A stretch of DNA of 63,837 bases, counting the filler, from Phoronis australis (lineage: Eukaryota; Animalia; Phoronida), in the NCBI GenBank assembly GCA_002633005.1. It is 8 parts of 8 records of this genome, joined end to end, with 100 filler letters (N's around TTAATTAATTAA, not from the genome) between each part and the next. Parts side by side here need not be neighbours in the genome. Positions count along the whole stretch, not along the records: positions 24,703 to 31,897 come from NMRA01002056.1; 7 more parts are not named here. One strand, given 5' to 3'. Made by a program: the position numbers and the translations under genes. The notes beneath the pieces are model-generated. The model was not told the origin of the DNA, made no database searches, and worked only from the letters and a program-made list of their open reading frames with translations. Below are positions 1-63,837 of this stretch, piece by piece; within the stretch, counting starts at the first letter, position 1, and every line of letters starts with the position of its first letter.

Positions 1-516
1 CACTTTAGATAGAGTTTTGAACGGGCTTTCAGATGATAATTTCCATTTTGCGCTACGACGCATACTTTTTGAATTATTCGAGATTTTCGGATACCGTTGT
101 TCTTTCGGTCACGTATGCACGCAGCTGGCTGGCTTTCAGTTCACTTTGTTTTGGTTATGTCTGCACAAGTTAACAGAGAGATGTGACCCCGACTGACCCA
201 GGTAGCACTGTCATACTGTAGACTGGAATTCCAGGCGAAATACTATTGTAAACATAACTTTGCTCTGCAGACTGTCACATAGTGCCACCTATTTTGGATT
301 GCGGGAACAAAGCATGGCTCGTCCGTCATGTTGAGCTATCTATTGTTCTTTATTGTAGTTCATTATATGCTCTCTATTTGATTTCTTCGCTAGTCACATG
401 AATGTTACCGTGTTATTCATTATTGCCGCCTTGATCGTCATGATTGTCGTCGTCCTCCCCATTGTCGTCTTTCGATTAATTCCGCCAAGTGTCGCTCCTC
501 CGAGCGCTCTCGTTTG
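1..516 (+). mobile_element. 3' portion of Helentron-associated non-autonomous element (family H1)
   Basis: 1-100 resembles ~23650-23750 and ~390-516 resembles ~24020-24271. It ends in the sub-TIR AATTCCGCCAAG plus palindrome CGCTCCTCCGAGCG, as does the full copy at 22861-24271. Confidence 0.65.
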
Positions 517-3025
517 TGAATATTGATCACCCTTTGGTTCTGTTGGTAATGGCTCACATATGTCTGCAGCCTTTCTCGTACAAATGGGTTGAGTTCGTAC
601 GGCCTCAAAGTCGATGGAAGTTCCCCAAGTGGAAAATCGAATTCATTGTCTGATTCTTCAAATACTTGAGTGTGAGGCCCATATCCACTCTCCTCTTCGT
701 CTGCATAATATTTGTCCAGTTTTCGCTCAAAATCGTCCTTGGTATTCTGATCGCCCGAGTTACGCCATTGCAACTGATTGTCAAGTGACTAAACACCCAT
801 TAGATCATTTGGCAAGAAACTTGGAAATGAGTAAGTTTTCTTCAAAATTCGCGACCATTTGCCATGATTGTATTTTATGGTATTCATTTCATATTAGCTA
901 ACTGAAACCTCAAAAACTATGAAGAAAATGCATTGTGGGAACTCCTTAATATACAACAAAGTCATAGTATTTATTATGATACATTTCTTATTGTATCATA
1001 CAAAGTATTGCATCAACAGGTATAACAAAAACATTATTATTATGCCTTAAAACAAAGCAGCACTAGGTAATATAAAATTGAAATGCAAATGTAAACGTGT
1101 CTAAAAACAAGCAGATAAGGAAAGACAAGTCAATGCAGGTTTGTTCATAACACCTGTCACAACTTGAATCTGTTCTCAAAAAGTTAAAGCTAAATTTCAC
1201 ACCGTCCCGTTTCGCTGTCTAATAAACGAAAAATTGATTTGGCACTTTTACCCACACAATTGGTCTGGAAGTATTCCTTACCATGATGGGATTCTGTTTC
1301 TACTTCCTACAAGAACTTCGAAACCATCCAAGAATAAAAGAAATACTTCTAAGTTTCTAGGGGCTGTACGACACTAAAATTGTGGATTTGAAAACGGCAC
1401 ATTGCCTGTGACTTGAGTTGCTGACTCATTTGTCAACAATCTACGACCTGGAGAGCGAGATGTTTTCAAACCCCACAATACTTCAGTCAAAAATTCAATA
1501 TTGACAGCTAAATAGCAGCGAAATGTAGCTTTAATGGAAATGGCCAAAACTGAACTGGCACCTTGTTACAACTGAGTGAGAAACTCGCAGACTACAGCAT
1601 TCAAAATATTATTTGGCCAAAATATTCCAGTTACAACATTACACACCTCATTTCATGAAGGATTGGCTTGGTGGACATTCTGAGAACTAGTTGGGCGTGA
1701 CAGCCTTCAGATTGAAGAACATCAATAAAAAAGTAAAAATACAATGAAATATCTAAAGACAACAGTACAAAACACCCACCACCAACAATGAGTTACAGTA
1801 CATGACAATAATTATTCGCTACACAACCAAAATCTGCCCAAGAGACACTTGCCAGGAACAGATTATTCAAGACCCGTCTTGTTTAATAGTTAACTCGAGT
1901 GAACATGTGGTAATGCATTCTGTAGACCTACGGCGAAATGCAGGATCATGTAAAACTTCACGAGATGTCATCATGCAGCGCAAGCGAAAAATGCGATTAC
2001 AATAAATTAACATTTATTATTGCAAATTTCCTGTGTTTATAGAACATGCCCCTCAGTACTCTTCAAGGATCAGGCTAGCCAGCCTCAAGTGCGTACCTAC
2101 CCTCTTATTTGATCAAACTGATGAATGACTGAAGAAAATACCAACCCGGAAGACCGTTTCCAGTCTTGTATAGAAGTTATCATTATGACCCATGTGACCA
2201 TCGATTACGTGGGGTCATTGAGGTTCATCTTGAGGCAAATCTTTCTTACGTAATTACAGAGACTCTGATGAAGAATTTCGCTAGCATTTGGCAGTCGTGA
2301 CTCGACCATCGTGACTGGGAATTGTAGATCGTTTTGTTTGATTATTGTTGGCGTGTACTGCAAATTCTGACTCACAAATCAATACCAAGACTTCCCAAGA
2401 TAACTTCATTGAAAAGTTCAACATACAAAAACATTCCCAAATAACAACTGTGCTTTTCTCAAACAGCACCACTCCCTTCTAGAAAATTGCAAAATGCATG
2501 CAGTGGAATAATCTCTAAAACTTTCTAAACATACCCAATGCAGGAATCATAATAGAAAAACGTGGGTATGAGTGAATTGACCACACGGCCGCTAGACTGG
2601 GTCTATTTAGAGGGACCTATAGGCCTTTTTTGCTTCCAATTTTAATGGGTGCGTTGATCCGAGCTAAGCAACCACACAGCTCCAATGATGTGGGACATGA
2701 TACTAAAATTATCCCTGCTAAAGCACCTGCACCCCTATGAAGATACCAACACACAACTAAGATATAACATAATAGCCGAGTATTTGGTTACAAAACGATT
2801 TAACACAGCGTGAACAGCACAACAAACTCATAGTAAGGTACACTTCAAAAAAAGTTGAGAAAAGGAAACAATACAGTTGAATTTTTCATTTGTATTGAAT
2901 CTATTTTAAATAATGACAAAAATACAACTGTGCACTATGCAGCAGTTACATTTAATTTTATTCCAGCACCATTACACAACACACATCGCCCCCTACTGGC
3001 CTTTGGCTCCATAACATTTTGAGGT

Positions 3026-4498
3026 TCATACTACAGCAGGCTCATTACCACTCACTGAGTCGCCTAGCTCATCTTCATCAGCATCAGCATTTAATATGTC
3101 ATTGGGGTAAGCTATTGACAATGACGCCAGCCTAGTAAAATCAGGCGCAATGCTTTCCCAATCAACAAATTCTTTAGTTTCGACATCAAATGCACTTAAA
3201 TGCCGGGACTCTGTCGAGCCCCCCACGAGATAAATAGTATTTCCCACTGAAGCCACATCTCTGAGCAAGTGGCCATGAAGGTCAGGTGTAGGTGTCAGAA
3301 GTGACCACTGCTCAGTCTTCAAGTCGTAGACTTCATTTTCATTGCACTCGACCATACCATAACCGCCATCATTACCAACTGTATACCCACCGAATACAAA
3401 CACGTTGTCACCGTGGGTAATCATCGCATGACCTTGTCTAGGTACAATCATTTTTTTGCATACGACCCACACCCCCGTTTCTTTCAGCAGTTCGTAGGTA
3501 TGATCATCTGGGATAGAGAGATTGGGATTTTCTGCAATTCCCCCAGAAATGATCAGGTTGCCCCCACCTACAGTACCGGCGTGACTAAACGTCGGTTGTT
3601 GGAGTGGCGTCGTGTAGGTCCACTCGTTTGTCTGAGGATTAAACACCTCCACAGTGCCCAGAACATGCTCCACGTCATTCTCATCATGGTTGACGCCACC
3701 GACTGCGAACAACAAAGTGTCCGAAGCGCAGAAGACAAAATTACACCGCGGTTCCAGCATGGCCGGTGCATTGTGCCACATTTGGGACCGCTGATCATAG
3801 CGGTACACCGCATTGATACTATGGTACATTCTATTGTAACCGCCGGCAACAAACAGGAAGTTGCCAAACGTTGTCACAGCGCAATGTTCCAGAAGGCATT
3901 CCAAGTCCATGGTGTCAAATGCTTCGTTGATGAATTTGCCCTGCTTCAGTTGAGGGTCTTTGTACTGAACCCAGTCTATGCCATCCGTGATGGACATAAG
4001 TGCTACCACATCTTGTGAACCTCTTAACTTCACCTCATCTGACAATATCAGACACTGCTTGAAAGGATTCTCCAAGTAATCCATTGCTTTCTCGACCTGC
4101 CTCTTCACTCCAGGTAGATTTTTGATTTCATCAGGTATGCTGTTCAACTCCTCCACTTCAAGAAGAGGAAATCGTATGAAGCTCAATAATGTTTCTGCAT
4201 GGGCTTTCCTCTCCTGCAAGTCGTGTAAAAGCCAGTCGATCACCGCATGGAGAATGAGACCCTCGGGAGCCTCAACGTAATAATCGTCGCCCAACAGCTG
4301 CGAGAATAACTCTAGTGACATGGAATGGAATCGCTGGTTTTCCGCGAGTGATATGAAGTTATCGCCGATGAACCTGTAGATGTCATATCTCAAGTCGCCA
4401 AGTGCAAAGTGTTCAGCAAGCTCGAGAACAGAGTCGAAGTTCTCAATGGAGGTGTGACGAATTAGGAACAGGCAACAGGCATTAACCAACCATTCTAC
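3026..4498 (-). CDS. Kelch-like gene coding exon 3 (BACK + kelch propeller, to stop)
   Basis: Acceptor tttcag|GTAGAATGG (VEWLVNACC...); ORF 3026-4489 contains the kelch repeats FVAGG, FAVGG, IISGG, FVFGG and YLVGG. Confidence 0.95.
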   Translation of the reverse strand, partial: VEWLVNACCLFLIRHTSIENFDSVLELAEHFALGDLRYDIYRFIGDNFISLAENQRFHSMSLELFSQLLGDDYYVEAPEGLILHAVIDWLLHDLQERKAHAETLLSFIRFPLLEVEELNSIPDEIKNLPGVKRQVEKAMDYLENPFKQCLILSDEVKLRGSQDVVALMSITDGIDWVQYKDPQLKQGKFINEAFDTMDLECLLEHCAVTTFGNFLFVAGGYNRMYHSINAVYRYDQRSQMWHNAPAMLEPRCNFVFCASDTLLFAVGGVNHDENDVEHVLGTVEVFNPQTNEWTYTTPLQQPTFSHAGTVGGGNLIISGGIAENPNLSIPDDHTYELLKETGVWVVCKKMIVPRQGHAMITHGDNVFVFGGYTVGNDGGYGMVECNENEVYDLKTEQWSLLTPTPDLHGHLLRDVASVGNTIYLVGGSTESRHLSAFDVETKEFVDWESIAPDFTRLASLSIAYPNDILNADADEDELGDSVSGNEPAVV

Positions 4499-5368
4499 CT
4501 GAAACCCAATAGAAAAGAATGATTGATTGGTCTCTTATAAGTTACCTGAAGGACAAATTAGGTACTTATAATCATTTCAAGTCTCGGGTTAAAACAGGTA
4601 ACTTGCAGGTACATAACAACTAAGTAAAATACCGTCCACACACAGTTTACCCTAACACAACTTGCACTAGTGCAACTTACCTCACTTTTAAGTGAAGCGT
4701 GCACACACACATATCCGAGGGTAAGGCAAAGTTGTCGCTCTCTGCATGACAACGTACACCGAATGTGAATACAGCGCGCAAGAGAAAACTCATCTGTATC
4801 TAACCACATCTGATAATTACTTCTGCCCTAGTGCACTAGTTTCAACAGCGTCCACACAGCCCTCAAATCTAGCAACAACTCGTTCCAGAAGTAACTTTTT
4901 CTAGGGAAAGTCTGTGTGTGGACGGCACTTAAATGTTTTCTTGCCATATTGATGCACTGGATTTAACAACATTTTCATGTACTACAGTTCCATTAAAGAA
5001 GTCCACAGTTTCAGCCCACCTCATGGTACAGGGTACATCAAAAATAATCTGACGGCACACTGGGTTTATCAGATGTATGCCGTTAACGATTTGTTTTCAA
5101 TGAAAGTCTGTATTTAGCCAAATATCTACACAACTATAGTAAAGGATATTTTCTGAAAATAAAAAGAGTAAATAAAATTTGATTTTTGACTAATAATACC
5201 AAACTGCCAATTACTATTAATTGGGTCACGTGACCAACTTTTTTGGTAAAATTAAGCAAAAAGAAACCAAAGTTAGTTAGCAAAGTAACGGTATCATTGA
5301 AACAAGAGTACTACTGCATTGATATGCATCGCATACAGCGCAGATACAAGGGATGATCATTACATTAA

Positions 5369-5620
5369 ACATTTCCACAAAAGAAAGCAATACTAATACA
5401 CTTAATATAGTCTCTAGTAGATGCAGACTACATTTCCACAAAAGAAAGCAATACTAATACACTTAATATAGTCTCTAGCAGATGCAGACTACATTTCCAC
5501 AAAAGAAAGCAATACTACTACACTTAATATAGTCTCTAGCAGATGCAGACTACATTTCCACAAAAGAAAGCAATACTAATACTCTTAATATAGTCTCTAG
5601 CAGATGCAGACTACATTTCA
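5369..5620. repeat. 61-bp minisatellite, ~4 copies (intron of kelch gene)
   Basis: ACATTTCCACAAAAGAAAGCAATAC... starts at 5369, 5430, 5491 and 5552, with a partial copy at 5613. Confidence 0.95.
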
Positions 5621-5967
5621 ATCAACAATTTGTCTAAGTGTCCAGAAAAATCTTAGCCTCAGGCTTTTTGACTAGATGTCTCAAGACATTTAAAAATATT
5701 GCTCAGAGTTTTTCAAGCATACCACAGCACTATGACTGAATGCATGTAGGGAGATTTTAGCTAGGTCCTAGGCTCCTAGCATAGGTCCTAGCATTACTGA
5801 ACGCAAGCCTGCTGTACATGCAGGGAGATAAGTACAGTTCATGGGCCAACTACAGTATACGAAGGGAGAACACTGATTGATCATTTGAACACAATCAATA
5901 ATTTGATTATACAGTAAACATTCACTGTGTATACTGTATCAAGCCTGGAGTCACATAAGAGACGCAC

Positions 5968-6070
5968 CTGGAAAAATCTGGCAGCTTCAATAACATCAGC
6001 CACGATATTGTCGTTAATGGTTACGTGACCTCTGTAGAAGTATTCCATCATTGCAGAAAATCCTACTGGG
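5968..6070 (-). CDS. Kelch-like gene coding exon 2 (C-terminal half of BTB)
   Basis: tttcag|C CCA GTA ... TTC CAG|gtgcgt; (S)PVGFSAMMEYFYRGHVTINDNIVADVIEAARFFQ; phases 2/0 fit the neighbouring exons. Confidence 0.93.
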
Positions 6071-6989
6071 CTGAAATGAATTATTGAATATATGGAAATT
6101 GACTGTGCCGCTACTTTACAAGACGTGTTGCTGGTATAAGCACAAGACAGAAGATTTACAATATTCGTCATGATTAATGCCCACTTCTGACAAATTGCCT
6201 TGACTACATCGAATTTGAGTTTTATTATTCATTGACTTTGCAGTTCTAAATAATTGTATGCAGTCCAGTTGACAGGGACTAATTTTGTAGACAAATCAAA
6301 CTAAAAAATATTCTTGGCATTTTCTACTCTAAGTTTGAGCTAACTAAAGATAGACTGTGTTCGAGTGCAGGTTAATACATATGACCTTCTACGTTTGAGC
6401 TAACTAAAGATAGACTGTGTTAGAGTACATATGACCTTCTACTCCAGGTTTACACCTGATGACCCTTACGTTTGTGTAACAAACTGGAAAAACTTTTTTG
6501 GATTCCAATGCGAACTTTAAGCCCGAGTCCTCAGGTACAAACTAAGATTAGGAAATTATACACTTGAGCATAGAATAATAGACACTTATTGTGAGTTCGC
6601 ATCAAAGTAGAGCAGAAAATAGCAATTTATATTTTTGAGTTCAATTTTGAATAACAAGATTAGACCCGGGCCTTAATGTTTTGTTCAACTGTCGTACATG
6701 TGAAACTGCAACTGCCTGAGTGTTAACTTGTGGTCAATGTGTTTCAACTCCTACCACCTGACATTTCAATTCCTCATGGCATCTCAAATGCCCTGGGCAT
6801 TAAGATAGACAAACGCGGTCGTTATAAGACCCTGCTATGGGACAAAGTAACAAATATAGCACGAGACAATAATGAGCAATATTGTTGCTAGAATGAAAAT
6901 AAATGAATATAGAATTAATTTAATTTTCATATTTACATACACTGGGGAGTTCACTATTAAGTCTGACTGGATTTATGCAATCAACCGGT

Positions 6990-7065
6990 GATCCTGATGG
7001 CTCAGTGGACTAGAACGTCTGCATGGTTAGCAGACGGTCGCAAGTTAGAGTCCAGGTTGGGGCAG
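6990..7065 (+). mobile_element. Degenerate tRNA-derived SINE head
   Basis: A-box TGGCTCAGTGG followed at tRNA spacing by a degenerate B-box AGTTAGAGTCC; no full cloverleaf. Confidence 0.45.
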
Positions 7066-7884
7066 AAACCTTTTCAGACTTATATTTATTAGGTGACGTG
7101 ATGTGACCAAATGTGGCGTGCTGACCAGACTTAGAAACGAATGCGATAAATTTAAATTTCAATTAATTCATAACCTGTCCAGCAAGCCGAAACAATGTTT
7201 TGACATCTCCGTGTCTCTCGGCTGCCACTCTCAAATTTAGGAAATTTAACCAGTTTAAATGCGAACATGTGCTTAAAGCACATTACTTCTGAATGAGAAT
7301 CTTCAGTTGACAATTCAAAAACCTACTGAACACTTAAAGTGATAAAAACATCAACAAACATCAGTATGAACAAGGCACTTTCCCTGGTGTTCATAAAGTC
7401 ACATGACATCACTTCTTATTGTGATTACCAGACTCAAGCTGAGGTTATGGCATTAAAATATCCCTCTATTTTAAGCCAAAAGTAGTACACGGTAATATTT
7501 CACCAATTTTGGACAAAAATAATTGCCAAAATTATCTTTTTCATTTTTCAAAGTTTTCCAACATTGTTGTGATTGCCCATAATTTTTCAAAATATTTTCT
7601 GATGATCAAAATAAAACTTCAATGGTCTGCCACATTGTGTCCTAAACTGGTGAGGTTTTGCCATTACTAGTTCTGGTCCCTGCCAGACTATTTTGAAACC
7701 TCAGCCTCAAAGCTGATGACAGGACAGCCAGGTGGGACTGGAAAAAACAAAACCCGGACCCATTTCAGCTGGTATTAGGTGAGTTTTTCTTGAAAATTTG
7801 GACGTCTAAAAATCGCATTCCCCACATCACTTGTCCAAAAGAAAACACAGGCCAGAAACAATTTCGATATTATTTGGCCCTTAC

Positions 7885-8156
7885 CTAATTTCATGAATCT
7901 CTATGGCATCCTTCGTCTTCTCCTGCATATCGTGTCCAAACATAGCGGCAAAATAATCACTAGCATTAGTAAGTACCACTCTGTGCGCTTGGAACGACTT
8001 GGAGCCCACTCGCAGCTTAATGTCACAGTTGTAATCATACATTTTAAAAGACGCTTTTTTGTAGTCTGTGTTCGTAAAGCGCAGCTGGCCATCAGAGCCT
8101 TGAGTGATTTTAGTACAGTCATTCAGTTTAGCCACAGTGTCTTGACTCAATTCCAT
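7885..8156 (-). CDS. Kelch-like gene coding exon 1 (start, N-terminal BTB)
   Basis: ATG at 8156; ends GAA ATT AG|gtaagg; BTB signature present. Confidence 0.92.
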
Positions 8157-9583
8157 TGTGTAGACTGGAATTCTAAAAAAAAGAATTTAAGGTTATCAGC
8201 AAGTCTGTGTTTTTAGCTAAATATATACAAAACTATGGATGATCACTAATTTAAAAATTTTCTGAAACTAGAAAGCATACAGAATTAGATTTTTTGACTT
8301 TTTACCAATCTGAGTAATTTTGGTAAAATTTTGAAAAAAAGAAAACTAAGCACATTGATAGCAAAACAATATCAATAAAATTTAACTAAATTTAATTTGA
8401 TATTTATCCTCAAGATGAAATCTCAAAAACGCAATTACAAAATTCTAAATTTTTCGTTTTCAAGTCACGCAGCTTTCGATTTTTTCATAAAAATCATAAA
8501 AGTCTGACTCTCATGTAGACGTGGAGCTTTTCAAAAACAATTCTCATAGAGTTCTGGAAAACAGTGCATAGAGCATACTATCCGACGTTTCATATGAATG
8601 CGTATGATCAGCCATTTGTGAGATATCATACGATAGTCTGAATTTTGTAAACACATGTATTACAATATTTTTTCAAAAAGCAAGAAAAAACACAACTGAA
8701 TCTCCGAGTGATCGAAGGATACAGTAAAACCTTCACAGCTGTCACTGAGGAATAGAAAATCTTTGTATTTAGGCAATGATCAAGTTATTGACGCCATGCC
8801 TCTTACTGCACAGTAAATGTGCATATTTGCAATTAGGTCAAAGTGCACCATTACTCTACATAATGAACCATTGGAACCGTATCAAGTTATAGCCAAATAC
8901 GATGCGTCATTTTAGCCGGAATTAAAAATAAAAGATTCTAGAGGTGAAATTGACCATCGGTATTTTGTCTGTTTTGTGAATTGAACTGGAGTCCGTAATG
9001 AACTGGATTGTAAAAAAATACCCAATAGCTTGTAACTGGAAGGGGGATATCGTTAACTTGAAAACCCACCCAATGTATGTGGCCTTGCTGGTTACTTTGA
9101 TCTCGCGCACATCTCAACTTTGTGCATCTATTGTGTGGACAGCGTCACACAGAGCTTGAAATTCCTATATAGGTTTGGTGTGCTAATGTTATAAACCATC
9201 CTTTCTGTGACCTCACTGAAACATAGTTGCTACCTGTTTCTGTATTACGATAGGGTGAATATTTCTTTATGGAAAAGAATATCCACAAGTCATTTTTTAA
9301 GCATCAAAATTGACATAGAAAAAATAAAGTTACTTCTTGTGCTGTAGTAGTGTCCCAGCTCACTCACACTGTATTATAACACACGGCTCATAAACAACAT
9401 GAATCTGCTTCTAGCGTAATAGATATTGACATCGCAGAACTATCTTGCATAACCTGTCTGGCGATGACTCATGTTTCATGTCCACTTTGAATTTCAATAT
9501 TTGGCCTGCATCAATGATGCTGTGACTACTGCAAACCATCACAGTTTAGTTACAATGACTCTACAATTAAAAAACACGCTCTT

Positions 9584-10278
9584 AGTGACAATGCAAATGC
9601 TATCCAGAAGGAAGAAGACTGTCTGCCTTGAATGTGGCAGGGCCCTCACTCAGCAGGAGAGAAAGGTGCCTATGCCTTCAATTAGTAAGAGGGATATTTT
9701 AATTTTTTTTGGTTGAGGGAAACCCCCCTCCCCTCCGGCTCTTGCATTACCAACCTCTGGTTTTCAGCCCTCACTGTCAATGCCTCAAGTAGTCAAATTA
9801 TTTTTTTTACAGAAGTTATTCCAACAAAGGAAACTTTTATCTCCTCACCCCTCTCACCACAGCTGGTAGACACATGACCTCCCCATATCCATCTGACTGT
9901 ATGTTTCTGGTTGACCTCGAGCTCAATGACNAGTGACAATGCAAATGCTGTCCAGAAGGAAGAAGACTGTCTGCCTTGAATGTAGCAGGGCCCTCACTCA
10001 GCAGGGGAGAAAGGTGCCTATGCCTTCAATTAGTAAGAGGGATATTTTAATTTTTTTTGGTTGAGGGAAACCCCCCTCCCCTCCGGCTCTTGCATTACCA
10101 ACCTCTGGTTTTCAGCCCTCACTGTCAATGCCTCAAGTAGTCAAATTATTTTTTTTACAGAAGTTATTCCAACAAAGGAAACTTTTATCTCCTCACCCCT
10201 CTCACCACAGCTGGTAGACACATGACCTCCCCATATCCATCTGACTGTATGTTTCTGGTTGACCTCGAGCTCAATGAC
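9584..10278. repeat. 347-bp direct duplication around a single N (probable allelic overlap artefact)
   Basis: 9584-9930 and 9932-10278 are identical except ~3 substitutions; N at 9931. Confidence 0.85.
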
Positions 10279-10691
10279 AATGTCACAATGACTAAAATCA
10301 GTGTAGTTCAGTTTTTGACTTTACTGATGGAAAGAAGAATTATTTCAAACAATGTTGATTACTCAAATATTTATTTGGGCTGGCACTAGTGGAAGGATTT
10401 AAGACCCCAACTGCCTCCTCCAAAGCCACATGTGTCCCTACATTTGAAAAGTACATAATTTAGTAAGGACTAACGAGACTTGACTTTTTTAATCAGACAC
10501 CCACACGTCAGACTATTTACCTGTTACCAGATTAGTCACTGTTAAGCATAATTTTTAAAACATCTGGTAGTGTAGAGGATGGGTAAGGATGTGCCACCAC
10601 TCACCCCGAATGACGCATAACATTTCTGGTGAGGCAGTACACTACCGCCTTGGTCAAAGGGTCATGACATTGTCATTGACTTGTCTCACTC

Positions 10692-10745
10692 ACTAGTATG
10701 AATAATTACCTAGGCTTTTAAGCCTAGGTAATTATTCATACTAGT
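10692..10745. repeat. Perfect 26-bp inverted repeat with 2-nt spacer
   Basis: ACTAGTATGAATAATTACCTAGGCTT-tt-AAGCCTAGGTAATTATTCATACTAGT. Confidence 0.95.
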
Positions 10746-11599
10746 ATTAAAATACCTCACACTCACAGAAAACTCTACGGCCAATTCCCACGGCAGTATT
10801 TTTCCAAGATAGTCCCTAGGCTTAAGAAAATAACTGGAGTACAATAATCCGGTTAAGACGAAGATTACAGTCAGTTTGAACCGCAAGTAAGATTCTCATG
10901 CACTTTAATTACGTAGACGAGCGATGACACCTCCACACTGATCAACAAGTCAAGTGATTTCCGGGCTGACGCTTAAAACAACAATAAGAACTGTCTGCTG
11001 TTGGAAATAACCTGGGGACAGCATCTTGCAGGTAACACAGGATAAATTCTGATTCCAGAACTTCAGAAGATATGCGTTATAACCATTGGATTGGTTCTAG
11101 AATGAAGTATGAATCCAAACTATCGACAAATTTTATTTATTTTGCACCTTCGTGACATGCGCATTGAGCAGAAAAATGTCAACTAAAATGGCGGTAGCGG
11201 AAGATCGATTCATTGTGTTTGCCTTTCTTCAAAAAGCTGAAAGATTGTGCTAAAACAAGAAAGGTAATTTGTTTAAGACTGTAAGATAAATAAATCTTAA
11301 TTTACACCATAATATGTCGCGTTCGTTCAACTGGACAGCCGATTATTCAAGTAAATCTCATCCGTGTTCAGAGAAGTGACCAGTTGCTGAGTGAGTGACA
11401 GAGCCTAAAACTGAAAATCCCGATCACGTTAATTTTGGTTTAAGATGTTCACCCTCATATATAATTGTCTGCCACAAAAACAGAGACTGTGACCCTGAGT
11501 CTCAGGAATACGTTTCATTCGTGTTCAAGGTAACTCGGTAAAGATCATGACAACTCCCGATATTTTCCTGTGAAATCCCTACTCTCTACCCCAGGGCCA

Positions 11600-11830
11600 G
11601 GGTCACTCATATTGACAATGTGCCTGCTGGAGTGTACCAAAAATTGCTGAGAGTCCCCTTATTGCAGGTGCCAGGTCTGCTAATTCCCACCCCTTTTTGG
11701 GTTCTGCCTCACCTCACGAAATGGAAATTTAGCCAGGGCCCCGCACGGGTCCTGCAAAACTTGCTAAAAAAAATGCCTACCCACAATTTTTAGTACACGC
11801 CTGTCGGCACCTTGGCAATGTGAGTGACCC
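11600..11830. mobile_element. MITE-like element with ~48-bp imperfect terminal inverted repeats
   Basis: Left end GGGTCACTCATATTGACAATGTGCCTGCTGGAGTGTACCAAAAATTG; reverse complement of right end GGGTCACTCACATTGCCAAGGTGCCGACAGGCGTGTACTAAAAAATTG. Confidence 0.65.
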
Positions 11831-12353
11831 CCAGGCTCTCTTTTATTGTCAGCTTCCAGTTTGTGAGCAGATGATGTAATATCCGGAGGTAAAACATGCC
11901 ATCAAACCATGCGCTGCTTATGAATAGTGGCTTTGCGGCTAGTAGAGAAACTATAATTTTTTCAGGTATTTATTATCATTGATAAACAAGTACAAAAACA
12001 AATAAACAAATAAGTACTTCATCCATTCATTCATATATGCACACCTCAGGAGAGACCATTCTCGTATCTCGTAAAAAGTAAACAACTGCTACATGGAATT
12101 AACGTAAACAATAAAATTTTCCCATTTCACAGAGAAGCTGTCATATACAAAATTTTAATATGCAATTAATTTTTCATCATTATAGTACTCATAAGTATAT
12201 GTAACGAACTCTTGAAAGTTAGGTAAATTTATTTGTGACATCTCTTCTTGTAAATGTACTGTTTGGCTAGTAAAAGCAAAATGTTAAATAAAAACTCACG
12301 TGTCTCATAAAGTCCAAGAATAAGAGAGACAGTTGGGAAACTATAGGTGTTGT

Positions 12354-14802
12354 TGCCTCCATGTCTGGTCACAGCTTGTGTGCAAGATTACAGATCTCTG
12401 CACTGCTCTCTACAACTGAAAGCCTTAAGTGTGTGAGTTCCAACAAACACTTGATACGTGTGTGACAGCCTTGTTGTCCACTTGACATTTACTTAAGTGT
12501 TGGGGTTTTTAATGAGTCTGACTCCGAAGATCCATTTGTTATTATAGTCCATGACTGAGGTAGATAGCAGGGTCTCCATGTGCTGGCTTGTAATAATGCA
12601 CTAGTTCTTCTAAGTACTCAATGTATCTATTTTGTCTGGTAGAAGAGGTCAAGAGGTCAGAATCACTCAGGATACCATTAACAGAAGCTTGAATGGAAAT
12701 AGATTGTGTGTTTTACAATGGGAATTAAGAGTTTTCCTTGTGTCAAGGTCAGGGTGAAAATCAATCCTATTTTTACCATAGAGTTTGCTTAAGCTTGTAA
12801 AGATTTTTAAAATGAAGGGTTGGAGAAGTAGAGAATCTTGACCAGGTCCTCAGTCTGTGCTGCATTCCTACATTGTTGATGCTGACGCCTGAGGGTTGCC
12901 CTTTCCAAAGTCAACTTTCATACCTTTTCACTTTGAACAAAGTTCATTAAAACATGATAGTTCATTATCAGTTTCACAAACCAAGTTATGGCATAAGTTA
13001 CTGAAAAGCCTTCGTAAGNTGCCTCCATGTCTGATCACAGCTTGTGTGCAAGATTACAGATCTCTGCACTGCTCTCTACAACTGAAAGCCTTAAGTGTGT
13101 GAGTTCCAACAAACACTTGATACGTGTGTGACAGCCTTGTTGTCCACTTGACATTTACTTAAGTGTTGGGGTTTTTAATGAGCTGTGGCCATGTACTGCT
13201 AAAGTTATTGTTAAGTTAGAAAGTCATTGGCAATGATGGTGACACCTGTTTAACAAACTGGTCACTACCTTTTTAGACAGGTCATGGGCCATTCAAACGT
13301 GTAGCAAATGCTGGACAACGGTCGCAGCGGTTCGTTAAAAGAGGTTGTAGGGAGCACTGCTGTGGTACAAGTTACATTTGTGATTTTTTTTGTTTTTAAC
13401 GAGGATTCCATATGGTGCATGTTAATCGTTACAGCGTAGTTTGAGGGTGTAGCGTAGTGTGCAGTGTGTGATCAGAGAACTAATGTAGGAAGAGCACCCT
13501 CTGGTGGTGGTCAGGAGAGGCTGCTTGGTGGGTCAACATGGGGTCGGGATTGTCCCAAAGAACTGTGGTACAAGGGAGGAGAGAAAGCGTTTTGTATATT
13601 TATGTAGAGTGTCATACATGGAGTGATGAAATACCTATTGTGAGTTGGGTTGAGCGGGATAAAAATGTGCGTATGGGATGGTGACATTCTGATGCACAGT
13701 TTTGTGGAGTTTGGTTAGTTTGGTGATGTATTGACGAAATTCGACAATTTTCTAGTTCAGTTATTCGACCATGTGGCTAACTGAGGAAGTGTTGTTATCA
13801 GTTAAGGATGAATCTTGCTGTTCATAGCTGCATAATCTTGAGTCTGACTCCGAAGATCCATTTGTTATTATAGTCCATGACTGAGGTAGATAGCAGGGTC
13901 TCCATGTGCTGGCTTGAGAGGGCGCTGCGCCCTTCAAGGATTTCAGATGTTAACTTTACTCCTTGCTCGAATTCTTCTTCTTGTCTACCTTCTTTTAATT
14001 TGTTTAGACATCAAAATTTTATCTGCCATGTTTTCAGTCCTCTTAAATTTGGTATTAAGACAAGCTGGGTTTACAATCTTAATCCCCGCCATCTATGCAG
14101 TGATCAGATTTAACAGCTGAAGTTCCTTTCAAATTCATCCAGTCGGGACTAATATAACTTTCTCATTAAAAATCCCAGCTCCAGCCACCTGAAATTTCAC
14201 TATGTCTTACAACAGTATTAGGACTGATGTCAGTGGTGGAGTTCAGAAACTTTGACTGGAGGGTCTCTGGTTCCTTCACCTTATAGACAAGTTCATTTCA
14301 AGTGCAGGGTTGATTGCTCAGCATGTGGCACAGGATTCAAGACTAACAATAGTGTCTAAGATAACCCCCTTATGTAATAATGCACTAGTTCTTCTAAGTA
14401 CTCAATGTATCTATTTTGTCTGGTAGAAGAGGTCAAGAGGTCAGAATCACTCAGGATACCATTAACAAAAGCTTGAATGGAAATAGATTGTGTGTTTCAC
14501 AATGGGAATTAAAAGTTTTCCTTGTGTCAAGGTCAGGGTGAAAATCAATCCTATTTTTACCATAGAGTTTGCTTAAGCTTGTAAAGATTTTTAAAATGAA
14601 GGGTTGGAGAAGTAGAGAATCTTGACCAGGTCCTCAGTCTGTGCTGCATTCCTACATTGTTGATGCTGACGCCTGACGGTTGCCCTTTCCAAAGTCAACT
14701 TTCATACATTTTCGCTTTGAACAAAGTTCATTAAAACATGATAGTTCATTATCAGTTTCACAAACCAAGTTATGGCATAAGTTACTGAAAAGCCTTTGTA
14801 AG
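12354..14802. repeat. Two allele-like copies either side of a single N; the second carries 660-bp and 458-bp extra segments
   Basis: 12354-13018 (665 bp) aligns to 13020-14802 after removing 13183-13842 and 13917-14374; lengths add up exactly. Confidence 0.85.
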
Positions 14803-17777
14803 TTTATGGGTGAGTGCAAGCTTCGAAATCAAAATTGAAAAACTGTCATTTGTGGACTATGATGGAAATACGTTTTTTTTAAACTTTTTTATGCTGTCCG
14901 CGCATTGATTGTCCTTCTTAAATTATTCTTTAGTTAAACCATAGGGTTATTTGTCTTTCTTAGTTTGTTGGTTTGTTGTTATATGGTATTATGTTATTTT
15001 GTTGTCTGTCGTTGAATAAATCAATCAATCAAAAAGAATTGATGGGAACAATTAAAATTCAAAACTTGTGAAAACTCATTGTAATATCGGCCGGCGTTAT
15101 GGAGCCAGGTGCGTGCCACTTGAGAGAAAACTGTAACGATTTATTCCATAAGTTTTGGTATATAACTTAACATCAGCTTGCTCACCTGGATGAATGATAC
15201 TCTCCAGTCTACATTTTAACGATCATGAACAAATTTGGCAGAAATTCTCAGATAAGCTCAAAGTATGAAGTGTCATCCATTTTTTGGCCTGGAACTACAG
15301 ACGACTTACACGTGATGACCTGCAGACATTCAAACTCGCGATTTTTTATTTTTACTAGATTTTCTATCTTGAATGTAAGGGTCAACAGGTACAAAACTTT
15401 TATTGCCTGACATACTCATCTAGATAACTAATAATATACTGACATGTACACCATAATCAGAAACATAGAGTTACACCCTCACAGTCAATGGAGAACTATG
15501 GCTGTGGTGATTATCAAATTTCTCGTATTTTTTCGTTGCCCGGTTGTCATGGATACAAATCCGTGACTACATCTCCGAATTCCAGCTGTGATACTCCAAA
15601 CTCCAGCCTAACACCACCATACACCAAACCCACATTTGAAATCCTAGACCCATGCCCCTAAATTCCACACGTACAAACATCGAAAATACCCCATACCCGG
15701 ATATCGGGAGCAAATTCTAGACTGGGGAACTAAATTCTTTACCTGTTCTTATTGAGCATACTTTTGTCAAAGTGGAGCTCATATCTACAGGGGCTTCGTT
15801 CACCTGAGGAGAAAGGTGCCTGTGCCTTCTGAGAAGGTAATTTCTTGGTTGAGGGGAAAATTCTACACGTGGTCAGCATCAATAGTACCACCACCACTTT
15901 GGCTAGCTGTCACAGACTCTGCCTCAAGTAGCCAAAACTAACATTTTGTGCCAGTTTCAAATCATCGCCTGTGTGAATGACAAGTGATTTGAACCTCTAG
16001 GACAATTTCTTATCACTTGAAGGGAAGTTATGGGCATCATGAGGGTAATTTTGCGTAATTTATAATATTTTTTCACGGGAATGGGGCTGATATTCACCCC
16101 CAAAATCAAAGGATTGAGGGCCCTGATTTAACTTGATAAAGGACTTATTTTTTATTTGATCGTGCTTTGAAGCTTACCATTTATGTCCTGCTGAAGCAGT
16201 GTTCAAATAAATGCTATACTTTTAGTGATGAACAAATCTTACCAAGCGTTGGTAGGCGACCGTTATACATTGAATCCCTTCAATGAATTAAACTTGTTAT
16301 TGTTAGTGATTTTTGTTGAGAAATTTGTCGGAATGAAATTCACTTTTCCTGCATGCTGTGGTCTACCAAATTGTAAGATTTAAAATTCTCATAGGTTTTT
16401 AAGTCAACACTGATTTAGGAGCGACATTACCATTTTACATGTATGTTTCAGTCTAGGCAGGTATTTTCAGTGTCCCAAAATAATGCCATCCATGTCAGGT
16501 TATCAACTGAACCGGTGAGTTTTTATTTGAAAAATTCCTGTCTTATCAAGACAGTAAGTATAAACGTTGGACTAGTGTAAGAGACCAATGATAATTTCAA
16601 TTTCAAGTGTATGGGATAAGATTTTTGAAAGTGCACACATGGTTATCTTGTTTATTTTGCAACGGTGCATTACTGTATAAATTGCTCAATAAAACAACCA
16701 GCATGAAAGACAAGTGGATACTGCCACCAAATGTTATTAGGTTAAATTTCGAGCAAATTTTGTTGGTAGTTGAGAATTTTTTATCGGGCACGTTATGTAG
16801 GACTTGGGATAGAAAAGCAAGACATGCTAGGGAAATTCACCTGGAAAAGCCCAATGTTTCAAAATGTCTGTGAATGAAAGAAATTTCCTTTTCTTCTGTG
16901 TCAACTGGACCTGTCTTGCACACCAGAATTAAAATTCGGCCAACCGAGACACTTTTGTGGTTTCACAACACTAAAGAGTTATGAATCGTACGTGGAATTG
17001 AAGTAAACCCAAGGAATGTGATTGTAATCTTTTGGTTTTTAAAATATTTTTACTCGAAAATGCTAGGATATAGATAATAGATTCATTCCATGATTTTTCT
17101 TTTTCAAAAACAAAAAAAATTGATTTCGTAAATGTAAAATTTTGTTTTTCCGTTTTGTGAATTAGCAAATTCCGTTTTATTATTTCTAACACGAATCAGG
17201 TTCTGAAATATGCGGCAACTCTGTTTTACTGATACCTTGACGAAAGTTTTGTTTACCATTTTTTAAAACGGGACGAAGAACAGTGCCACCTTGTATGAAT
17301 AATTACTTGAAAGTGAATATTTCAGCTGCAAAACGGTTGTCGATCGATTTGTGTCCAGAATCATTGTGTTTGATAGATTATATTCTTAAATTCTGAAATA
17401 AAATACTAGAATTATGGTAGGTTGTATTGAGATATGTGAATTCTATTTGAAATTTCTACTTTTGTGAGAGAAGTCGATTCCGAACATTTTCAGTTATCCC
17501 AGAAACTCTGTGGTTTGTAATGTTACAGAAGAAGAAAATGAAGTATAGAAATCAATAATTTATCCCATTTGATACAGTTATATTGAGCTATACTTTACTG
17601 TCTGCAGAGCTATTTCAAGCATGTGATACTTATGCAATCAGTGATTTCTGCAGACAAGCGAGTGCTGTACAGAGCTTTAGTCTTGACACAATCCATGCCA
17701 TAATATGGAGTTGTGATTTTAGCAGCTGGTCAATAGAGGGCACTGCTATTGACCCACATATTGATGCAACTGTCTGA

Positions 17778-17900
17778 TACCAAGTTACTGTGTGTTCATA
17801 CTAAGTTACTGTGTGTTTTTCATACCAATTTACAGTTACTGTGTGTTCATACCAAGTTACTGTGTGTTCATACCAAGTTACTGTATGTTCATACCAAGTT
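17778..17900. repeat. ~21-bp minisatellite (TACCAAGTTACTGTGTGTTCA)n
   Basis: About 5-6 imperfect tandem copies. Confidence 0.85.
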
Positions 17901-18805
17901 CCGGTGATGACCTGGCTTCACACTTTTTTCTTTGAGAGATGTTGATGAAAAGACTGACTGAAAATTGTAGATATGTCTGCTGTATGTCGACTTTGTTTGC
18001 AGTTTCACTTAGTTGAATTTTCAACATTTCCGTTCTTATCTTGGTAGTAAGAGCCATCTGGCTGTGATTTGCTCTTGGTCGGCACTGCAATGTGTACTGA
18101 GTTTATCAATGATGGGACTTTGCAGAAAATTGATAGTTTCCTGTGAAATTCAAACTTTCACTTTTATTTCATAAAGTATGATAAAATCCCACCTAATTCA
18201 CTGAATTAGTCTAAAATATCCAGTACTCGTAGCCTTGAACAATATAGGAATTTTAAAATAGTGTTTAAAATAATGTTTAAAATATTGTTTAAGCATTTGT
18301 TTGGTGCATCTTTTCTTTAAAAAGATAAAGTAAAATTTCACTCGTCTGCTGTGTTCTGTTCGGTACTTAATTGGCGAGAATTAAGTGTTGATGCTCAATT
18401 GGTCAAATCGTTTCATCAATCCCTTGCTCCAAAATCTCAAAAGCGTGGAATCCTTTAAAATTTTAGTTTTCACTATTTTCAGAACACGGCTAAGTATTTT
18501 TAATCAAAATATAATCCGGCGCTATTTATCTCACTTTCCTTTTTATTGCTATGTCTATTGCTCGGCCAACTGTCGTTTCACCGGGCCCCATCCAACAAGG
18601 ATATAATGGCCGCCAAATGGGGTCAGCACCACATTTGATGTCATCTTCTTGGGTGAGGTAATTTGGACTATATCTCTAAGGAAACACCCGCTTGACATAA
18701 TTGACTTTTATGACTGATTTCCTGTTTTCAGTATACCTCTTTACTATGGCCATAAGGTTCTTCCTCGTCAGTTTTGTGAAGTCGTGTTTTGTTGAATTCG
18801 TTAAA

Positions 18806-18880
18806 ATGTCATGCGGACTTTTTCGTAGCAAATCCTTCGGGACAGGCAAAGACTTGATAAAAAAGTTTGATCAAAGAAAG
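18806..18880 (+). CDS. Candidate first coding exon of an unidentified gene (MSCGLFRSKSFGTGKDLIKKFDQRK)
   Basis: Acceptor cctgttttcag| at 18731, AAAATG start context, donor AAG|gtagga. No recognised homology. Confidence 0.3.
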
Positions 18881-21800
18881 GTAGGATTTGTCGAAGGTCT
18901 TTGTATTGGAACATGAGAACCCGAAATGATATCTTGTGACTTCAACAAAAGTATTATATTCCTGTTGCGTTTCAAATTATTTTCCTGTTAAAACTCGCGG
19001 GGGTGTTAAGATTTTGATCTCAGTTGTAACTAGAAATGCGCTTCAGTTTCATTTCTAGATAACATGGAATTTTTTCTGGAATATCTCTTTGTCATTTACA
19101 TTTAATCTTGTCTATGGTGCAGAGTTTAAGTTTGATTGACAAAATTCCAACAGGACTTCAAGAAGTGCAATCTTCAACTAAATTGTGGAAATCTAACGGG
19201 GACTTATCTTAAGATTTGAAACATGGGGTCTAAATTGGGGAGATTGTGGACTGAGGTGCATAATGCCAAAGGTGAGGTCTTGAGGGGAGTTCCATTCTGC
19301 CTAGGGAGAATATTGGAATTTTCGTAAAAAGGGGGGGAGTTTCCTGTCCATTTTGCACTTGTATGTTTTTCTTGTTTAAGTTCAGCAAATATTCAAGATC
19401 CCACATCACCAATAAGTTCATAACTTACTTTTGGACTCAAAAACTATGCTTGATTTTGACATCAATTGTGGGGACCTCAGATTTCGTTTGGCGCCCTGAG
19501 ATTTTAGCTAAGTTGCCAAATGCGACTTGACGTCAAGGTAGGTATCGAGCACCCCTCTTAATAGTTTCTAAAATAACCGTTATTTTTTTAGCTATTACGC
19601 GTAACTTAAGACTGGCAATTGTGGCAAACCCTTTGTCTTGTGCTTCTTATTATTTTACGAAGAAACAAAGAAAAATGCATTTCAGTTGTCTGTAGTGTTT
19701 CATGAGATTTTACTGTGTTGTATCAACATCAGGAAGATCTTAAAACAATTTTGTGTGCCTGTGGGGTGCGCGTGTCCAGTGACCTTAGCACTCAGCTATG
19801 CCATTGTAGCGTGCATCAACACCTGCTGTGGTAACATGCATCCACCATCGCCGTGGCAACAGAAAGCCAATTTGAACATTGATTATTACATTGTTGTTCT
19901 TGATACCTGTGCTCAGAAGTTGTCTTGACTCCAAAACTTTAGAAATTCATGGTATGTATAGACCTAGAATATGAAAAATCACTAACAAATGGATAAATTG
20001 CTCATTGTTGTTGATGTCAATTTTAGAGTTGAGGTTGCTATCGGCTGTTACAAATGTTTCATCATGTTCACTTGCATTTTAGCGAAATGCACCTTGTCCA
20101 AATTTTGAAGAATTGTTTTTTAGTATCAATTTCAGTTTCATGTACCCAATTTCATGAAACTTCCCAATTGAAGAATTTTGACATACTATTTAAGAATTAT
20201 TCCAGTTACCAAGGGCATTGCTACTTACAATGGCTTATAAAACATGAAATATGGAATATTATAAATGCTTCATTCAAAATATACTTAATTCTTCATTAAT
20301 GCAATTTCCCCCAGCCAGAAATCTTCCTCATGTGAGGTCATCCCTTCAGTGCCTCCCCTGTAGTTGAATGTGGGATTGAATTACATGTAGGTCAAAGGTC
20401 ATGAATGAGATGTCAGTGATAAAAGGTTGTACAGGCTGAGGTTAATTTGTGAGTTGAACATGACATGCTAAAGATGTGTGTGAGTGGATACGGCCAATGG
20501 TTTTACCTGTAACGCGGAGACTATTGGAGTCAATATGAAGCGTGTAGTTAGCATGATAAGCTTGGTAAGTGTATGTCTGAGCCAAAGACTGAGCACTATA
20601 TATATATGTATATATAATCGTGAGTAATCCTGATATATTTAAATTCACTGCTTCATTCCAAGATTCACGCTTTTCGCCAAGAGATCAGTCATGTTTTACT
20701 TGGCAGTGCCGTATTTGACAGTAGCTTAAAAGCTTACACCTGACATTGGGGAAAATTCTTCAGTTTGTGATTGCTTTCCAAAGACTCGCTGGTATAGTCA
20801 TTCTGTTTTTTCCATGCTCGTTAGTAAAATGTTTACAGATGGTTGAGAGGATGATCATGACTCATGACGTTGGTCATAGATTTGGAGTAAAGGAATTGTC
20901 ACACAGGCGATTGCTTGCCCAATACTATTAGGCTGACAGTTGATATTGGATGGGTGCTACTTTATTTAATCATATCTATGATAAACTAAACTTCTGGCTG
21001 GTTGAGTTGCTATAATGAAGTCATCTCTGTTGATCGTATATCGCTCCACTGAGGTTGCACTGCTTTGGCAGACTGGTATCCTATCTGCTACAGGCTATCC
21101 GTAAAAGGTGGATGATAGCTAGACAATATTGTAGCATGTTGGTTGACTGTAAGATGACATCACGCTTACCCTAGGCAGTTNTTTTCAGTCCCAGGTAATG
21201 ATAAGTCATGCAAATCTAATCGATAAAAGGATACCTCACTCAGTTTTGGTCTATGAACAGATACTGAAAACGACTTTCCCATCCCTGTTCTCTGAAACAA
21301 AATAATGACCTGTAACACTTGACAAACTTCAAAAGTTTGAAGGAAAATTTAAAAACTCCTTTCAAAGTCAGCTAAACAGGCAAGCATGACCTACGCTTTT
21401 CGCGAATTACACGGCAACTGTGGGAAAAGACCACCCATCAAGGAACATAATGTCCAGTCTGTCATGTAAGGAGTGTGAGTTTTTAGTTGACTGCTGCCTT
21501 TAACTTGGAAGACGTTTTAGCAAGTGACAGAACAAAGATTGGTTGAAATCATCAAAACAGGGTTTAGTATCCGTTTAATGTCCCTGGCAGTGCTAAGTCA
21601 TGTCGAAAGCACGAACCTCAAACTGCATAATTCCCTATCTAAACGCTAACTTTACAGGCTGGAAAACTCGACTCAGTTCTATAGAATTCTTGTTGCAGGG
21701 GTGTGGCTTAGTGTTATTGCCGAGCTTGAATCCAACAGGGCGAGATCACATATCTAGATGAGAGACAACTAGGGAAAGTTCAAGCATACATTCTGGGCAA

Positions 21801-22860
21801 TGAGAAGGCGCTATTAGGTATCAACAGTTTTGGTTGACATGAGAGACATGGAAACAGTCGACTGAAGTTGAACAGTCTTTAGTTTACGTAGAGACTGTGG
21901 AAGAGTCTGGGATCTGAAACTGCCACGGAACAAATTTGAAGTGACTAATCCAGCCACATAGACAAACAGTGAGGTCCAGTCAATCCACACGTATGCAGTA
22001 CAAAGTACAGGAGCAAAATCAACATATTACTAAAAACCTCAGCAATACAGACCTACACAAAAGTTTTTGAAGATGGCGTTTCATGTGGCTTTGAAGGGGA
22101 AAAACCAACATTGTTGGTTTCATTTCCTCTAAATATGCAAATCAATAGCTACACTTTAGGCATACTTTTAACATTACATTATTGTTCCCCGCACCTTGTT
22201 GACTACATACAAGCAAAATGACTAAAATGGCATAGTCAGTGTGACTAACATTTCTGCATTCTGTTTCACAAACACAGGTTTTTTGAGACCTTAAAATGAA
22301 ATTATCGGTACGAAAATTTGTTTTCTAACATTAGCATTGCCAATGCACAGAATTGAACTCATGACTTTAGCTGTTGCAGTACAACACTGCTAGAGGAGCT
22401 AAACACCAGTCAATAAAGGCCAAACATTGTAAGGTTATTGAACGGTTCAAGTCACTGGCCTTGATTTTAGTGAATGGTTGGCAGATCTGGTCAAACCTAA
22501 TAACTTTTAGAAGTCTATCCCAACCAACAATCTAAAAAATTGTATTTTTCGGTCACAAATGCAATTATGTACCTTTAAAGGGGCAATAACACCAGAGCAT
22601 CTTGTCAAAAAACAACTTTCGATTGAGGCCACTCAATGTTATAAAATCGGTCTCGTCTCGTTTCTTACTAGGATTAGAAATGATTTCAGGACTTGAGAAG
22701 AACCAAACGGTTACTATAGCTTCAGACAAGGCCCGTCAAGCTGTCATCACCGTTGGTTGGTTTCAAATGCCAGGCAAGGCAGTATTGCAGTCTAGGGCAT
22801 AACAAACAATTTATACTAACCAAATTAAATGCAACCAAAACACCAGAACGTGGTGACGTT

Positions 22861-24271
22861 GTTACTTGGCGAAATAAATTTCGCCAAGTATATTGCTCTG
22901 ACACTTTTTTTTTTGTTTGTTCGCACGATACAGGTCGCAATTTTCGTCCGATCATCACGAAATTTACACATAACACGTACATTTGTTCGCACGATACAGG
23001 TCGCAATTTTTGTCCGATCATCACGAAATTTACACATAACACGTACTTCCGGAAGTCCTGGAAGCCTATTGTTTTTCGTCAAAATCGGATCCAAGATGGC
23101 GGCTGTGGCGGCCATTTTGTTTCCATTTAAAGGTTCAAATGCTTCTGCAGGCTACAATTTTTTACGTAGAAGGCTAAGAATCGGCACAGTAAATGGACCG
23201 GAAGCTTGCTACAAGTACACCGGAAATTGTTTACTTCCGGCTAAAGATGGCGGAAATATCGGCGATCGCGCATGCACACCTCGATTTTGGCTTAAAAACG
23301 TTTTCTCCTCTAGAGGGCGCATTATCAGACCAATTCCTTCGAATTTTTACAGGTCTTAGTTTCTTGTAACATGCTATTACACAAAGCCAAAAAACCGGAA
23401 GTTGCATTCAAGATGGCGGATATGGCTCATGTTGACCCATTTTCAGTCGTCTGGAGCGTGATTTTAAACGGGAAGAGAAAAAGACGTGATTTTTTGCATG
23501 TAGATTCTTTAAAGTATAATCTTTCAAATGACTTGCAACAATTTTTTTCTCAGACTTACCGTTTTCGAGTTATTAGACTTTGTATTTCTTAAAAAAACCC
23601 AAAATTTCATTTTTTTCGAAAAATTTACGGAATTAGACGATACCATCAGTTTATATAGAATTTTGAACGGGCTTTCAGAAGATGTTTTCCATTTTTCGCT
23701 AGAACGTCTAGTTTTCGAGTTATTTTAGATTTTCTGATAACGCTGTTCCTTTGTTGAGCGCTCTTGCTGCATTGATGTTGGTTTATCATTCATTTTTTTT
23801 CGAAAAATTTACGGAATTAGGCGATACCATCAGTTTAGATAGAATTTTGAATGGGATTTCAGAATATGTTTTCCATTTTTCGCTAGGACGTCTACTTTTC
23901 GAGTTATTTGAGATTTTCTGATAACGCTGTTCCTTTGTTGAGCGCTCTTGCTGCATTGATTTTGGTTTCTTCTATTGAACTAGATTGTAGCCTATTTCTT
24001 ATTAATTTATGACATTTAAGTTCGTCATATGAATGTTGTGATGTTGTTCATCATCGCCACCACCATCATCATATTCGTCATCATCGTCGTCATCTCCGTC
24101 TTTTCCTTAATTTCGCCAAGTGTCGCTCAAGACTAGCCTTTTTCTTACTGATTTCGGACTTCTACGTTCGTCATGTGTATGTTATTATTACTTCTTGTGT
24201 TCATCTTCGTCATCATCTTTATCGTCATCTTTTTGGTTAATTTCGCCAAGGTTCGCTCCTCGGAGCGCTTT
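22861..24271 (+). mobile_element. Full-length Helentron-associated (HINE/DINE-1-like) non-autonomous element, family H1
   Basis: 5' hairpin TACTTGGCGAAAT-aa-ATTTCGCCAAGTA; internal tandem duplications (66 bp x2, ~183 bp x2); 3' sub-TIR ATTTCGCCAAG followed by palindrome CGCTCCTCGGAGCG. Related pieces at 1-516 and 36360-36453. Confidence 0.7.
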
Positions 24272-24602
24272 CATTTGATTTCTAGTTCCCTCTTTTTGTG
24301 CCTCTTTTTATCATTATTTTGACTTTTTTCATGTAAAAACATTTATTTCATTTAAATTTAGAACAAAACATATTTCCATCATACAATCCTATTCATTTGT
24401 GGCACGATACATCACCTGGAAAATTGTCCTCTATTTTTTGTCATTGGTCATTCCAAGCTCTGTGTTTTGACAGCTAGTTTTGATGATTTCATGAACTGCA
24501 AAGCCTATTTTCAGACTTTGTTGATAAAAAATGCAGTGTTTGAAATTTGGGAAATGTGATCAACATCAAAACCAACCGTGTCCCAATCTCCAGAATCAAG
24601 AT

Positions 24603-24702
24603 NNNNNNNNNNNNNNNNNNNNNNNNNNNNNNNNNNNNNNNNNNNNTTAATTAATTAANNNNNNNNNNNNNNNNNNNNNNNNNNNNNNNNNNNNNNNNNN
24701 NN
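24603..24702. other. Artificial contig spacer 44N-TTAATTAATTAA-44N (also at 31898, 35941, 41534, 44862, 56094, 62690)
   Basis: Seven identical 100-nt spacers whose core gives stop codons in all six frames. Confidence 0.97.
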
Positions 24703-25120
24703 CNCTGGCACTCGCCACTGGCACTGCACTCAGCTTGGGCCTGAACCGAGGCTTTTACAACAAAGGTATCACCGAAAACAATACCATTTTTAGGATTTAG
24801 AGTTTATATACACAATCTAAAAATGTCATCCCTTTAATAAAATGTAGAACAATGGATTACCTGCTCTTCCAGACATTTTTTCAAGGGACAATGTTAATGA
24901 ATCAACACCACATGAAAGTTACGACCTCAAGCGGGAAATTCACTTGGTATTGAATTCCATTTGATAAATCAATTTACGTAAATACACTATCTGGCCAACA
25001 ACAAATGAACTCGTCAAATGTCAGTGTGATTAAAAAATGATAACTTTTTTAGCAATATTAACAGAATTTCGAGTTGATACGCTTAGATATATGATGTAGT
25101 TCGAAACTGTTTCTTCAATT

Positions 25121-25136
25121 GTTGCCTACTAGCAAC
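25121..25136. promoter_or_regulatory. RFX X-box-like motif upstream of CFAP20DC
   Basis: GTTGCC-tact-AGCAAC, ~660 bp upstream of the ATG. Both half-sites fit the RFX consensus; the spacer is one base longer than the usual 0-3. Confidence 0.4.
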
Positions 25137-25797
25137 AAATATGGTGGACGAAGCCGAATTAGGAGCTGTCACTCTGTGTTCTATTGGGTGAAGATTTTGT
25201 GGATAGAACGCGCTAAATACACGGCTGCATTATGTGATTATATGGAATTAACGTGGCACGAACATTAGTGAAGATGTTTACTGGATTATTTTGACACAGT
25301 ATAGTTAAACCACAAATCACGACGTTCTTGTGAGTTGTGCAGATTGGCAAATTCTGTCAAAATCGAGGACAAGTTGACTGTAGTTGACAAGTCCAGATAA
25401 ATGCCGCATGAGTAAGCTTTAGGCTGGACTAATTTGTCACCAAGATACCCAGGTACAGACGCTATGCGCTAGTTGCTTGTGGTGCTTATTGCTAAACCTG
25501 AGGAGCAAGGAGCAAGGATCGCTTGCAATTCAGCCGTCATACCTTGAAGAAGTCGAAGACTGTGGAGATCGAATCCTGAGAAAGTCTTTGAATTCATTAT
25601 TTACTGACTTTAACCATTTATTCATTTTAATGAATGAATTTGCAGTTTTTAATTACTGCTTACCTGTTGCACTGATGTGACAGAACTCCATCAGAAAATG
25701 GACACGTGCAGTGTTGTTGCAATAACTGTCGTGAGGAAAAGTTCATTTTAAAATTTGGTTTGTGTTGGTTTCTCAGGACTCGCTCATCGTCATCATC

Positions 25798-25818
25798 ATG
25801 TTCAAGAATGATTTCCAG
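25798..25818 (+). CDS. CFAP20DC: CFAP20DC coding exon 1 (MFKNDFQ)
   Basis: Acceptor at 25775-25776; ATG TTC AAG AAT GAT TTC CAG|gtataa; human begins MFKNEYQ. Confidence 0.85.
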
Positions 25819-25891
25819 GTATAAATGTGGAAACACCTTCAATTGTTTAAGATTCACTTAAACTCTCGTTTTCAGACAATGTTTACTATTA

Positions 25892-26428
25892 TGTAGTAAT
25901 AGCCGAGATTACCCGACCCGGGGATCGAACCAGCGACCCCCATAAAACCGGCAAGCGTGCTAACCATTCAGATAATAGGCAATTGCCCGTTAGCGAGTAG
26001 CTAACAGAGGCTCATATAATTCACCGGAAGCACATCTACAACATTCCCCCCTTTCCTACGGAACGGGCACGCGACAGGAAGGTGAACACCAGGATGTCTC
26101 GCATACAGGTCATCAACGTCCCTTGGCACCTTTACCACCACAACACAGGTGAACACAAGGTCGTCTCTCATACAGGTCCTTGACTCCTGGAACCTTCCAC
26201 GCGCACTGTCCCGAAGTCCGTGGGTACTAGTTGGCAGTGCTTCATCGGTAGATCATCCGTTTGCCTACTACGCCATTTGTAGTAATAGCCGAGATTACCT
26301 GACCCGGGGATCGAACCCGTGACCCCCATAAAACCGGCAAGCGTGCTAACCATTCAGCTAATAGGCAATTGCCGTTAGCGAGTAGCTAACAGAGGCTCAT
26401 ATAATTCACCGGAAGCACATCTACAACA
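25892..26428 (-). mobile_element. TRIM (miniature LTR retrotransposon) with tRNA-derived LTRs, Helenus/TRIMp3-like
   Basis: TG...CA direct repeats at 26278-26428 and 25892-26043 (4 substitutions, 1 indel). PBS TGGCGTAGTAGGCA, PPT GGAAAGGGGGGAA, A/B boxes inside each LTR, flanks ATTA/AGTA. Confidence 0.9.
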
Positions 26429-27349
26429 AGTATAACTCATAACTCAGGTGGAGAATATCACATATTAGTTATCCAAACATCAAAAATCATGCAATTTAAC
26501 CAATTTTGTCGTTTGTTTCTTTTCAATGTGTGCTGAAAAATAGAGAAACTGTTTTCAGTTTTTGTCAGAATACTTGTTATAGGATCCTGGATGAAGTAAA
26601 CTACTATTCTCTAGTGACTAATGGAACCTCTGGTCACTGACTACCTGCTAGTACTTCAGTCTGGGACCTCTGAATTCCATGTAACCAGCACTTTTCGAAA
26701 ATTGGTCTGTGCATGGATATCTGGAAAACTACCTTTCAAAGGAAAAATGTCAAACGAAACCTAACATACGAGTAGTTGTATTTTCGGAAAGGGGACGTAT
26801 TTCTGGAAGTTGTATGGATGCAGCTTTTGTTATACAAATATTAGTTGTGAAATGTTTTTAATGAACGTTCTTCTTGTTGTAAGAAGTTAAGTCATCCATA
26901 TTTCTTTCGCATTCAATAAGCGCACCGCATTATTAAAGCTGTCCTTCATGCAATACAAAGAAGTGGCCTAATATCTGATTAAATGAGTGAAATTGCTATC
27001 CCAAAATATAATGTCTTAACAAAGTAAACAGAATTTTACACTCAAAACATATCACATATGGAATTTAGAACAGTCCGTCAGATTTTTAAAACATGTTTAA
27101 CAGTTACCGAAAATACACGCATGGACATAATTTTGAAAATTTTTACAAAAATACGCCCATGGGCGTACTTTTGGGTGGACCTATCGTAGTGCTGTGCTGT
27201 AGTATTAGCAGTCAGCTAAGGAAAGATGCTGCTGTTTCGAATGTAAAAGAAAATTTTTGAATCATATATTTTATTCATACTTGTTAGTTTAAATTACAGC
27301 TTGTTAAAAGTTATACGTGATTTGCTCTAGCGATTTATTGCCTTTACAG

Positions 27350-27430
27350 GGTGGTCCGTACTTTGAGATATTGTCAGCTCAAGGCAAAGACGCAGCGAGT
27401 TACTGGAAGACAACAGGGGGTGTCAAGAAG
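27350..27430 (+). CDS. CFAP20DC: CFAP20DC coding exon 2
   Basis: tttacag|GGT GGT CCG...AAG AAG|gtgagc; GGPYFEILSAQGKDAASYWKTTGGVKK. Confidence 0.92.
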
Positions 27431-28476
27431 GTGAGCAATTGACTTCAAATATGTGCAAGAGAAGCTGTTAGGAAACTTTCATGAGAAACAGGAATTTTCA
27501 ATGAATGCTACTGTATGAGAATTTTGTAATTAGACACATATAATAATAATATTTATTAATTTTGCCTTGAGATAGCTGAGCAGCTTTTTCTTAATTTGAA
27601 GGGACAATATTTCTTTTTTACTCAATATCTAAATGGAACAATTACAAACCAGGGTTTAATTAGCACATAGAATGTGTCATAAACCTTTTGGTATGATGAT
27701 TGATGGAAACTGATTTTTGCTGTGAAACCAATAATTCAGAACACCATCAAGTAAGTATTCTAAACCTTCTAATTGGACAGGATTGTCCGACCCTTTCAAA
27801 GTAAGACTGCTTCATGCCAGTTGTGCAGTGAATCCTTCATTTCATTTTGATGTCAGAAACTAATTGATATCACACCCAGAGAAATTCTGTGTGTTTTGAG
27901 ATCTAGCGTATTTCATAATTTCATGTTTAGCCGAAAGTCCAGTTCAATTTTGAAAAAAATAAATTGTAGTTTCTGTAATCCAATGTTTGATTTAGACTAT
28001 TTATCGTTGGAAATTGGCTTCAAATTGTTCCTCAGTGATTTCTGGTCATTTCTGAACTTGGTAAGAACTGACTGCTCATTAGTGCATGAGACACGGCTCT
28101 GCAGGTTGACTGCTCATGAGAAACGGCTCTGCAGGTTGACTTGTCGCAGTTTGTCATTTTATTTGCCGAGCTTGTTCTTTAGTGATAACGAACTGTCGGT
28201 TCTTTTTAAGACCAAAAACCTCTTCTCATCTAAGTAAGGAACAGGTTGAGATCAGTTTTGTGGTGGTGAGTGTCCTTAAATCAACATATAGTTTTTTAGA
28301 CGGAAGGCTTATGGCTGATTTAAAATCATGGTGATGGAAGAAATATCAGCCCAGCAACTAGAGAACCACTTTAATACCTGTTATTCAGTGGAGAAAACTG
28401 GTTCTCAAAATGTGTGCTATTCAACTGTAATACGTTAATGCCTTGAGTTTATGGCCATCACGATCTCTTTATTCAG

Positions 28477-28570
28477 GTGTATGATAAAGAGGTAAAGAGC
28501 TATGTATTCACCCTTGAGGGTTCACCCACAACAACCAAGATGCAGATCCCTAAGGACAGCAAAATTGGCA
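28477..28570 (+). CDS. CFAP20DC: CFAP20DC coding exon 3
   Basis: attcag|GTG...GGC A|gtgagt; VYDKEVKSYVFTLEGSPTTTKMQIPKDSKIG. Confidence 0.92.
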
Positions 28571-29210
28571 GTGAGTGATGTGAAGCATAGTGTTGAGCGA
28601 CTCGTGTTTACAGGATGCTAAAACAAGTTTAACAAGGAATGGTGCATACTAGGGCAATAGTCGGATATAACGTGCTCGTATTTTGAGAACCTTGATGGCC
28701 ATTATTCAGAGGAGAAAATTGGTTCTCAAGTTTTGGCACATTATATCCGACCATTAGTCATATTAGTGAACATCATGTGACCTAATGTGTGCATAAAGGT
28801 TGTGGTACTGTAAACATTCATCAGTTTAACGTACTGTATGGTGTACACGAGGAATTTTATTTTTGTTAATCTTCTCAACGAAAAGAAAAGCTGTGGAAAA
28901 CTTGACTTTATCATAAGCATTTTTGTTAGTATTAATTTACTGTCACAAATAAAACTTAATAGGTAAGTTTTGTGTCTTTTCGCAAATGTAACCGACATTT
29001 AAAAAATAGAAAATTTGAAGTTATGCAATTGTTTATGCACTAAATAGAAGAGAAATTGCTGTAACAGCATTTTTTAATTGTTATCCTTGCATAAATTTTA
29101 ATCAGTATTTGTTATTCTTTAGAAAGGTGTTTAGTGTGGGCTTGTTTCAACGGTGCAATAGTTTCTGATTGGTTTCATCTTAGTAAAAATAGTCTGTGAT
29201 TTGTTTACAG

Positions 29211-29283
29211 TGACCTTGGTACAGCGGTTCTTGGTTCTCCAGATATTTGTCCCCAAAGGTCAAGACATTACCATAGAGATTGG
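29211..29283 (+). CDS. CFAP20DC: CFAP20DC coding exon 4
   Basis: tttacag|TG ACC...ATT GG|gtgagt; MTLVQRFLVLQIFVPKGQDITIEIG. Confidence 0.92.
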
Positions 29284-29784
29284 GTGAGTCACACCAAGGT
29301 GTTGTTGTGGTTGGAGGCAGTAGTGGGATATACCGTGCCCACATTTTGAGAACCAGTTTGGTGCCCTTTAATTCAGTGGAGAAAACTGGTTCTCAAAATG
29401 CCGGCAGGTAATATCTGTCTGTTACTGTGATTGGATGTAGGCATGTCAGATTGATTTCACAAAAAAATTGGATTCTAGATATTAATTTTTAGAAAGTTTA
29501 TCTTATTTCCGTGATTGGTGAATAGACTCAATGGTTCTAAACGACATGCATTGTAAGTGAATGTTATTAGCCTCGGTTGCTATGCCGAGTAAGTATATTC
29601 ACATCGCCAAATTTAAACTACATATTTTTTAAAGTTTAGAATCACATTTCTTCGCTACTTCTCGTGTAGTAGCCGTGTCACGTGGCTATAGAATAACTTT
29701 TTAGGTTTTTACGCCGGCACGTTGGTAAGGTTATTGCACGTGTGTATCAAGACGTATATGGTATACAAGACTGTCAATATCTTA

Positions 29785-30282
29785 CAAGGCTTGGAATTTT
29801 CAGCGGAAACGTGGATTTCCGCTTTTTTCAAATGTTCTGTCCGCGCATCTTATTATATTTCCGCGTAAAAAAAATCGGATTTGATATAAAATTTCCGCGG
29901 CAAATTCCTTTCTTACCGCGGCGTTGCAGACGACGTTCACCTCGAAAAGCGGAAGTTGCTCTTTATGTTTCAGAAGAACGTAAATTGTCAACATTGCCGG
30001 GGCATCTGGGATAGCGTGATGGGATTTTCAATGGCGTCTTGTGTTATTGTAAACTGCAGTGACAAATACTACGGCTCTGCAGCCAAGAATGTGTGGGTTG
30101 GGAGTGGTCGGACAAGCTAAAAGGACGCAGACGCATGCTACTGATGGTGGTAACGTTTTTTTTTAGTCCTCCCGATTTTTGTCGGCAAAAGGCTCACATC
30201 GACCAATTCAAGGCTGGGTAGCGCGCATGATTTGGGCCGTAAAAGTTTCCACGTTTTTTGTCATTGATCATTCCAAGCCCTG
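29785..30282. mobile_element. 498-bp MITE, CARGGCTTGGAAT termini, 6-bp TSD ATCTTA (hAT-like)
   Basis: 13-bp TIR (12/13 match); ATCTTA on both flanks; end fragments of the family at 24435-24462 and 40639-40722. Confidence 0.8.
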
Positions 30283-30390
30283 ATCTTATGACATTGGCTG
30301 GATTGCGAGAAAACTAATACTAAGACTTTTATTAAATCTTATTCAAGTGTTGTATACAACTGGTCACATGACATGTCTGTCTTCTTCCAG

Positions 30391-30505
30391 AGTCTCTGAT
30401 CTTGGTAACAACAAGCGCCGCCTGGTGTTCTCCACAGCAGTGAAGGACATCAGCATCACGCCACTCCATGGCAAGCTGCCACTGACTGTGCTCAAGAGGG
30501 CTGTA
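30391..30505 (+). CDS. CFAP20DC: CFAP20DC coding exon 5
   Basis: cttccag|A GTC...GCT GTA|gtaagt; VSDLGNNKRRLVFSTAVKDISITPLHGKLPLTVLKRAV. Confidence 0.93.
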
Positions 30506-31582
30506 GTAAGTTATGAAGCGGCTATACACCCGACTTGCGTCCACTCCTTGTTATGAAATTAGTCTCATATTGTTCCTTGTTGAAATTGGATGTGAGTTCG
30601 GGCTTCAAAAAAAAAAAACTGGTAGCTTGTTATTGCTTGAAACCAGGTTTTACAAGATGGGTTTTCATGTTATTTTATCCATAGTCTTGAGGAATAGCAG
30701 CCCAGGAATTATTTCTTGTCTTTGTAAGGAACATATCGAGATGGATTTTACTGAGGTGAGTTGTCTTGATGAAAAGTTAACTTCAGTGACGGAACGTGGG
30801 TTTGTTGCCAGTTGCCACTTTAACAGATTTATACTTGCATCATGCATGAAATGTGTGCCAATTACTCACAATTAAATTATTTTGTTGATTAAAGCACTTG
30901 TGAACAATTTTGTGGTAAAAAACACCCCTGAAGTCAATCACGAGTCATTTCATTATGAGGTTTGTTACCATTTGACGATATGTTAATTAGCTGCTGTCGA
31001 GATGTGACAGTTTGTTGTAAATTTTAAAAACACTGCACAGGAGTGAGTGGGGTTATCGGCCATTGAAACCTTAATTGGTAATGCTGAGGTTCACAGAGTT
31101 AAAAAAGGCATCATAGAAATTGTGATTAATTTCTGTTTTTTGTGTTTTGAGAAATGTAATTCAAGATTGTAAAATACGGCGTCATCAAGGAATGTGGAAG
31201 GATTTTTCAGTGAAGTTGTACGTCAAAAAATAAATGGTGTTTAAAATTAGACATGATAATTATCTATAAAATTAATCCAGATTCTATTTCATTGATAAAT
31301 TGTTGTAAATATGATCCTGATGATGTTTAATGAATAGACGAAACGTGGATTTAACATGAACTTTTGTTTTTGTGCGGCGATCGTCCGGTTTTTAATCTTA
31401 CTGTGGTCAACAACTGATTTAATATTTCATTGCATTGTTGAAAAATGAAGTTTGGTACCCAACGAATTAGGATTCATCTGTTCTTCGAGTGTTGAAAACA
31501 AAAACACCTATCTGTTGAGATGTTTAAATACACATGTCTATATCTTTAGCGCTGTTTCTACGATTATTTTCTCATTTCACAG

Positions 31583-31739
31583 TGGCTCAACTTGGCTATT
31601 GACATGGTTTCCATGGTAGCGGAAGGTTGGAAAGGAAACACCTTCAGATCTATAGACAATCTGTCGGTGTCAGCAAATTGTAAGATACGTAAGGTGTTCA
31701 CCATGAAGGTACAGCCCAGTGATACTACTGATGATGATG
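31583..31739 (+). CDS. CFAP20DC: CFAP20DC coding exon 6
   Basis: ttcacag|TGG CTC AAC...GAT GAT G|gtaagt; WLNLAIDMVSMVAEGWKGNTFRSIDNLSVSANCKIRKVFTMKVQPSDTTDDD. Confidence 0.92.
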
Positions 31740-31897
31740 GTAAGTGTTCACCATGAAGGTACAGCCCAGTGATACTACTGATGATGATGGTAAGTGTTCA
31801 CTATGAAGGTACAGCCCAGTGATACTACTGATGATGATGGTAAGTGTTCACTATGAAGGTACAGCCCAGTGATACTACTGATGATGATGGTAAGTGT
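31694..31897 (+). repeat. 50-bp tandem repeat (>=4 copies) made of the exon 6 3' end plus splice donor
   Basis: GTGTTCACCATGAAGGTACAGCCCAGTGATACTACTGATGATGATGGTAA at 31694, 31744, 31794 and 31844; runs into the contig end. Confidence 0.95.
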
Positions 31898-31997
31898 NNN
31901 NNNNNNNNNNNNNNNNNNNNNNNNNNNNNNNNNNNNNNNNNTTAATTAATTAANNNNNNNNNNNNNNNNNNNNNNNNNNNNNNNNNNNNNNNNNNNN

Positions 31998-32102
31998 TCC
32001 CTGCAGCACACACCAATCACTCCCTGCAGCACACACCAACCACTCCCTGCAGCACACACCAACCACTCCTTGCAGCACACACCAACCACTCCATGCAGCA
32101 CA
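31998..32102. repeat. 23-bp minisatellite (TCCCTGCAGCACACACCAACCAC)n bordering an 876-N gap
   Basis: About 4.5 copies before the N-run at 32103-32978. Confidence 0.9.
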
Positions 32103-35100
32103 NNNNNNNNNNNNNNNNNNNNNNNNNNNNNNNNNNNNNNNNNNNNNNNNNNNNNNNNNNNNNNNNNNNNNNNNNNNNNNNNNNNNNNNNNNNNNNNNNN
32201 NNNNNNNNNNNNNNNNNNNNNNNNNNNNNNNNNNNNNNNNNNNNNNNNNNNNNNNNNNNNNNNNNNNNNNNNNNNNNNNNNNNNNNNNNNNNNNNNNNNN
32301 NNNNNNNNNNNNNNNNNNNNNNNNNNNNNNNNNNNNNNNNNNNNNNNNNNNNNNNNNNNNNNNNNNNNNNNNNNNNNNNNNNNNNNNNNNNNNNNNNNNN
32401 NNNNNNNNNNNNNNNNNNNNNNNNNNNNNNNNNNNNNNNNNNNNNNNNNNNNNNNNNNNNNNNNNNNNNNNNNNNNNNNNNNNNNNNNNNNNNNNNNNNN
32501 NNNNNNNNNNNNNNNNNNNNNNNNNNNNNNNNNNNNNNNNNNNNNNNNNNNNNNNNNNNNNNNNNNNNNNNNNNNNNNNNNNNNNNNNNNNNNNNNNNNN
32601 NNNNNNNNNNNNNNNNNNNNNNNNNNNNNNNNNNNNNNNNNNNNNNNNNNNNNNNNNNNNNNNNNNNNNNNNNNNNNNNNNNNNNNNNNNNNNNNNNNNN
32701 NNNNNNNNNNNNNNNNNNNNNNNNNNNNNNNNNNNNNNNNNNNNNNNNNNNNNNNNNNNNNNNNNNNNNNNNNNNNNNNNNNNNNNNNNNNNNNNNNNNN
32801 NNNNNNNNNNNNNNNNNNNNNNNNNNNNNNNNNNNNNNNNNNNNNNNNNNNNNNNNNNNNNNNNNNNNNNNNNNNNNNNNNNNNNNNNNNNNNNNNNNNN
32901 NNNNNNNNNNNNNNNNNNNNNNNNNNNNNNNNNNNNNNNNNNNNNNNNNNNNNNNNNNNNNNNNNNNNNNNNNNNNNNGAAATCCAGGGCTTCTTGCCCC
33001 TCCCCTCCCTTCAGTCGTTAGTTTTTATAGTAGTAGACAGATTTTCATAGTGACTTTTTGTTTATTTATCCTGTAGAAATTTAAGTTAATGCACTGTCCA
33101 CTTAAATTGGAGAACCTGGAAATGAGTGCTTCAATTAATTGGGAGGTGCATGTTCACCCGAAGGAAGGTGCTTGACCTGAACTGAAATGGACTGTAGCTC
33201 TGGTCACCTATTACATTCAAACTAAGTACACACATCCATTGTTCAAAGAATTTGCCGCAAGACTAGGTGGCGACGCTGAATAAGAATCAGCTTTTTCTAA
33301 CTGACAAACGAGTGGTTAAGCGTACAGCTTGAGACGGGAGAAAATTGATAGAGAAATTTTCTTCTAAAATTCTTGGACTGATCTGTGTTATGAGAGTCAC
33401 CGGAAGATGCAAGTCATTACAAACTGCATCCTTTTGTTCACAGTTCAAATTTTCCAACTAAAATATATCTGGTCAAAAACTTCTGCGAAGTTGTATGACG
33501 TATTGATGAGCGGCAACATCGCATGCAGCATAACATCTAAAAGTTTTATCTGAATGCAGTCAGCATTTCTGAGAAATGATATTAGTCAAGGTTGGAAATT
33601 CAGCTGTCCTCCATAACCTTAGTTCTTTTTTGATCACCTTATGAATTTAGCCAATGAACAGCACATCTAAATTGCCAGTACACACAGTGTGAATATATTT
33701 TTGGGACACCCTACGTATATGCTGTACTTCCAGCATGTACTTCTGCTGTCTGCTGCCATGTCAGTGACACTATTTTGTATCAAAACCATTGAGACATTTT
33801 CAAGGAAAATATGGGTCGATCGACCCGTAGAACCTCGTATCTGTGAACCAAGACTGCAAGATATACCTGCATGCTGACCGTGAGGGAAAATGAAGGCTTG
33901 ATATGATTGCAACATGTTTGTTTTAAACATATTGGCCTTCAGCAAACTGGGAAAGGTCTCCACTGACCTCGACTTTGGCAGGGTATGTGGATGACCAGGT
34001 TATGAATTGATAACATATGGAATGATTTTGTGCTTCCAATTCACCAGTGATTTGGTTATGGTGGTGCGGTGTCCATGTGGGCATATTAATTTACAATGCA
34101 ACTAAAGACACTTCCCAAGTCCCCGTACAGGAACTGAAGTCGGCGAACCCTCGCCTGAAGGGGAAAACCAGCATTTGTCCGCCGATGTGCCTGAGGTCGC
34201 GCAGACTGCTTTTCGCTCAAACAGAGAATTAGCAGTGTATTGTGTGCTTGGTGACGAATAATTTTCCTCGGGTCCAGTAACCCACACACAGGCTTGCCTG
34301 AAGCAGTTGGACACGATCAGGCCGTTTTGATTTTGACTTTTATCCGTTTTCTTCCTGTAGTATGTGGTATGACGAGCTCGTGGCAATTTAAGATTCTTAC
34401 CAGATAGCCTAACAAAAGCTGAGGAAACATTAGTGACCTGTAGGTTGCCAAATCGATCATTACTTTATTAATGACAGGAAGCAAATTCTGTGAGGTCTTT
34501 CCACAGTCACAGTGGTAACATTTTGAAAACTTGTTCTGTCTTCATTTCTAAAATCTATTGACCTATTTACACAAACTTTTAGCTTAATGGGCATGTCGCA
34601 TGTTGAGTCGGTTCGTCATTCTTTGGAGAATTATCACAGGTCATGGTTCACTCAGATCAAATGTTACTACATCACAACTCCAAAGTGGTTCCATGCTTTC
34701 CCCTACCTTCTGTGAATTGGAAAGTTCAGTTCAAGGTAGTGATTTCAGAATTACACAGGTTATGGAATGCATTGTAAATTAGCTGTTGAGGTCTGCTTTC
34801 GAAAGTTCCATCACGTGTTTTACATCAACAGTTTGCTTTTACTGGGGAAAGATTGTATCAGTATATTGTAAACATTCCCTTTTCCTGTTAGTAAGTTTGC
34901 CAGCAGTACATAACGTGTTATTTTTGATGTCTGTGTAATCGTCATTTGTCTAAAATGTGATAACGACTGGCCTTACTATAATTTGTTCTTGCCTTAATAT
35001 GACTAGAAGTGATATTTAGGATGCTGTTTCAGGAAATTCAGTTAAGACTTCACAGCAATGTGGTCTTACACACCGCGCTAGCCTTGGTACAAAGCTGTAT

Positions 35101-35319
35101 ACTAAAGATACAGCTTTGTGCCGATGTGGGTAAAAAAGTGGTAAAATAAATCTGACACAAATTTAGTGTCCTTACAAACTACAGTCTTCCTTGAGTTAAC
35201 TAAATTATTTAACGGTGTTGGAAAAAATGGCGTTCTACCGTTAGTCTGCTGCTAAAGTTGATGAGCGATCTTCTGCATCGGCTTTTGGCGCCATGAAATG
35301 TGGCGTCACCTATTGGCCA

Positions 35320-35845
35320 GTTTGTTTTTCAACGATTTTTCAATCAACTTCTTCTTTCACGAGATTGCATACACGTCACAACAAATTATTGGAAGATTAT
35401 GAGTTTTTATGCGCCCACATATTTATATTTAGAATTTCGATACCGGAATACCGAATTTCAGAACAAATTTTGCTGCTCCGAAGCTGTCGCAAAAAATGTA
35501 GGAAATGGCACGTGTGCGTAACACTAGCGTACTGCTTTCAAAACGACAATATACTTTTCATTGTTACAAAAGGTCGAGAATGACGCAAGAAAATGACGTT
35601 TGTTGCATTGTTTTTCACTCTAATGGTTGAAACGAGCAAGGTGAGTGTCGGTTGATTCCCAGATTTTGCATGCACACCGTCCGGTCTTTAGCTCTACATT
35701 TTGATGCAGGTTTCATGGCGAGATGACCAGCAGAACTACCATGGCTTTGTGCAATTTAGGGGTCTATGGAAGAAAAACACACAGTGGTACCTAGCTGTAT
35801 TTTGACGATAAGTCTTCATACAGCTAGCTGGATGGCTAACACCAT
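35320..35845 (+). repeat. Unclassified interspersed repeat; inverted copy at ~46430-46905, fragment at ~45375-45416
   Basis: Shared blocks such as AGGAAATGGCACGTG, TTTCATTGTTACAAAAGG and CTTCATACAGCTAGCTGG occur in reverse complement in UBR4 intron 1. Confidence 0.7.
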
Positions 35846-36453
35846 GCCCACTTGACAGATGCTGAAATAAGTTTAGCCTAGTTATTATCTCAGTGTAGAA
35901 ATAATTTGATAAATTATCAAGTGAGCCCTAAGTCTCAAGTNNNNNNNNNNNNNNNNNNNNNNNNNNNNNNNNNNNNNNNNNNNNTTAATTAATTAANNNN
36001 NNNNNNNNNNNNNNNNNNNNNNNNNNNNNNNNNNNNNNNNAAAATGTTAGCCAATGAAACGCATCAAAGATCGATTCTGCATATCCCATGGTCACGCGAC
36101 TTGCTTACAAGTCATCGCGAGGCCTGTTCTCAGTTAGTGGTCTTTTGAACTTGGATTTGGCAACAACCAAGTAATGGTCGGATTAACAATAGCTGCTTTA
36201 TATTTGCCAGGTATCTGCCGAGAAGTGTAAAAACTCAGCTCGCATTCGTTGGAAATTCCAGGTCGCATTTCGCGACTTGATACGCGCTGACAAAAATCTC
36301 AGCTCGCATTTCCAAATTTCAGGTCGCAAATGCGACCTGCAGCTCGTTATGTCGAGCCCTGCATAACCAAAGCAATGTGAACTGAAAGCCAGCAGCTGCG
36401 TGTTTGCATAGGTGACCGAAGGAACAACGGTATCCGAAAATCTCGAATAATTC

Positions 36454-37722
36454 AACAAGAGCAACGCAGAGCGTTGAAATGCGCTCACAATTGCAACGCA
36501 TACGGTATCCTTCTAGGGTTGTTTATTGGTACCATAAAGTGGCCAGTAGAGGGCATATATGTAGTATGTTGTACTTTGCAAAATGGAAAGGCATGCTCCT
36601 TGTCTCCTCAATAGGCTAGGGGCAAAATGTGAGTAATCTTCATAATACAAGCACATCCTATACACAAGTTGCTTAAAGCACCACAGAAACATAGAATTAA
36701 AAAGAAATTTACCAACAGGAGATACAGCCATAGGCGCAAAAAAAACTAAACAAAACTGCCACTAGGAGGTGCCACAGTAGTCGAAATCGTCGAAAAATCA
36801 TCGTCAACCGTCCTCTACATAGTAAGCATATACATGCCAATTTTCACAATCATCCTTTGAGCGGTTTGGTTGATAGAGGGGTGGACGCACAAAAACACTC
36901 GAAAACACTAAAAATGGCCACTAGGTGGTGCAAACTATGTCGAATCCATCTGAAAATGGGAGGATAGCGTCATCTCACTAACAGGTGCCTACATACCAAA
37001 TTTCATGAAAATCCAATAAGGACTTGTGAAGATACAAAGGCAAGCGTAAAAAAATTAAAATTGCCACTAGGGGGCACACCGGTAGTCGAATCCGTCCAAA
37101 AGTCGTGATCTTCCGTTGTCAACATCATATAAATATACTTACACAATTTCGTAAAGATCCTGCGAATGGTTTAGGAGATACAACCATCGGCGCAAAAAAA
37201 CAAAACTGCCACTAGGAGGCGCCACAGTAGTCGAAATCGTCGGAAAATCATCGTCAACTGTCCTCTACATAGTAAGCATATTTATGCCAATTTTCACAAT
37301 CATCCTTTGAGCGATTTGGTTGATAGAGGGGTGGACGCACAAAAACAGACTCGAAAACACTAAAAATGGCCACTAGGTGGCGCAAACTATGTCGAATCCA
37401 TCTGAAAACGGCAGGATAGCATCATCTCACTACTAGGTGCTTACATACCAAATTTCATGAAAATCCGTTCAGGACTTTTGAAGATACAATGGTAAGCGTA
37501 AAAAACTAAAATTGCCACTAGGGGGCACACCGGTAGTCGGATCCGTTCGAAAGTTCGCACATGCCGTNATGAATGGAACATATGTGCTAAATTTCATGAA
37601 CGTATGTCAAAGGGTTTTGGAGATAGAGCAGCGGACGCCGGACGGACGCCGCCCGGACGGACGGACGGACGGACAGAGATGACGGCATAATGCGTCCACA
37701 TATAAATATGTGGGCGCATAAA
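36454..37722 (-). mobile_element. Full-length Helentron-associated non-autonomous element, family H2
   Basis: On the minus strand: 5' TTTATGCGCCCACATAT-tt-ATATGTGGACGCAT hairpin, (CCGT)n microsatellite, ~450-bp tandem core with CCACTAG subunits, 3' sub-TIR TGTGAGCGCAT, palindrome CAACGC-tct-GCGTTG and CTCTTGTT. Confidence 0.78.
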
Positions 37723-38082
37723 AAGTAAACCACAAGATGGTATAACACTGCAAAAATCTTACAGTCAATTGTTTTGTTGTATAAATATGTCGCTCAAAGA
37801 AACTGGCAACTGATAGCAACATTGCAGAAATATGTCACTCAAAATACGATGAGTACAACTGCACGATTTTAAGCTCAAGCAAACCACAAGTCCCAAAAAC
37901 ACAACATTTGTTCAACAGTCTCAAGTACGGCTTTAATGCTCACTCAAAGTTTCTAATTCCACAGTGAAATAAAATCATGGAAAAAAAAAACGTGCCTTCA
38001 TTGAAACAGACTGAATAGACGGAATCAAGGAAACTTCTTCTATCTCAACTTTCAACCCGCCAATGAACAGACCGTAACTTAC

Positions 38083-38763
38083 CATCCATACATCGGGAAC
38101 AATCCCGTCCAATTCTGTAGGGAAGACATGCGCACTGGCCAGTGTTGGAGTTACATTTTGTATAAACTTTGGGTGACTGTGTATCTGTAATTCCTCCTAA
38201 GGAACAATTGCACAGTTGGCATCCTATTGGATTGGATGCCGACAGATTCCATGAGTTGCTACTGCACTGATCACAGGCTTTACCCTCTACTCGTACAGGT
38301 CTTTTGGGGTCTAATGACATCTTGCAGGTGCACTGGCCAGTGGTCTTGTTACAGTTGGACGAGCCGTTCACTGTCCCTCTTACGTCGCATCCGCACGACA
38401 GACAACCATCCTGCGTCGAGCCGCCAAAATTGTAGAACCCGTCAAGGCAGACATCGCACTTATCTCCGCCCACATTTCGTTTGCACACACACTGACCGGT
38501 TGTTTTGTTACACGGATAACCTGGAAGAGTGCCTTCAGGATTGCAGTCACATGATAGGCACTTTTTGTCAAAATCGTAGAAGTCATCTGCGCACTCATCA
38601 CAGTGTTGGCCAATGACGTTCGGTATGCATGCGCAACTACCATCGTCACGGTTACAGATGGCGCTGGTTGAACCTTTGGCGTTGCACGCACACTCAGTGC
38701 AACCTTGCGGGTTGGCAATGTCCAGGTTGTAAAACCCAAACTTGCATTGGGTGCATTTACCAA
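38083..38763 (-). CDS. USH2A: Usherin laminin-EGF exon (equivalent of human exon 13), 681 nt, phase 1-1
   Basis: tttcag|TT GGT AAA TGC ... ATG GAT G|gtaagt; GKCTQCKFGFYNLDIANPQGCTECACN...GTLPGYPCNKTTGQCVCKRNV...GTVNGSSNCNKTTGQC...CLPYRIGRDCSRCMDG is colinear with the recalled human USH2A LE repeats. Confidence 0.85.
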
Positions 38764-40110
38764 CTGAAATAGAAAATCAAAACAAATGTCACAGTCAATT
38801 TTGTTTCAACAGGATGGTCCACAGGACGTCACAAAGCCTCACCCCGTGAGAGATTGTCGTGATGCCATCCTAGTTCAGAGTTGTTGGTGACTGAGAGAAA
38901 GAATTTGGAAGCTCATAAAGTGGTCACTACAATCATGGATGGTGACGGCCCTTCACCAAACTTAGTATTTTCTGAGACAGGTGAATAAACTTAAACTGGA
39001 GGCATTATAGCAATACTTGGGATTTGTCTCCAACATTTTACAGTAATTGTTCATCAAATTTGATAGATAATCTGACACAAAAATTAATGAAGTCACAAGG
39101 GGCATAGGAGCAGTTGAACTCATCCAAAAATCAATGTCAGTCACGCTCCGCTTGTAAAAACACGTCTCTCAATTTTGGTGCGGAACTCAAACCAAAATTC
39201 TAAACTTGCTACTATGGGGCACACAACATGACAGAGTTTTAGAAAACTTGCGAGTTGATATCCTTCCTTTATATTAAGAACTCTGTTTCGTAAAGATTCA
39301 TTCCAGGACTTGGCAGATATCAAAGAAAACTAACAAATAAAATTGACACCAGGTGACAGAGCAGTGGGGAAATTTGTTCAAAAGTCTCCATGTTTACAGG
39401 AACACACCTGCCAAATTTCACGCAAAGTATCTGTTAGGGAGCAAGGAGATGCAGCAGCGGATGCTGGTCTGAGATGACTAAAATATGCATTCCACACATG
39501 GATTTGGATGCATAAAAAACAACTGTACCGTGAAGCTATAAGAATCTGACAAGAAAGGGTGTATGCCGACAAAACAGAACCATTATGCAACAATGGCTGA
39601 TAAGAAGCTTAAGAATTTCAGCGAATTTCCACGGACAACTAAAATGGTCAGCTAAAGACAATTTACTGTGCTTATATAATATTAAGTAGTTGTTTAGTTT
39701 GAAATAAATTTCATCTCATTATTAAGATTTTGATGGACTTGCTGCATATATCCATTAGAAGGAAATTACCAATCATATATTTGCTCTCTTAATTCCAACA
39801 CACCTAGAAAACATCACGTTTTTAACAACAACTTCACAGACACATACAAAAAGTCAACGAATCGATAAAGTATAAAATGTTGCAAGCTGACAACTGCTGA
39901 TAGAAGCAAGCGACGTAATTTGACAAACTACTCCATATACATGCGATACAGGATACTGTTGAAAAAGAGAAACAGGTTTTGTGTAAAATTAATGATACTG
40001 ACAAAAGCAGACGACAAACCCGTTAGCAGCCAATCGAAGCTTGGGAACTTAAAATCTTGGCTGCAAGGAATTAAAGCTACATAAATATTTTACACTTAAC
40101 CCACACTCAC

Positions 40111-40306
40111 GTATAACATTCAACTTGCACTCGCAGTTGCCTGAAAAAGCGTCACAAGTTACAGAGCCTCCAACAGTTCCGGCAACGTTACATCCGCAGG
40201 CCTGACAACCACTGGGGTTGGAGCCCTGCAGTTGGAAAAATCCGTCAACGCATTGGCTGCACGTCCGACCGGTCACATTACTCTTGCACTGGCACTGACC
40301 GTTCAC
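40111..40306 (-). CDS. USH2A: Usherin laminin-EGF exon (equivalent of human exon 12), 196 nt
   Basis: tttcag|GTG AAC GGT CAG...GTT ATA C|gtgagt; VNGQCQCKSNVTGRTCSQCVDGFFQLQGSNPSGCQACGCNVAGTVGGSVTCDAFSGNCECKLNVI; splices in frame to 38763. Confidence 0.85.
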
Positions 40307-40726
40307 CTGAAAATGAAACAATGTTTCATTTCAACCTTTACGTTTAGTAAACATTACTAACTTTTTTAGGTATACCACTGACTGTTCTTTGTACTTGCTC
40401 AAAGTAAAAATGAATTAAAAGCTCGTTAATAAGAGGCCTTGCCCAGGTCAAAGCAACTCACTGAGTCTTGTCTCAAGCATGACATGTATACATATATCTT
40501 TTTCAGTGAGGCGTGGAAATATGTTGCGAACATTTTGTTCCGTCAGCACGCCATCTTTTTGGTCATATCATGTGACCTAATGAATATAAGTCCAAAAAGA
40601 TTTCTGCCCCTGACCGGCCCCGCAATAATGACATGTCACAGGGCTTGGAATGACCAATGACAAAAAACACGGAAACTTTGAAACTTTTACGGCCCAAATC
40701 ATGCCCGATAACCAGCCTTGAAAAGT

Positions 40727-41533
40727 TGATAGAGGGGTGGACGCAAAAATACAGACTCGAAAACAGTATAAAAATGGCCACTAGGTGGCGCAAACTATGT
40801 CGAATCCATCTGAAAACGGCAGGATAGCATCATCTCACTAATAGGTGCCTACATACCAAATTTCATGAAAATCCGTTCAGGACTTTTGAAGATACAAAGG
40901 TAAGCATAAAAAATTAAAATTGCCACTAGGGGGCACACCGGTAGTCGGGTACGTCCAAAAGTCGTCATCTTCCATTGTTAACATCATATAAATATACTTA
41001 CACAATTTCGTAAAAATCCTGCGACCGGTTTAGGAGATACAGCCATGGGCGCAAAAAAAAAACTGCCACTAGGAGACGCCACAGTAGTCAAAGTCGTCGG
41101 AAAATCATCGTCAACTGTCTTCATCATAGTACGAACATACATGCCAATTTTCACAATCATCCTTAGAGTGGTTTGGTTGTTACAGGTGTGGATGCCAAAA
41201 AAACGACTCGTAAATAGTAAAAATGGCCACTAGATGGCGCAAAATGTCTCAAATCCATCCGAGAACGGAAGAATAGCGTCAACTCATTAATAGAAGTCTA
41301 TGTACCAAATTTCCTGAAAATCGGTTGAGGACCTTTGAAGATACAGAGGCGAACATAAAAAACAAAAATTCCCACTAGAGGGCAAAGCGGTACTTGGGTC
41401 ATTCCGAAACTTGTCACCCTCTGTCGTCAACCTCATAGGAACATACCTGCCAAATTTCAATAAGATCCTGCGAGGGGTTTAGGAGATACAGCCGCGGACG
41501 CCCAGACAGAGATGACGGCAATATGCGACCACA
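40727..41533 (-). mobile_element. Second, truncated copy of family H2 element
   Basis: CCACTAG-core units closely similar to 36870-37700; ends GACAGAGATGACGGCAATATGCGACCACA at the contig break. Confidence 0.8.
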
Positions 41534-44500
41534 NNNNNNNNNNNNNNNNNNNNNNNNNNNNNNNNNNNNNNNNNNNNTTAATTAATTAANNNNNNNNNNN
41601 NNNNNNNNNNNNNNNNNNNNNNNNNNNNNNNNNACAAGTCTGATCTTCATGCTCTTGTAATAACCACTAAAAATCTAAATCAACGTAGAATTTTCTGGCG
41701 GAACACGAATGTTTTCAACAATGAACTTTCAACCTTTCAGAGCAGGTACATTGTTTGTGGACACTATGAGTATACCCCAAAAACAATGGACAAAATCATG
41801 GTGATTGACCGCAAACATTATTGATTATTGACCAGATATCTGAGTGAGAAATGGAATACCAAGAGATGACATGTCCTGACCGGCAGACAGTATTTTGTCC
41901 TATTGTTTTTGGTAGGGCTGTACTTTCTGCAGTTTTTGTCTAGAAGGAAACCTGCATGTGAAGACTAAGTGTCTTAACTTACAAGCATGTTACATGTGCA
42001 TGCTATATTGGAACCTACTTACATACTTGCTGCTTGTCACTGATGAGTTCTTGAGCTTAAATTTTCAGCAAATAGTTTGTTACTTATACCAATTTGTTAA
42101 TTTCATCGAAACTCTTATTCCACAGATTCAACAATGTGATAAGAATTATTGATTTTTACAGATACTTTTTCACTTCTAACAAAGAAAAAAATAACAAAAT
42201 TATAAGACTTGAATTGAATTGTTTCATTGCCAAAATAGCTGAATTTTCCGTTTCAAATACCTCCTTCAAGTTGTCGATAGCACAAAATGGAAAACAACAA
42301 AAATCCTTTCTTGTCTTAAGTTGGAGAAAGCATTGTGTCATTTTAAAATCATGCAACCTTTAGGAAACAACTTGATGAGGGTTTGTTAGTATGGCCTATT
42401 TTCAGATCCCAGCCAACTGTTTCAATTTTATGTTCATATACATGTTGTTTCTGTGTCACCTATGGCATCTCTTGGCTTCTTCACTAAGTTGTTTACTCCT
42501 GCGTTACTGAAATTCAGAAATGGACAAAACATGCTTGTAACATTTCCATCTATCTGCCCCTTCAGTGCTTGGCTGTCTTAAAGTACAAATTCCATGAACA
42601 ATGCTAATAAAATAAGCATTTTTCTGGCTCACTAATTCTTTAAGCACCATGACCCATACTGGCTTCTGTTCATTTTGAGCGTTTTTCTTCTCAGTACTTT
42701 TGTTAGACAAATTACCCTTTTCACTAGTTGGTAGAGTTCATTTTTAAAAACTGGACATATCTTCCATTGCTAGCTAATGATAAGATAATAAACACTACCA
42801 TATGTCATCATTGTTGCATGGAAAGAATTGAGAGTGGGGCAGAGACAGGTAATTCACCCACTACAAATGGGTTGAATGTTGTGGTTAAGTTCATGTGATC
42901 ATTAATTATGAAAGTATAAGCCAATTCAGATATATTAAAATAGTTACTTCTCAAAACAAGGCATTTCATAGCTTAACAGTCAAAGTGTTAATAATTGAAT
43001 AACAATCATTTTTAACATCTGGAGAAGGGAAACAAAAATTCATTGGAAAAATTTTCCACCTTCCCTGCTGCAATGATGGCTGAAGTGTAGGTCACCAAAC
43101 TAAAAAGTGCCTGGTAATTTCTGTGTATCTTTCTACATTTTAAAAATAGAAATTATTCATTGCATGTTATTCGCTAAGGTTAGGAATATCCTTATGGATT
43201 GATGTGAAGTCACACAGTTAAAGCACAAGCATTGCCTTGTCCGTTAAAGGTTAAACAACTACACATTACGGCGTTTTCCCATTGCAATCACCTTATTCGA
43301 TTCTATAGCCCAACAAAAAGTTGGGAAGAACGCCTCTGTAGCCAAAATCTTACACAACCGATTAACTCCATTCTGGCATTTATGGTTGGAGGGTCAGCTC
43401 TCTTTTGTTCGACAATTGCTTTAATCTCCTCAAATCTAGCCTGACTGGGCTGCCAAAAATAAAAGTTATGTTATAACATATTTGAACATAAACCAATAGC
43501 CTTTCTGAAATCCTCGTCAAATGGTGATCATGTTTAGTTTTTGAATTGCCAAAATCACCCTTTTACAACCAAAGTTACGACAACCTATTCTTTCCGAATG
43601 TACCAATTCGCTCTGGGTTTGACTGTGTTCACACCTGGTCTGTAATGGGCCTGGTAGATAATTGGCCTGTCTGTTGTCATACTAGACAAAACACCGTGCT
43701 TGGCAGTTAACAAAGAAGCTAAATGTTATCACATGCTCACAACCCTCTACGTCTGGTAAAGTCACTGAACGGAAAAACGCCTTCATGAGAATTACTTCAT
43801 TACAAGCCAAATGTATTGTGACAAAATTACACAGATTTCCCCCATCACTGCTGGTGTAGTCTTCTGTAATGCCTAAGAATGAAAGGTAGTTGGTAAGGAA
43901 GTTAGTAAGGTGGTTAAGCCATTCTGCAATTAGAATTTAGGCCTCATGTTAGTCATTACCAGCAATCTTTGCTTTTCACAGACTTCACTGAAATGATGGA
44001 AACAGTATTTTGTCTAATTATTTTTGTCTTGTATTGTGTATTGTGTACTATTATGCATCATTATGTTGTACTGGTTTAAAATCACCTTTCTTTTGTTATC
44101 AGCAGTCGCAAGAAGAGGTAGGACCCACATAATACCAGAATTATCACATATTTCAACTTCAGTCTTCTTACAATAGTCTTATTCACTTTCTGATCTCTAG
44201 ATGTGTCCTCAACAAATTTCTGTTCTTTCACATCGTACCGATTCCATTAGATATTCATAAAAGTTGTAGCAATGCGGTTCGTGAGTGAAAAATCCAGGAC
44301 CCAGGGTCTACTATTTGTACTCGAAATCGAACTCAAAATTATTTATTACGTTGGGGTTCTATGAACTTAAAATAAGGGTCTATTTGCATATTCTAAAGAT
44401 TACAGTTTACCCATGAGGGTCTAGTTCATTCTTGATGAGAGCATCGTTCGTGACATAACCAGATTTATCGTTTCCTGCATCAGACTGTTTCAGCCAAGAA

Positions 44501-44962
44501 GCTTCAGCCCTCCCCAGAGGGATGCATTGAATTAACCAAGCGTTATTAACAGGGTTGTAATTGGCAGTTCATTTGAACAGCTTGGCTTCTCACTGCATTG
44601 TCAAATTCAATTGACTTCAGGTGCTTCTCTGGATAGGCAAAGTAATGATCATGCCGATTATCATTTATAAATTAGTGCTTGGTAAAGGGTATGGTATTGT
44701 AGTGAGTGGCAAGGATAAACTTTGTAAACCAGCATTCCTGAAATGTTTGAACTAAAAGCTCTGTAAAAACTTGAGACTTAGTTCAGCCTCGAACCTAAAG
44801 TTTCAATGTCAGTGTCATCAAATACAAACTATTAGGCATAGAGTATACTGAACATATAATANNNNNNNNNNNNNNNNNNNNNNNNNNNNNNNNNNNNNNN
44901 NNNNNTTAATTAATTAANNNNNNNNNNNNNNNNNNNNNNNNNNNNNNNNNNNNNNNNNNNNC

Positions 44963-45118
44963 CCCCACACACGTTCTCCCTAGGCCCGTCGAGGTCAAGG
45001 ACGGTTACGGAAATTGCCGGTGAGTTACGGAAGTAGCAACATCGTGACTTTACGCGACAAAGCGGCAATTTCCGTACCGTCCTTGACCTCGACGGGCCTA
45101 GGGAGAACGTGTGTGGGG
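44963..45118. repeat. 156-bp foldback (56-57-bp near-perfect inverted arms), MITE-like
   Basis: 44963-45019 is the reverse complement of 45063-45118 except for one indel. Confidence 0.9.
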
Positions 45119-45989
45119 TTTTTTTGTGAATATTTTTGTTCTTTGACTGCGAATTTTTTACGAAGTCGCCGTAACAGGACACCGTGAATGGTATTGGGAG
45201 AAAGAACAATTCTTCATGGTTTGTTGAACCCGTTTTGTGCAAATTTATTGAGTTTTATGTTTGCTATGGACGGCTGAAGTGAAGCACCCGTGGAATTTCA
45301 AGTCCGAAGTGTCATACCTTGTAGTATTATATGTAGTGTATTGGGGACGATCAGAAGCTGAGGACGCCTGTGTGTGTAGCTGTATTTTGACAAGTCATAC
45401 AGCTAGCTGGCTGGCAACAAATTTACCCAGTACCCTGGGGGTGTTTTAGACTGAAAAGTGGCATGCACCATTCTAGCCATGCTTTACACCCTGCGCCAAA
45501 TTTCATAAAAATCTGACAAGAGTTTTTGAGACATCGAGCGGACAGCTAGACAACCGGAAAACCGTAGCCTACAACCCCGTACAAACTGACAGCATGCGAC
45601 CACAAATGTACACGTGGGAGCATGAAAAAAAAACATCCAGAGCAAGTGCGAACTTAATATCTCATTAGATTGAATTTAATTTAAGACCTACATTCTGATG
45701 TCAAATGCTCAAGCAAATAAACAGGAAAACAATCGATCAATCTTCGAACTTCTGGAACTTGAATTCTTTCAATAACACACCCATGTGGTTTCTCTCGCAG
45801 GTAGGAATAATTAATATATCAAAAGCTATTCTAAAAGATCCCGATTTGAGGAAGTTGAGGCTCATTTCAGGAAAAATTAATAATTCATTGTGTAAAATCA
45901 GTTCTTTGTTTCACTGTAGAGAAAAGAGGTCCTTATAATTATACAAGTATTCAATACTAAGGACCTATTTAAACTAAGGAAAAAGAAAA

Positions 45990-46105
45990 ATGGCGGCGAA
46001 CACGGAGGTCGACTGGACCTCCTGTGTTAAGCCGCTTGTGGCGGCTTCTTATTCGGCTTTGAATAAGGGCGACTTGCCAGTGATAATAGAATTTATTATT
46101 AAAAG
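45990..46105 (+). CDS. UBR4: UBR4 coding exon 1
   Basis: AAAATGGCGGCG start; MAANTEVDWTSCVKPLVAASYSALNKGDLPVIIEFIIK; AG|gtatgg. Confidence 0.9.
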
Positions 46106-47957
46106 GTATGGTTTTGTAATGTTTGATGCGGAACTCGTTAAAAATGCAAAATTGCCCATTACGTGACCAGGATGACACTGCTAGTACTGGCGAGTTCTAA
46201 TCTGACTGACTATGTCATAGATTATGATCTCTGCCAGCACAGTTAGAGAGTACAGGGAAATCCTGACTGAGATAATCGTAGTTGACAACATACGCAATTG
46301 AAAAATGAGATATCTGGATCTAGGCCATATTACATGGGGCAAATATCCACAGCAACTCCCCAATGCGGACCGCGTTGCCGTTAATCGTCGACAAGGGCGG
46401 CAAAGTTTAGGGCCAAGGCTTATCGCTTATGCCACGGTAGCCAGCCAGCTAGCTGTATGAAGACTATCGTCAAAATAAAGCTGGGTACCACTTCGTGTTG
46501 AGTGCCGACAGACCTCAAAATTACACACAGCCAGAGTAGTTCTGCTCGTCACCGTGCCCTGAAACTTGTATCAACACGTGGAGCTGAAGATGGGACTTGT
46601 GCATGCAAAATATATAGTGTGAATCAACCGTCATTTTCTTTCGTAATTCCTAGCCTTTTGTAACAATGAAAAATATTTAGTCGGGAAAACAGTACGCTTG
46701 TGTCACGCGCACGTGCCATTTCCTAAAATTTTGCGACATCTCTCAGGAGATGATGACAGGTTTGCAGCAGCAAAATTGATTCTGAAATTCGGTTTGCTGG
46801 TATTAAAATACTAAAAGCTTGTAACTAAATGAAACCAGTTCCAATAATTTGTTGTGACATCTATGCAACCTCGTGTATGAAGATTGATTGAAAAATCGGC
46901 GAAAAATGAAACTGTCTAGACAGTGCCACCATCTCTACGTAGTAGTTGAGATGGTGATGCTCCCATACCACCTTTATACACTGGAAACATTTCAGCAAAT
47001 TATGCCTTATGCTCACTGGGGCCCTTGTGGTACTGCAAAGCAAAATACAAATCTCATCAGGAAAAATTGAAGAGAGTCAAATGTTATCGTTAGACGCCGA
47101 TGTAATTTACCCTACAAGTCGGCCAAGTAAGCCAGTTTTTGCTATTTAACTGACAAGTCGGCCAAATGCAATTAGTTTTGCTATATTTACCTGACGAGGT
47201 ATTCAATAATCTCATTGATTGACTGTAGAACGTCACAGATTGTCGGTCAATTTGGTATTCAGCAAGACACGTTTTTCGGTCGGTACTACAGTGAGAAGTT
47301 TGTCCAGATACTATTTTAACGCATCAAGTTGTCAAAGTTGTTGTTTTGAAGATGGAAACGAAAGAAGCGTACGAATATCCCCATAATTCATATCACTTGG
47401 TTAATGAGTTATTGAATTTTCGTTGATAAATTATACAATCAACTGCGTGGCCCCACTTTTCTGTTTAAAAGTCTAAGCAATCAAGGTTGTCACGATCATC
47501 TTTAAATTGTCCTATGAATTGTTTGAATTCGACAATGTCATGTGCTTTGTCCAGCTGTGCTTGGTATAGTAAATCTAAGCGGCCATTTCATCCCAGTCAT
47601 GGTGCCTGTGAAAATATTTTCTTTGTGAATTGTCGGGTCTTGTTTCGTAATCATGTGTAAAAGTTTTTGGGGTGAGTAGCAAAAATTGTGTATTTGGCCT
47701 ACAAGGTTGTTGGGTGGGATCGATTGTCCAATGAGCTCTCTGAAAAGTTTGTTGATGAAAGGGCAAAAATCGACTTATTTGGCTGACTTGTTGCGTAATT
47801 AATCACTTTCACCTTTAGACATGAAATTTATGCAACTTTTTGAATTTTTGAAATTGGGCAAGTTTTCTCTATTACTGCTTTATTCACACAGATACTACTT
47901 TTGTGTTGGTCGTGCTCATTTGGTGTCAACATCTTGTCTCACTGTCTTGTGTTGTAG

Positions 47958-48055
47958 TGCCAAAGACATCCTTCTACATGACCGTGACTTGGAGCCGTTC
48001 TACTCGTCCTATGTGGCGCTCACCTCTCACTACCTGTGTGCCAGCATATCACAGT
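47958..48055 (+). CDS. UBR4: UBR4 exon 2
   Basis: ttgtag|T GCC...CAG T|gtgagt; AKDILLHDRDLEPFYSSYVALTSHYLCASISQ. Confidence 0.92.
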
Positions 48056-48741
48056 GTGAGTATCTAGTGCTGGTAATGTTATGATCATGTCTATGTCATT
48101 ATAAAGTTAGTGGGTTGTCTTCCCTTACACGAGACTTTTGCGGACAGAAATCTTGGGTTATAGAACATCAACTGTGAGTTTAGTGCCCTAATTCAATGTT
48201 TCAGCCGCAAATGTTAAAGTTGCATTGTCTCATTAAATTGTGAATATGCAAATGAAGTACTAATTTACAAACCGCGGGTCTCCCAGTGTGCCAGAAACCA
48301 TTCAAGAGCCGGTTATAATATGCGATCTCGCGAAAGTCTGCGAAACAATTTTTATGTAAATGAGTATGGTAATACTTCATCATGGCAGACGAAGCCCCAA
48401 TGCCGGCCAACAGAATAAAGAAGGTGTGTAATTTCATTTTCCATCACCTTGGACAATATTCAACACCATGCCACTTTGCGTGTCTATGTACTTGTTCACA
48501 CATCTCATACACATTTCTTAGGATGACTTGGGAATCCCTGGGAAACCCCCACAGCATTATCGTTACCCTAATAAAACAAGGCACAGTTTTTATATCTTTT
48601 TATTACACCATGAAATAACGGTTGCTCAATATCTAGAATTGCTAGAGATTTTTATAGGTCACACATCTTCTTAAATGTATTTGTTGTGGTATTTTCTTTA
48701 AAGCCACAATTTATTTACAAGTTGTTTGTTTTCCTTAATAT

Positions 48742-48999
48742 ACGTGTACAAGCAGTTCTCCAGGAAGTCACAAATATTTAAAAATATTCACGATTTTGAT
48801 GAGACACGTGTACACACAGTTCTCCAGGAAGTCACAAATATTTGAAGATATTCATGATTTTAATGAGGCACGTGTACAAACAGTTCTCTAGGAAGTCACA
48901 AATATTTAAAAATATTCACGATTTTATTGAGACACGTGTATACACAGTTCTCCAGGAAGTCACAAATATTTGAAAATATTCACGATTTTAATGAGACAC
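48742..48999. repeat. 64-bp minisatellite x4 (UBR4 intron 2)
   Basis: ACGTGTA...CAGTTCTCCAGGAAGTCACAAATATTT at 48742, 48806, 48870 and 48934. Confidence 0.93.
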
Positions 49000-49179
49000 A
49001 GCATCTTTAGTGGCGGCCATTTTGGTATCCGCAGTAAGGTCTAGAGATTGCAGTCACTTTCCACTCGCGTGATTTTGTGTGGTCTTGTGTGAGAGAAACT
49101 CACTTTTTGCAATGTACCCTTGGTATTGGCTTGTTGTTTACATTAGAGACATTATCCTGTTTTGGGAAAAACTGATAGT

Positions 49180-49558
49180 TGGTAATAACTAATTGCTGTA
49201 GTCACCACATGGTTGGACTCTATCCAAGTTATTGAACGGAAAGTTAGTTATGACTCGTGGCTGTAGTCAGCGCATGGTCAAACTGATGCCAACTTGTTGA
49301 ACTTATGGTTGGTTATGACTCGTGGCTGTAGTCAGCTCATGGTTGGACTCTAGCCAACTTATTGAACAGAAAGTTAGTTATGACTCGTGGCTGTAGTCAG
49401 CGCATGGTTGGACTCTAGCCAACTTATTGAACAGAAAGTTAGTTATGACTCGTGGCTGTAGTCAGCGCATGGTCAAACTGATGCCAACTTGTTGATCTTA
49501 TGGTTGATTATGACTCGTGGCTGTAGTCATGGATGGACTCTAGCCAACTCATTGAACT
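49180..49558. repeat. 65-bp minisatellite, ~6 copies, two unit variants
   Basis: TGACTCGTGGCTGTAGTCA at 49251, 49316, 49381, 49446 and 49511. Confidence 0.93.
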
Positions 49559-49845
49559 TGGTCTTCACCAGTAACTATTGGTGGACAGTGCATGAAGCAT
49601 AATACAGGCAGTTTGTATGCATCAGTGGTTGTGATCAACTCACTTCCTACAGAAACATTCTGGTTATATCGTGTGAGATATTTGTTGGCAACACCGGGCC
49701 TCACACCTTCTTATTCCACTCGTAACTTTGGAGATGGGACTGTTTAACTGTGCACATAATGGATTCACCGCAATGCTCGTGTCACTGATGGAAGTACGAT
49801 TTTGTCGAAATTTGATGGCATAACATCTCATAGCCTTGTTTTCAG

Positions 49846-49949
49846 TCGAGAGGTCGGAGGTCAACCGAACAGTGGCTGCGTGTAAGGTGCTAATTCAGTT
49901 TCTGCTGAGCCGGCTACAGACCCACAACGAGGACTGCACCATATCACCG
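49846..49949 (+). CDS. UBR4: UBR4 exon 3
   Basis: tttcag|TC GAG...TCA CCG|gtaagt; ERSEVNRTVAACKVLIQFLLSRLQTHNEDCTISP. Confidence 0.92.
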
Positions 49950-50518
49950 GTAAGTGTCTTCAACAGCTCTAGAACGTCATCTGTTTACGTCATTGTAGAC
50001 AAAGTGTGGGACAGTCAACATAGGCGTACACTACGCTGGCCCCAGATTACCACATCGCTTGGCTGTAGTCAACCATATTTACCCATAATGCTATTGTCGA
50101 CACGTAACTAGGGCTACATGGTTGCCATGGTCAATATTGACGTCAAAGTTATCGCATGTACTTGAAGGTGTAGAATTCTACAGCATCAAGTTAATACTAA
50201 AGTTTGGCTCAACACTAAATGCTGGACACATTGCAACCATGGCAACTGATCCAGTTTGCTGATCATCTTGCAGAGGTTCAATATGGAATCAAAACAAATT
50301 AAGCCTGGTTGATGATGTAATGGCGCACGTCACTACATAACATTGGATGCGTGCGTGCGGTCTCATTTCATACAGTTATGGGGAAGTTTTCAGTGATCCT
50401 ATTCGTGCCTGGTTGGATATGTTGAATGTTCTCCTGTTGATAGGCTGATGGTGACCTTTCACGTTTTGCTGATTGGTGGATGTGACCTCTCATATGTCAT
50501 GTGTTGTCGATTTCTTAG

Positions 50519-50639
50519 AAATACCTGATGATGCTCATCCAAGGTCTATGCAAGGCTCGCTCCAGCCTTCCAAAGTCTGATGTTTTGACATTCACAGCCA
50601 TGCTGAAATCTGCAAAGCTGCCGCCTTCAGTGACAATAA
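50519..50639 (+). CDS. UBR4: UBR4 exon 4
   Basis: tcttag|AAA TAC...ATA A|gtaagc; KYLMMLIQGLCKARSSLPKSDVLTFTAMLKSAKLPPSVTI. Confidence 0.92.
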
Positions 50640-51098
50640 GTAAGCACTTCATGAGTTGTGGAGTAATCAGATGTAGTTGTCTGAAGGACAAACTTTAATT
50701 TGTTTTGAGAAACTTTTTAGTGAAAGTTACAACATGTTTTTTTTTGTTTTTTACTGTTGCTCTTGCAATGAAAATCCTGAAATTCCGTGAAAAAAGCTGG
50801 ACTTTTGCAAAGAAGGAAAAGCATAACTACAGATACTTGTTTAATTATTAATAAATAGTTAACCCCCCTCCCCCTTGCCATTGCTAAAATCCCCTGAATT
50901 GGCTATGATCTGCATTGCAAAAAGAAGAGAATACATGCAATGTGAAGAATTTTGGGAATGTAAATAATTTGGGGAATGAAAAATTTAGGCAATATGAAGA
51001 ATTTGGAGAATGTGAAGAGTTTGAGGAATGTGAAGAATGTCTTTGTCAGATTAACGTTGTCCATGTCTGGACGTCTGCTGTTTTGATGTATTTATCAG

Positions 51099-51359
51099 AG
51101 AACAACTGTTCAGTTTCAGACACCGGACCAGCATCAAAAAAGGAGGCTAAACGTCCTCGTATCGACACGAGCTCAGAAATGTTTGACCACATGACCTCTG
51201 TATTTGCGGACACGTGTGTCTCGAGCAGAGACGTTGTGTCTGTGAAGAAGAGTGTGAATCTGGATGGTGATCTAACCATATCGCACGTACTGGACCCCTC
51301 TGAGGAGATGCAACCTTTAATGGCTGCCAGAAACACGCAGAGTCTGCAGGAACTATATG
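51099..51359 (+). CDS. UBR4: UBR4 exon 5
   Basis: tatcag|AG AAC (in-frame alternative start at 51114)...TAT G|gtaggt; ...MFDHMTSVF...ARNTQSLQELY. Confidence 0.85.
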
Positions 51360-51537
51360 GTAGGTGGTGTTGGAAACAATGTACTTGTCACAATTTCATT
51401 GCTGTTTATCTTTATTCCACTGTTTCACTGTATTTTTTCCAATGTGAACTTTAGCATAACATGCATTGTAGTGTATTTGGTATTAAGAAACAACCGTCTT
51501 ACATTGTTTTCCATTTCAACTGTTCGTTGTTCTACAG

Positions 51538-51673
51538 GAAGTGACATCCTGTTAGACGTCTGTGCCAAGCTGCCGCACCTCGCCCGCTTCATGACGTGTT
51601 ACCAAGAGGCCATGGCTGGGGCCAGCTGTCAGTTGCCTAGCAACATCACTGAAGCACTTACTTTACGTAGCAG
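51538..51673 (+). CDS. UBR4: UBR4 exon 6
   Basis: ctacag|GA AGT...AGC AG|gtacta; GSDILLDVCAKLPHLARFMTCYQEAM. Confidence 0.9.
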
Positions 51674-52032
51674 GTACTAGCACTGACATGATGTGGTGTT
51701 CTGGTGTGGAGAGTACACTAGTTTTGTTTGTGTGGAAAACTTGGAGACTGAAAACAGCAAAAAACTGATGGGGAATTTTACGGTTACCGTAGTAATTGTA
51801 AACTGCTGATATTGCAGCTTGTAATGTCAGCTAATGCGGTGTGTTGTGGCTGAACTATCACAAAAATTATCGCACCTCTATTTTTTCCAAGTGGGAAAAT
51901 GACGTTTTAATGAATATTGTATCCTGGGAAGAACACAATATTGGACTGGTGATTTGTGATTAGTTGGTGAGTTAAATTTCTGTATGCCGATCCATTACTT
52001 CCCATAATTTGTACATTGACTTCCATTTCCAG

Positions 52033-52279
52033 CCTCCAGTCTGTTCTCAACGACGTCTCCATCGTATGCAGGGCATTCTCCCTCCCCCTACTGGAACCTC
52101 TCACCCCGAAGCGCCTCAGCAAGGTTGTCGCCGTGACGATGACCTGCTTGTACGCAGCTGTTGCCGTGTCAGCCACCAATGCTGTGCTCAGCCTGGCCCA
52201 CACAATTCAAGTCAAGGGGCTCCCGGTGGGTAAGGAGGAAGAGACGGAGGCAGCTGCTGCAGCCATTGTACAGAAGGCG
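52033..52279 (+). CDS. UBR4: UBR4 exon 7
   Basis: ttccag|C CTC CAG...AAG GCG|gtgagt; LQSVLNDVSIVCRAFSLPLLEPLTPKRL...AIVQKA. Confidence 0.93.
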
Positions 52280-52823
52280 GTGAGTGTATGATGATTAGTG
52301 GGCTTCACCGATGGGATTTTGAAGTGAGTGGGTGCACGTATAGTGGGTGAACCTATAGCTGGTGTACTTTGTGGTCATTGTTTGACACTACCGTAATGGA
52401 GCATTTCCTTCCAGCTCAGGAGCTAAGAGTGATGTCATTCAAGTTATGTGTTCAAGCTCATCATCCTACAATAGATAATTACCTCCATTCCTCAGCTGTC
52501 TGACCTCAATGTTTGCAAGTAAAGGGGATTGCTGCCATCACTTTTGACGCCGGGGGAGGGGGTCACTTAGTTCTTGCTGACGTTAGAAGTCTGTTAATTG
52601 CTGACGTAGCAATAAAACGTTTCAGGCCAAATCATGAATAGTTATGAGTGTATTTCATGAGTTTCGTGTTAAAGTACAACTTTGAAAATGGTCTTCTGAT
52701 AATAATTTGTGTTGTCATTTTGATATCGGTGTTGCATAATCAAGAGGATGTTTGATGTCATACATAACATATTTCATTGTGACCGGTAAAGTGTGAACTA
52801 GTCTTAATGTTTCTTCATTACAG

Positions 52824-52883
52824 TTGGAGGTGTACAACTGTGTCAGTCAGGCCATACACAACTCTACAAGAGCAGGGGGCCAG
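52824..52883 (+). CDS. UBR4: UBR4 exon 8
   Basis: ttacag|TTG...CAG|gtaata; LEVYNCVSQAIHNSTRAGGQ. Confidence 0.92.
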
Positions 52884-53304
52884 GTAATACACACACTCTG
52901 ATAGTGCAGTTACACTAAGGTTGTACGCAGCGTCCTCTCTGAGAACGTTTTGGCATCGTAGTACCCTTTGTTTTAGTCATTTGAAATGGTGACTGTGTTG
53001 ATAAGTATAGACACCTGGACATTTGCGATATCATTGTGGCGTGATGAACAGTTTGATATATGGCTCTGTGATATCAAGTGTTGGTTTGATGGCACACTGC
53101 ACAGTATTATCCAGCCAAATAGCGATATAGTATTTGAGTAAAATGTAGTAATGAGCAATAATACAAAGAAAATAGTTCTACAATAATTTTACAATGAAAA
53201 TAGTTTTGCAGTTTTGTGTTTTGCATGTAGACGTCGTTGTAGTTCACGTGATGTCATAGTACACTGCTGTCTCTGGCTCACATATCTCAATGTGTACCTC
53301 GCAG

Positions 53305-53531
53305 CATCTTCAAAACTTTCACCTGATTGGTGCTTGGTTCATCCTGCGAGGTCTACAGCACGTGCTCACGTTCACACCGGCCAACATTGTGGACCGGTTC
53401 CGCCAGCGTGTGGACAGTAAGGGCACCCCATCTGTGACTGCGCCTGGTGCTGCCCGTGCTAAGGACAGCGGTCAGTCAGTCACAGTGACCAAGGTGAAGG
53501 AAGCAGTTGGCAGGCCAGCCTCGGCCAAAAG
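53305..53531 (+). CDS. UBR4: UBR4 exon 9
   Basis: tcgcag|CAT CTT CAA...AAA AG|gttggt; HLQNFHLIGAWFILRGLQHVL. Confidence 0.88.
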
Positions 53532-54481
53532 GTTGGTAACTTGGCATCTTGTGTTACAGAAGTTTTCAACAGAAATTTGACAGAGTTGTCACGACAGGTA
53601 TAGGTTTATAATAGGAAATTTAATCATTTCAAGAACGTTTGCAAATTTTGTTGAAGTGAAGTTTTAGGAAAAAAAACCAGATGAAATAAATCTGTTGGAA
53701 ATTGGCCAATTGGTCTGTCCTGAAATACCACAGCACCACTTTCATTGTAAAGTATTTACCCACAATGCACTTGACTGTATAGTAAATACCTCACAAGTTA
53801 TCCTAATGATTATGTAATTCGCCATTGTAATATGCAGGCAAACTAGTATTATTGAGTTGCAATTCCATGAATTTCCAAAGTTAGGCCCACGTAAAGGTAC
53901 GCTAATAGGGAAGTGCTTGCGTTTACAATATGATTTGATGTAAAATTATGTTTGTTTTGGCTGGATATTATATTTTGGGGTTGTGATTTCACTCAAATGG
54001 TTGTTGTTTTGTGGTATTTGGACATATTTTGGAAATGCTGTTGAGTGACTAATTAATGGTAATTATTTGCTTTAATAAAGAATAATGAAATGTTTGACGC
54101 AGTTTCCAAAAATGTACTCCCTCCTTTCCAAAAATATTTACAGGCGTATGCCTGGTTTCATTCGACATGTTTGAAAGATAGTTTTTCGACTATCTGCCCG
54201 TTGGCCTATTTTTGGAAATTTCAGGCACTTATACCATTATGCTGTCAAAAAGGTCAAATATCATTGGTGGGTGTGCAATGTGCTGATCAATTCAAGAGTA
54301 CGTGACATTTTGAAAACTATGAGGTCAGTTATGCAGCATATTTTCTACCTCCAAAAAGAGTAGAGGTCAGTGTAGGACGGGGCTAATGTATTTAGTCTCG
54401 CTTGTTGAGTTGAAAGCGTAAAGTTTGTAGACCTTCAATTAGAGCTGCCACTATGAGCTGGTATGTTTCTTCTGTTTCTAG

Positions 54482-54584
54482 CCTGCATGGATTTGGTGTC
54501 TTCTGCGTAGCTCTCGCTTCACAGGCTGTTGACCTGTTGGTGTTCCTGATGGAAGATGTCACTGTGGAGAGTATGGTTGCCATG
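54482..54584 (+). CDS. UBR4: UBR4 exon 10
   Basis: ttctag|C CTG CAT GGA...GCC ATG|gtgagt; LHGFGVFCVALASQAVDLLVFLMEDVTVESMVAM. Confidence 0.92.
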
Positions 54585-55557
54585 GTGAGTGACGCGCTCT
54601 TTGAAGCCTGTTTTGAGCTTTCACCAATGTCACTTGAAATGAGTGAGCAGTCTCATAATTTATCAGAGTCTATGACTTTTCAAATTGGCCAGGTTATGCA
54701 AGTGAAGGAAAAATATTACACGCTTTCAGTAGTACATTGCACTTAGTAGTTCTTGTGTGATAAAATCGTCCTAGTTTCTGAAGCGCAAAACAAAATTGTT
54801 TTTTAATTTTCGCAAAGTCAGTCTTGTCCACAAGTTGAAGTTATGTGTTAAGTTAAAATGTATAATTCAAGTATGCCAGTCTCATGTAAAACTGACGTAC
54901 TTGAATAGTTGACTGACTAATTCTCCATGGGGTGTATTGAACATGCAGCGACCCTGGACTAGTAATGCGACTGCACAGGTCAATATAGTGCTTAGACAAA
55001 TGTCTGGTGTGACTGAGGCTTAAAGAATGTAGTAATTATTTGTAATCTTCTAATTATGCTAATGTATAGCAGGAACTAAACGCCAATGCTATTTGAACAT
55101 CATCTACTCTAAACTAAGTGGAGTGGTATTCATTGACAAGATGTAAATGTGAAAACAAAAAATTCTGCAAATAGATGACCTTTGAACTAATGACATACCT
55201 CGCAGGGTCACATAGCCTGCCTCAAGCAGTGTTATTCCCCAACACGACGTCACGATACTTACTGGTCATGGTTGAGTGATTTACGGCAGATCAGTGGTGT
55301 CATGTTAATTGTGACAAGTGTGGAAGTATACCTGTAAGTCAAGAGTCAGACCTGTCATTAATTGACCTATCGCAAGCTCCGCCCCCTTGTGTAATGTCAA
55401 CTAACAAACAATAGGTTTTACCCGGCAATGTGTTGTTTGTCGGGTAAAATGACGGCTTGGAAACCAAGGTGTGTCAAGAATGCTGCGTTCTGATTGGTCA
55501 GTTAAGCCGTCACTCAAAATTTTGACAATAGGTCAGTTATCATCTCTTACTCCACAG

Positions 55558-55692
55558 GCCAGTGCAGAGACGAATATGACTGAGATCTCTATTGATGAAC
55601 CCTACACAGCTTGGCAGCGGATTGAGATACTGACTAAGACTGTAGACTTGACCAGCCTACTCTACTCTGTGCTGTCTGTGACCTACAGAAAG
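55558..55692 (+). CDS. UBR4: UBR4 exon 11
   Basis: ccacag|GCC...AGA AAG|gtatgt; ...TAWQRIEILTKTVDLTSLLYSVLSVTYRK. Confidence 0.92.
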
Positions 55693-55997
55693 GTATGTTG
55701 TGCAAGACAACACCATATAGTGATGGTATTCAGGACGGCGTTCAAATCGTGTGAGCCACCCTTCCCAGGCACCATAAAAACTATGCTTGCCTTGAAGTGA
55801 ATAATTAATAGAGCAAAATTATGTGGACATTGTGCAGACATATGTATGTGTGGATTGGACAGGAATTTGTCTTCATTGTTGTTATTTTCTCTCGAAGTTA
55901 GTTTTTACCATTGAAGGTAGTTTTTAGAGTTTTCATAAGTTACCTGCGGTAAAGCTCAGTGTTGTCTGTGTGGCTCTGCCCTCTGTTCACTTTTATT

Positions 55998-56093
55998 TAT
56001 ATAAGCCAGGCTGTCCTAACTGTTCATGTTCATTTTCAGGCTGCGTCCCTTTATAAGCCAGGCTGTCCTAACTGTTCATGTTCATTTTCAGGC
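55998..56093 (+). repeat. 52-bp tandem repeat containing the probable UBR4 exon 12 splice acceptor
   Basis: ATAAGCCAGGCTGTCCTAACTGTTCATGTTCATTTTCAG|GC at 56001 and 56053; runs into the contig end. Confidence 0.85.
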
Positions 56094-57051
56094 NNNNNNN
56101 NNNNNNNNNNNNNNNNNNNNNNNNNNNNNNNNNNNNNTTAATTAATTAANNNNNNNNNNNNNNNNNNNNNNNNNNNNNNNNNNNNNNNNNNNNGGATAGT
56201 TTTTCGAAGCCCAAGACAGCTACCGATCTCTACCGGGGTCTCTTTCAGCATGCCGTCCTTAGTTGCGCCATCTTATATTCGAGCCACTCGTAAATCCACA
56301 ATAACCAAAGCATAGATACATGTCACACCCTCCCAATATACACACGGAATTATATATCATTATTAAATACATTTTTACAATACTTTTTCTTAAAGAATAA
56401 AGTCTTTTTTTCCTACAGTTCTATACCGCCGCTGAATAACAAAGGAAATCTGTAAACAGATTCAGGTCAACATTATTGTTAAACTCTAAGAAAGTCGGAT
56501 CCACTTTTCAAAAACTGTCTCTCCGGTGCGACTGTGGTCTTTCGAAATCGGACAGTTTCTAATTGTTTGCACTATCATCGATCGTTTTCGGGATCCTTCT
56601 GGCGGACCCTGGGGACAGTCGACGATATTGCAGGAAAAATTAATAGCATTCCATGGTAAATGTATTTTTTGATCACTGATTCTTATGACTAACCCAATAG
56701 CGTCTATAAAGTGCTTCTTAATAAAGTTGCCAGCATTTCCATACCAAACTGTCTTTGTACGATAACTTGATTATATTTTTTCTCACCGACATACTACCGT
56801 AAATCAAGAAAAACATCTGCCATATTTACAACTTTTGCAGCTAAATGTGAATATTTTGTTATTGCTGTTGTAATGTTACGATGTTCACCTGTTGCTTTGG
56901 TCAACAGTACAGAGTGTTGATATAGAAATATTCAACATAAAACCAGGAAAGCAATGCCATCCTGATGAAACGTGTAACAATGGTTGTTTCTTTAAAAAGG
57001 TGCACTTCAAGCCAATGATGATCATACGAGCGTTTATGTGTGAATACTCAC

Positions 57052-57144
57052 CATCCAATTATTAAGTTCTTGGTCCACATCCCACCCACGTTTTATATAT
57101 TTCACAAGTTCAGAACAATTGCCATTTTCTGCAGCTTCTCGAAC
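57052..57144 (-). CDS. Isolated ankyrin-repeat-like exon
   Basis: ttattattttcag|GTT CGA GAA...TGG ATG|gtgagt; 93 nt, phase 0-0; VREAAENGNCSELVKYIKRGWDVDQELNNWM fits the ankyrin pattern AA..G....V..L...G.DV. Confidence 0.65.
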
Positions 57145-57697
57145 CTGAAAATAATAACAAAAAACAGATTTTAAATCACAAAGTCTACATTCTCTACCAG
57201 CATGGAATCATCCTTACAAGCAGAGAGCTTTCGTAGATGATTATGAACAGTCCGGGAGGGCTTGGGTTGTTCATGGATCTTGACGTTGAAGACTGTATGA
57301 AAAACTTTTCAAACTTTGACCCATGCTCATACCAAAGCTTCATAATAACCCTGCATTATACAAACTTTAAAAACGAGAAACACATGTATCGGTCTCCTTC
57401 TGACTCATTGTGTTCACGTTGACCTTCGTGTCCATTTCACCTACTGAAACCAGTTTACCACCATTTTCATTTCCACCTATTATGTTCAATTTCAGCGTGC
57501 TGCCTACTGCAGTTAGTATCCTGCCCTCTCAAACATTGTGTTGGGGTAGGTATTTAGCCCTTCGGTACCATTTAGGGGGCATCGTCTCGAGTTGTTATTT
57601 GCTCATTCACGTAGCCTCTCGGAGTGTGTTTGTCGTTGAGGTATCGGCTCGGGTATATACATGTACATTTTATTTATTAAGGATTTTGTGGCGTCAT

Positions 57698-57725
57698 CTT
57701 GTTGTTGTTGTTGTTGTTGTTGTCG
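57698..57725. repeat. (GTT)n microsatellite
   Basis: About 8 TTG/GTT units. Confidence 0.9.
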
Positions 57726-60700
57726 TCATAACAAATCCTAGAAATACTAACAGAATGACAGCATTTAAAGCGACTGGGTGGGTTTAACAAATGAGTCAAC
57801 GTGGACCACCACCTTTATTATAACCTTGTATCAGCAGTGCTGCAGCGATGAATTTTGAGGGACTGAAAACCCGCGAAACTCTGCAAATCAACGTGAGCTT
57901 AGAATTTTGGACTGTAAGAAACGCAGACAATGTGGAACTCACATCCTTTATTTCATCAACTATTGGATTTTAACTTGACGTGTCCTTTGACTTAGATCCT
58001 CCCTGCGACACAACACCATCACTCGACTTTACTCAATGTCCCCACCCTCACTCTACCTGTTTTGCCACCCCCCTTTCTCCTTGCCTCCTTGCTCGTAACA
58101 ATAAGTTCTCCGTATCATGCCAGTTCCCATTTTTCTAATTACCTGTCGTCGGTACTTCATTTTTACTGTTTGTTCTTGATTCTTGCCCGTTTTTTGCTTA
58201 AGGTTATTTCCCACCCTCGAAATATGGTCCAAATCTTGCTCACGTTGGAATACCATATCTAACATACGGTACAGTACAGTATGTGTCATCGGATTCATAT
58301 GAATCTCTCAGACATAGTAACTGATGCGCTGTTCTCCAAAATTTTTTTTAGTAATTGTGATTCAGTTTTTGCAAAAATCGAAAGGGGCATAAATCTAAAA
58401 GGAAATTATAATTTACAAAACTGTAGTGCATTTTTGAGACTTGATGGTGTACATTGATACCAAACAGAATTCAGTAATGTTATTGATACCGCACATGTAG
58501 TTTTGCTATGAATGTAGGTTTTATGCTAAAGTTTTCTAAGACGACATAGTCACAAGAACTCATTACTTCAAATTGGTATCAAGTCAAGAATCAACTTCTA
58601 CCTTCATATAGGGACGTTTACTAAGGTAAATGTGCCATTTTGTAGATATTTGACTAAATTCACCTACAAGTCGATAGCGTCCTATGATAATCTTCAATTT
58701 GGAGGTTTTCCTACCACACCAGTCCATTTATTAATGTTCCCCTTCAGTTGAAGGATCCAAACCTATTTTGTGGACACACGATAGTGCAGTGGCGAAAGCC
58801 TGTCAGTGACGTGAAAGTTTAGTAGTATTGTGATTGGCATGGGTTTTAGACACAGACACAGCTGGTTTGACAATTTAGTCAGCATAAGCGCAAGATGATG
58901 AAACTTTCCAAGTATTACGTGAGTCGATGAAACATTTTTATCTGTGGAATCGTGGCTTCTTTTTGATTGGCTAATTGACAATGACGATTTCATCTTTCAA
59001 CGATCTCCATACTGACATGGTTTCACGGAGAACTCACTTGCTAAACCAACGAACGTCGAGCACAAAAAAACATTTGAAATCATCAGCAGCAGTATAGCTT
59101 TCAATTGCGCTTGAATTTTGCCGGGTTGACTTGCTGTAGAATAAAGTGTTCTAGCACTGAAAATACGCTCTACGTTCAAAGCAAATCACGTTGGGTTTTG
59201 CGTTTGCGTGCGCCTACGCCTAACGATTCCGTAACTTACAGTACGTAGACTAACATAAAAATGGTGGTGCTCTGTGTCTGTGTATATTTATCCCCCACTA
59301 CACCACTGCACCAGCACACGAAGAGATGGAGTCTTCTATAATAATACAGTTAGCCCCTGCTTATGGTGGTCCTCGGACGGGGCTCCTCATATTAGTACAG
59401 GAGCCTCTGCTCTAGGTGACCTTGGGTGGAACCTCTATTAATATAGGCTGTCCAATTTTCAGGTTCGAAAATTATTTTTTGCTTATTTAGTTTAAAAATA
59501 ATAAGCTATAACAATAAGCTGTTCTTACATACTTTTGTTTTTAAATAGTATTCACTAAGTTTAAAAATTCATCCCTGGCAGTCGCATTATTCTGGTATGA
59601 TTGCTGCACCCTTATACATAGATTTGGACTAAATTCAAGTCCCGACAAATGTCTACATGTATTACTTCTGAATTCAAAAATAAGTTTATCAATGTCGATG
59701 TAAAAATGCGAGTTGTCTTTGTTCGTCGCATAACGATTGATTACATTACCCAGAATATTTTCCCGATGATGATGACTTCAATAGCTATAAATTTTACGGC
59801 AAATTCTCACTTGTCTGACTAATTCATAATCAAAATGAGTATCTTACATGCAGTACACATACAATATGGCTTCGTGGTTTCGTGACTTATGTTAATTGTG
59901 ATAATGAATAATTACATTCAATTTATCTTGAAAGTCGACCATAACATTATATTTTACAATCTTTTTCATTATACGTACACCACTCAGATAATCAATAGAC
60001 AAACAGTTGGTACACCGTCAGGTTCTACCCCTTGTTTCGAGTCAATGGCAACATGAGAGACAATCTTAGATATAAAGGCCCTAAGTGCTTATCTCGACAG
60101 TATCTGAAAAGTTACCTCAAGAGGGCGCTCCATATATCATTTGACTGGATTACATCAAAAGCTGAAATCCAGAGCATAAGTGAGTTCTAATTAATAGTGG
60201 TTATAAAAATTATTTTGTTGATAACTAAGCAAAGGGCAAACTGAGCGTGTTAGCCGGTACCTCAAGGTCGCGTGATTTAAAATTAACAAAAGTCAATTTT
60301 GGGTCATTGGCATCCCAGGATTTTTTATGTAAAAGCCACTGAATAAAAATATATATATTTGCTAAAGGAAAGTACAGTTTTCAAGTTCCAGTTTAAGAAT
60401 TTTCCCGGAGCGCTCGGTTCTTGTTGCTTTGTTTGATAACGCGGTGTTGTAAACTACAGGATTGTCATTTTGTATATCTTTCCTAGAACGAGCGCGGTAT
60501 AAAATACATAATAAGACACTGAAGTGAAAAAACAAGAAACCGTAAGTAGCGCCACCTCTTCATTGAAACAGTAAACAGTACTAGTTGATAGTTGCGAGAA
60601 ATCACTTCACGTGAGTGGCATTTTTCCGTGCACCATCCCTAGCGAAATTGCGTTTTATTTCCATCAAAATCTCTTTTAAATGAGACTTTTTTCTCATAAT

Positions 60701-61676
60701 TCCTACAAAACCTTTTCCAACTTGATTACCCTTAAAACGACTTACTTTCAAGTACGAGACTTAACTGGAAAGATTGGGCTCCAATGTCCAATATCAAACG
60801 TCAATGTTATATTGACAAATTTTTGTTTCAACAGCTGCACTCATTGTTCGGTTGCTTTCAGGATCAATAAAAAAAACGCAGCTGTACATAAACTCTTACG
60901 AAAAAAGTAGGTTCTGAAAGATAACATTTTCATTGAAGCTTCTGCCTCGTAAATCGGCCCCCTTTTCAAGTCCTATATCAAAATGAATGAGTATCCTAAT
61001 TTGTTGACCTGAATCAATCCCATTTGTCAAGCATCCCCTCTCTCTATTATGGTTGATCAACAAACGGGTGAAAGACATCGAGGAAGCAGCCTGATCTAAT
61101 TCGTCTTAGCATAACAAGTAAAGACAAACAGTGAAGGGTTCCTATGTACTAATCTGGTTTTGTTAAAAAAACGTCTCGTTCGTTATACGGAAGCTTACAT
61201 TTTCACTACGTGTATGCCATGTATTGATGAACAAAACCACTTGATTGTTTTCCAAAGATCAGACTCGGAAATGCAATCACAACCATAAGTAAAACACCAA
61301 AACGGAATTTTATGTGAGTTTAAAAACATCATGACAGACTTCTATGTGTGTTTAAAAATGTTGACTAGTAGTGCAGGATATGCCGACTTCTTGAATATGT
61401 GAATTCATAGGTCACTGGCAGCGGGTAAGGCATCATGAAGTGAAAGACCGGTTACGTGTCTGCAAACTTATAGTACAATGTACTTCAAAGACTGAGGTTT
61501 ACATCGATATGCATTGAATATATATAGGGGCACATGCGGCGAATAAGTATACGGTAGTTGACAAACAACTAACTTGTTGAACTCCGACCGATGAGAAAAA
61601 GTGACATGTACAGTGTAGAGTTTATTGGCAAGAAAGGGATACGTTACACTACATTGAAAAACTTCCTCAATTCGAG

Positions 61677-61790
61677 GAGGCAGTGTGGCCTGGTTGATTA
61701 GTGCCCGCTTCCTTTACTCGAGATCGTGGGTTCAATTCCCACCAGGTCACACTGCTAAACCCTTGAGCCAGGTTTCTAGCTCCTCAGCTC
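61677..61790 (+). mobile_element. tRNA-derived SINE (degenerate)
   Basis: A-box-like TGGCCTGGTTG, B-box GGTTCAATTCC, then a CORE-like CCCTTGAGCCAGG. Confidence 0.55.
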
Positions 61791-62136
61791 GGTTTTAACC
61801 ATATATCAATAAAGCATAAAAATATTTCCAGGTGATCAGTGCAATGGGCCCACATGCAAGGCCTGCGCACAACATACAACGTGTACGTATCAGCCCGCCT
61901 GCAATTACTTACTAATTACTACAGGGTTTAAAGCACTAGCAGGGACATGTCGCTTACACAAGTACTACTGAGACACCGTACAGTGTGAACCTGCTGATGC
62001 ATTTGACCCGGTAACAAAAGATAACGTTCATCTAAGCACACTGCATCATGTGATTTATCGCCCCGGAACCGCGAGCTTTTACATGAGTTGTCATGGGCAG
62101 TGTGAGCGAGTCAACATTGACTGTTTTTCTTGGCTT

Positions 62137-62415
62137 CCCAGTAAACATGCAGGTACTGGGCCAATACTGGCCCTGAAATGTCTTCTGTATTGGCCCAATG
62201 ATGCAGGCCAGTACTGGCCCAATAACATTCTGCACACCTTCCCCGTATTGGCCCCGATACCAGATAGCGGTATCGAGCCAGTAAAGGACCAGTACCACGC
62301 CATTACTGGGCCAGTACACCAATAACCGGTTTCGGCCCTGTAAAGGGCCAGTATTGACAGATTGTGTTGGTCCAGTACAGGGCCATTGATGGGCTCCTAT
62401 CAAGCCAGTACACTA
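62137..62415. mobile_element. End of non-autonomous DNA transposon with subterminal GGCCCAGTACTGG-type repeats (EnSpm/CMC-like, tentative)
   Basis: Begins CCCAGTAAACA, followed by many direct and inverted TACTGGCCC/GGGCCAGTA units. Confidence 0.45.
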
Positions 62416-62789
62416 GCTGTGACTTACAAGAAGAAAAGACTCTTGTTCTTTAATACTTTTATTACTATGAAACTGCTCAGGTAAAATACTTACAAAAAAT
62501 TATGAATTATACAACTAACAACTAAGAAACTAATTATTTTTAACAAAACTGTCTCGGGCTTATTAGTGGACTGGCAGCTTCACACAGTCTTCACGCTCCC
62601 TCCCTGTCTCCACCGTTTCGGAACATGGTGCCTCTTTTACTACAAAGTTTGCATTAGCATTACTGTGCTCCTTGACCACAATCCCTGAANNNNNNNNNNN
62701 NNNNNNNNNNNNNNNNNNNNNNNNNNNNNNNNNTTAATTAATTAANNNNNNNNNNNNNNNNNNNNNNNNNNNNNNNNNNNNNNNNNNNN

Positions 62790-63390
62790 GTTGGAGCAAA
62801 ACAAACAGGTTCGGGGGGCTTTACTCTTTATTTACATATGTTGCGGTAGTAGGAGGCGTGAATTTGACGAGAATTTCTCTTTAAGCAACTGCTTACTACT
62901 GTCATGTTTCAAAACTGATAAGTAGTGTTCATGAGCATAAATAAAAATCTTGATGTTACTGTCCAGTTCTAAAAGGGCGTCTTTCACTAGATGAAGATTA
63001 TCAGAGCTCCTCATTAAATGCTTAAGCTTGTTTGTAAGTTTAGTCACTGAGGCATGTGTCGTAGCCTGGCGTGTCTTCGCTTGTTTACATGAAGATGTTG
63101 TCACTATACTAATATCGCTACCTAGCGGCAACTTGTCATTGATAGCTGGTCCCTCAGCTACTGACGTCATGATAACCGTTGAACACTGCCAGTTTACTGG
63201 AACTTCACAAGACACTATAAAAATGACTCACAGTAGCACTCATACACATCGAGTCCATTCATGTCGCAGTCCATTCAGTGGAACAGCAGGCCATTGGCTT
63301 TACAAATGTTGGAGCAAAACAAACAGGTTCGGGGGGCTTTACTCTTTATTTTATAGAGCGGTACCAGAATAAATAGTCAGAGAGAGCGAC
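62790..63390 (-). mobile_element. LTR retrotransposon remnant (BEL/Pao-like gag N-terminus plus LTR end), tentative
   Basis: 43-bp direct repeat at 62790 and 63308 carries minus-strand AATAAA and an ...AACA end; ORF 62832-63215 has helical VTKLTNKLKHLM...AHEHY, resembling BEL gag N-termini. Confidence 0.45.
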
Positions 63391-63837
63391 ATCTGGCGCA
63401 AGAACTACACTGAAGAAAGTCTTCTTACATTGCGGGAAGCAAGTGTATTCGTACGCCTAATCGGAATAACACAACGTAACATAACATTGCAGTCTGCAGT
63501 AACAAGCGTAATATGCTAAAACGCCAATGTTACAAGGAATTTGTCAGCAACAGAACGCAGTCCACCGAAGTAATTCATCTTCAACCGTGTTGAATCACAG
63601 TGCAATATTAAACTGAGCTAAGAACTACGCTTTAACTAAAGACGCTTGTAGTTCGGAGCTCCTATTCTTTACCGTACGCTAATAACCGTATATCAGAGCG
63701 CAGTGTTCAGTAGTTTCTTGATATTGCCCGTTAGGGTCCTGCCACGTCAAGTTAGCCTCAGTTTGGGAATGGATGGAAACGTCAAGATAAGCCAAACAAA
63801 TGCGTGGGTTGCGACTCACCATGCAATCGGGTTCACA

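What the first reader, a model, noticed from the sequence alone, without database searches (positions are those of the whole stretch)
25892..26428. Intact miniature LTR retroelement whose LTRs contain a tRNA-like Pol III promoter (Helenus/TRIMp3-like)
Seen, on the minus strand: a 151-bp TG...CA LTR (26428-26278), 2 nt, PBS TGGCGTAGTAGGCA (26275-26262), a non-coding interior (234 bp in total), PPT GGAAAGGGGGGAA and a 152-bp second LTR (26043-25892). The LTRs differ by 4 substitutions and 1 indel. Each LTR holds a ~70-nt tRNA-like module (26366-26297) with A-box TAGCTGAATGG, D-stem GCT/AGC and T-arm CGGG-TTCGATC-CCCG. Flanks ATTA/AGTA fit a 4-bp TSD with one mismatch. Established (from recall): the PBS complements the 3' end of tRNA-Ser (TGCCGACTACGCCA) at 13/14 positions, and TRIMs with small-RNA-derived LTRs are known (Cassandra with 5S; Helenus with tRNA-like LTRs and 4-bp TSDs in animals). 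Inference: a young, possibly uncatalogued family transcribed by Pol III but mobilised by an LTR-retrotransposon partner, inserted antisense 73 bp after the first coding exon of CFAP20DC.
Basis: partly seen in the sequence, partly recalled or inferred. Interest (0 to 1): 0.82.

Follow-up and report, generated by a model that had tools for sequence, protein, structure and literature searches.

The report
tRNA-promoter mini-retrotransposon with self-pairing ends
This is a real, high-copy, gene-less 537-base jumping element of the known Helenus type, present on only one of two alleles in an animal intron; each end repeat carries a short self-complementary sequence, shared in form with mollusc and fish relatives, that is predicted to pair the two ends of its RNA.

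Summary
Two 151/152-bp TG...CA LTRs (4 substitutions, 1 indel) flank a primer site, a 234-bp interior and a polypurine tract. DNA runs show a dispersed family with sharp ends, roughly thousands of LTRs and hundreds of interiors. The same sample holds an allele without the element. The single primer-site mismatch is private to this copy; the other copies match tRNA-Ser at 14/14. A and B boxes are present; it is not called as a tRNA. The 4-bp TSD, Pol III transcription and the helper element were not shown. It is a new Helenus family, a type this scan has met before on other DNA. New here: just before the A box lie a hairpin and a perfect 10-nt palindrome. By eye, 54 of 76 published non-insect animal Helenus LTRs have a self-complementary core at that position, with varying sequence and G-U tolerance. 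The Helenus paper's main text does not mention it. It likely pairs RNA ends or dimers and suggests one old lineage across molluscs, nemerteans and vertebrates.

The parts
26278..26428 (-). 5' LTR, 151 nt, TG...CA
   Evidence: loose ends of other copies pile up at 26428/26429 with unrelated flanks
25892..26043 (-). 3' LTR, 152 nt, 4 substitutions and 1 indel from the 5' LTR
   Evidence: loose ends pile up at 25892 and 26043
26262..26275 (-). primer-binding site for tRNA-Ser; 13/14 in this copy, 14/14 in nearly all other copies
   Evidence: (variant at 26266)
26044..26277 (-). non-coding interior, 234 nt, no run of three or more T on the element strand
26044..26057 (-). polypurine tract abutting the 3' LTR
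26147..26178 (-). interior 32-bp direct repeat, copy 1 (87.5% identical to copy 2)
26080..26111 (-). interior 32-bp direct repeat, copy 2
26374..26390 (-). 6-bp stem-loop upstream of the palindrome (3' LTR copy 26005-25989)
   Evidence: 2 of 6 pairs changed on both sides against the oyster copies
26364..26373 (-). perfect 10-nt palindrome GGCAATTGCC, core of a roughly 25-nt self-complementary stretch that reaches into the A box
   Evidence: (2 of 5 pairs changed on both sides)
25978..25987 (-). the same palindrome in the 3' LTR; predicted partner of the 5' copy
26350..26360 (-). Pol III A box (the 3' LTR copy 25974-25964 has a private change at 25972)
26308..26317 (-). Pol III B box in the T-arm (3' LTR copy 25931-25922)
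26330..26333 (-). T4 run in the anticodon region, the only one per LTR (3' copy 25947-25944); candidate leaky terminator
   Evidence: a T4 lies at the aligned position in L001 and L002
25888..25891 (+). left flank, candidate 4-bp TSD copy
   Evidence: 3/4 match, chance 6%
26429..26432 (+). right flank, candidate 4-bp TSD copy
25798..25818 (+). host coding exon 1 (7 codons; CFAP20DC by recall)
27350..27430 (+). host coding exon 2; the element lies antisense in the 1531-nt intron 25819-27349
   Evidence: splice joint GT..AG in 4 reads of X7 and 2 of X8

Best explanation
It is a non-coding, high-copy LTR retrotransposon in miniature of the Helenus type that is likely transcribed by RNA polymerase III from the tRNA-like A and B boxes in its 5' LTR, likely copied by a helper Gypsy element using tRNA-Ser as primer, and predicted to pair its two RNA ends, or two RNA copies, through a palindrome that both LTRs carry. 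Shown: LTR-PBS-interior-PPT-LTR anatomy, dispersed copies with sharp ends, a large excess of LTR over interior, an element-free allele in the same sample, A and B boxes, and a palindrome whose self-complementarity is kept while its sequence changes. Inferred cycle: (1) Pol III starts at about the first G of the palindrome, 13 nt before the A box. (2) Some transcripts read through the one T4 in the 5' LTR, cross the T-run-free interior, and stop in the 3' LTR after the second palindrome, most simply at the second T4. That gives an RNA of about 430 nt with a repeat of about 44 nt at both ends. (3) The two palindromes pair antiparallel, which brings the ends together for minus-strand transfer or joins two RNAs for packaging, as the 5' palindromes of Ty1 and Ty3 do. 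(4) A Gypsy particle reverse-transcribes and integrates it; LTR-LTR recombination then leaves solo LTRs.
For: Anatomy. Copy number and sharp ends: in X1, LTR bins reach depth 20,361 and 14,010 and interior bins 2,291-3,618, against about 7-12 in most single-copy flank bins; 40 contigs leave at 25892, 20 at 26043 and 15 at 26428, with flank agreement 0.37-0.42. Polymorphism: joint 25892-26452 in X1 (depth 7.1) and X2 (26.3), beside an LTR-flank junction contig of depth 23.2 in X2. PBS: 2568.5 of 2666.6 depth shows the other letter at 26266, and all of it at 97% likeness, which gives the 14-nt antisense end of human tRNA-Ser printed in PMC3299991. Promoter. Homology: local alignment to L001 and L002 scores 88 and 87, exceeded by 0 of 500 shuffles each; the part upstream of the A box alone scores 36 (6 of 500) and 46 (0 of 500). 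Covariation on 3 sequences: 33 of 33 cells paired, 4 of 11 pairs changed on both sides, 7 of 500 shuffles as high. By eye on Data S1 of PMC10886601: 54 of 76 non-insect animal LTRs have an 8-12-nt self-complementary core just before the A box; 24 have an internal G-T pair and 1 an A-C mismatch. Folding: in 15 of 15 trial transcripts that include the whole 5' palindrome it pairs with the 3' one at probability 0.97-1.0 (structure). Gypsy dependence and 4-bp TSDs of animal Helenus: PMC10886601 section 3.6. Precedent for palindromic dimer signals: PMC6844567 abstract, PMC11381356 passages.
Against: No transcript start or end was seen: RNA reads lie on both strands, carry the letters of other loci, and show no pile-up. 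The T4 in the 5' LTR must be read through, which is assumed. If transcription starts 3-7 nt further in, the end pairing mostly collapses (probability 0.00-0.25 in 4 of 6 such trials, 0.70 and 0.94 in the other two). Pairing of two copies of a palindrome is close to automatic in a fold, and overall stability is modest (z -1.72 for the predicted RNA; -1.29 for one LTR). The 13-nt core alone is not significant against its own shuffles (about 6%); the 25-nt stretch is (0.4%), but other 25-mers in the T-arm score lower energies. The covariation test has only 3 sequences from 2 families, and L001 and L002 were fetched with a pattern that imposes the hairpin (not the central 6 letters of the core). 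The 54-of-76 tally is by eye and many families are close kin. 22 of 76 LTRs lack the module. TSD unproven. No helper found.
Confidence: 0.7

Rival explanations
1. Same class of element, but its RNA would come from Pol II read-through and be cut to unit length at the tRNA-like fold by RNase P or RNase Z, so the A and B boxes would be kept as tRNA shape and not as a promoter.
For: A displaced 7-bp acceptor-like pairing is possible between 26369-26363 and 26300-26294 (read's output). The T4 in the 5' LTR is awkward for Pol III read-through. Most of the published LTRs that lack the palindrome keep an intact acceptor stem followed by a T-run (by eye; Figure S1). RNA reads cover both strands, as read-through would give.
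Against: ARAGORN and Rfam call no tRNA; no cloverleaf is the predicted fold; conservation against L001 and L002 is concentrated at the boxes and the upstream module.
Confidence: 0.15
2. The element is a Pol III-driven Helenus, but the palindrome would act locally, as a DNA promoter element or as a small hairpin that hides the A box or sets the start or stop site, and not as an end-to-end or dimer contact.
For: The 25-nt stretch also folds on itself (-8.7 kcal/mol) and does so in the single-LTR fold. Some published cores look like NF-kB sites (recalled consensus). The module sits where Pol III initiation factors would bind.
Against: The central four letters, which a hairpin would leave free, are themselves self-complementary in many different sequences (by eye). 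Internal G-T outnumbers A-C 24 to 1, which a double-stranded DNA site would not favour. The sequence itself is not conserved (4 double changes in 11 pairs).
Confidence: 0.25
3. An ordinary tRNA-derived SINE duplicated in tandem, or a chance arrangement.
For: The repeat has a tRNA-like head, and the TSD match is weak.
Against: TG...CA ends are sharp across dozens of contigs; the interior is itself multi-copy; the PBS is a full tRNA-Ser match; a PPT abuts the second repeat; there is no A-rich tail.
Confidence: 0.02

Closest known systems
Helenus (TRIMp3), Kojima 2024, PMC10886601; read main text parts 1-5 of 6, figure legends and tables, supplement parts 1, 5, 6, 7, 9, 10, 11 of 11, and two term searches over the whole supplement
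   Same: Two LTRs with a tRNA-like A/B-box region, PBS for a tRNA 3' end, PPT, no coding, 537 bp (published range 311-1263), LTR excess over interior, flanks compatible with a 4-bp TSD. The LTR aligns with oyster Helenus-1_CVi-like copies L001 and L002.
   Different: No listed family has LTR 151/152 with interior 234, and its PBS and interior motifs are absent from Data S1. Host not identified. The hairpin-plus-palindrome module is not mentioned in the main text (0 hits for palindrom, hairpin, dimer).
Ser-primed mytilid families Helenus-2_MyGa, Helenus-2_MoPh, Helenus-2_LimFor (Data S1 part 6, Figure S2C)
   Same: By eye only: Ser primer, long interior (226-268 bp against 234), LTR of 141-156 bp, the same hairpin-palindrome-T-A-box order, short shared interior motifs, a similar PPT, and the first 9 LTR letters identical to Helenus-2_MyGa.
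   Different: Different PBS letters, different palindrome sequence, no long stretch of identity; not tested by alignment.
Cassandra (5S rRNA TRIM of plants; PMC7215508 passages; summary in PMC10886601) and Ajax
   Same: Pol III promoter inside the LTR. Cassandra RNA is reported to have short terminal repeats and is predicted to fold as a super-hairpin with both LTRs paired, like the fold. By eye, both Ajax LTRs also show hairpin, palindrome (one with a central mismatch), T-run and an A-box-like motif.
   Different: 5S-derived, not tRNA-derived; plants or nemerteans; Ajax has 5-bp TSDs.
Ty1 PAL1/PAL2 and Ty3 PAL6 dimerisation palindromes (PMC6844567 abstract; PMC11381356 passages)
   Same: Short self-complementary sequences near the 5' end of an LTR retrotransposon RNA that join two RNAs.
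   Different: Those are 6-nt or paired palindromes in Pol II RNAs of autonomous elements and are experimentally shown. Here the core is 10 nt within a 25-nt stretch, lies in the LTR so that it would be at both RNA ends, and is untested.

Membership tests
Helenus (TRIMp3) | Two direct terminal repeats with TG...CA ends, element under about 1.3 kb, no protein coding | tested here: met
   sharp ends across many copies
Helenus (TRIMp3) | tRNA-like sequence in the LTR with conserved A and B boxes, usually not a functional tRNA | tested here: met
   consensus match, 0 in 200 shuffles; no tRNA call
Helenus (TRIMp3) | PBS complementary to the 3' end of a host tRNA just inside the 5' LTR | tested here: met
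   tested against human tRNA-Ser, the host's own tRNA was not available
Helenus (TRIMp3) | PPT abutting the 3' LTR | tested here: met
Helenus (TRIMp3) | Dispersed multi-copy family with solo LTRs | tested here: met
   depth ratio of about 10:1 for LTR to interior, and loose ends at both LTR termini with unrelated flanks; solo LTRs are inferred from the ratio, none was read end to end
Animal Helenus | 4-bp target site duplication | tested here: inconclusive
   3/4 match, chance 6%; the empty allele agrees up to 25892 but its next 78 letters are not shown
TRIMp3 | Transcription by RNA polymerase III from the LTR (validated only for Cassandra according to PMC10886601) | not testable with these tools
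   RNA-seq reads show both strands and no start pile-up
Animal Helenus | Mobilisation by a Gypsy element sharing the PBS | tested here: inconclusive
   no genome held; 8 of 8 viral-contig hits had no LTR repeat or RT motif; no RT motif in the window
LTR retrozyme | Self-cleaving ribozyme (hammerhead or twister) in each LTR | tested here: not met
   no Rfam match at E up to 1; no hammerhead, twister, pistol or HDV core motif by simple patterns
tRNA-derived SINE (SINE2) | tRNA head at the 5' end, LINE-derived or simple-repeat tail, no PBS or PPT | tested here: not met
   the head lies about 60 nt inside a TG...CA repeat; PBS and PPT present; no tail

The most novel reading that the evidence does not exclude
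Most Helenus families of bivalves, nemerteans and vertebrates, the Ajax elements and this family descend from one ancient bilaterian mini-retrotransposon whose LTR places a sequence-variable palindrome at both ends of a Pol III transcript. The palindrome clips the RNA ends together, or joins two RNAs, and so lets a very short terminal repeat serve strand transfer and packaging in a helper Gypsy particle without any sequence shared with the helper.
Probability: 0.4. Interest if true: 0.7.

Novelty: new member of a known kind. Interest (0 to 1): 0.5.

Why it matters
As a family record it is modest: one more Helenus, here high-copy and still polymorphic in its host. The added value is the module before the A box. 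Kojima 2024 leaves open how TRIMp3 elements are recognised and copied by helpers with unrelated LTRs, and suggests separate origins for mollusc and fish Helenus. A self-complementary core kept at one position across both groups, with changing sequence, gives a concrete and cheaply testable cis-element, predicts where the transcript starts, and points to a single old lineage or to horizontal spread. The polymorphic insertion also offers a clean site for reading the target duplication and any effect on host splicing.

Tried and rejected
No host genome is held, so copy number comes from summed contig depth, which the tool warns is no true copy number. ARAGORN and Rfam found nothing. A family-specific 27-nt pattern found 0 metagenome contigs. 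The general hairpin pattern found 2 metagenome loci and 0 viral ones. A helper search by LTR end plus PBS gave 8 viral loci, 8 of 8 without LTR repeat or RT motif, taken as chance. Pfam did not name exon 2. No RNA holder was listed as indexed; the raw RNA runs were laid instead. A TATA-like hexamer 30 nt before the palindrome was dropped because about half of the laid depth differs there (26018). The idea that the upstream hairpin forms only in the 3' LTR and triggers termination was not supported at equilibrium (probability 0.00-0.02 in the 15 full-palindrome trials). A ribozyme in the LTR was rejected. A first four-sequence alignment put the palindrome out of register and was replaced by an ungapped 29-column one of three sequences, leaving out the 3' LTR with its extra base. 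Repbase and Dfam could not be searched, so 'uncatalogued' rests on the 2024 supplement alone; parts 2-4 and 8 of it (mostly fungal and wasp families) were term-searched but not read, and its figures were not visible.

Full report
Observation. On the minus strand the window holds a 151-nt repeat (26428-26278) and a 152-nt repeat (26043-25892) that differ by 4 substitutions and 1 indel, both running TG...CA, around a 234-nt interior. The interior opens with a 2-nt spacer and a primer-binding site (26275-26262) and ends in a purine tract that abuts the second repeat. It also holds a 32-bp direct repeat at 87.5% identity. No other copy lies in the window. An A box and B box at tRNA-gene spacing match the type-2 Pol III consensus; the pattern occurs once in the window and never in 200 shuffles. 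ARAGORN and Rfam call nothing, so the module is tRNA-like and not a tRNA gene.

It is a dispersed, high-copy family. No genome is held, so I laid sequencing runs of the same organism. In DNA run X1 most single-copy flank bins have depth about 7-12, the interior 2,291-3,618 and the two main LTR bins 20,361 and 14,010. The tool warns that summed depth is no copy number. Taken roughly, it means thousands of LTRs and hundreds of interiors, about 10:1, as expected when solo LTRs dominate. Contigs leave the element exactly at its ends: 40 at 25892, 20 at 26043 and 15 at 26428, with flank agreement of only 0.37-0.42. This rules out a local tandem duplication.

The insertion is polymorphic. Both DNA runs laid come from one sample, which may be the assembly's source. 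Each holds a contig that skips 25893-26451 (depth 7.1 in X1, 26.3 in X2). X2 also holds a contig across the LTR-flank junction at depth 23.2. The simplest reading is a heterozygous insertion. The empty allele carries 78 letters in place of the skipped 559 and the tool does not print them, so the target duplication could not be read. The flanks match at 3 of 4 positions, which random 4-mers from the neighbourhood do 6% of the time. The TSD is therefore compatible but unproven. The LTRs are 2.7% apart and this copy differs from nearly all others at 6 or more sites, so it is not brand new.

The primer is tRNA-Ser. There 2568.5 of 2666.6 depth in X1 shows another letter, and all depth does at 97% likeness in X1 and X2. 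With that letter the site equals the first 14 letters of the antisense template of human tRNA-Ser printed in PMC3299991 (one passage read). Likewise the A-box change in the 3' LTR (25972) is private: 16,297.5 of 16,568.1 depth shows the intact letter.

Host context. RNA reads splice 25818 to 27350 across a GT..AG intron of 1531 nt (4 reads in X7, 2 in X8), so the element lies antisense in intron 1, 73 bp after the donor. The name CFAP20DC is recalled; Pfam did not recognise the 27-aa exon 2. The host is an animal. The best named relatives of a kelch protein in the window are from Octopus, Mya and Capitella at 33-40% identity, which hints at a spiralian but does not place it. RNA reads on the element lie on both strands, carry the letters of other copies and show no pile-up of starts or ends. 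They say nothing about Pol III.

Comparison with Helenus. Kojima 2024 (PMC10886601) defines Helenus as TRIMs with tRNA-like LTRs, PBS and PPT, with 4-bp TSDs and probable Gypsy helpers in animals. No family in Table S1 has these LTR and interior lengths, and the PBS, A-box and interior motifs of this element were absent from the supplement. The nearest in build, by eye, are three Ser-primed mytilid families with 226-268-bp interiors. Two metagenome loci carrying oyster Helenus-1_CVi-like LTRs align collinearly with the window LTR: scores 88 and 87 against shuffled means of 56 and 50, with 0 of 500 shuffles as high. The part upstream of the A box alone scores 36 (6 of 500) and 46 (0 of 500). 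Those loci were fetched with a pattern that imposes a hairpin, so the upstream score is not fully independent. Repbase and Dfam were not available. Earlier notes of this scan report Helenus-type elements on other DNA, none like this sequence. Two of them led me to look for a ribozyme, and none was found.

Directly upstream of the A box each LTR has a 6-bp stem-loop (26390-26374) and then a perfect 10-nt palindrome, GGCAATTGCC (26373-26364). Perfect 10-mer palindromes make up 93 of 62,158 positions in the window, 551 if G-T is allowed. The palindrome is the core of a 25-nt stretch that is self-complementary into the A box (self-duplex -28.6 kcal/mol; 0.4% of shuffles as low; the 13-nt core alone 6%). 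L001 and L002 have the same arrangement with different letters: on an ungapped 29-column alignment of the three, 33 of 33 cells pair and 4 of 11 pairs change on both sides (7 of 500 shuffles as high; three sequences from two families is a small test). I then read the animal LTRs in Data S1 by eye. Of 76 non-insect animal LTRs, 54 have an 8-12-nt self-complementary core followed by a short T-run and the A box, nearly always after a hairpin: 18 of 18 vertebrate, 33 of 51 bivalve, 3 of 3 nemertean, 0 of 3 Lingula, 0 of 1 ctenophore. Eleven have an odd length with one central unpaired base and one is only 8 nt. The sequences differ widely. Twenty-four have an internal G-T pair and one an A-C mismatch. 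Most of the other 22 keep an intact acceptor stem instead. Wasp LTRs (parts 7 and 9 only) show at most a shorter version and were not counted. Both Ajax LTRs show the module too. The tally was not computed and many families are close relatives. The paper's main text has no hit for palindrom, hairpin or dimer. Searches, passages of PMC13570524, PMC12859917 and PMC6934838 and the scan's notes showed no description of it. Figures were not visible and most subscription papers are not in the library.

Mechanism. A G-T over A-C bias means the constraint acts on the sense single strand, most likely RNA. A self-complementary centre means pairing between two copies and not only a hairpin. Pol III would start about 10-20 nt before the A box (established knowledge of tRNA genes), which is the start of the palindrome. 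The only T4 runs are one per LTR in the anticodon region and the interior has no run of three T. I infer partial read-through of the first T4 and termination at the second, giving about 430 nt with the palindrome at both ends. That RNA folds as a rod with its ends paired (z -1.72), as predicted for Cassandra (PMC7215508 passages). The two palindromes pair at probability 0.97-1.0 in 15 of 15 trials that include the whole 5' copy, but mostly fail if the start lies 3-7 nt further in. Palindromes near the 5' end drive dimerisation of Ty1 and Ty3 RNA (PMC6844567 abstract; PMC11381356 passages). End pairing would help strand transfer with a short repeat; dimerisation would help packaging by the helper. 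None of this is shown experimentally, and no helper was found.

Verdict. The TSD, Pol III use and helper remain open. The conserved self-pairing module, and what it implies for the mechanism and ancestry of animal Helenus, is the part worth following. Interest 0.5.

Noticed in passing
window 25798-25818 and 27350-27430 (+): First two coding exons of a host gene, joined by RNA reads (GT..AG, 1531-nt intron). Plus-strand RNA reads also cover about 25100-25800, a possible long 5' UTR. The name CFAP20DC is from recall.
   Followed up: partly
window 26429-26451: The element-free allele has 78 other letters in place of 25893-26451, so about 55 extra bases lie next to the insertion site. The filled allele has a 7-bp tandem repeat here, which may mark a deletion.
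   Followed up: partly
window 26930-27180: A second, lower-copy repeat in the same intron (depth 40-180 in X1, rearranged joints).
   Followed up: no
window 25892-26047, tables 5 and 8: Some X1 contigs hold two LTR-like pieces with unknown sequence between them, possibly tandem arrays or a longer element that shares the LTR.
   Followed up: no
window 25894 and 26043, RNA runs X6-X8: Many LTR reads share one flanking sequence on each side, pointing to one or two LTR copies carried in an expressed host transcript elsewhere.
   Followed up: no
PMC10886601 Data S1, Ajax-1_LiLo and Ajax-1_NGe: By eye, both Ajax LTRs have hairpin, palindrome, T-run and a tRNA-type A-box-like motif ahead of the 5S part, so Ajax may derive from a Helenus of this type.
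   Followed up: no
window 3026-4534 (-) and 38045-38776 (-): A 502-codon BACK/Kelch open frame (best hits 33-40%) and a laminin-EGF exon most like usherin.
   Followed up: partly
window 24603-24702 and seven similar gaps: Assembly gaps with a fixed 12-letter spacer between runs of N; they create the top false repeat families.
   Followed up: no
L001 21-182 and L002 506-640: Metagenome contigs carrying oyster Helenus-1_CVi-like LTRs; one core has a G-T pair where the other has G-C.
   Followed up: yes
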